Below are positions 1 to 32,000 of a stretch of 32,000 bases of DNA, piece after piece. Position 1 is the first letter of the stretch, and each line of letters opens with the position of its first letter. Origin of the DNA: a virus; the IMG/VR virus record IMGVR_UViG_3300045988_137512, positions 10,274 through 42,273 of that record; one strand, given 5' to 3'. The translations under genes and the position numbers were made by a program. The notes under the pieces are model-generated. The model searched no databases and was not told the origin of the DNA. It saw nothing but the letters and a program-made list of their open reading frames with translations.

Positions 1-133
1 TTATTTCTTTTTTGGCTTGTGCAACATCTTCATTATGTGATCCTTTTTCCTTTTTGAGTTCTCCTTTTAAATACTCAACATTAGATTTTAACGAATCATA
101 TGTTTTTAGTGACATTTGAACAAACCCTTCCAT
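1..133 (-). CDS. Hypothetical early protein, partial (3' end outside window)
   Basis: ATG at 131-133 preceded by GAGGAGGA. The frame stays open to the window edge (MEGFVQMSLKTYDSLKSNVEYLKGELKK...). Confidence 0.4.
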   Translation of the reverse strand, partial: MEGFVQMSLKTYDSLKSNVEYLKGELKKEKGSHNEDVAQAKKEI

Positions 134-303
134 TAGAAATCATCCTCCTCATTTGAATTATCATTAATAATTGCGTTCCACAGATATTCAATACGTTCTC
201 TGTATTCATCTTTTGTGATTTCTGATAAAGGCTTTTTAAATCCTGTAGGCAACAATTTGAATCCGAATTCTTTTTCGAATTCTTCTAAATCTTTTTCTGT
301 CAT
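133..303 (-). CDS. Small acidic hypothetical protein (56 aa)
   Basis: My own translation is MTEKDLEEFEKEFGFKLLPTGFKKPLSEITKDEYRERIEYLWNAIINDNSNEEDDF. AGGAGAAAG lies upstream, and ATGA/TAATG-type overlaps link it to both neighbours. Confidence 0.5.
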   Translation of the reverse strand: MTEKDLEEFEKEFGFKLLPTGFKKPLSEITKDEYRERIEYLWNAIINDNSNEEDDF

Positions 304-647
304 TTTTTCTTTCTCCTATTTTCAAGAACATCTTGATAATCTTGTAATTTTTTCACCGCTAAACTATACTCTTTATTAACTTTATGAATCTCTTTATGAA
401 TCTCTGCTTGTTTCTCTTTTGTTGGTTTTCTATTATATAGAGAATGGCACAAGTTCATAGATTCATAATACTTTTCAATGCACTTATCGTTAAGTTCACA
501 AAACCTTTTGGCTTCGTTGTATCTTAAATTACATCCTTCATCTGCTTCAAATTCTTCCGGTACATCATATCCAAAAATCTCACAATAATATTCAGTGCCA
601 CATTCGCTTGATTGACAACGTTCAAATTTACAATTATCACACTTCAT
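300..647 (-). CDS. Cys-rich hypothetical phage protein (115 aa)
   Basis: ORF with an N-terminal CxxCxxxxCxxxxC cluster, tightly packed in the early operon. Confidence 0.6.
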   Translation of the reverse strand: MKCDNCKFERCQSSECGTEYYCEIFGYDVPEEFEADEGCNLRYNEAKRFCELNDKCIEKYYESMNLCHSLYNRKPTKEKQAEIHKEIHKVNKEYSLAVKKLQDYQDVLENRRKKK

Positions 648-649
648 TT

Positions 650-931
650 CTATACTTCCACTTCCTCATCTTGTGGCATTTGGTAAAACTTGTTATTTTC
701 GATTAAATGGTAACAATTTGTGCCAATAGATGGCATAATTTTACTTGGATAAGGATATTCAATTTTTTCTTGAATTTCATCCAATACAGCAAAAGCTTTA
801 TCTAATGTAGAATAACTTCCTAAAGTGATAATTCCATCTCCAATAACCTCAAAAGAATCATTCGCACATTGCCTAACAAATAAACGCTCACACTTAACTA
901 GCGTGAATAAATCTTGACTTCTAATCCACAT
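650..931 (-). CDS. Hypothetical phage protein (93 aa)
   Basis: ORF with an AGAGGGG ribosome-binding site 8 nt upstream of the ATG. Confidence 0.6.
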   Translation of the reverse strand: MWIRSQDLFTLVKCERLFVRQCANDSFEVIGDGIITLGSYSTLDKAFAVLDEIQEKIEYPYPSKIMPSIGTNCYHLIENNKFYQMPQDEEVEV

Positions 932-932
932 C

Positions 933-1448
933 TTAATACCCCTCTTTCAATCTTTGATAATTCACTTTGTTTTTGTCACAATATGCTTTATTCACATCTT
1001 CAATCGTGAAACCTAAGTATTCTGTGATTGCAATTAATGTTTCGATACTATAGCAATCTCTACGAACTAATTCGGTTAAAAACAAAGGTAAAAATACACG
1101 TTTGGATTTCAATCGCTCTAAGAACGTATCTACAATCTCTTTTTCTTGTAAGTAACTTCCTAATGTCATTTCGCCAAAATTACAAATATTTTGCTCACAT
1201 AACACAAAATGCCAAATATCAACTAATTCGCCTAATACCTTTTCTTCATCAACTTGTGGTTGAGTTTTCTTCCACCAACACCAATCACCTTTTAATTCGT
1301 GAGTTAATTCGCCTACTTCGTCTAATATAGCCATCATCAAATTGTCTTTATTAATTTCAGTTAAGCCATATTCTTCCATGATGGCATTATCTAGCTTGGC
1401 TTGTTTTTTCAACATTTTCCTAATCAATTCCATATCTTTAGCGTTCAT
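933..1448 (-). CDS. All-alpha NTP pyrophosphohydrolase, dimeric dUTPase (dUTPase_2)/MazG-like
   Basis: Motif pattern AILDEVGEL...WCWWKK...DEEKVLGELVDIWHFVL is typical of dimeric phage dUTPases. Recognised by eye only. Confidence 0.6.
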   Translation of the reverse strand: MNAKDMELIRKMLKKQAKLDNAIMEEYGLTEINKDNLMMAILDEVGELTHELKGDWCWWKKTQPQVDEEKVLGELVDIWHFVLCEQNICNFGEMTLGSYLQEKEIVDTFLERLKSKRVFLPLFLTELVRRDCYSIETLIAITEYLGFTIEDVNKAYCDKNKVNYQRLKEGY

Positions 1449-1938
1449 GTTTCTTTATCTCTCTTTCTAGGAACCATTTTGCCTTCTTTAGGTCCTCTAA
1501 TTCAGTGCCTTTATAAGGTGCTCGTGCAATGTATTTGACGGCACTACCAAGACAGAAGTTTAGGTTGTGAGATTCGATAAATTCGATTGGCTCGATGCCG
1601 TGTCCCACATAATGCGGTGGATGATTTACCATGTCGATTTCATCATCTACTTTTTCTTCTTTTGGTTTGAAACAATCCTTTGCTTTTAAATATGCCATAG
1701 TATCGTGTTTATATGTTCTTTTACAATTTATACAAGGTTCTTCAAACTCTGATAAATGTTCAGATACACATCCATCACATCCGTTATGTTCAGTTGTTGG
1801 TTGTTCTTCTTTTGGCACGAATTTATCTTCTGACATTTGATAACCTAAAGTAACTACGCCACATTTCTCTCTACAGTATTTACAAGGCTCATCTAACTTT
1901 GATGAATATTCATATTTGCATTTATTACATTTGCTCAT
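1438..1938 (-). CDS. DUF3310-family phage protein with two N-terminal zinc-ribbon-like CxxC...CxxC units
   Basis: C-terminal HPPHYVGHGIEPIEFIESHNLNFCLGSAVKYIARAPYKGTELEDLKKAKWFL matches the DUF3310 signature. The N-terminus carries CNKC..CKYC and CDGC..CINC. Confidence 0.7.
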   Translation of the reverse strand: MSKCNKCKYEYSSKLDEPCKYCREKCGVVTLGYQMSEDKFVPKEEQPTTEHNGCDGCVSEHLSEFEEPCINCKRTYKHDTMAYLKAKDCFKPKEEKVDDEIDMVNHPPHYVGHGIEPIEFIESHNLNFCLGSAVKYIARAPYKGTELEDLKKAKWFLEREIKKHER

Positions 1939-1952
1939 TGTTGATACCCTTT

Positions 1953-2399
1953 CTATAACTCAACATTTTCGATTAATGCTCTTTTTTCAAGAACGGATAA
2001 ATACAATCCCATGTATTTTTGTTGCTCTCTTAATAGTTCAAGTGGGCAATCATGTTTTGTTACTTCTTTGCCTAACATTTCTTCAACTTCAATTTTGTTG
2101 CAGAAATTCTTCAATTTCTCATATCTGATTTTTACTTGGTGATATTCTGCTACAAATCTTTCTTTGTAATCTTCAGAGTTCATTAACTCTACTGTTTCTT
2201 TTAATTCCATGTTGTTTTTCTCCTTTTTTTCTTTGATTTTTGTAATCTCAATTGATGCTGGATAAACGTTCAAATCTTCTTGCTTAATTTCAAAAGATTT
2301 TTGATTTCTAATCTTATCCATAACTTCTTTTTCTGAATCAGCTTCTACGATTTCTGATAATCGAGCGAATATATTCGCTGTAAACAAATATTTTTCCAT
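1953..2399 (-). CDS. Conserved phage protein of unknown function (148 aa)
   Basis: AAAGGAG ribosome-binding site. I recognise the C-terminal half (EDYKERFVAEYHQVKIRYEKL...CPLELLREQ) as a widespread uncharacterised phage family. Confidence 0.6.
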   Translation of the reverse strand: MEKYLFTANIFARLSEIVEADSEKEVMDKIRNQKSFEIKQEDLNVYPASIEITKIKEKKEKNNMELKETVELMNSEDYKERFVAEYHQVKIRYEKLKNFCNKIEVEEMLGKEVTKHDCPLELLREQQKYMGLYLSVLEKRALIENVEL

Positions 2400-2514
2400 G
2401 TTAGCTCCTTTAAAACGTACTGTTTTATAAATCTACGTGCATATTGTGGATGAATCATACTTCTTTGCGTTTGAACACTGTATTCACCTTTTTTGACCTT
2501 TGAAATAACTTTCT

Positions 2515-2916
2515 TTAGTCTATTTCACCTGTCGCTAAATATTCTTGCAAATTTCTATAAATGTTTTTTTCGTCTTTTTCAGACGCAACATTACTTGCTA
2601 CACAACATGCTTTTTTTAAATAATCAAATTCTTCATCCGACATAACATATCCTTTAACAGATACCTTACAAACAAGATTTTTCTTTTCTTCGGCAACAAC
2701 TTCAACATGATCTTTACCGGTTAATAATCTATATAAACACTCTTTCCAACCAAAGAAATCAAGATCTCTAGAATCAAATTCCATTGATCGTAACTCTAAA
2801 TCTTCATTAAAATACAGTGGGTTGCATTGCTTAAAATCACCATCCACATCAAATGCATCATATGGTTCTAAGCCATTGTCTTCCATGAATTTTTCAATAA
2901 CTTTTAGTTCAATCAT
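2515..2916 (-). CDS. Hypothetical phage protein (133 aa)
   Basis: ORF with a GGAGGAAA ribosome-binding site. Confidence 0.6.
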   Translation of the reverse strand: MIELKVIEKFMEDNGLEPYDAFDVDGDFKQCNPLYFNEDLELRSMEFDSRDLDFFGWKECLYRLLTGKDHVEVVAEEKKNLVCKVSVKGYVMSDEEFDYLKKACCVASNVASEKDEKNIYRNLQEYLATGEID

Positions 2917-3119
2917 TCTATTTCCTCCAATTCCAATTCTTCACATATTTTTACGATTACAAATCCTTTTCTTGAACGCTTTTGTATTCCTTTTTTCTGC
3001 TTGGAAAGCATTGATCTAAATCCATTGATCGTTGTTTCTAGAAATGCTGCACATTCATCTTCTGTTCCAATGCACGCAGGTAGATCATCCTTGTATATTC
3101 CGTATATTTTTCGTGCCAT
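2913..3119 (-). CDS. Hypothetical phage protein (68 aa from MARKIYG...)
   Basis: The start of the longest ORF is a TTG. The internal ATG at 3117-3119 has a GAGGTGA ribosome-binding site and lies just after the upstream stop. Confidence 0.5.
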   Translation of the reverse strand: MARKIYGIYKDDLPACIGTEDECAAFLETTINGFRSMLSKQKKGIQKRSRKGFVIVKICEELELEEIE

Positions 3120-3126
3120 ATTCACC

Positions 3127-3837
3127 TCATAAAAAGCGAATATCAAACGATGGCTTTTTCACTTTTCCATGACATGTATCTAAAACAGTTTGATAGCTGC
3201 AAAATAAATCTTTAGCAGCTGCTCTGCTCGATGGCCATGATCTAACCAATACACCATATTTATATAGTCCGATTTTTTTTCTTTCATATCTTGATGTTGC
3301 TAAAGAACCTGTTATGCTTGCACATTTGCTTCTATCAACAACATCAATCGCATCTAACTTGAGTTCCTTTCCATAAACAAGAACGCAATCATCTGAATCT
3401 AAATCTCTCTTTATAAAAGCTTTTGCGAATATCCTGGCTGCATTCACTTCTTTTTTATTTATCTTTACCATCCATTTTGTTTTGTGTTTGTAATTCGACA
3501 GTGTTTTCATACCACCGCTTTTTTTGGCGTATCTTACTGTACAATCTGGATAAGCATAGTATTTTCTGCCGCTTTCTGCGGTATGAATCAAAACCGGCTC
3601 ATTTGTTAGATATCTCTTGTCTTTTGTTTCTTTTTCAATCAAGATACAACCTCTGTAAAAAGGAGCGAGCACTGATACATAGGAATCAAATCTAGATTTT
3701 TTAATTTTTAGGGTTGCCATAACTTCTAAATCTGTTACCTCACCCTTGATATCTAATGGATCATCCGGATTTTGCATCAAATAAACAACACCCTTCGTTC
3801 TTACTTTTCTAAGAACTTTATATTTTTTCTTTGCCAT
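3127..3837 (-). CDS. Homing-endonuclease-like DNA-binding protein (NUMOD4/HNH_3-like core lacking the catalytic His/Asn, NUMOD1-like C-terminal HTH)
   Basis: YYAYPDCTVRY...KWMVKINKKEVNAARIFAKAFI...VLVYGKELKLDAIDV aligns by eye to the HNH_3 layout, but H/N positions are substituted. The C-terminal KIGLYKYGVLVRSWPSSRAAAKDLFCSYQTVLDTCHG is NUMOD1-like. Confidence 0.4.
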   Translation of the reverse strand: MAKKKYKVLRKVRTKGVVYLMQNPDDPLDIKGEVTDLEVMATLKIKKSRFDSYVSVLAPFYRGCILIEKETKDKRYLTNEPVLIHTAESGRKYYAYPDCTVRYAKKSGGMKTLSNYKHKTKWMVKINKKEVNAARIFAKAFIKRDLDSDDCVLVYGKELKLDAIDVVDRSKCASITGSLATSRYERKKIGLYKYGVLVRSWPSSRAAAKDLFCSYQTVLDTCHGKVKKPSFDIRFL

Positions 3838-4631
3838 CAGTTCAACCTGTAATTCTTTCCAGGCTCTTTCTCAATTTCAAAGAAGAAACCATTGCACTTT
3901 TCAACAATTCTTCCAACAACTGCTTCATTGATATCAATCATTTCCTGACTTGTTCTTTCGCAGGATATGATCGTCTGCATGTTGTTGTTATAGCGATAAT
4001 CAATCAAATCAAAGATTGCTTTATCGTCTAATCGATTGGCACTAGATTTAAACAAATCATCTAGATACAAGATTTGAGCGTGTTTAGCACGTTCTAGAAG
4101 TGAATAATCAAAGTTGCTAATAGAATTGCTCAACTCAATGTATCTGACGTACAGAACGCGTTTATTTTGTTCTAACAACCAATTACTGATTCCTGAACAT
4201 AGATGTGTTTTACCACATCCGCTCTGACCTAGAAACATCAGCCAATTGCAAGGAGTATGTTCTGCAAAATTGTTTTTACAATCCTGGATGTAATTCACTG
4301 CCATTTTTTTGATTGCTTCCTGCCACGGATCAGATGCAACGAAATCATTGATTCGTTTGTTTAACAAATCTTTTAAGCCACTGTTCTTTTTGTTCTTCTC
4401 AATCCATTCACTGCGATAGCTTGATAGTTTCTCACAGTCATTTCTTTTTGAACAGAACACCTTTGTTGCAGCCACCAAGTATTTCCCGTCATAATACGCT
4501 GGCTTTTCCCAAATACCACAAGCGCCTGCTGCCATGCATTTGTCACAATTGCTTTGGCAATGTTTGCTTTTAAGATATTTCTCATTGTTCGTATCATTTT
4601 GTTTTTGGATTATTTCACTAACTGACTGCAT
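3837..4631 (-). CDS. DnaC/IstB-like AAA+ helicase loader with Cys-rich N-terminus
   Basis: Walker A GQSGCGKTH and Walker B ILYLDDLF. A 1-nt ATGA-type overlap couples it to both neighbours. Confidence 0.8.
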   Translation of the reverse strand: MQSVSEIIQKQNDTNNEKYLKSKHCQSNCDKCMAAGACGIWEKPAYYDGKYLVAATKVFCSKRNDCEKLSSYRSEWIEKNKKNSGLKDLLNKRINDFVASDPWQEAIKKMAVNYIQDCKNNFAEHTPCNWLMFLGQSGCGKTHLCSGISNWLLEQNKRVLYVRYIELSNSISNFDYSLLERAKHAQILYLDDLFKSSANRLDDKAIFDLIDYRYNNNMQTIISCERTSQEMIDINEAVVGRIVEKCNGFFFEIEKEPGKNYRLN

Positions 4632-5434
4632 TACATCTTCATTCCTTTCGTGATCACAAAATTATTTGTTTTTTGTTTAGGTGCTACACTGTTCAGATAA
4701 ATTTCAAACTTAGATCCAAACAACGTATCTGGTCTTAGATACTTGTTCATCTCTGTATCGTTTAACCATTCATGCGATTTCACATCAATCACAAGCTTAA
4801 AGTCTTCTAACCTGAATCCTTCATTCCATCTAGCATGAATCTTATCTCTAGCAATACGATTACTGTGTTTGTAATTCTTTGAACATTTAGAATTCAAGTA
4901 GTCAATAATTTCAACATAAGGGATTGTTTCTGATGCTGATAAATCAGTGTCGTCGGAACTTTCTTTTATATTTCTTTTATTATTAACTGTGTATATAAAT
5001 GTTTTATTAACTGTCTTACATTGGACAGATTTGTCTTTTGTACATTGGACAGATTTGTCTTTTGTACATTGGACAGATTCGGTAAATGCATTGGACAAAT
5101 TTGACCAATCGATAGATAAAGCATTTTTTAACTTTTCACCCATATTTCCAAATGCATACCAGCTTGTTTGATTCCAAGGATTTTCATTGTAATTTCCTTT
5201 GATAATCAAATCTTCATCAACCATTTTTTGAAGTATTCTTTGTATCTTTTTTTCACTCCAGTATGGAAATAATTTTTTAAATCCTTTTGCAGAATTAAAC
5301 GTCCAATATTTTCCATCATGATAGTTGTAATTATTTGCTTCATTTTTGTTGATCCAAAAACAAAACATATCAAATACAACAGCAACTTCAATGCCGTATT
5401 TGTCGGCAATTGCAATTTCAAAACTGTGTTTCAT
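4631..5434 (-). CDS. Replication initiator/replisome organiser (winged-helix N-terminus plus Phg_2220_C DnaD-like C-terminus)
   Basis: IIDYLNSKCSKNYKHSNRIARDKIHARWNEGFRLEDFKLVIDVKSHEWLNDTEMNKYLRPDTLFGSKFEIYL matches the conserved phage C-terminal domain. Internal iterons encode the inter-domain linker. Confidence 0.8.
   Translation of the reverse strand: MKHSFEIAIADKYGIEVAVVFDMFCFWINKNEANNYNYHDGKYWTFNSAKGFKKLFPYWSEKKIQRILQKMVDEDLIIKGNYNENPWNQTSWYAFGNMGEKLKNALSIDWSNLSNAFTESVQCTKDKSVQCTKDKSVQCKTVNKTFIYTVNNKRNIKESSDDTDLSASETIPYVEIIDYLNSKCSKNYKHSNRIARDKIHARWNEGFRLEDFKLVIDVKSHEWLNDTEMNKYLRPDTLFGSKFEIYLNSVAPKQKTNNFVITKGMKM
4980..5106. repeat. Iteron array (putative origin) inside the initiator gene
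   Basis: TTATTAACTGT occurs at 4980 and 5004. TACATTGGACAGATTTGTCTTTTG occurs at 5017 and 5041, with a partial copy at 5065 and a further CATTGGACAAAT at 5089. An AT-rich stretch lies adjacent. Confidence 0.6.
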
Positions 5435-5443
5435 TTCTTATCC

Positions 5444-5707
5444 TCAAAATAAAGACATCGTCTCTATTTTCTTTCTATTCCTTGTATTACTTTTAGGTAG
5501 AATCACAAGCTCATAAAACCTTCCATCTACCTGATAAAAACGATATGCTGCACCCATACAAGAAACATTTTTTCTTTGTACGAGAGCAGCTGTTATTCCA
5601 TATTCTTCAAACATATAAGCTGCATCAGGAACTACTTGTAGAACCTCATATGATGCATTTTGAACCTGGATAACATCACCTGTATTAACATTAGTAGCTT
5701 CTTTCAT
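5444..5707 (-). CDS. Hypothetical phage protein (87 aa)
   Basis: ORF with a GGGAGAA ribosome-binding site. Confidence 0.55.
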   Translation of the reverse strand: MKEATNVNTGDVIQVQNASYEVLQVVPDAAYMFEEYGITAALVQRKNVSCMGAAYRFYQVDGRFYELVILPKSNTRNRKKIETMSLF

Positions 5708-5753
5708 TTGTTTCTCCCGTCTTGTATAATTACCTCGAAAAGAGGTAACTAAA

Positions 5754-6182
5754 ATGTTAAATATTGATCCAAATTATATTCTTGCCCTTATTACTTTTGT
5801 AGCACTTATTTCTCCGTCTATTGCAAATTATATAAACTGCAAATACAACACTAAAATACGTAAATTTGAAATACTAGAAGACAGAAATTATCAGTTGTCA
5901 ATTTTCAAAAGAGATATTTATTTAAATTATCTTGAATGTGCATCTTACATTATTGTTTCTAAAACAATGAATATACAAAGCGAGCAACAATATAAAACAT
6001 ATTTTTTAAAAGCTTTATCTATTTCAGATAATCAAATCACTGAATATTTAATCAGGATTAATGATTTAATTACTGATAAAAAATACAAAGATGCATTTGC
6101 GTTGCTTCAAGAGCTATCTCCATTAATCCACAATCTAATTGAATTCGATATCTCTTTACACGAGCAAAAGACTGACAAGTAA
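5754..6182 (+). CDS. Membrane-anchored hypothetical protein (142 aa), opposite-strand moron
   Basis: AGAGGT ribosome-binding site and a perfect TATAAT at 5725-5730. N-terminal TM segment ILALITFVALISPSIANYI. It is one of only three plus-strand genes in the window. Confidence 0.6.
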   Translation: MLNIDPNYILALITFVALISPSIANYINCKYNTKIRKFEILEDRNYQLSIFKRDIYLNYLECASYIIVSKTMNIQSEQQYKTYFLKALSISDNQITEYLIRINDLITDKKYKDAFALLQELSPLIHNLIEFDISLHEQKTDK

Positions 6183-6305
6183 TACAATCACTATTTCATA
6201 GATCCAATAAAGAACCACTCCTGGAAAATCCCATACAAAACAATTAACAACCGCTAAAATAAGGGCCATAATAATTATTACCGCCATTGTTGTTGTTGCT
6301 GTCAT
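6156..6305 (-). CDS. Small two-TM hydrophobic peptide (49 aa), not in the ORF track
   Basis: My own translation is MTATTTMAVIIIMALILAVVNCFVWDFPGVVLYWIYEIVIVLLVSLLLV. The ATG lies 5 nt after the recombinase stop, with AGGT upstream. The 3' end overlaps the plus-strand ORF by 27 nt. Confidence 0.4.
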   Translation of the reverse strand: MTATTTMAVIIIMALILAVVNCFVWDFPGVVLYWIYEIVIVLLVSLLLV

Positions 6306-6310
6306 ATTAC

Positions 6311-7210
6311 CTACTTTCTTTTCGCATAACTCAATGATTCAAGATTCTGCTTTTTCATTTTCCTTGTTGTACGAACATAGATTCTTGTGGTTTCTAAACT
6401 AGAATGCCCAAGAATATCAGCCAATTCAGCAATCGCATTTTCACCATTCTGCATCAAATACTGAATGGCGAACAAATGTCTAAATGCATGAGGATGTACT
6501 TTGCCAAGCTTAATCCCTCTGCATTTACCGGCAATCATCTTTAAGTCTCTAGACAATACACGAGCATTTACAGGGTTTTTCTTATCAGAAGATGTAAATA
6601 TACACCCCTCTTCAATTTTGTTGTCCTTGCAGTATTTAAGGAGCTCTCGACGCAAGTCTGAACGTAGAATGATTCCTCTACCTTTTCCTTTGTTCATAAC
6701 ATACACATTGTCATCCGTTACTGCTTCTACAGTGAAGAACTGTAATTCACTCAATCGAATGCCCGTATATCCAAATACCTTCATGATCTCGTATAAATCC
6801 ATACGATTGATTTCACGGGCTTTTTTCAATAGCCTTTGAAATTCATTAGGTTCTAAAATATCATCCAAAGAATCATCTTTCTGGACTCTTACGTTCTTCA
6901 ATAAGTTTTTTGAATAATATTTTTTAAGTTTCAGGAAATTAAAATCATCATCCGCATCAATGATTTCGCTATATTTAATAAATTTATTAATGATCACAAT
7001 ATAGTTGTTTACTGTACTGATTTTATAATCATGCAGCAGTTTATCTTTAACACCAACTATATCGGACTTCTGTATTTCACCATCAGGCAATGAGTTAACA
7101 AACAAGATAGTTACATGTTTGTATTTACGAATGGTATTCTTACTTTTTTCATCCGCTGTTTCTTCTTCTATGAACCCGTCAATTTTTGTTTGTAACTCAT
7201 CCTTAGTCAT
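6311..7210 (-). CDS. XerC/XerD-like tyrosine recombinase (second recombinase of the phage)
   Basis: GIRLSEL (Arg), HPHAFRHLFA (HxxR) and LGHSSLETTRIYV (His...Tyr). About 300 aa with a SAM-like N-terminal domain. Confidence 0.85.
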   Translation of the reverse strand: MTKDELQTKIDGFIEEETADEKSKNTIRKYKHVTILFVNSLPDGEIQKSDIVGVKDKLLHDYKISTVNNYIVIINKFIKYSEIIDADDDFNFLKLKKYYSKNLLKNVRVQKDDSLDDILEPNEFQRLLKKAREINRMDLYEIMKVFGYTGIRLSELQFFTVEAVTDDNVYVMNKGKGRGIILRSDLRRELLKYCKDNKIEEGCIFTSSDKKNPVNARVLSRDLKMIAGKCRGIKLGKVHPHAFRHLFAIQYLMQNGENAIAELADILGHSSLETTRIYVRTTRKMKKQNLESLSYAKRK

Positions 7211-7211
7211 A

Positions 7212-7430
7212 TTACTTAACTACCTGGATGATTGTTGTAGCCAACACCTTAGTAGATAAAAATACGCATACATTCAATGCAAGTAAAGCAATATTAATGA
7301 ATGTACATGCAACTACATAATTCTTTGGCTTAGGTTTCAAATTAATGAGATACTTGTCATCTAACTTACTGATCTCATAGTTATCGAAATCGGGAATCAC
7401 CCAATTTTCTTTTTCTTCTTTTTTTGCCAT
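7212..7430 (-). CDS. Tail-anchored small membrane protein (72 aa from MAKKEEKEN...)
   Basis: GGAG lies 9 nt upstream of the ATG at 7428-7430. C-terminal TM segment VVACTFINIALLALNVCVFL. Confidence 0.5.
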   Translation of the reverse strand: MAKKEEKENWVIPDFDNYEISKLDDKYLINLKPKPKNYVVACTFINIALLALNVCVFLSTKVLATTIIQVVK

Positions 7431-7469
7431 TTTCATTACTCCTTTAATTTTCTGTGATATAATAATCAT

Positions 7470-7533
7470 GTGGTTAATTTATGCAGGGCTCACTACCCTA
7501 GCACGCTTGGTCAAGCGTGCTTTTTATTTGTTC
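7470..7533 (+). ncRNA. Candidate antisense small RNA
   Basis: Extended -10 TGaTATAAT at 7455-7463. A 9-bp hairpin AGCACGCTT-GGTC-AAGCGTGCT at 7500-7521 is followed by TTTTTATTTG on the plus strand only. Confidence 0.3.
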
Positions 7534-7758
7534 CTTCCAAATGTCATTAAGCGCACTTTTAGTCTCAGGAAAATACTCAACAAATATTGGAGTGGGAACT
7601 GCAAGAATCTTTCCAAGCATAGTGTCTCGATATGATCCTTCAAATATTTCACCCTTTTTATTTTTTTGTCTGCGTAGATTATGTAAAATCTTTCTAGCTT
7701 GTGTATCTTTTACAGGTAAAACAAGCATCACATCTCTAACAGTCACATATGCTTTCAT
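7498..7758 (-). CDS. Putative small DNA-binding early protein (Xis/HTH-like, 86 aa from MKAYVTV...)
   Basis: AAAGGAG upstream of the ATG at 7756-7758, with an ATGA overlap to the upstream small ORF. The extended start given in the ORF track lacks a ribosome-binding site. Confidence 0.45.
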   Translation of the reverse strand: MKAYVTVRDVMLVLPVKDTQARKILHNLRRQKNKKGEIFEGSYRDTMLGKILAVPTPIFVEYFPETKSALNDIWKEQIKSTLDQAC

Positions 7759-7904
7759 TTTTCTTCGTTCTCCTTTCCTTTTGAATCTTGAATTTTGCTT
7801 CGATCTAAAATACACGCGATATACCCTTGGTCATACTCTTCGATGTCATAACCCATCTTCTCAAGCTTTTCCAAGGCTTCTTTGACATTTTCATCAGCTG
7901 ACAT
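7755..7904 (-). CDS. Small acidic first-early protein (49 aa), not in the ORF track
   Basis: GGAGGGATGTG sits upstream of the ATG at 7902-7904. Translation is MSADENVKEALEKLEKMGYDIEEYDQGYIACILDRSKIQDSKGKENEEK. Confidence 0.5.
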   Translation of the reverse strand: MSADENVKEALEKLEKMGYDIEEYDQGYIACILDRSKIQDSKGKENEEK

Positions 7905-8069
7905 CACATCCCTCCTTTCATAATACATTTTATGTATTAAATGTATTATCTGTAAACATTATAGCATTATCATAATACATTTCAATGGACAAATAATATT
8001 TTTTTGTATTATTTATATACATTTGAAAGCTAAAACGTTATAATACATTTAGATTGAGGTGATGTAATA
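7905..8069. promoter_or_regulatory. Genetic switch: divergent promoters with repeated operators
   Basis: Minus-strand promoter TTGAAA-16-TATAAT (7958-7985). Plus-strand TATACA-17-TATAAT (8016-8044). ATAATACATTT is direct at 7920, 7972 and 8040. Inverted copies sit at 7932, 7940 and 8005. Confidence 0.7.
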
Positions 8070-8471
8070 ATGGATGATAATATCGGTTCAAGAGTCAAAG
8101 AGATTCGACAAGAATTGAATTTAAGCATGGAAAAATTTGGTGCTCCTATCGGAGTTTCAAGAAGTTCTATTAATAACATCGAAAAAGGACTTCATCATCC
8201 ATCAGAAATCGTTATTAGATCCATATGTCGTGAATATAATATTGACTATGCTTGGTTAACAGAAGGTATTGGTGAAAATAAATTTATTTCCATTCCTGAG
8301 TCAAAGATAGATCAAATCATGGAAGATTATGGCTTAACTGAAAAAGAACGGCCACTTGTTCGAGGATATTTGGAAGCGCCTGAAGAAGTCAGACAACAAG
8401 TTGCCGATTATTTAAATTCAATTGTTGAAAGAGAAATAGCAAGAAGAGAAAAAGAAAAGAACAACAAATAG
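8070..8471 (+). CDS. XRE-family HTH repressor (cI-like, no S24 peptidase domain)
   Basis: IGSRVKEIRQELNLSMEKFGAPIGVSRSSINNIEKG is an HTH_3 motif. The gene is divergent from the early operon and has a GAGGTGA ribosome-binding site. Confidence 0.8.
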   Translation: MDDNIGSRVKEIRQELNLSMEKFGAPIGVSRSSINNIEKGLHHPSEIVIRSICREYNIDYAWLTEGIGENKFISIPESKIDQIMEDYGLTEKERPLVRGYLEAPEEVRQQVADYLNSIVEREIARREKEKNNK

Positions 8472-8486
8472 GTTGTTCTTTTTTGG
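8459..8486 (+). terminator. Intrinsic terminator after the repressor
   Basis: GAACAAC-AAATAG-GTTGTTC followed by TTTTTT. Confidence 0.65.
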
Positions 8487-8558
8487 TTAGATTTATTGTA
8501 TGATTAATATAGAAAATGGAAAGCGTTTACTTGACGTAAACAAAAGAGGGTTAAAAAA

Positions 8559-9572
8559 ATGAAATTATTCAAAACTATTGGGATTGCTACGCTTGCACTA
8601 TCTATGTGCACAGGATGTACAAGCTACAAAGAAAGAGTTAAAGCTGATAACCAAACAGAAGAAATCACCGACAGAGAATCAGATGATTTAAAAGCAAATT
8701 CTTTTGAAATTGGTGATTTTACTATATACTTACCTGAGTATTTTCAAAATGTCGTAAGTACAAAAGAAGGGCTATCATTCAGGGCGGATGAAGGATATCC
8801 TATTTTAACCATCACTTTAATGGATATGGAATTGAATAGTGAAGCAGCGGATGCCTTTATGGATGCTTTAAAAGACAGAGATGATTTCATGGAGGATACC
8901 GATACAAGTTATGGAATAAAAACATTAAATAGTGCCGGTCGTACTGTATATTATTCAGAAGTAACAGGAAATTTGACGTTAAATGATGATGACAGTAACA
9001 ACGATACAAGCACACCGTCAAAATGCTTTATATATCTTTTATCAAATAACAATAAAACATCATTTATCAGTATGATATTAATTCAGCCTAACGAAGGATT
9101 GAAATACGATTACGAAAATGAATTTGATAGTATTGTTGATAATGTAGTTGTTAACGATAAAAAAGAGGAAGAAGAACAAAGCAATACAAATTCAACCACT
9201 TCAAACTCTTCTTCAAACAATTCATCTTCTTCACCAACTACAACTACTCCAAGTACAAATTCAAATGCATCAACTCCATCTCCAACAACAGGAGAAAAAA
9301 ATGCACTAAGAACTGCAAGAGAATATTTAAATATTTCTGCATTCTCTTATTCAGGATTAATTCATCAACTAGAATATGAAGGTTACTCAACAGAGGAAGC
9401 CACTTATGCAGCTGATAACTGCAACACAAACTGGAACGAGCAGGCCGCTAAATCAGCAAAAGAATATTTAGACATATCGTCATTCTCTCGACAAGGATTA
9501 ATAGATCAATTGATTTATGAAGGTTATACACAAGAACAAGCAGAATATGGTGTAACACAAAACGGATATTAA
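8559..9572 (+). CDS. ltp: Ltp-family surface lipoprotein (superinfection exclusion) with a large extra N-terminal domain
   Basis: Signal/lipobox-like MKLFKTIGIATLALSMCTGC. S/T/N-rich linker. Two C-terminal Ltp repeats: NALRTAREYLNISAFSYSGLIHQLEYEGYSTEEATYA and AAKSAKEYLDISSFSRQGLIDQLIYEGYTQEQAEYG. Confidence 0.8.
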   Translation: MKLFKTIGIATLALSMCTGCTSYKERVKADNQTEEITDRESDDLKANSFEIGDFTIYLPEYFQNVVSTKEGLSFRADEGYPILTITLMDMELNSEAADAFMDALKDRDDFMEDTDTSYGIKTLNSAGRTVYYSEVTGNLTLNDDDSNNDTSTPSKCFIYLLSNNNKTSFISMILIQPNEGLKYDYENEFDSIVDNVVVNDKKEEEEQSNTNSTTSNSSSNNSSSSPTTTTPSTNSNASTPSPTTGEKNALRTAREYLNISAFSYSGLIHQLEYEGYSTEEATYAADNCNTNWNEQAAKSAKEYLDISSFSRQGLIDQLIYEGYTQEQAEYGVTQNGY

Positions 9573-9576
9573 AAAT

Positions 9577-9612
9577 ATAAGCTAGGGTAAATTCCCTAGC
9601 TTATATTTCTTC
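9577..9612. terminator. Bidirectional intrinsic terminator (ltp and the convergent micro-ORF operon)
   Basis: ATAAGCTAGGG-TAAATT-CCCTAGCTTAT with T-rich tracts after the stem on both strands. Confidence 0.65.
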
Positions 9613-9768
9613 TTTGCCAACTACTTCATCAGACCAAATTTCTTCTTGCTTCATTTAGCCTTCATAGCATTCAAATCTTTCTGCAATTGCGATTCTCTTT
9701 TGTTCTTCCATTTAGTATTCTTCTTTTAAATTTGCGCGTAAATACCTATAGGTATTAGTGTTATTCAT
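9601..9768 (-). other. Three contiguous in-frame micro-ORFs (18, 18 and 17 aa) joined by TAA-ATG junctions
   Basis: MNNTNTYRYLRANLKEEY, MEEQKRIAIAERFECYEG and MKQEEIWSDEVVGKEEI. The units are 57, 57 and 54 nt, and each stop is immediately followed by an ATG. Confidence 0.3.
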
Positions 9769-9898
9769 TTTTAGATGATAACAGCAGTCTTTGTGCATGA
9801 TTATACAGAATTTGCAGATCATCCACGTTAAGTTTTTCTGCTAGGATAATTAATTTCGTTATCCATAAATCCCTTTCCATAAGATCATCCCTTTCCAT
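9761..9898 (-). CDS. Small helical hypothetical protein (45 aa, or 39 aa from the second ATG)
   Basis: MERDDLMERDLWITKLIILAEKLNVDDLQILYNHAQRLLLSSKNE. GGAAAGGGA lies upstream of the second ATG. Its stop overlaps the first micro-ORF start. Confidence 0.35.
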   Translation of the reverse strand: MERDDLMERDLWITKLIILAEKLNVDDLQILYNHAQRLLLSSKNE

Positions 9899-9942
9899 TC
9901 ATTTTTTATGAATAAAAAGAAAAACGTTTTCCTTATTCTAAT

Positions 9943-9970
9943 ATAATAAGTCTTAAATTCTATATGTCAA
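9943..9970 (-). promoter_or_regulatory. Sigma-70-type promoter for the micro-ORF operon
   Basis: On the minus strand, TTGACA (9965-9970) with a 16-17 nt spacer and TATTAT (9943-9948). Confidence 0.5.
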
Positions 9971-10055
9971 TGTCTGTTTAGTATTAAATTGTACAAATAT
10001 AATACTAAAATGTGCAAATGGTTATAAATTACATTACCAGTCTCGGATTTTTTTC

Positions 10056-10064
10056 GGGGGGGGG
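10056..10064. repeat. G9 homopolymer in a very AT-rich spacer
   Basis: ttttcGGGGGGGGGtagaa. The neighbouring 60 nt (10081-10140) is about 15% G+C by hand count. Confidence 0.9.
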
Positions 10065-10168
10065 TAGAATTTTTAATGTACTTTTGGTTATATTATTAAT
10101 AACTTATTTTGCTTTGTAAATATTTATTAATATTTTGCATTTTTCATTACTCTTTTTAAAATGTGATG

Positions 10169-10290
10169 TTATTATTCATGTGTACATGATAAATATTTTA
10201 GGCTTTTTTCTATTTCCTCAAGAAAAGATTAGCAGAGAATGAAAAACAGATAGTGGTGTTGAGCAGCATACACTATCTGTTTTTCATTTT
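10169..10290 (+). ncRNA. Candidate convergent small RNA sharing the bidirectional terminator
   Basis: TTGCAT-16-TAAAAT at 10135-10162, no credible ORF, and it runs into the 10242-10285 hairpin plus T-tract. Confidence 0.2.
10242..10285. terminator. Bidirectional intrinsic terminator
   Basis: AAAAACAGATAGTG-(15 nt loop)-CACTATCTGTTTTT, a perfect 14-bp stem flanked by A/T tracts. Confidence 0.75.
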
Positions 10291-10446
10291 ATATTCATTC
10301 ATAACTTGTTTAATATCTTCACCAACTATATTCCAATCATTAGATAATGCTATATAGTCGTCATAAAACGATCCTATTTTAATCTCAGCCTTTGGAAACA
10401 AGTTTATATTTTTAAGTCCTTTTATTACATAATCGATTATCTTCAT
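10273..10446 (-). CDS. Small soluble hypothetical protein (57 aa), not in the ORF track
   Basis: AGAGGTG ribosome-binding site 4-5 nt upstream of the ATG at 10444-10446. Translation is MKIIDYVIKGLKNINLFPKAEIKIGSFYDDYIALSNDWNIVGEDIKQVMNEYKMKNR. The stop lies inside the terminator stem. Confidence 0.5.
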   Translation of the reverse strand: MKIIDYVIKGLKNINLFPKAEIKIGSFYDDYIALSNDWNIVGEDIKQVMNEYKMKNR

Positions 10447-10474
10447 ACACACCTCTAACTATTTTAGTTTATAA

Positions 10475-10505
10475 ACAAAAAAAGACCTTGTCAAATGACA
10501 AGGAC
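10475..10505 (-). terminator. Intrinsic terminator closing the integrase-proximal RNA
   Basis: Minus strand CCTTGTC-ATTT-GACAAGG followed by TCTTTTTTTG. Confidence 0.75.
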
Positions 10506-10868
10506 CGATTCAGTGACATCCGCTTTTGCGTTGCCAAGGTAAATTAATCAATGGTATACAACTATGTTGCTACCAAGGTTCATTTTGTGTATATGATGGG
10601 GCGATAGTTCCCACATCTCATCAGAATTTACATTCCTACCCTTGACACTTTCGTGCGCGATAGCCATCTTTCTATCCTCACATACACAATCAGAATGTTT
10701 TCTTTCAGTCAACAGACCTATCCAACTTGAGGTAAACACATACAACCCTACGGAAGCTATAAACACTATGCATTATGGAACACAATGTTTAATCATAGCT
10801 TAACAGAATCAAATCTGTAAAAGTCTCAATCACCACATATTCCCTTATAAATGGGTGCTAGTTAAGAC
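10478..10868 (-). ncRNA. Candidate roughly 390-nt structured non-coding RNA (or structured int 3' UTR)
   Basis: No credible ORF in any frame. G+C is 42-43% by hand count over 10501-10680, against 15% in the nearby spacer. At least six local hairpins, including a GNRA-capped stem (10644-10658). Possible TTGTAA-18-TAATAT promoter at 10875-10904. It ends at a strong terminator. Confidence 0.4.
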
Positions 10869-10898
10869 CTATTTATATTAACATTATTTATGTCACAT

Positions 10899-11996
10899 TT
10901 ACAATAACTTATTCATCATATCTACAATATTCTTATCTTTTGTATCAAACCAGTGTGCATATGTATTATGCAATGTTTCAACTGTATCTCCTAAGCGTTT
11001 GGCTATATCAAAATCAGAGAATCCTGCGCCTGCCATGTTATTAATTAGAAATGATGCATGTGAATGTCTAAAATCGTGAATTCTTATTTTAGGCAATCCA
11101 TCATCTTTTTCTTTTGCTTTATTATATGCATCATCAAATCTTCTTTGTACTGTCTGAGGTGATATTGGTTTATAATATCCAAATACAAATTTATCTTTTG
11201 TGAAATCATCCCATTTAGAACATTCTAAAAACCATTCTCGAAGCATTTTAGACAATGTATTAGGCATTGTGATAGTTCTATAGCTATTGTTTGTTTTTGG
11301 CGGTGTAAGCCACTTATTAGGATCTTTCTCTTTGTATCTATATGTTTTATTGATGTCTATCGTTTGTTTTCTAAAATCAATGTCCTTCCATTGTAGGGCC
11401 ATTGCTTCACCCTTTCTTAATCCCATATAGAATAAAACAGAATAAAAACATTTCATCATTTGTTCATCTACTTCTTCAATAAACAAATCAAAATCATATT
11501 GCTGCCATATTGTCATTTCTTCTTTTCTTTCATTCAATCTAAGATCACGTTTTACATATGTCATTGGATTGGTTGGAATGTATTCAGTAGTAACACCAAA
11601 TTTATATAGCTTATTTAAAAAGAAATATATTCTTGATACATATGCCTTTGAATATTTCTCATCAAATTTGTTGATCAAGTTTTGCATTTGCCTTTTGTCT
11701 AGAAAATCAATATCTTTCATTTCCTTAGAAAGAACATTGTACAAATATTCATCTGATTTTAGTGTTGATTCTTTTACGTACTTTTTATTATATTCTTTAA
11801 AAGCTTTATATAGTCTATCAAAATTCATGTCGGATGGAAGCATAAAAAAATCTTTCCTGAATTCAACCTCAGCTTTTTGTGCTTCCCATTTAGAATCAAA
11901 ACCACGCTTACGATATCTCTTTATACATTTACCATCTTTATATATTTTTCCGGCAAACATATATTTTCCTGTTTTCTTATCTAATTCCACTGCCAT
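10899..11996 (-). CDS. int: Phage tyrosine integrase
   Basis: GLRKGEAMAL (Arg), IRIHDFRHSHASFLI (HxxR) and LGDTVETLHNTYAHW (Tyr). AAGAGGG ribosome-binding site. Adjacent to the attP-like site. Confidence 0.9.
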   Translation of the reverse strand: MAVELDKKTGKYMFAGKIYKDGKCIKRYRKRGFDSKWEAQKAEVEFRKDFFMLPSDMNFDRLYKAFKEYNKKYVKESTLKSDEYLYNVLSKEMKDIDFLDKRQMQNLINKFDEKYSKAYVSRIYFFLNKLYKFGVTTEYIPTNPMTYVKRDLRLNERKEEMTIWQQYDFDLFIEEVDEQMMKCFYSVLFYMGLRKGEAMALQWKDIDFRKQTIDINKTYRYKEKDPNKWLTPPKTNNSYRTITMPNTLSKMLREWFLECSKWDDFTKDKFVFGYYKPISPQTVQRRFDDAYNKAKEKDDGLPKIRIHDFRHSHASFLINNMAGAGFSDFDIAKRLGDTVETLHNTYAHWFDTKDKNIVDMMNKLL

Positions 11997-12018
11997 TTTT
12001 GTGCCCTCTTATATGTCC

Positions 12019-12047
12019 ATAATATGCAAAAAAGGGGTATAATTCAA
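12019..12047 (-). promoter_or_regulatory. Putative int promoter
   Basis: Minus strand TTGAAT-17-TATTAT, 20-25 nt upstream of the int ribosome-binding site. Confidence 0.5.
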
Positions 12048-12230
12048 TATTTTAATATCAAATTGTACCCCAATATACCCCAAGACAAATAAAAAAGCCT
12101 TTAAATAAAGGCTTAAAATTCAATGGAGCAGATGAGGGGATTATATAAATACCTCATATCTATTGATATTTGATGTTATTTACATCGTTATCTACGTGTT
12201 TTGATAACACTTTGTTGTTTTGTACCCCAA
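12034..12230 (-). other. attP-like site: tRNA 3'-end mimic core, core inverted repeats and arm-type repeats
   Basis: Minus strand AATCCCCTCATCTGCTCCA (12124-12142) looks like T-arm, acceptor and CCA. Core inverted repeat ATGAGG (12132-12137) / CCTCAT (12152-12157). TACCCCAA at 12066, 12076 and 12223. Inverted GGGGTA at 12034. Confidence 0.6.
12087..12114 (-). terminator. Intrinsic terminator immediately 3' of the tRNA-like core
   Basis: AAGCCTTT-ATTT-AAAGGCTT followed by TTTTTTATTTG on the minus strand. Confidence 0.75.
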
Positions 12231-12259
12231 AATGTACCTCACTGCTTCACGCAAGAAAG

Positions 12260-12288
12260 ATAATACAGTATAAACTATATTATGTCAA
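12260..12288 (-). promoter_or_regulatory. Near-consensus sigma-70 promoter firing across attP
   Basis: Minus strand TTGACA (12283-12288), a 17-nt spacer and TATTAT (12260-12265), directly downstream of the endolysin stop. Confidence 0.55.
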
Positions 12289-12305
12289 ACACTTTTTGAA
12301 TTTTT

Positions 12306-13382
12306 TTATTGAACCTCAATCAATGGGCCACAGTTTACCCAAACTCCGCCAATCTTTGCAAGATTCTTTTTCACATTGACTTCATCCACACGAATACGTG
12401 TTACATATACAATTGCATTTGTGGTGTGTAACACATTGTCGTTATATCCGTCTGAGTTTGGCACTTTGTCGACCAATCGAATTGGAAACCAACCGCCTAA
12501 TTGAGATAAGTAACAACATAAATCATCACCAATCTTTTTCAAGCCTTGATTACCAATTTTCATATGTACAGATGTAACATAGCTACCTTCATGCAAAATT
12601 TGGTCGATAGCTTCTGCGCTAGACTGTGTGGCGCCAACTGGCACATGAGGGTCTGTATCAATACCAGCATCATTAGTCCATCCAATCGCTACTCCATTAC
12701 GATCAACACGATATGGATATTTTGTTCCTTTAATTACTCTACCAATGACACCTGACCAATCACCTTTTTTAACTGTAGAAGTTCCGTAGCAATTCACACT
12801 CAATGTGTTTGTACAGATAGGTAAATTAACTGAATATTTTTCTCCACTTGGAGTTGTAGGTTTTGGTGTTTCAACCTTTCCATCTAACTTTGCATTTACT
12901 TCATTAGCCAATTGTGGCATACGTGCTTCCAACCATGCTCCAGGGCATGATGTAGCCGCAAACATTTTGTGCATAGTCAATGATCCGCTAGAATTTCCTG
13001 TATAGTTCAATCTAAATCCATATCGTTTACAAATATCAACACATAGATTCACCAAGCTATCCCAAGTAGCTTGCGTCATTTCTCCAGTTGCGTTATTAAT
13101 GTTTCCACATTCAATTGTAATTGATTGAGAATCATTCAACCAATTTGAACTTGTCCATGCAGCATTTTCTTCATCAACACTGCATGCAATGTCTCCATTA
13201 ATTCCAATACAATAATTGGAAGATGCTTGACGAGTATTTCGCGCAAAATAATCTGCACATTGTTTACCACTCCATGCCGCAGCCATGTAGTGTGGAGTGA
13301 TTTTACAAACCTTATATCCAAAACGACCATCATAATGTTGTGATGTTCTGTTACAATATGTTGCTAATCCGGAATATGACAT
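12306..13382 (-). CDS. Endolysin: N-acetylmuramoyl-L-alanine amidase (Amidase_2/PGRP-like) with C-terminal SH3-like wall-binding repeats
   Basis: KITPHYMAAAWSG...SITIECGN...MHKMFAATSCPG resembles amidase_2. It lies downstream of the holin. Confidence 0.8.
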   Translation of the reverse strand: MSYSGLATYCNRTSQHYDGRFGYKVCKITPHYMAAAWSGKQCADYFARNTRQASSNYCIGINGDIACSVDEENAAWTSSNWLNDSQSITIECGNINNATGEMTQATWDSLVNLCVDICKRYGFRLNYTGNSSGSLTMHKMFAATSCPGAWLEARMPQLANEVNAKLDGKVETPKPTTPSGEKYSVNLPICTNTLSVNCYGTSTVKKGDWSGVIGRVIKGTKYPYRVDRNGVAIGWTNDAGIDTDPHVPVGATQSSAEAIDQILHEGSYVTSVHMKIGNQGLKKIGDDLCCYLSQLGGWFPIRLVDKVPNSDGYNDNVLHTTNAIVYVTRIRVDEVNVKKNLAKIGGVWVNCGPLIEVQ

Positions 13383-13477
13383 TCTTCATCTACACCTTCT
13401 TCCTTGCCATTGCTTAATTCTTCTTTTGCTTCTTCTGATAGATTCTCATAATCTACTACTTTTTCTTCATCATTCAT
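13364..13477 (-). CDS. Small acidic ORF between holin and endolysin (37 aa)
   Basis: MNDEEKVVDYENLSEEAKEELSNGKEEGVDEECHIPD. It starts 2 nt after the holin stop and overlaps the endolysin start. Not in the ORF track. Confidence 0.3.
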   Translation of the reverse strand: MNDEEKVVDYENLSEEAKEELSNGKEEGVDEECHIPD

Positions 13478-13479
13478 TA

Positions 13480-13701
13480 TTATTCCTCCGGTACACTAAT
13501 TTCAGGTAATCCGCCAATACTAGTCAGCAACGAGACGATGCCTGACAAAAACGCTGACGAAATTACAACTCGCCAATCAACGGCTTCCAATAATGCAGAT
13601 GCTCCAATAACACCAACAGCAGTTTGAGCAATTGTCTTTAATGCTCTGATACTTGCATAATAGCCATATTGAATCCACCATTCTTTACTATATTTTTTCA
13701 T
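13480..13701 (-). CDS. Holin (73 aa from MKKYSKEWW...)
   Basis: AGGAGG lies 9 nt upstream of the ATG at 13699-13701. Two TM segments (TAVGVIGASALL and VVISSAFLSGIVSLLTSIGG). It lies immediately upstream of the endolysin. Confidence 0.75.
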   Translation of the reverse strand: MKKYSKEWWIQYGYYASIRALKTIAQTAVGVIGASALLEAVDWRVVISSAFLSGIVSLLTSIGGLPEISVPEE

Positions 13702-13755
13702 TTTCAAATACCTCCTATCCTAATGATAGTATTTAAATCGTTTGTACACTGTACA

Positions 13756-13780
13756 AAATAAAAGACCGTATTTAACGGCC
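13756..13780 (-). terminator. Intrinsic terminator upstream of the holin
   Basis: Minus strand GGCCGT-TAAAT-ACGGTC followed by TTTTATTTTG. Confidence 0.5.
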
Positions 13781-14254
13781 TTATTGATACATATTAAACA
13801 TGTCTCGTATATGTGTCTTAATCATTGTTTTTTCTTCATCTGAATCAACGCATCCATGAATCATAGTTACGATTTGTTGCATACATTTCATAGTCTTATC
13901 TAATTCACGATGAGACTTTTCCAAATCCATCTCACCTTTTGTACGCTTATATTCTTCTTTGAACGCTTTATATTTTTTCAAATGTTCTGCAAGCTTATAA
14001 ACAATATCTTCTGTTTCTGGATCATGAATATTATATCCATCATTATCTTCTTTTAATCTTGCAACAGTTGAAACTCCATCTTTTCCTATCTCAATTTGAT
14101 ATTTATTTCTCATTGCTTCTATAGTTTCAATGTCTTTGATATTATCTAAAGCTTGAGATAATGCATGGAAATAAGATTCTGCATATCCATATTTCTCTAA
14201 CATGTTTACTGACTCATGCATTATCTTCTCATTAACTTCCATTGCTTTATGCAT
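13781..14254 (-). CDS. Hypothetical helical protein (157 aa from MHKAMEV...)
   Basis: TAGGTGA ribosome-binding site before the ATG at 14252-14254. The start of the longest ORF is a GTG abutting the upstream stop. Confidence 0.55.
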   Translation of the reverse strand: MHKAMEVNEKIMHESVNMLEKYGYAESYFHALSQALDNIKDIETIEAMRNKYQIEIGKDGVSTVARLKEDNDGYNIHDPETEDIVYKLAEHLKKYKAFKEEYKRTKGEMDLEKSHRELDKTMKCMQQIVTMIHGCVDSDEEKTMIKTHIRDMFNMYQ

Positions 14255-14263
14255 ATATTTCAC

Positions 14264-14683
14264 CTACGCAATCTTTTTAATGATAATGTTTGCATTTTGA
14301 ACAGATAGATCTAAACCACTGTCATTTGCTAATGCAATTGTATAAGATGCACCACATGGAACTTGAATTAAAGTGTCTCCACTCACATTTCCGTATGCAC
14401 TTGCAGTTGCAACAGTATAAATAGATTGTGTTCCACCAATTGCTTCTCCGTTTAGTTCAAGCACTAGAGAAGCTTGTCCTGCCGCTGCACTCGTAATGTC
14501 CGCAGTATAAGTTACTTCATAGATACCTTGCTTTGTTAGTGTAAACAATCCGCTTCCTAGATCGTGTGCCAACCATCCTTTACATGGACACTGGCATGAT
14601 TTTGATCTTACACGATCTGTAGGAAACAAAACATTATTTGAATTATCGACTGTCTGAACAGCCGTAGCAATACTATTAATCAT
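14264..14683 (-). CDS. Stand-alone BclA-C-terminal/C1q-TNF-like jelly-roll domain protein
   Basis: GIYEVTYTADITSAAAGQASLVLELNGEAIGGTQSIYTV...YTIALANDSGLDLSVQNANIIIKKI resembles the BclA_C pattern. AGGAGG ribosome-binding site. Preceded by a terminator. Confidence 0.5.
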   Translation of the reverse strand: MINSIATAVQTVDNSNNVLFPTDRVRSKSCQCPCKGWLAHDLGSGLFTLTKQGIYEVTYTADITSAAAGQASLVLELNGEAIGGTQSIYTVATASAYGNVSGDTLIQVPCGASYTIALANDSGLDLSVQNANIIIKKIA

Positions 14684-14699
14684 TTCTTTTATCCTCCTA

Positions 14700-14729
14700 T
14701 TAAAATAGGGATAGCCTTTCGACTATCCC
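14700..14729 (-). terminator. Intrinsic terminator after the Q/N-rich cassette
   Basis: GGGATAG-(8 nt)-CTATCCC followed by TATTTTAAT on the minus strand. Confidence 0.55.
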
Positions 14730-14770
14730 ATTAAATCCAAAGGCAATCGCCTAATCACATATGTGCTAGA

Positions 14771-15394
14771 TTATAAGTTGTTGTAGCCATTACATCCACA
14801 TCCGTTGTTATAAGCGTAATATGGTGAACATGTAATGTAAGCTGGTTTTGGTGTTGGTTGCAAAGTATTAATGATGTTTGCTGATTGTGCCTGTTGACTT
14901 AATTGGAAATTAGCCGTCAATAATTCACGATCACGATCAGCTAAACGATCACGTAATTCTTGCATAGTGTTTGCATTGATCAACGCACGTGTTGCTTCAC
15001 CTTCTGAATGAATTGCTGTTGTAATGTCACAAGTGTTTTTGAAACTTTGAGCATTTACATTGTCAATTGCTCGTTGAGTGTTGCAGCAACATTCTTGTTG
15101 CTGAGCTTGCAAGTTTTGAAGTCCTAACTGATTAGTATAGCGACTTTCTAGTACGTCTCGTTGAGTTTGACAACCTGTTTGAGATACATTTGTGTTTGTG
15201 TTAAAAATATCTCGTTTAATGAATTCTTCATTTAACAAAGAATCATTTGTTAGGTTTCCGTTGCCATATCCTCCATATCCAAATAACACGAAGATTAGCA
15301 AGATCCAAATCCACCAACCTCCACCGTTCCCAAAGCCGTCATCTCTTTCAGCTAAGTTGTAAGTTGGTTGAATTCCCATTCCGTTTTCCATCAT
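14771..15394 (-). CDS. Membrane-anchored Cys- and Gln-rich protein (207 aa), YjcZ-like Gly/aromatic N-terminal TM
   Basis: GNGGGWWIWILLIFVLFGYGGYGNG TM segment, an ECCCNTQRAIDNV...TCDITTAIHSEGEATRALINANTMQELRDRL core, and a Cys-rich tail CSPYYAYNNGCGCNGYNNL. Confidence 0.6.
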   Translation of the reverse strand: MMENGMGIQPTYNLAERDDGFGNGGGWWIWILLIFVLFGYGGYGNGNLTNDSLLNEEFIKRDIFNTNTNVSQTGCQTQRDVLESRYTNQLGLQNLQAQQQECCCNTQRAIDNVNAQSFKNTCDITTAIHSEGEATRALINANTMQELRDRLADRDRELLTANFQLSQQAQSANIINTLQPTPKPAYITCSPYYAYNNGCGCNGYNNL

Positions 15395-15435
15395 ATATGT
15401 TCTCCTTTCTTTCTATAATAACGGTTTATCCGTTA

Positions 15436-15678
15436 TTACCTAATTCCAAACTGTTTTGCCATTTGTTGCAGTTGTTGCTTTTGTTGTGGATTTAAATTAC
15501 CCATCATCTGATTTAAAATCATTTGTGGATTTTGACCACTGTTCATAAGCATTTGAAATTGTTGAAATGCTTGTGGATTTTTCTGTGACAACATATTCAT
15601 TAACATTTGTTGGGGATTTCCCATATTCATCATATTCATTGGATTCATATTACCCATAATACTTTTTAAAGGATTCAT
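15436..15678 (-). CDS. Met/Asn/Gln/Pro-rich low-complexity protein (80 aa)
   Basis: MNPLKSIMGNMNPMNMMNMGNPQQMLMNMLSQKNPQAFQQFQMLMNSGQNPQMILNQMMGNLNPQQKQQLQQMAKQFGIR. AAAGGAG ribosome-binding site and an ATGA overlap. Confidence 0.6.
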   Translation of the reverse strand: MNPLKSIMGNMNPMNMMNMGNPQQMLMNMLSQKNPQAFQQFQMLMNSGQNPQMILNQMMGNLNPQQKQQLQQMAKQFGIR

Positions 15679-16115
15679 TTTGTTTGTGCTCCTTTCTTTG
15701 GTTGCTCATTAGCTTGTTTTGGTGGTTTGCTTAATGCACATATCAAATCATCTAATTTCTTTTCGATTCCATTTACACGATTTTCAATACTGTTAGAATT
15801 ATCTTCCGTGATTTCTTCAAATTTGAACTTTTTAAATGTTCCATCTAAAGATTTCATATAAAAAATAGATTTATTGTTATCAAATAAAATCGTTGGTAAA
15901 TTTGCATTCGCAAAGTTTCTAGCTTCATTCTCATCATTCACCCATTTTCCATTAAAATCAAAATTACCTTGTTGTTGTGGTGTAATCTGATTATTAATGT
16001 TGATAGGTGGAATATTTGCATACTGTTGTACTTGCTGAATTTGTTGATCTATCATTTGTCTTTGCTGCATCAAACTGTCAATTCGTGCTTGTGCTGGATT
16101 ATAATTGTTATACAT
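15675..16115 (-). CDS. Gln-rich N-terminus plus globular C-terminal domain protein (146 aa from MYNNYN...)
   Basis: AGAGGTGG ribosome-binding site before the ATG at 16113-16115. It is the first gene after the terminator at 16195-16227. Confidence 0.6.
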   Translation of the reverse strand: MYNNYNPAQARIDSLMQQRQMIDQQIQQVQQYANIPPININNQITPQQQGNFDFNGKWVNDENEARNFANANLPTILFDNNKSIFYMKSLDGTFKKFKFEEITEDNSNSIENRVNGIEKKLDDLICALSKPPKQANEQPKKGAQTK

Positions 16116-16194
16116 TTCAACCACCTCTTTACGATTTAATTATATGTTTACGTAATAAATAATTTAATACTCGAATAATACTCATAAAATACCC

Positions 16195-16227
16195 AAAATA
16201 AAATGAGCAACCATTATAGATTGCTCA
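16195..16227 (-). terminator. Intrinsic terminator after the sigma-r4-like gene
   Basis: TGAGCAA-(10 nt)-TTGCTCA followed by TTTTATTTTG on the minus strand. Confidence 0.6.
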
Positions 16228-16447
16228 CATATTTATCGAACATTTTTCTTGCTTTGCATACTCTGTTCCTTATGGTTTGTACTTCCATATGTAATGCATC
16301 TGCAATTTCCGTGCATGACATATCATACACGTATCTCATAATCAAAACCTGTTCATATTTCTTTCTTAATCCAACAGATTTGATAAGTATTAATGCATCA
16401 TTAGGACGTATTTCTTTTAATCTGTTAGCTTTGTTAATATAAACCAC
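16214..16447 (-). CDS. Stand-alone sigma-70 region-4-like HTH protein (77 aa)
   Basis: LRKKYEQVLIMRYVYDMSCTEIADALHMEVQTIRNRVCKARKMF matches the region 4.2 pattern. It has a GTG start with only a weak AAGG ribosome-binding site, so the start is uncertain. Confidence 0.55.
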   Translation of the reverse strand: MVYINKANRLKEIRPNDALILIKSVGLRKKYEQVLIMRYVYDMSCTEIADALHMEVQTIRNRVCKARKMFDKYVSNL

Positions 16448-16455
16448 CGCCTTAA

Positions 16456-16689
16456 TTAAATTCGTTGGTTTGAATTAGCTTCGCAAGAACAATTATTCAC
16501 ATGATCATCTTTCCAATAACCACGACAAACAATAGTAGAATAAAGAACAATAATCACTAAAACCAATACTGTAATAATCGTTCTACTTGTTTTATAGTTT
16601 CGATCAATTAATTTTGAACAAAAACCATAAATGTTATCTACTTTTTCTTCTACATTCTGAAGTTTCTTGTTTGCATCTTTAATATCCAT
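16456..16689 (-). CDS. Single-TM membrane protein (77 aa)
   Basis: TM segment TIITVLVLVIIVLYSTIV. Overlaps the upstream gene by 11 nt. Confidence 0.55.
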   Translation of the reverse strand: MDIKDANKKLQNVEEKVDNIYGFCSKLIDRNYKTSRTIITVLVLVIIVLYSTIVCRGYWKDDHVNNCSCEANSNQRI

Positions 16690-16972
16690 TTTTATTACGT
16701 TCCTCCAACGCTTCTACACGATTAAACAAAGTTTTTATTTGTTGTTTTAGTTCTGAAAGCTCCACTTCCATTGAATTGCTTCCTTTTTTAATTTCTGAAA
16801 TTGAATCCTTTATATCATTTAAATCCGATTTGATATGTTCCAATTCATTCTTCAAAAATGCCATATTGGATATTTGCTCTCCATCCATCTTGCGTGTGCC
16901 ACGATTATACGTAATAAATGCAATTACAAGCATGCATGCAGAAATAATAACACTAAGATATTCACCACTCAT
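16679..16972 (-). CDS. N-terminally anchored coiled-coil membrane protein (XhlA-like position, possible lysis accessory)
   Basis: TM segment LSVIISACMLVIAFI, then heptad-like LKNELEHIKSDLNDIKDSISEIKK...LKQQIKTLFNRVEALEER. It follows XkdX, as xhlA does in PBSX. The topology differs from XhlA. Confidence 0.4.
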   Translation of the reverse strand: MSGEYLSVIISACMLVIAFITYNRGTRKMDGEQISNMAFLKNELEHIKSDLNDIKDSISEIKKGSNSMEVELSELKQQIKTLFNRVEALEERNKNGY

Positions 16973-16983
16973 AGAAACACCAT

Positions 16984-17106
16984 CTATTTATTAATGATAG
17001 AATCTTTTTGTTCTACACTAATCCATCCAATAGAAGCAAAGATATCTAAATCATTCTTTGTAAATAAGCCTAATTCATAATACGATTTGATTAATTCATA
17101 ACTCAT
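16984..17106 (-). CDS. XkdX-family small phage protein (40 aa), not in the ORF track
   Basis: MSYELIKSYYELGLFTKNDLDIFASIGWISVEQKDSIINK matches the XkdX pattern (YY..GL.T..D...F...G.I..E). Confidence 0.7.
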   Translation of the reverse strand: MSYELIKSYYELGLFTKNDLDIFASIGWISVEQKDSIINK

Positions 17107-17107
17107 A

Positions 17108-17455
17108 CTATTTCACCCCATTCAATTGAGCTTTTAATTGAGCAATCTGTAACATTAATTGTGCATTAATCTTCTCTTGCTCAGTCGGTACTGCTTTTGG
17201 CTCTTCAATTTTAGGTTTGTCTGCTTCTGCAACCTCAATCACTTTACCTTCTACATATTTGTAGTTATATCTACCTTGTTCATCAATTAATCCTTTTTCT
17301 AGATATTGACTTTGTGCGTGTGCATATTTACCGCCTTGACCTTGGTCAATCTCTGTCATTGTTTGAATTTCTTCTTGTGATAAGAAAATATTTGAATTAA
17401 TAGATGTGATGTATCCATCTAATAAGGATACGTATACTTTATATTCGTTTTCCAT
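17108..17455 (-). CDS. Tail-fibre-associated protein (XkdW-like position)
   Basis: AGGAGGAG ribosome-binding site. Lies between the tail fibre and XkdX. Confidence 0.5.
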   Translation of the reverse strand: MENEYKVYVSLLDGYITSINSNIFLSQEEIQTMTEIDQGQGGKYAHAQSQYLEKGLIDEQGRYNYKYVEGKVIEVAEADKPKIEEPKAVPTEQEKINAQLMLQIAQLKAQLNGVK

Positions 17456-17463
17456 AGCTCCTC

Positions 17464-18342
17464 CTAATAGATTTCTGCGTCAATAGCTAAATCATAAGCA
17501 TTAAAGCTTCCTACTAAGTCGTTAATACCGGATGGGTTGCATAAAAAAGAAATAAATAACTTTGAATTATCATTTCCAATAGCTTCTATACTTTTCATTA
17601 CGACAGATTTGTATTCTCTCGTGAATACAACTTTAGTTACGTCCCCCACGATAGTAAAAGGCTTTCTAAAGTCAATGTTTTCGATATATGTATAAACATG
17701 GTTGTCTCTGCATACTCCAATAAGTCTATCCGTTGATAATCTTTTATAGTATCTACGGCACTTCACTAATTCATCTGCCGGATTTGGTGCAATAAATTCC
17801 GTAGCTACTTTGCCTTGCTCCAATTTCACCCATTTAAGAGTTATGCTAGTTCCTTGATTCAAAAAGATTGTAAATGTTTTTGTACTCTTATTTGTATGTA
17901 CAACATTTAATCCTTGTTTCAATACAACTTGTGAGTCATCATCTGCAACCATAGTTATCGTTCCACTTACTGATGTAACGTAGCATGATAATGTAGAATC
18001 ACCTTCTGTTGCATTCTCTAAAGGTTGGATAAATGTTCCGGTATCTGTGTATTTGTCATTCTTTACAGTGATTCCTCCGCTTGTGCTTGGTGTTACTGTT
18101 ACATTCCAAATTTTCCAACGGTCTACTGAATAGCCTTGTTGTTCGTAGCTTGCAGCACCTCTTTGATTGATTTTAAAATCCGGATTAATCAATAGATTCG
18201 GATTACTGAATTTATTTCCTAAATAATATGCTAGTTGCGATAATAGTCCTTTTTTCAATCCTGTGCCATTATGCACAGGCAATAAGCTATTATCAGTGAA
18301 ACTAGGTAATGCGTCTAATTCTGTTACTTGTTTTCCTTTCAT
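17464..18342 (-). CDS. Tail fibre/receptor-binding protein 2
   Basis: AAGGAGGAA ribosome-binding site. The N-terminus ...LLINPDFKINQRG...GYSVDRWK is typical of Firmicute phage fibre proteins. Confidence 0.6.
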   Translation of the reverse strand: MKGKQVTELDALPSFTDNSLLPVHNGTGLKKGLLSQLAYYLGNKFSNPNLLINPDFKINQRGAASYEQQGYSVDRWKIWNVTVTPSTSGGITVKNDKYTDTGTFIQPLENATEGDSTLSCYVTSVSGTITMVADDDSQVVLKQGLNVVHTNKSTKTFTIFLNQGTSITLKWVKLEQGKVATEFIAPNPADELVKCRRYYKRLSTDRLIGVCRDNHVYTYIENIDFRKPFTIVGDVTKVVFTREYKSVVMKSIEAIGNDNSKLFISFLCNPSGINDLVGSFNAYDLAIDAEIY

Positions 18343-18360
18343 GCTATTCCTCCTTGACTT

Positions 18361-18507
18361 TTATTCTGCAAAATTTATCAACTCTTGATATTCTGCTTTA
18401 GTGATTTTATTTTTCTTATAAGCTTGCTCAACCAAGAATAGATATGATTCTTTACTATACTTACCTTCAATAACTCTTTTCTTCTGATTGCTCAAGATTC
18501 TGTGCAT
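18361..18507 (-). CDS. Small XkdX-like protein (48 aa from MHRILSN...)
   Basis: GGAGGAAA ribosome-binding site 6 nt upstream of the ATG at 18505-18507. C-terminus is YKKNKITKAEYQELI. It overlaps the upstream ORF by 41 nt. Confidence 0.5.
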   Translation of the reverse strand: MHRILSNQKKRVIEGKYSKESYLFLVEQAYKKNKITKAEYQELINFAE

Positions 18508-18679
18508 AATCGGTTTCCTCCGTTTCTTCCTCGGGTAATTCAATACCTACCATACAGGCTACATACTGAGTGATGAATTTCTGATTCTCTAATTCATCTA
18601 CATTATTTTGAATTTGGCAAGCTTGATACTCTTCTTGAGCTTGTCTTTCAATTGATGCTTCTAGTTGTTTGATTTTCAT
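18467..18679 (-). CDS. Small acidic fibre-associated protein (70 aa)
   Basis: ORF following receptor-binding protein 1, with a GAAAGGAA ribosome-binding site. Confidence 0.5.
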   Translation of the reverse strand: MKIKQLEASIERQAQEEYQACQIQNNVDELENQKFITQYVACMVGIELPEEETEETDYAQNLEQSEEKSY

Positions 18680-18693
18680 TTAATAGTTCCTTT

Positions 18694-19878
18694 CTATGCG
18701 ATACAAACAAGTGGGGCGAACGTAGTCGCAGTGGAAGCGGCGTAGTTGCCGACATTGCCACTAGCGCCCACACTCCACGCATGACAAGCATAGCCTTGGT
18801 TGGCTGAACGCAAACGGACGTACTGAGGTGATGCTTTATTTGCAACGGAATACTCAACCATATTTGGATAATCTGTCCACCATTCGCAAGGTTTTGTACG
18901 TCCGCTTCTTCTTTTCCAATATGTGTGAACATCACCTTCACCACTAGTTTGTGGTTTAATGAACATCTGAGATAGTGAAGGTAACGTAACATAATCATAT
19001 GTAATATCCTCAGCACCTTCATCATTAACAGTATTAGCATAAGTAACGACCTTCACTTTTTTTAAACAATTTAGCATTTCCTCAGGCATACCACAAAGGA
19101 ATCCGTCTTTAGAAGCTAATTGGTCAGGACAAATATCCCATTGATCCTGAGGTGTCCACCACTGTCCTTTTGGCTTACTTGAGTTTAGCCATTGTCGTAA
19201 CGCAGATGTTTTCCAACGATTCCATCCATATGCCAATTCTTGTACTGAGTTTAAATTTCCACTTCTTCTGTCATATGGGATTGTTCCTAGATTTGTTCCA
19301 CCACTACCAACAGTAACATTTACCGTCTCATTTAATGTAATTCCATCTTTACCATATGAATAAACTTTCCAATTAGATGGTGCTTGGTTGGGTGCTCCAT
19401 AGCATCCAGCTAATCTACCGCCTTTTTCTACAGGCTTTGTCAATGTAAATTGGTAATTGATTCCTGGCTTAACATTGTTATCCCATGCCTTAGCAAAATC
19501 GAAATTGTAAGTGCCAGCACTAAGTCCATCAGGACACGCTAGAAACGCTCTCTGATGCGAAAATTGAATACCAAAAGGCAAAGTATAGTGCGTTTGTAAC
19601 CACATTCCAGGGACTACTTCTCCGTCCTCTAAAGTCATATCTTCAAAGTGGTTTACTTGCCAAGGTATATCGTATTCCTTTGGCTCTGCGGTATCTTTCC
19701 ATTTTTCGATTAATTGCGTACCAATTGCGAACGCTTTTTCTCCTGCTCCATCTGCAACGATTGCTTGAACGCTACTCCAATCCATGTTGGAATGAGCAAT
19801 ATTTGTCTGTGCAATAACAGATAAAGCTTTTGCAATTTCTTGTCCTGTATCATCTGTCATCAATTTAATTTGTGCCAT
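18694..19878 (-). CDS. Tail fibre/receptor-binding protein 1 with a lectin-like C-terminal tip
   Basis: AGGAGG ribosome-binding site. SALRQWLNS and ...YVRLRSANQGYACHAWSVGASGNVGNYAASTATTFAPLVCIA motifs. The 3' end is compositionally atypical. Confidence 0.6.
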   Translation of the reverse strand: MAQIKLMTDDTGQEIAKALSVIAQTNIAHSNMDWSSVQAIVADGAGEKAFAIGTQLIEKWKDTAEPKEYDIPWQVNHFEDMTLEDGEVVPGMWLQTHYTLPFGIQFSHQRAFLACPDGLSAGTYNFDFAKAWDNNVKPGINYQFTLTKPVEKGGRLAGCYGAPNQAPSNWKVYSYGKDGITLNETVNVTVGSGGTNLGTIPYDRRSGNLNSVQELAYGWNRWKTSALRQWLNSSKPKGQWWTPQDQWDICPDQLASKDGFLCGMPEEMLNCLKKVKVVTYANTVNDEGAEDITYDYVTLPSLSQMFIKPQTSGEGDVHTYWKRRSGRTKPCEWWTDYPNMVEYSVANKASPQYVRLRSANQGYACHAWSVGASGNVGNYAASTATTFAPLVCIA

Positions 19879-20978
19879 TAATTTACCTCCTGTACGATAT
19901 ATCCTTCTGAATCCACTGATAATCCTAATGAATCAAAGTTATCTTTTAGTTTACCTAAAGTCCCATTTATACCACTTATTTCCGCTTTAATTTGCTCTAA
20001 TTCAGAATCTCCTGTATTATCACTTCCATTGTCTGAATCTCCTATGTTGTCACTGTTTAAATCTTGACTGCCATCAACTTTATATTGCCAATCTGCTTGT
20101 AATGTGTTGTTTTCTTCATCTATTAATTCAAAATCTCTGTCAATTAATAGTGGAGTGTAAAAGTTATTATCAAGTATCATTTCCATGATATTCGAAATCT
20201 GTATTCTTACCGCATTACCTGCTGTTGGATATATTTTTCCATCATATCCAATACGAATGTCTGTTATTTCAGTATTGGCATCAGGCAAGTTTCCTGAGTT
20301 AAATAATTGATCTACTCTAGACTTAAGAACACTTAAATCATTAACTCTAATTCCATATTTTGAAATCAAATCATTTAATTCTTTCACTCCTGAATCCTTG
20401 ATACCATTTATTTTCGTGATACCTGTGTCTCTAGCTTCTTTAATTTGATTTACTGCATTTGTGCATTCTTCTGAAACCAGTAAAAGCATAGTTGCAATCT
20501 CATCTCGTTCATTTTGATCTAATGAAGATGATTTTACATAAATACTTTCAGGGGTAACCACTCTAGCAAGTGTTGTTGCCCAACGTTTTTGAATCACTCC
20601 GTCATCATCTACAATCACCGCACTAACCACGAAATAAAGATCTCCTTTATTCTTTAGCGCATTATTGGGAACAACCCAAGAGAATTCACATGTGTCATAG
20701 TAAGTGACCTTATCCACAACCAAAGATGAACCAACAATCCCTTTTGAATCTCTATAGTTTATACGAATGAAAGCATCTTCCATCTTAAATACTTCCGATA
20801 CTACATTCATAACTTTAAATTTTACATATTTAGAATCTTTATCATATTGAACACCAAATACATTTTCAGGATCAGGTATATATATTTCACGTGTCTTTGC
20901 ATCTACAACTAACGTTTCATTACCTACACCTGCATATGTATCTAAATCAAAACTAAGTGTTGCATTTAACTTTGCCAT
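19878..20978 (-). CDS. Baseplate/tail fibre structural protein (366 aa)
   Basis: Position in the tail module, a coiled-coil centre and a D/S/N/G repeat (SDNIGDSDNGSDNTGDSE). Confidence 0.55.
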   Translation of the reverse strand: MAKLNATLSFDLDTYAGVGNETLVVDAKTREIYIPDPENVFGVQYDKDSKYVKFKVMNVVSEVFKMEDAFIRINYRDSKGIVGSSLVVDKVTYYDTCEFSWVVPNNALKNKGDLYFVVSAVIVDDDGVIQKRWATTLARVVTPESIYVKSSSLDQNERDEIATMLLLVSEECTNAVNQIKEARDTGITKINGIKDSGVKELNDLISKYGIRVNDLSVLKSRVDQLFNSGNLPDANTEITDIRIGYDGKIYPTAGNAVRIQISNIMEMILDNNFYTPLLIDRDFELIDEENNTLQADWQYKVDGSQDLNSDNIGDSDNGSDNTGDSELEQIKAEISGINGTLGKLKDNFDSLGLSVDSEGYIVQEVN

Positions 20979-20980
20979 TT

Positions 20981-21274
20981 TTATACACTCCTAACTACTA
21001 AAGTCCCTGAAAGTGGTGTATCATGAATTCCATTTGTTTCTACAATGATCATCCATTTGTACGTACCTTCTGTAAGAGCATCTGATGGACATTTGATTTT
21101 CAAATCCTCTTTGATATCCACACACTCAACAACTCTTGAGTTGTTTATAATTACAAATTGAACCTTGTCATTATTTCCTGGTATAAACGTATTTCCACTT
21201 TTAAAATTAAAAGAAACATCAGTAATAATCGTATCTCCTTTATTTATTGTGATTTGTTTATTTTTTATTTCCAT
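20981..21274 (-). CDS. Small tail-module protein (97 aa)
   Basis: AAAGGAG ribosome-binding site, and a beta-rich sequence. Confidence 0.5.
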   Translation of the reverse strand: MEIKNKQITINKGDTIITDVSFNFKSGNTFIPGNNDKVQFVIINNSRVVECVDIKEDLKIKCPSDALTEGTYKWMIIVETNGIHDTPLSGTLVVRSV

Positions 21275-21286
21275 ATATGCTCCTTT

Positions 21287-22324
21287 CTATTTATATAGAA
21301 TTGCTTTTTTCCATTCCAATCCATCAAAAACAAATAATCTACATAACTGATAATTACTTCTATTCTGTGTAACTGCTAATGAATAGCCACGTTTCCATCT
21401 TGTTCCATCAAACCTCCACACTTCCATGTGTGTAAACGTTGTATTGAATTTAACGTTCACCCATGAAGATGTTCTGTCTAATGAATCTGTAACAAGTACT
21501 TGAATCGTTCTTTCTGTATTTTTTGGAACAGAATATAGCTTAAATTCTCTAGAATCCACTGTGTTTTGACTTGATCCATCTTTGTATGTTACTGATTTAA
21601 CATGTCCATCATCCGATGTATGTACAGTGAATTTCACATCATCTGTATTTCCACTACCTTTGATAATTTCAAAATCTACATAAGTTACATATACAGAAGC
21701 GTAGTTTTCCAATGTAGTGGCCTTTAATACCGTTTGTGACAATCTATTTCCGCTACAGTCTGCCATATAAGATTCTACATGAAATTCATATTCTGTTTTC
21801 TGAGTAAGACCAGTAAAAGTATAATTTCCATTTAAATTATTACTTACAAATTGTTCATCCTTATTAGAATATAAACGTAATGTATATAAGTTATATGGAT
21901 TCGTTTTCAACTTTCCAAAAATTGAAATGTCATTGTTTCCAACACCTGATATCCATGCATCATATGATGGTAAATCAATTAATGGTGTAGTCAATCTTGC
22001 TTTCCCCGATAAATTAGGAAAGCCTTGACAACTCGCATCCCATTCAAAATACCGTTGTCTATTGCAGTACATAGGGTCATTAATTTGTCCTAGATAATAC
22101 CATCCTGAATCCTGGATATAATTTAAATCCCATCTTGAAATAGTTTTAGAAAGTCCTCCGAGAGTAACAACATTGTTTGCTTGGATTTTGAAATTTCCGG
22201 TGTATCTAAACCTTACATCCGCTTTAAATCTTAAATTAGGATACGAACCTTCGTATCTCTCGTTGTAAGATTCAAACGTAAGCATTAAATACGGATTATA
22301 GGTTAACGTTGCTAAAACAGTCAT
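21287..22324 (-). CDS. Baseplate protein with an FN3-like domain
   Basis: YTFTGLTQKTEYEFHVESY is fibronectin-III-like. Lies in the tail module. Confidence 0.5.
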   Translation of the reverse strand: MTVLATLTYNPYLMLTFESYNERYEGSYPNLRFKADVRFRYTGNFKIQANNVVTLGGLSKTISRWDLNYIQDSGWYYLGQINDPMYCNRQRYFEWDASCQGFPNLSGKARLTTPLIDLPSYDAWISGVGNNDISIFGKLKTNPYNLYTLRLYSNKDEQFVSNNLNGNYTFTGLTQKTEYEFHVESYMADCSGNRLSQTVLKATTLENYASVYVTYVDFEIIKGSGNTDDVKFTVHTSDDGHVKSVTYKDGSSQNTVDSREFKLYSVPKNTERTIQVLVTDSLDRTSSWVNVKFNTTFTHMEVWRFDGTRWKRGYSLAVTQNRSNYQLCRLFVFDGLEWKKAILYK

Positions 22325-22327
22325 ACA

Positions 22328-22924
22328 CTATTCCTCGTATTTGATATAGATATCCCCAGCTTTATCACCATCTTGTACAGTAGGATCTGTAGTTCCACTA
22401 CGTACATTTACAGTAAGCTTTAATCGATCATCAAATTGTTTTTGATATCCTTCCAATGTTTTAATAGTTGTTTGTGCCTTTGCAATCGCATCTAACAGAT
22501 TTTTAAAATTTTCTGTTGAATCAATACCACTATCTAACGCAAAATTCTTTACAACTTTAATTTTAAATGTGAATGAAGTTACAAATGTATTATCTGAGCT
22601 CAATACGATTTCAGCACTTACAATACCTGCTTCTGCTAGAATATTTGCAAACGTTTCTGTGTCAGAAAATGTAATTTCATATGCATTCGAGTTTTCAAAT
22701 CGTGATACACTAGTCGCATCCACACTTACATTTAATCCACTTGGTTTTTCAATCCACATAGTAGCCGTTAATGATGAGTCAGTTTCTGAAGGTTCATCTA
22801 CAATCACATCATCACTCACAAATACAATAAGTCCTCGTCCTGTATCTCCTTGAAGCATTTCCAACGTTAAATCAGAATTTTCTTTTGTAAGACTTACAGT
22901 TAAATGACTATATACAATCGCCAT
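22328..22924 (-). CDS. BppU-like baseplate upper protein N-terminal domain protein (198 aa from MAIVYSHL...)
   Basis: GAGGT ribosome-binding site before the ATG at 22922-22924. LEMLQGDTGRGLIVFV resembles BppU_N. Confidence 0.45.
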   Translation of the reverse strand: MAIVYSHLTVSLTKENSDLTLEMLQGDTGRGLIVFVSDDVIVDEPSETDSSLTATMWIEKPSGLNVSVDATSVSRFENSNAYEITFSDTETFANILAEAGIVSAEIVLSSDNTFVTSFTFKIKVVKNFALDSGIDSTENFKNLLDAIAKAQTTIKTLEGYQKQFDDRLKLTVNVRSGTTDPTVQDGDKAGDIYIKYEE

Positions 22925-22925
22925 G

Positions 22926-24515
22926 TTATACCTCACTTTCTAATACAAGATCTAAATCTTCAGGACGTTCCGTAATCAAGTTATAGGTCAATTTATTTAA
23001 ATAAAACCTTTCTCGTTTTCCAAACTCAGTTTCTACATAAATCGAATCATTTAACTTTAACATCTGTACATCAGGCACATTAGATGAAAATAGTTCTTCA
23101 AATTTAATAGAAGTTTCTGTTTTTGGCTCTTGCAGTTCTTTCTCCAAAGATTTTTTAGCTTGTATTCTAAGATAGTTTCTTAGGTTCACTTCATTTGTAA
23201 ATACGCCCAATGTTGTTTTCTCTGCTTGTGAATCATCCGCAATCAATTTGATATCAGAATATTCTTTTACATCAATTCTATGAATTTCATCTGTATCCCA
23301 ATTACTAGCCTTAACGATCTCGTTATTCGGTAGAAGTCGTCCATTGTATGCCTTTGGTATGATTCCTGTAACTACATTTTCCATTGATTTTTTCTTAGTG
23401 TATTCAGACATTTCTTTATTACTTATAAAGAAATCATTTGGTTTCAAATTGGAAGCATAGTAATCTGGATTTCCAAAATAACAGTCATAATTGTTGAACA
23501 TCGCAACATATCTGTTGTTTTCACATTCAGGCCATCTGTTCATCATGGAATTTTCTTCTGTGCCAAACAAACATTGGATCAGATTATATCGAACCCAATA
23601 TGCCGTTTGTGTGGAATCCACATCTTCAACCATCCATTTACACGCATTTCCAACTTCGGCAGTACCTCTATCAGCAACAATAACTTTATTTCCATTGCCA
23701 ATACTCGTTGAACTAGGATAGATGCCATAATATATGTTTCCATATGGTGCAATCTCGTAACTAGAACCATTGTTAATGAACCACCATTTCTCAGAATTAT
23801 CTGATGGACTTTCAGATAGGCTGCCTAACACAACCTTTCCTGAGTCCAATTTAAGCCATCTACATGAACATAAAGATAAAATTCCATATATATCTCCATA
23901 TTTGTCTGACCCTACTTTTTTCAACATGAAAGTCTGTGCGGACGTTCTGTTTCTTTGATACGTCTGTAACTGTAAAGATGCATCTTCACTTGCGTTTGGA
24001 ACATCCAAACAATACCCACTATTCTGAACATTTCGGAAATAAACGATTTTTTCATTCTCTGCATTAACGTTGGCATAGTTTGCATATTTTCCATGTCCAT
24101 AAATTTTATAAGGATAATTGGGCCGTGAATTTGTGATAATATCATTTGCGGTATTTATCGCATCTTGCCACGTACCACTCATAGTACGATCATCAAACAC
24201 AAACACTTCTTTTTGAGAATCAAAGAACACATGTGTTGCATAGCATGTATATGTATCTTTCTGTTTGTTGTATTTTGGATACGCAATTCTATATAACTGA
24301 GGTTCTTCAAAATTGATATCCACTTTAAACACGGATTCATCACTGATTTCCATACCCATCAAATCACTTTTTGGGAATTCTATTTCTACGCACCAAATAG
24401 AATTTCTTTCAAACACTGCTTTTGCACTAACACAATGTTTTAAAATTACATCTCCATTACGTTCTTTCATTTGTGCATATGTTGTTTTTTTTCTAGAAAA
24501 GAATAAATGAATCAT
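22926..24515 (-). CDS. Tail-associated (Tal-like) protein with an inserted ricin-B-type beta-trefoil lectin module
   Basis: Lies immediately after Dit. Degenerate QxW-like repeats (SAQTFML, SEKWWFI and ACKWMVE) fall within aa 155-300. Confidence 0.6.
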   Translation of the reverse strand: MIHLFFSRKKTTYAQMKERNGDVILKHCVSAKAVFERNSIWCVEIEFPKSDLMGMEISDESVFKVDINFEEPQLYRIAYPKYNKQKDTYTCYATHVFFDSQKEVFVFDDRTMSGTWQDAINTANDIITNSRPNYPYKIYGHGKYANYANVNAENEKIVYFRNVQNSGYCLDVPNASEDASLQLQTYQRNRTSAQTFMLKKVGSDKYGDIYGILSLCSCRWLKLDSGKVVLGSLSESPSDNSEKWWFINNGSSYEIAPYGNIYYGIYPSSTSIGNGNKVIVADRGTAEVGNACKWMVEDVDSTQTAYWVRYNLIQCLFGTEENSMMNRWPECENNRYVAMFNNYDCYFGNPDYYASNLKPNDFFISNKEMSEYTKKKSMENVVTGIIPKAYNGRLLPNNEIVKASNWDTDEIHRIDVKEYSDIKLIADDSQAEKTTLGVFTNEVNLRNYLRIQAKKSLEKELQEPKTETSIKFEELFSSNVPDVQMLKLNDSIYVETEFGKRERFYLNKLTYNLITERPEDLDLVLESEV

Positions 24516-24517
24516 CT

Positions 24518-25300
24518 TTATTTCTCCCTATAATTACGTATAATTTCTGCACGAATAGCACCAATATCTGTTGCGATCAATACATTATTTGAACCATAAT
24601 TAAACTTAAGTCCGTCAAATGATCCACTTGTTTTCAATGTGTCATATTTATACGTTCCATTTTTATAGTATGTTTTCATATAAGAATTCTCTGTATTGAT
24701 TTCAACATACGAAATATCCGATGCACCGTTAAAAGGATTTGTGATTGTAAAATTATTTCCGTTACAATTAATCGTAATGTTTTTTGCGTTCATGGAAGTG
24801 TTATATAGACGATAGATTGGATATGCTGTTTCATAATAATTCGCAAGTTCTACCTTTTTTCCACTTACAATATCGTATGGCCTTGAATACTTATTTACGT
24901 ATCTGTAAGGTTCACAAATAAACGTGATTGTAAATTCACTTCCTCGCCCAAAATCTCTAGAATCCATATCGAACGTTATATTTTTTACCTTCCAATAATG
25001 TTCTCTATCATCACTAGTTAACTCCAATATTCCTTTGTTTCCATTAAAATATTGTTGGATCTTATAGATACGATCTAGATATTCTTTCTTGCTATTTAAA
25101 ACAAAGTTGCATTTGATAGGAATTTTGCGATCTTGATATACACCTGTATGACGATACGATGTAGTACCGTCACCAAGTGTAGATGTTTCTACAATTTCCT
25201 CTGCCATAGGAATAACAGGACGCTCACTTACCTTTAATAAATACATAATATTTTGCGTATAACGCAGTTTATTTTCAGGTGTAAATCTAAAATGATACAT
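24518..25300 (-). CDS. Distal tail protein (Dit-like; 260 aa from MYHFRF...)
   Basis: GGAGGT ribosome-binding site 7 nt before the ATG at 25298-25300. Lies directly downstream of the tape measure. Confidence 0.6.
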   Translation of the reverse strand: MYHFRFTPENKLRYTQNIMYLLKVSERPVIPMAEEIVETSTLGDGTTSYRHTGVYQDRKIPIKCNFVLNSKKEYLDRIYKIQQYFNGNKGILELTSDDREHYWKVKNITFDMDSRDFGRGSEFTITFICEPYRYVNKYSRPYDIVSGKKVELANYYETAYPIYRLYNTSMNAKNITINCNGNNFTITNPFNGASDISYVEINTENSYMKTYYKNGTYKYDTLKTSGSFDGLKFNYGSNNVLIATDIGAIRAEIIRNYREK

Positions 25301-25301
25301 T

Positions 25302-28300
25302 CTATGAACCTCCATTTCCCCATGATTTCAACATATCTCGAATTGATATAATTTCTTGTACAGTATCTGTAACAACATTTCCATCCAATTGCATAGGTTG
25401 TAGATTGATTGTGATATTGCTATCCAATATTGCATTTAAAGCACTCGTTAAATTGTCCATTCTTTTGTAAATACCATCCAAGTTTAAATTGTATGCCGTA
25501 GAATTAGAGCGCGATACTGTACCACCCATAATAGATGTAGTAGCATCACTAGCCGCTGCATATGCGCTTGTATCAGCCAACGCTGCAATAGAATCAGCAC
25601 TCATAGGTGCAACATCAGAATCAACAACAGGTCGAGATAAATTATCTAAAGAATGTTTTTCAGTTTTGTGTACAGTTTTCTTTATAGTTGTAATAACAAT
25701 AGGATCTTTGGCAGCTGCTTTTGCGTTATGGATAGCTTTTTCAACTTTTTTTGCATAATCTATAGTTGCTTGCGCATACGGCTCATAAGCTTTCAATAAT
25801 GCACTTCCACCTGATTTTCCCATAGAACCAGAAGATGCCTTTGCATTGGATTTTCCATCGCCCATCTTATCTCCAGTATCTTTGGATTTTTTTGAAGCTT
25901 TATCTTTAGCTTTATCTAATTCCTTTTCTAATTCGTCAACTCCGCCTTTTGCCAAAGCTTTCATAGCTTGATCAACAGTAATTGTTCCATCTGCAATACC
26001 TGCTGCACATTTTTGTGGAATTTGTTCACCATCATAATTTGATTTCGTTAATGCTTCCTCAAACTCAATCAGGTTATTAAGCATTGTATTCGCTTCTGAT
26101 ACACTGCCTGCATTTGAAATAATACTGTAAGCCATGCCTTGTGGAATATTAAGCCCAGCTGCACTTGCATTATCAACTAACTGCTGAAATGTCATCATAG
26201 ATGCCACAAAATTACTTGCCGTTTGATAACTTTCTGTGCCATTCATAATTCCGCTTGTTAACTTTTCAGGAATTTGAATACCAGCTTCACCAGCTTTATC
26301 TATAGCACCTTGTAATGATTGTTTTAACGAATCTCCAATTTTTGTATAGCCACCCGTTTCTGCCTGGTTGTTGAGATCTAGTAAAGTTTTATTTGTTTCT
26401 TGCATTTTAGTTGCCATAGTTGCTAAAGAAACGTTTGCTTCATCTATTTTCTTTCTCAACTGCTCAATCTGAGTTTGATACCTTAATGCCTTTTCATTGT
26501 CTCCATCTTTAAATGCTTGTGACTGTTTGACTTTCAATTCATCCATCTTGTCATTTAATCCATGAACACTCTCTGTTACTTCACTATATTTCATCTGTTG
26601 CTTAATTAAAGCTTTTGTTTGTTCTTTAATCGCTTCTGCATACGCTTCTTGTTTAGCAGCTTCTTGAACTTTTTGAATGTATTCTTCTAACGCTTGATTG
26701 TTTTCAAACACCTTGCCTGTATTGTCGGCAACTTTTCCTGTATTTGAATCAATTGTTAAACCGAGATCAGGATAGATTTCATTCAATTGATTAACAGCTT
26801 CTTGCAACATTTGTTTCTGTATAGCATTTTTGTTTTCTACACCATTTAATTGTTCAATCGTTCTCATCAAAGAATTAGACTGACTGATATTCTGTTCGTT
26901 TGTAGATAAAATGGCTTCTGATTTTTCTTTATATTCATCAATTTTTTTGTTGAACGAACTAACACTGTCTACAACTTTTAAATAACTTTGCGCTACTGCA
27001 TCATTCTTAACAGCATTTTCTAAAGCTTTTTTATTTGCCTTTTCAAACATAGGAACTAACACTGCAATTTCAGCAGCTGCCAATCCAACAGCTATTCCAA
27101 CTCCACCCAATGCAATACTTGAACTTTTTAATGCTTCAGTTGTAACACCAGTTCGCTTAAACAATTTTGTCAATAAGCCATCAGTTTTATCTACAGGGCC
27201 ACTTAAATCGTTTAGTTCACTTGCCGTTTTTCCAATCCATGAAGAAACTTTTCCAAATCCATTTGTCAACTTCTGAGCGCCACTAAATATTTTTCCTAAT
27301 CCTTTTGCGGTTGGATAAGCGGCTGCCGTCAACAACAACATCTTTGCGATTGTCTGTTGTGTTCCTTCATCTAAATCAGAGAATGCATTAGCTGCTTTTT
27401 TTACAATTTTTAAATTAGATGTAAGAGTAGGTGTAAATGCCTGGCCTAGTTCATCAGCGGCTTGTTTAACTGCTTCCCATGTCTGTGACATTTGAGATTT
27501 TAATGTTCCATATCGTTTTTCCGCTTCAGTTGCCATGGCTGAATTCGCTTGCCATGCATTTTGAGAAACATTTAATGCTTTAGCCAATACATCTGAACTT
27601 TGTGCCAAAGCACCCATTGACTGTGCTTGTCGTACTTCCTTAATGCCTAATTCATCCAATGTTTTTGTAACATCCGCCGATTTCCCAATACCTTCTACAA
27701 ACTTTAAGAATGTTCCCGCTGCATCTTCTCCCCAAGCCTTTTGGAATTGTTGAGAAGTCATACCAGACACTTCTGCAAACTTTTGTAGTTTCTTATCTCC
27801 TGTAGAAACAGATAGATCAATTGTCTTTAACATTTTAGAGACAGAACTACCACCAGCAGCGGCTTCAATACCTAATGAAGATAATGCAGTTGATAAACCT
27901 AATACTTCATTAGAGTTAAAGCCTACCATTTTACCTGCAACACCTAATCTAGTAGCCATATTCATGATATCTGCTTCGGTTGTAGAGAATTTATTTCCTA
28001 AATCTACGATTGTAGAACCTAAACGAGAATAATATGTATTCGTCTTTTTAGACTGTGAAACCATTACGTTTGAGAATTTGGCAATACTTTGTGCTGCTTC
28101 TTCACCAACAAGATTTGTAGTATCACCCAATTCTGTAATAGTTTTAGTAAATCCAACAATAGAATCTGTAGGGATACCCATTTGTCCTGCAAGTTCTGCA
28201 TAATGTGCAATATCTTGATATGTACTCGATGTATTCTGTGCAAGATCTTTTAATCCAGCATTGATTTTTTCAAACTGTTGAGGGGTTGCATTTACAGTTT

Positions 28301-29135
28301 TTGTAACACCAGTCCATGCATCTTCAAAATCAATTGCAGTTTTTGTTGCTCCGACAATAACCGCTGCTGACAACGCAGACAAGGGTTTAATAGTTTCTGC
28401 AAATTGATTTGCTTTCTGACTGGCAACACCAAATGAATGTGATAATTTTAATATATTTTCATTATCTGTAATAAAGCTTTTATTCAAGCTCTTTAGTTCA
28501 TTGTTTAACGTTGCTGCACCAGCTCTTAGACCATTAAACGTCCTTTGCGATTCCTCATACGTGCTTCCTAAGTCAACAAGATTTTTCTTTTGTTCCGCAA
28601 TTTTTGCATTGTATTCCTTTTGTGAAGCACTATTTGCCTTCATAGAAACTGAAAGTTCTTTATTTCTAGCAGTTAGAGTGGAAATTGCGGTTTCACATTG
28701 TTCTGTAGTGTGATAACTATCGCCAATCGCATCTTTCCATGCTTGGATTTGAGTTTGATTTGTCTTATATTCTTTTTGTAAGGCACTCATCGCCGATTCA
28801 GTACTGTTTAATTTAGTCTGATATTGCGATAACGTGTCTTTTGATTTGTTAACTTGATCTGCCCATTGTTGTTGTGTTTTAGGATATTCTTTAAGCTTTT
28901 TGTTATAGACATCCAATTGCTTAGAAGTGCTCTGAATCTTATCCTTTAATAGATTTTGGTATGTTGCAAATGACGAGAAATCATTCGGATTTAGCTTCAT
29001 CGAAGCTTTTAGTTTAGACATTGTTTGGTCTAATCCTGATGTTTCTCTTTTGATTTCATTTATCGCTTTCTGAAATCCTGTAGTATCTCCATCAATCTTT
29101 ACGGAGATACCTTTTATTTGACTATAACCTGACAA
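25302..29135 (-). CDS. Tail tape measure protein (1277 aa)
   Basis: Size, helical/coiled-coil composition and internal hydrophobic segments. TTG start with AGGAGG 8 nt upstream. Lies between the G/GT chaperones and Dit. Confidence 0.9.
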   Translation of the reverse strand: MSGYSQIKGISVKIDGDTTGFQKAINEIKRETSGLDQTMSKLKASMKLNPNDFSSFATYQNLLKDKIQSTSKQLDVYNKKLKEYPKTQQQWADQVNKSKDTLSQYQTKLNSTESAMSALQKEYKTNQTQIQAWKDAIGDSYHTTEQCETAISTLTARNKELSVSMKANSASQKEYNAKIAEQKKNLVDLGSTYEESQRTFNGLRAGAATLNNELKSLNKSFITDNENILKLSHSFGVASQKANQFAETIKPLSALSAAVIVGATKTAIDFEDAWTGVTKTVNATPQQFEKINAGLKDLAQNTSSTYQDIAHYAELAGQMGIPTDSIVGFTKTITELGDTTNLVGEEAAQSIAKFSNVMVSQSKKTNTYYSRLGSTIVDLGNKFSTTEADIMNMATRLGVAGKMVGFNSNEVLGLSTALSSLGIEAAAGGSSVSKMLKTIDLSVSTGDKKLQKFAEVSGMTSQQFQKAWGEDAAGTFLKFVEGIGKSADVTKTLDELGIKEVRQAQSMGALAQSSDVLAKALNVSQNAWQANSAMATEAEKRYGTLKSQMSQTWEAVKQAADELGQAFTPTLTSNLKIVKKAANAFSDLDEGTQQTIAKMLLLTAAAYPTAKGLGKIFSGAQKLTNGFGKVSSWIGKTASELNDLSGPVDKTDGLLTKLFKRTGVTTEALKSSSIALGGVGIAVGLAAAEIAVLVPMFEKANKKALENAVKNDAVAQSYLKVVDSVSSFNKKIDEYKEKSEAILSTNEQNISQSNSLMRTIEQLNGVENKNAIQKQMLQEAVNQLNEIYPDLGLTIDSNTGKVADNTGKVFENNQALEEYIQKVQEAAKQEAYAEAIKEQTKALIKQQMKYSEVTESVHGLNDKMDELKVKQSQAFKDGDNEKALRYQTQIEQLRKKIDEANVSLATMATKMQETNKTLLDLNNQAETGGYTKIGDSLKQSLQGAIDKAGEAGIQIPEKLTSGIMNGTESYQTASNFVASMMTFQQLVDNASAAGLNIPQGMAYSIISNAGSVSEANTMLNNLIEFEEALTKSNYDGEQIPQKCAAGIADGTITVDQAMKALAKGGVDELEKELDKAKDKASKKSKDTGDKMGDGKSNAKASSGSMGKSGGSALLKAYEPYAQATIDYAKKVEKAIHNAKAAAKDPIVITTIKKTVHKTEKHSLDNLSRPVVDSDVAPMSADSIAALADTSAYAAASDATTSIMGGTVSRSNSTAYNLNLDGIYKRMDNLTSALNAILDSNITINLQPMQLDGNVVTDTVQEIISIRDMLKSWGNGGS

Positions 29136-29147
29136 TTTTAGTACCTC

Positions 29148-29767
29148 CTAAAATCTGTCAAAGTCGCTTTGGATTGCTTTACGGATATGTACTTTGTTAC
29201 TAAATTGTTTGTCTGCTCTTGCACTCATATTGCTTTTAGCTATGATCAAGTCAAACATCATTCCAATGTCCATATCATCTATTTCATTCATCTTAAGCCC
29301 TAAATTCATGCACCCTATAATCAAATCAGAGTAGCTGACTATTCTTTTTTTTTGCTTTTTTCTTCTACATCTTCTGATTCACTATCGATAGTTGGACTGT
29401 TCGCAAAAACGATTTTTTCAAACACCACAATACCTACTGTGACGAATGTGTCATAGTCTACAACATTATCAATAAAATCTGAAAAATCTTCCGTTTCTTT
29501 TCCTTGAACAACATCATATGCTTTGATACATGCCCACAACACACGTTCAAAGAATTCTGAACCATTCGCTTCTAACAATACATAATATGCAGGTTCATCT
29601 TCTTCATCTGTTCCCACTTTATTTTTGATAGCTTCCGAAAACTTCATCTGTGCTTTCTGAGTGTCAACCAACATATCTCTATTGAAGTATTCTCTATATA
29701 TTTTCGCTGTCTTTCCTTTATAAAGAACGCCATATTCTTTTCCGTCAATTTTAATTTTTATTTCCAT
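29148..29767 (-). CDS. Tail assembly chaperone G-T fusion produced by a -1 programmed frameshift
   Basis: An A9 run (plus-strand T9 at 29345-29353) sits just before the G stop. The -1 frame stays open for about 65 more codons (KKRIVSYSDLIIGCMNLGLKMNEIDDMDIGMMFDLIIAKSN...DFDRF) and ends at 29148-29150, inside the tape measure ribosome-binding site. Confidence 0.65.
29339..29767 (-). CDS. Tail assembly chaperone (gpG-like)
   Basis: 142-aa acidic protein between the major tail protein and the tape measure. Confidence 0.7.
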   Translation of the reverse strand: MEIKIKIDGKEYGVLYKGKTAKIYREYFNRDMLVDTQKAQMKFSEAIKNKVGTDEEDEPAYYVLLEANGSEFFERVLWACIKAYDVVQGKETEDFSDFIDNVVDYDTFVTVGIVVFEKIVFANSPTIDSESEDVEEKSKKKE

Positions 29768-29778
29768 ATAACCTCACA

Positions 29779-29798
29779 AAGAGGGGGTTGCCCCTCTT
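29779..29798 (-). promoter_or_regulatory. GC-rich stem-loop after the major tail gene (attenuator or stabiliser candidate)
   Basis: AAGAGGGG-GTTG-CCCCTCTT, an 8-bp stem overlapping the major tail protein stop codon. Only a short T-tract follows. Confidence 0.4.
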
Positions 29799-30441
29799 AT
29801 AATGTGCTCACTTCCTTACCATTATCACTTTGTACAACTACCGGTGTGCCATCTTCCTGGCTCACTTCACTAGCTTTTGGACTAGGTAATGTTGGAGCAG
29901 TTGTAAAGAAACTCTCATAATTTGTATCACCTTTACGACATTTTGACTTTACCCATTGATGATCACCTTGTTCTACAGGAACTGCTGTAATATCCATTGA
30001 TGTTGTTTTTGGATCAGTGCTTTCTTCTTTCGTTTCACCTTCTACATTTGGTCGTGCAAATACAACCTTATAGAAGATATGTTTAGTAGCACTTACATCA
30101 CCTTCAAATTGGAACATTAGCGCAACATTATTAGGCAATACGTTTGCATCTTCTGCTAAGTTACCTTCTTCTGTTGTCACTGTATTGAAAATCATCTTTT
30201 CAATTTCTTCAGGAATTTCAGACATCTCTAAACTACCTGAATATCCATTGTTTGTATTTGTTGTAAAATACGCAGTGTTATCTGCATAATATGTATTTGT
30301 ATCTCCTTCTGGATCTAGTGTTAATGATTTAGCACCTTTCCATGCAGTAGGCTTACCATATGTAATTGATCCTGCACTTTCTGTAATAGAACATACATGT
30401 ACATTTTTTAGACCGAATCGTACTTTGTTTTTATCTGCCAT
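29797..30441 (-). CDS. Major tail protein (phi13-family-like)
   Basis: VRFGLKNVHVCSITE...ITYGKPTAWKGAKSLTLDPEGDTNTYYADN matches the phi13-type major tail pattern. Position also fits. Confidence 0.8.
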   Translation of the reverse strand: MADKNKVRFGLKNVHVCSITESAGSITYGKPTAWKGAKSLTLDPEGDTNTYYADNTAYFTTNTNNGYSGSLEMSEIPEEIEKMIFNTVTTEEGNLAEDANVLPNNVALMFQFEGDVSATKHIFYKVVFARPNVEGETKEESTDPKTTSMDITAVPVEQGDHQWVKSKCRKGDTNYESFFTTAPTLPSPKASEVSQEDGTPVVVQSDNGKEVSTL

Positions 30442-30446
30442 AGTTT

Positions 30447-30857
30447 TTATCCTTTCAAATATTTTTCGATTAAACTTGGCAGTTCCTTGATTGCGTTTGT
30501 TTCTCCATCCTTCCAGTGCTCGAATGCACGTGTACGTCTAGGAGAATTCCATAAATTATGTCCGTTTTCTAGTAAATGAGTTAATGAGTATTCGTGACCA
30601 CTCGCATAAATAACACCGCGTGTATGAGCTAATTCCCGTTCTATCTTATATGTTATAGACCTTTTATATTTTCCCTTTCTGCGCGTATTTCTATGGTCTA
30701 CATTGGCCTTAGCTTTAACAATGTCTTTAGAATCTTTTGTAGTTTCTTCTACTGCTCTATCAATCTGCGCCAAAGAATGCTCTTTATATTCTTGAATCAT
30801 CTTTCTGATTTCAGGCCCAAGCTGCGACATATCGCAATATACATCATTGACGGCCAA
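30447..30857 (-). CDS. HK97 gp10-family head-tail/tail completion protein
   Basis: RRKGKYKRSITYKI...VIYASGHEYSLTHLLENGH resembles the gp10 family. The start given in the ORF track is a TTG, so the start is uncertain. Confidence 0.55.
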   Translation of the reverse strand: MAVNDVYCDMSQLGPEIRKMIQEYKEHSLAQIDRAVEETTKDSKDIVKAKANVDHRNTRRKGKYKRSITYKIERELAHTRGVIYASGHEYSLTHLLENGHNLWNSPRRTRAFEHWKDGETNAIKELPSLIEKYLKG

Positions 30858-31188
30858 CTAATGTCACCGTCCATTCTGTACAGTGTACTTTTTGAGTTGT
30901 TATATCTTCATCTGTGATGGTTTGGTATGGTATTTCTAATTCATCAAACATGTCTTCGATTTTAGCTTCTAATTCAAAATCTTTTTGATCAGTCACCAAT
31001 CTATATATGTAAGTTCCAATCTTACAATACGTTCTATTGTCCGCAAAGTAATTATTTGTATAATCCAATGCATAATTCCCATAGGGGGTATGGGGTTTTG
31101 ATTTGAAACTGCCATATACAAATTGTCCTTCACCTAAAAGTTCAGTGAATTTAGCAACGATTTGTTGTCTTACTGTTACTGTTTCCAT
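30844..31188 (-). CDS. Head-tail joining/tail terminator-like protein (114 aa)
   Basis: Position and size only. Confidence 0.45.
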   Translation of the reverse strand: METVTVRQQIVAKFTELLGEGQFVYGSFKSKPHTPYGNYALDYTNNYFADNRTYCKIGTYIYRLVTDQKDFELEAKIEDMFDELEIPYQTITDEDITTQKVHCTEWTVTLVGRQ

Positions 31189-31511
31189 TCTCCAGCATCC
31201 TGTTGAACATATAGTTCAATCGTATCTCCGGATGGGAATGTACGATACACCGCATACTTTTTGTCGTTGTATTTCACTGTCGTTTCATCATTGTAATCAA
31301 TAGTAGGAATAACAAGCTTATACGCTAGCTGTATGCCTGCCTGGTAGGCTTCATTAAATTCTTTTGAATAAATTCCACCAACACGACAGAATACTTCCTT
31401 CTCCGTTTCATTAACATGTTCCACACCATCTGCATCCACATATCTTTCTTTTTCAATTAGATATGCCACATCGTAATAAAGATTATTCTCACGAGTATAT
31501 TCATATGCCAT
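31176..31511 (-). CDS. Head closure/head-tail adaptor protein (111 aa)
   Basis: Position after the connector, with a GAAGGTGA ribosome-binding site. Confidence 0.5.
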   Translation of the reverse strand: MAYEYTRENNLYYDVAYLIEKERYVDADGVEHVNETEKEVFCRVGGIYSKEFNEAYQAGIQLAYKLVIPTIDYNDETTVKYNDKKYAVYRTFPSGDTIELYVQQDAGEWKQ

Positions 31512-31512
31512 A

Positions 31513-31815
31513 CTATCTCACCTTCTTATGGGATTTATCTGTCATAAGAATCTGACGTAAATCCTCATATGTTTTAGCCATTGATTCTTTATATGAAGCA
31601 TCCGTTGTACCAAATTTTGACTTTACATATGTTATTACCGCTACTACAATTTCATCTTCTAAATCATCTTCATCAAATAAGATATTTAATCTATCCAAAT
31701 CATATAAACATGCATTGATATATGTTTTGATTTCATCATCATAAACATGTGATTTAGCTCTTGTAGCAGCAGTTCTAACACGTTCTAGAAGGCTTTCAGA
31801 AATATTGAACGCCAT
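31513..31815 (-). CDS. gp6-like head-tail connector protein (100 aa)
   Basis: Size, helical sequence, AGGTGA ribosome-binding site, and position as first gene of the head-tail joining block. Confidence 0.5.
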   Translation of the reverse strand: MAFNISESLLERVRTAATRAKSHVYDDEIKTYINACLYDLDRLNILFDEDDLEDEIVVAVITYVKSKFGTTDASYKESMAKTYEDLRQILMTDKSHKKVR

Positions 31816-31825
31816 TATCTATCAC

Positions 31826-32000
31826 CTAAGCTTTCTTCGCACTGTTTTTTCGAGTGGCTTTCTTAGGCTCATCATCTAATACAATAGGTTCATCATCAGG
31901 TAACGATTGTGTTCCTGTTTGGCTTTCATCTTTTGTAACATCTCCATTGCTTAAGCTACTTTTTTTTTTAACAAGAAGATGTATTGAGGATCTAATACTT
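31826..32000 (-). CDS. C-terminal fragment of an upstream head-module protein (partial)
   Basis: The frame is open from the window edge to a TAG at 31826-31828 (...TGTQSLPDDEPIVLDDEPKKATRKNSAKKA). Confidence 0.4.
   Translation of the reverse strand, partial: SIRSSIHLLVKKKSSLSNGDVTKDESQTGTQSLPDDEPIVLDDEPKKATRKNSAKKA

What the first reader, a model, noticed from the sequence alone, without database searches (positions are those of the whole stretch)
10475..10904. Roughly 390-nt ORF-free, GC-enriched, hairpin-dense RNA candidate just downstream of the integrase
There is no credible ORF in any frame between the int stop (10899) and a strong minus-strand terminator (CCTTGTC-ATTT-GACAAGG plus U-tract, 10475-10505).

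Composition:
- G+C is 42-43% by my hand count over 10501-10680.
- The adjacent spacer is about 15% G+C.

Local stems on the minus strand:
- 10803-10818, ACAGA/TCTGT.
- 10755-10800, an 11-bp bulged stem AGCTAT..AAACA / TGTTT..ATAGCT.
- 10659-10676, GATAG/CTATC.
- 10644-10658, capped by a GAAA tetraloop.
- 10595-10617.
- 10555-10593, TATACA/TGTATA.

Other features:
- Imperfect internal repeats ACCTTGG(TA)GCAAC at 10530-10540 and 10566-10579.
- A possible promoter, TTGTAA-18-TAATAT, overlapping the int stop codon.

The int-to-repressor interval of temperate phages is a known hotspot for lysogen-expressed accessory and defence cargo. I could not match this sequence to any RNA family I know, including riboswitches, T-box, tmRNA, hammerhead and group I/II introns.
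Basis: partly seen in the sequence, partly recalled or inferred. Interest (0 to 1): 0.7.

Follow-up and report, generated by a model that had tools for sequence, protein, structure and literature searches.

The report
Tandem drum and skipping-rope phage RNAs
The gene-free stretch after this phage's integrase encodes two already catalogued structured RNAs of unknown function (drum and skipping-rope) back to back; elsewhere each is the constant neighbour of a predicted RNA-cutting enzyme that this phage lacks, so here they may act as stand-alone antidotes.

Summary
Rfam places two known motifs on the minus strand, 3 nt apart: drum (RF02958, 10801-10690, 79.6 bits) and skipping-rope (RF02924, 10686-10588, 53.7 bits). 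Only about 254 nt (10818-10565) is conserved among related phages; the leader and tail are not.

The window is a ~45-kb temperate phage. Its attP lies upstream of int, not inside the finding.

- drum is followed by an intrinsic terminator and a PBECR4 RNase gene in 81 of 120 bacterial loci.
- All 39 testable PBECR4 loci found by protein search carry drum.
- All 70 testable PBECR3 loci carry skipping-rope just downstream.
- No conserved protein partner accompanies either pair.
- Many phage copies lack the RNase, often inside tRNA arrays.

Close relatives have drum, skipping-rope, a terminator, PBECR3 and a 57-aa gene. In the window, 92 nt replace the terminator and PBECR3. The whole phage has no PBECR3 or PBECR4.

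Best reading (inferred, about 0.4): these RNAs neutralise or otherwise partner BECR-fold RNases in a type-III-toxin-antitoxin-like way, and this phage carries an orphan double RNA. Both RNA families are known; their function is not.

The parts
10875..10904 (-). Possible promoter, TTGTAA (10904-10899), 18-nt spacer, TG-extended TAATAT (10880-10875). It overlaps the int stop codon.
   Evidence: Read directly from the sequence. It matches only 8 of 12 consensus positions, so the scan does not list it. It is not conserved in L092/L126-type relatives. L071-type relatives have a better promoter, TTGAAA-17-TAATAT, at the equivalent place. Function is inferred only.
10821..10870 (-). Leader hairpin of about 50 nt, followed by UUUU. 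It may be the int 3' hairpin or part of the RNA's 5' leader.
   Evidence: Present in the centroid fold. It is shared only with L020/L022 and, in diverged form, with L092/L126. L071-type relatives have a different leader.
10803..10818 (-). Small 5' hairpin, ACAGA-UUUGAU-UCUGU, directly before drum. It marks the start of the conserved cassette.
   Evidence: The stem is invariant and the loop varies (UUUGAU, UUAGGU, UCAAAU) in all seven family members aligned. The blastn homology block starts here.
10690..10801 (-). drum RNA (Rfam RF02958), full length.
   Evidence: cmscan gives 79.6 bits against a gathering score of 43, E=1.3e-13, model positions 1-112. My own model R1 gives 80.4 bits. Across 26 drum sequences, 14 of 16 pairs show changes on both sides and 91% of cells are paired, against 67.5% in shuffles and 31-45% in slid controls.
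10588..10686 (-). skipping-rope RNA (Rfam RF02924), full length. The outer stem extends to 10689/10585. An extra GUAA-capped hairpin (10636-10623) lies inside a 20-nt insert (10644-10625).
   Evidence: cmscan gives 53.7 bits against a gathering score of 36.7, E=2.6e-10, model positions 1-80. Model R2 gives 60.3 bits. 13 of 18 pairs have compensatory changes in 36 sequences. The insert hairpin changes GGAAU/AUUCU to GGGAU/AUCC(U/C) in relatives, and the outer stem changes GUGUAUGUG/CAUAUACAC to AUGUACGUG/CACGUACAU.
10504..10587 (-). Non-conserved 3' tail holding the imperfect repeats ACCUUGGUAGCAAC (10579-10566) and ACCUUGGCAAC (10540-10530).
   Evidence: Homology to L071/L162-type relatives stops at 10565. 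Repeat 1 aligns with the 5' half of their terminator hairpin GGCCUUGUUAAUGCAACAAGGCC. The segment 10564-10473 replaces the 390 nt (terminator plus PBECR3 gene) found in the relatives.
10476..10503 (-). Intrinsic terminator: a 7-bp stem CCUUGUC/GACAAGG, loop AUUU, then U7.
   Evidence: Found by the terminator scan. It is conserved in L022 at 98.9% identity.
10273..10446 (-). p57, a conserved 57-aa ORF (MKIIDYVIKGL...) with a Shine-Dalgarno sequence AGAGGTG. In relatives it follows PBECR3 by 3-16 nt.
   Evidence: 48 homologues at 84-100% identity, with no Pfam, PHROG-function or PADLOC assignment. It lies directly after PBECR3 in L071-type loci and in L162-L165. A p57-like N-terminal region (E=4e-11) occurs in or just before the DUF2335 ORF that precedes skipping-rope in L094-type phages.
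10899..11996 (-). Tyrosine integrase (context). It is upstream of the cassette on the same strand.
   Evidence: Pfam Phage_integrase at 3.2e-19. All cassette-bearing relatives have the same 365-aa integrase.
12124..12140 (-). attP core (context): 17 nt identical to the 3' end of host tRNA-Gly(GCC).
   Evidence: In the integrated relatives L162/L164/L165, homology to the window begins inside tRNA-Gly (L162 5959; the tRNA spans 5902-5975), after host thrS, tRNA-Ser and tRNA-Asp.

Best explanation
**What is there (shown).** The interval is a minus-strand RNA locus of a ~45-kb temperate phage. It encodes two known structured RNA motifs fused 3 nt apart. A short hairpin comes first, then drum (10801-10690), then skipping-rope (10686-10588). 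The unit ends at the terminator 10503-10486.

**What the motifs partner with (shown).** Each motif is the fixed genomic partner of one family of predicted BECR-fold endoribonuclease.
- drum is followed by an intrinsic terminator and then a PBECR4 gene.
- skipping-rope lies directly after a PBECR3 gene. In this phage family it lies directly before one, separated by a terminator.

In this phage the PBECR3 gene of the close relatives has been replaced by 92 nt. No PBECR4 is present anywhere in the genome. Both RNAs are therefore orphans.

**How it probably works (inferred).** The RNAs bind and neutralise their cognate RNases, as the RNA antitoxin does in a type III toxin-antitoxin system. The fused orphan RNA would then be made from the integrase side of the prophage or phage. 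It would protect the phage or lysogen against PBECR3- and PBECR4-type RNases supplied by the host, by resident prophages or by superinfecting phages.

**Confidence.** Identity of the RNAs about 0.97. Partnership with the RNases about 0.9. Antidote mechanism about 0.4.
For: **Identity**
- Full-length Rfam hits above the gathering scores.
- Covariation in my own alignments.

**Partnership with the RNases**
- In 81 of 120 bacterial drum loci, a PBECR4 frame starts at or just after drum on the same strand.
- Every example inspected has a GC-rich hairpin plus U tract between drum and the Shine-Dalgarno/start of PBECR4.
- Loci chosen by protein alone give the reciprocal result. 39 of 40 PBECR4 loci have drum just upstream, and the 40th has no upstream DNA. 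70 of 80 PBECR3 loci have skipping-rope 40-80 nt downstream, and the other 10 are cut within 110 nt.
- A named example is Streptococcus suis phage phiJH1301-1: 'spbA' (a PBECR3 homologue), then skipping-rope 19 nt later, then att.

**No conserved protein partner near either pair**
- The largest neighbour clusters cover 3 of 64, 7 of 120 and 6 of 40 loci.

**Asymmetry expected of a toxin and its antidote**
- The RNase is never found without the RNA.
- The RNA is often found without the RNase. Only about 6 of 22 drum groups and about 10 of 34 skipping-rope groups in RNA-selected viral loci have the RNase.
- Several PBECR4 genes are split into fragments next to an intact drum.

**Either gene order occurs for skipping-rope and PBECR3**
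- This argues for a trans-acting partner rather than a cis-acting leader.

**This phage**
- Window 12140-10565 and 10472-9500 match L162 at 92-94% identity. The 390 nt holding the terminator and PBECR3 are replaced by 92 nt.
- No PBECR3 or PBECR4 appears in six-frame searches of the window or of the rest of the genome.
- Both RNAs still score like those of RNase-bearing relatives.

**An independent lineage**
- ~150-kb phages (L052, L151) carry the same drum, 3-nt spacer, skipping-rope fusion without an RNase, at the head of a tRNA array.

**Background**
- BECR-fold RNases are typical conflict toxins that need immunity (PMC5512222; 10.64898/2026.08.28.747851).
Against: - There is no expression, binding or toxicity data for any of these components.
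- PBECR domains were described mainly as injected phage effectors in polyvalent proteins, not as toxins of toxin-antitoxin pairs (PMC5512222). The solo proteins may not be toxic to the cell that makes them.
- An aptamer-like RNA, then a terminator, then a gene is also the layout of a riboswitch or attenuator.
- In this phage family a small protein (p57) follows PBECR3 and could be its protein immunity factor. That would leave the RNAs with another role.
- Known type III antitoxins are short tandem repeats cut by a ToxN-fold toxin. These RNAs are single, complex folds, and the enzymes have a different fold.
- PADLOC has no model matching PBECR3, PBECR4, p57 or the DUF3800 protein.
- The host of this phage was not identified, so it is unknown whether the phage ever meets PBECR3 or PBECR4 RNases.
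- The loci were collected with consensus-derived exact patterns, which favours canonical copies.
Confidence: 0.42

Rival explanations
1. The RNAs are required cofactors, scaffolds, guides or processed substrates of the RNases, not inhibitors. An orphan copy on a phage would work with, or titrate, an RNase supplied in trans by the host or another element.
For: - The same obligate adjacency fits a cofactor as well as an inhibitor.
- Weinberg et al. judged these motifs complex enough for a 'sophisticated biochemical function' (PMC5737381).
- Other nuclease-linked RNAs from the same discovery series turned out to be guides (from my own knowledge: HEARO/OMEGA RNA of IscB).
- A DUF3800 RNase-H-like gene sits next to the cassette in L092.
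Against: - A cofactor without its enzyme is useless unless the enzyme comes in trans. Yet most phage copies, including two independent fused versions, lack the enzyme.
- Split PBECR4 genes next to an intact drum fit an antidote better.
- The motifs show no variable guide-like segment. The variable parts are stems that covary.
Confidence: 0.2
2. The RNAs serve a phage function unrelated to the RNases, tied to tRNA biology or RNA architecture (as is suspected for ROOL and GOLLD). The RNase adjacency is a secondary association.
For: Many drum and skipping-rope copies lie inside the tRNA arrays of 90-180-kb phages, sometimes with ROOL (L015), and with no RNase nearby.
Against: - All 39 and all 70 testable reciprocal associations hold, with fixed geometry. 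That is too strict for a secondary link.
- A tRNA-array position also fits an antidote against tRNA-cutting BECR enzymes. From my own knowledge, colicin E5 and colicin D are tRNases.
Confidence: 0.15
3. The cassette is a decaying remnant. It was a cis-acting leader or 3' UTR element of the PBECR3 operon, left without function when PBECR3 was deleted.
For: - Relatives have PBECR3 38 nt after skipping-rope, and the window lost exactly that gene.
- The structured RNA, terminator, gene layout resembles an attenuator.
Against: - Both motifs are intact, and their scores equal those of RNase-bearing relatives.
- The PBECR3-less form is found at 99.8-100% identity in several independent metagenomes.
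- drum has no PBECR4 in any member of this phage family, yet it keeps its stems.
- L126-type and L052-type phages also keep the RNA pair without an RNase.
- skipping-rope occurs on either side of PBECR3.
Confidence: 0.12
4. The region encodes a small protein, the 72-aa ORF 10548..10766 on the minus strand.
For: The ORF is open in all seven close relatives, and one gene caller called it in L164.
Against: - It has a GTG start inside the drum stem and no Shine-Dalgarno sequence.
- Substitutions show no third-position excess (14/12/20, p=0.32).
- Its C-terminus differs among relatives.
- There is no Pfam hit.
- The same span is fully explained by two covarying RNA models. Only 9 of 26 drum and 21 of 36 skipping-rope sequences have a stop-free sense frame across the motif.
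Confidence: 0.02
5. The region is attP, host-derived recombination homology, or a sib-like retroregulator of int.
For: It lies directly downstream of int, as lambda attP and sib do (from my own knowledge). The leader hairpin 10870-10821 could be an int 3' element.
Against: - attP is the tRNA-Gly 3' end at 12140-12124, upstream of int. In integrated relatives the cassette lies inside the prophage.
- No tRNA or tmRNA is found in the window.
- The cassette occurs in unrelated phages that lack this integrase.
Confidence: 0.02

Closest known systems
drum RNA motif (Rfam RF02958; Weinberg et al. 2017, PMC5737381)
   Same: Full-length covariance-model match. It has the invariant GGGUU, ACCNCAA, UAG and GAAAGAAAA blocks and the P1/P2 and 3' hairpins.
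   Different: - No terminator of its own and no PBECR4 gene follows it. It runs into skipping-rope after 3 nt.
- In 81 of 120 genomic copies the order is drum, terminator, PBECR4.
skipping-rope RNA motif (Rfam RF02924; same paper)
   Same: Full-length match with the outer stem, three hairpins, and the conserved GAGG, GAAA, CGC and GAGAUG blocks.
   Different: - It carries a 20-nt insert that forms an extra GUAA-capped hairpin. This insert marks a subtype found in this phage family.
- The terminator is 84 nt away rather than adjacent.
- The PBECR3 neighbour is missing.
Type III toxin-antitoxin systems (ToxIN, CptIN, TenpIN) - compared from my own knowledge
   Same: - An RNA gene, an intrinsic terminator and an endoribonuclease gene lie on one strand (drum/PBECR4, and skipping-rope/PBECR3 in this family).
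- There is no protein antitoxin.
- The modules are carried on mobile elements.
   Different: - The RNA is a single complex fold of 80-112 nt, not a tandem array of ~36-nt repeats.
- The enzyme is BECR-fold (Pfam PBECR3/PBECR4), not ToxN/AbiQ-fold.
- Toxicity and neutralisation are untested.
Pseudo-ToxI of Pectobacterium phage PhiTE (a phage-encoded RNA antitoxin mimic) - from my own knowledge
   Same: A phage carries the RNA half of an RNA-RNase pair without the RNase. That is the situation of the window and of many large phages.
   Different: No escape phenotype is known here, and the targeted RNase in the host is not identified.
DUF3800-associated RNA motifs (DUF3800-I to XI; PMC5737381)
   Same: They are structured RNAs tied to a predicted nuclease gene. 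The authors noted a possible link between DUF3800 genes and the genes near drum and skipping-rope. One relative (L092) has DUF3800 directly upstream of the cassette.
   Different: - No DUF3800 gene is in the window.
- Only 1 of about 400 collected loci has one.
- The RNA motifs are different.
ROOL / GOLLD large phage RNAs
   Same: They occur in phages and prophages next to tRNA genes. L015 has drum, tRNAs and ROOL in one array.
   Different: They are far larger (about 570 nt and more) and have no reported RNase partner. No sequence or structure relation was detected.

Membership tests
drum RNA (RF02958) | Covariance-model score at or above Rfam's gathering score, over the full model | tested here: met
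   79.6 bits against 43, model positions 1-112 of 112.
drum RNA (RF02958) | Conserved sequence blocks and covarying stems P1, P2 and the 3' hairpin | tested here: met
   The window has every invariant column of alignment A1. The stems are supported by 14 of 16 pairs with changes on both sides.
drum RNA (RF02958) | A Rho-independent terminator directly 3' of the motif (PMC5737381) | tested here: not met
   In the window, skipping-rope follows drum after 3 nt, and the first terminator is at 10503-10486. The typical copies inspected have the terminator within about 10 nt. This is a context feature, not part of the Rfam model.
drum RNA (RF02958) | Associated protein gene nearby (identified here as PBECR4, PF18813) | tested here: not met
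   No PBECR4 in the window or in the rest of the phage genome. It is present in 81 of 120 genomic drum loci.
skipping-rope RNA (RF02924) | Covariance-model score at or above the gathering score, over the full model | tested here: met
   53.7 bits against 36.7, model positions 1-80 of 80, with a 20-nt insertion.
skipping-rope RNA (RF02924) | An outer stem enclosing three hairpins, with covariation | tested here: met
   13 of 18 pairs are compensatory in 36 sequences that include the window. The outer stem covaries within the phage family.
skipping-rope RNA (RF02924) | 3' Rho-independent terminator | tested here: inconclusive
   A strong terminator exists, but 84 nt downstream. Relatives have one within about 10 nt.
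skipping-rope RNA (RF02924) | Associated protein gene nearby (identified here as PBECR3, PF18812) | tested here: not met
   Absent from the window. It is present 38 nt downstream in L071/L162-type relatives and in all 70 testable PBECR3 loci.
Type III toxin-antitoxin system | An RNA antitoxin gene and an endoribonuclease toxin gene adjacent, separated by a terminator | tested here: not met
   The window has no RNase gene. The layout is met in relatives and in the canonical drum/PBECR4 module.
Type III toxin-antitoxin system | The antitoxin is a tandem array of short repeats processed by the toxin | tested here: not met
   The RNAs are single-copy complex folds. Only occasional duplicate skipping-rope copies occur (L374-type, L330, L110, L131).
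Type III toxin-antitoxin system | Toxin of the ToxN/AbiQ fold | tested here: not met
   The partners hit Pfam PBECR3 and PBECR4, which are BECR-fold families. One unrelated neighbour had a ToxN hit at E=0.084, below the curated cut-off and with no significant matched stretch.
Type III toxin-antitoxin system | The protein is toxic and the RNA neutralises it by direct binding | not testable with these tools
   Needs expression and binding experiments.

The most novel reading that the evidence does not exclude
drum and skipping-rope are the RNA antidotes of a so far unrecognised class of two-gene RNA-RNase conflict modules: BECR-fold toxins PBECR4 and PBECR3, held in check by large, single-copy, tertiary-structured RNAs. 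Phages, from this 45-kb temperate phage to ~150-kb phages with tRNA arrays, would then carry the RNAs alone, even fused as a double antidote, to disarm such RNases of hosts or rival elements.
Probability: 0.3. Interest if true: 0.8.

Novelty: new member of a known kind. Interest (0 to 1): 0.5.

Why it matters
drum and skipping-rope have been listed since 2017 as 'sophisticated' bacterial and phage RNAs with no known function.

This locus and its relatives make that question directly testable. Each RNA has one precise protein partner, a predicted BECR-fold RNase, with a fixed gene geometry and no other conserved component. Nature also supplies RNase-less versions on phages.

If the RNAs neutralise the RNases, three things follow:
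- RNA-antitoxin (type III-like) systems would extend to a different toxin fold and a very different kind of RNA.
- The presence of such RNAs in phage tRNA arrays would be explained.
- A new kind of phage anti-defence or superinfection-immunity cargo would be defined.

If they do not, the finding is simply two known Rfam motifs in a prophage cargo slot.

Tried and rejected
- **tRNA/tmRNA.** ARAGORN found none in the window, so the region is not a tRNA- or tmRNA-derived att site.
- **Other Rfam families.** A permissive Rfam search of 10200-11000 gave only chance-level microRNA and snoRNA hits besides the two real ones.
- **Known phages.** blastn and megablast of the region and of 22 kb of the window against 50,697 deposited phages found nothing. 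The integrase has only relatives below 35% identity there.
[quoted passage not shown] It is not held, so I could not check whether the PBECR link was already stated.
- **Later literature.** Searches found no functional study of either RNA. I found no paper linking PBECR proteins to RNAs.
- **DUF3800 as the partner.** Only one locus (L092) has it; a jackhmmer search over all loci found no other.
- **PADLOC and the PDB.** PADLOC has no model for PBECR3, PBECR4, p57 or the DUF3800 protein. The PDB has no sequence relative of PBECR3 or PBECR4.
- **First PBECR3 alignment.** Alignment A5 was too divergent for a locus scan. A narrower alignment, A6, worked.
- **Host identification.** The host is known only as a low-G+C bacterium from human gut metagenome assemblies, with thrS, tRNA-Ser, tRNA-Asp and tRNA-Gly at the integration site.
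- **Promoter-like site 10821-10792.** TTTACA-18-TATGAT would start transcription inside drum, and it is not conserved in relatives. I treat it as fortuitous.
- **The 72-aa ORF.** Rejected as coding.
Full report
**1. Observation**

The interval lies between the stop codon of a 365-aa tyrosine integrase (10899..11996, minus strand; Pfam Phage_integrase 3e-19) and a minus-strand intrinsic terminator at 10503..10486. Its G+C is raised. It is 42.2% over 10501-10680, against 33.4% for the window and 18.2% for the 33-nt spacer after the terminator.

The whole 431 nt folds only modestly better than shuffles, with a z-score of -2.2. A 72-aa GTG ORF (10548..10766, -) crosses the region. Its substitutions among seven relatives show no codon periodicity (14/12/20, p=0.32), its C-terminus is not conserved, and it has no family match.

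**2. Identity**

cmscan against Rfam 15 gives exactly two matches above the gathering scores in the 32-kb window. Both are inside the finding, on the minus strand, full-length and 3 nt apart:
- drum RNA (RF02958): 10801-10690, 79.6 bits against 43, E=1e-13.
- skipping-rope RNA (RF02924): 10686-10588, 53.7 bits against 36.7, E=3e-10.

The exception is the TATACA/TGTATA stem at 10555-10593. That strand belongs to the skipping-rope outer stem (10689-10679 with 10595-10585), which covaries in relatives.

The window's skipping-rope carries a 20-nt insert that forms an extra GUAA-capped hairpin (10636-10623). This hairpin also shows compensatory change in relatives.

- drum: 14 of 16 pairs change on both sides. 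91% of cells are paired, against 67.5% in shuffles and 31-45% in slid controls.
- skipping-rope: 13 of 18 pairs are compensatory.

Weinberg et al. [quoted passage not shown] The supplement that names those proteins is not held. I found no later functional work.

**3. Genomic setting**

The window is a temperate siphovirus-like phage. On the minus strand the order is:
- structural genes, then holin and amidase (12306..13382)
- attP, then int
- the RNA cassette, then a 57-aa ORF ('p57', 10446..10273)

An Ltp lipoprotein gene and an HTH repressor gene follow on the plus strand (8070..9572). The early genes come after them on the minus strand.

Metagenome contigs 99.8-99.9% identical to the window supply the remaining ~13 kb. 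One scaffold carries the phage twice, 45 kb apart, so the genome is about 45 kb.

Integrated relatives (L162, L164, L165) sit after host thrS, tRNA-Ser, tRNA-Asp and tRNA-Gly(GCC). Homology to the window begins inside the tRNA-Gly 3' end. The attP core is therefore window 12140-12124, upstream of int, and not in the finding.

**4. What is conserved**

Thirteen viral contigs of the same phage family (same 365-aa integrase) carry the drum and skipping-rope pair. Outside the nearly identical L020 and L022, homology covers only window ~10818-10565 (87-91% identity). This block runs from a small hairpin (ACAGA-loop-UCUGU, invariant stem, variable loop) to 23 nt past skipping-rope.

The leader (10819-10898) and the tail (10504-10564) differ between subgroups. 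The slot between int and the lysogeny module holds different cargo in different relatives:
- drum, skipping-rope, terminator, PBECR3 (about 122-127 aa), p57
- DUF3800, then drum and skipping-rope (L092)
- drum and skipping-rope alone (L126, L135)
- a DUF2335 membrane protein with a p57-like N-terminal region, then skipping-rope without drum (L094 type)
- DUF6978 plus DUF1828/1829, then skipping-rope (L100)

Compared with L162 and L071, the window lacks exactly 390 nt: the terminator hairpin plus the PBECR3 gene. Repeat 1 aligns with the 5' half of the relatives' terminator hairpin.

**5. Protein partners of the two RNAs**

I collected loci by RNA pattern and clustered their neighbouring ORFs.

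*skipping-rope and PBECR3*
- skipping-rope lies 16-47 nt downstream of a PBECR3 gene (PF18812) on the same strand in about ten of 34 sequence groups.
- In the window's family the order is reversed: skipping-rope, terminator, PBECR3.

*drum and PBECR4*
- drum lies 8-79 nt upstream of a PBECR4 gene (PF18813) on the same strand in six of 22 viral groups.
- It does so in 81 of 120 bacterial genome loci, which are mostly Lachnospiraceae, Oscillospiraceae and other Clostridia.
- Every drum-to-PBECR4 junction inspected contains a GC-rich hairpin plus U tract, followed by a Shine-Dalgarno sequence and a start codon.

*The reciprocal test, with loci chosen by protein alone*
- 39 of 40 PBECR4 loci have drum immediately upstream. 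The 40th has no upstream DNA.
- 70 of 80 PBECR3 loci have skipping-rope 40-80 nt downstream. The other ten are cut off within 110 nt.

*Further observations*
- No other protein is conserved near either pair.
- Some ~110-165-kb phages carry both modules at separate loci.
- A deposited example is Streptococcus suis phage phiJH1301-1. Its order is lysin, 'spbA' (a PBECR3 homologue), skipping-rope 19 nt later, then att.

[quoted passage not shown] They were described in phage polyvalent proteins and as solo phage proteins (PMC5512222). My alignments keep invariant His and Ser/Lys/Arg positions. Neither the library nor the PDB links them to an RNA.

**6. Orphan RNAs**

Most phage copies of either RNA have no RNase nearby. 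Many lie in the tRNA arrays of 90-180-kb phages, once together with ROOL.

A second, unrelated lineage (L052 and L151, ~150 kb) has the same drum, 3-nt spacer, skipping-rope fusion (75 and 61-67 bits). It sits at the head of a tRNA array, without an RNase.

Several genomic PBECR4 genes are split into fragments beside an intact drum.

In the window's phage, six-frame profile searches of the window and of the rest of the genome find no PBECR3 or PBECR4. drum has no PBECR4 in any member of this phage family.

**7. Interpretation**

*Shown:* the identity of the RNAs, the extent of the cassette, the position of attP, the strict RNA-RNase pairing and its geometry, and the loss of PBECR3 here.

*Inferred:* the RNAs neutralise their RNases. 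Five observations point this way:
- The RNA, terminator, RNase layout matches type III toxin-antitoxin loci.
- No protein immunity partner is conserved near either module.
- The RNase is never seen without the RNA, while the RNA is often seen alone.
- RNase genes decay next to intact RNAs.
- skipping-rope works in either order relative to PBECR3, which argues against a purely cis-acting leader.

On this reading the window carries a fused double orphan antidote. It would protect the phage or lysogen against PBECR3- and PBECR4-type RNases of hosts, resident prophages or superinfecting phages. This would be comparable to the pseudo-ToxI RNA of phage PhiTE (from my own knowledge). I put this at about 0.4.

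*Rivals:*
- The RNA is a cofactor, guide or substrate of the RNase (0.2).
- The RNA has a tRNA-related or architectural role independent of the RNases (0.15).
- The cassette is a functionless remnant of a cis element after PBECR3 loss (0.12). Against this: the scores are intact, the same form recurs in several metagenomes, and other RNase-less lineages keep the pair.
- The 72-aa ORF is a real gene (0.02).
- The region is attP or a sib-like element (0.02).

*Caveats:*
- No expression or biochemical data exist.
- p57 could be the protein immunity factor of PBECR3 in this family.
- Solo PBECR proteins may not be toxic to the cell that makes them.
- The loci were gathered with consensus-derived patterns.
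- The host is unidentified.

**8. Novelty and verdict**

The two RNAs are known Rfam families, so the finding itself is a new member of known kinds. It is not a new RNA class.

What may be new:
- the naming of the partner proteins as PBECR4 (drum) and PBECR3 (skipping-rope)
- the strict reciprocal association
- the recurrent fused, RNase-less form on phages

I could not check these against the unavailable supplement of PMC5737381. Interest is moderate (0.5). The locus is ordinary as an annotation, but it turns the open question of what these RNAs do into a simple co-expression experiment.

Noticed in passing
window 10273-10446 (-): p57 is a conserved 57-aa protein of unknown function (motif F.DD..LSNDW..VG.DI). 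It directly follows PBECR3 in relatives and is kept here although PBECR3 is gone. A p57-like N-terminal region (E=4e-11) occurs in or just before the DUF2335 membrane-protein ORF that precedes skipping-rope in L094-type phages. It could be a protein immunity or accessory factor.
   Followed up: partly
window 12124-12140 (-); L162 5902-5975: The attP core is the last 17 nt of host tRNA-Gly(GCC). Integrated relatives lie after thrS (with a T-box leader), tRNA-Ser, tRNA-Asp and tRNA-Gly, with tmRNA and smpB close by. A terminator at 12114-12095 follows the core.
   Followed up: yes
window 6311-7210 (-): A second tyrosine recombinase (299 aa, Phage_integrase 2e-18) lies among the early genes. It is conserved in all relatives of the phage family. 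Its role is unknown; it could be a Xer-like, plasmid-resolution-type or inversion enzyme.
   Followed up: no
window 9573-10272: A 700-nt stretch of 28% G+C between p57 and the Ltp gene. It has a run of about nine C (~10052-10060), two near-consensus promoter-like sites (for example TTGACA-16-TATTAT, 9970-9943, minus strand) and small ORFs (9712-9898). The IMG/VR contig L022 begins inside it, at window 10075.
   Followed up: no
window 10246-10280 (-): A hairpin ACAGAUAGUG...CACUAUCUGU plus a U run overlaps the p57 stop codon. In L092/L126-type phages this hairpin follows skipping-rope directly. The segment holding the tail, first terminator and p57 therefore looks like an insertion relative to them.
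   Followed up: partly
genome loci L224, L170, L226, L173, L202, L177, L252, L171, L216, L188: PBECR4 reading frames are split into two or three fragments immediately downstream of an intact drum RNA. The RNase appears to be decaying while the RNA is kept.
   Followed up: partly
L052 6259-6456 (-), L151 8931-9128 (+): ~150-kb phages carry the same drum, 3-nt spacer, skipping-rope fusion as the first element of a tRNA array; the next tRNA starts 10 nt after skipping-rope. The identical 3-nt spacing in two unrelated phage groups suggests either a common origin or a structural constraint on the fused unit.
   Followed up: partly
L015 3980-4091 and 9002-9570: A 181-kb phage contig has drum, seven tRNA matches and a full-length ROOL RNA (315 bits) within 8 kb. 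Large phages seem to gather several orphan structured RNAs in their tRNA arrays.
   Followed up: no
L374-L376, L378, L382, L383 (~1899-2154); L330; L110; L131: Two skipping-rope copies occur in tandem downstream of one PBECR3 gene in the first three sets of loci; in L131 the upstream gene is a sigma-factor-like ORF. The second copy is more divergent in the L374-type loci, L330 and L110. This is a hint of repeat amplification of the RNA, as seen in type III antitoxin arrays.
   Followed up: no
L410 (Streptococcus phage phiJH1301-1, KX077891.1 42735-43208): The gene annotated 'spbA protein' at the lysin-att end of S. suis prophages is a PBECR3 homologue. A skipping-rope RNA (70.3 bits) lies 19 nt downstream and is not among the features listed for this stretch of the record. 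This is a cultivable system in which to test the pair.
   Followed up: partly
L156/L159 (ENA scaffold_81, 90.8 kb): The same phage appears twice on one scaffold, 45 kb apart. This is an assembly concatemer, which implies a circular or terminally redundant genome of about 45 kb.
   Followed up: partly
window 14264-14683 (-) and 8559-9572 (+): A BclA_C-domain protein lies next to the lysis genes. An Ltp-type lipoprotein (a family linked to superinfection exclusion) lies next to the repressor. Both are lysogeny or host-interaction cargo of the same phage.
   Followed up: no
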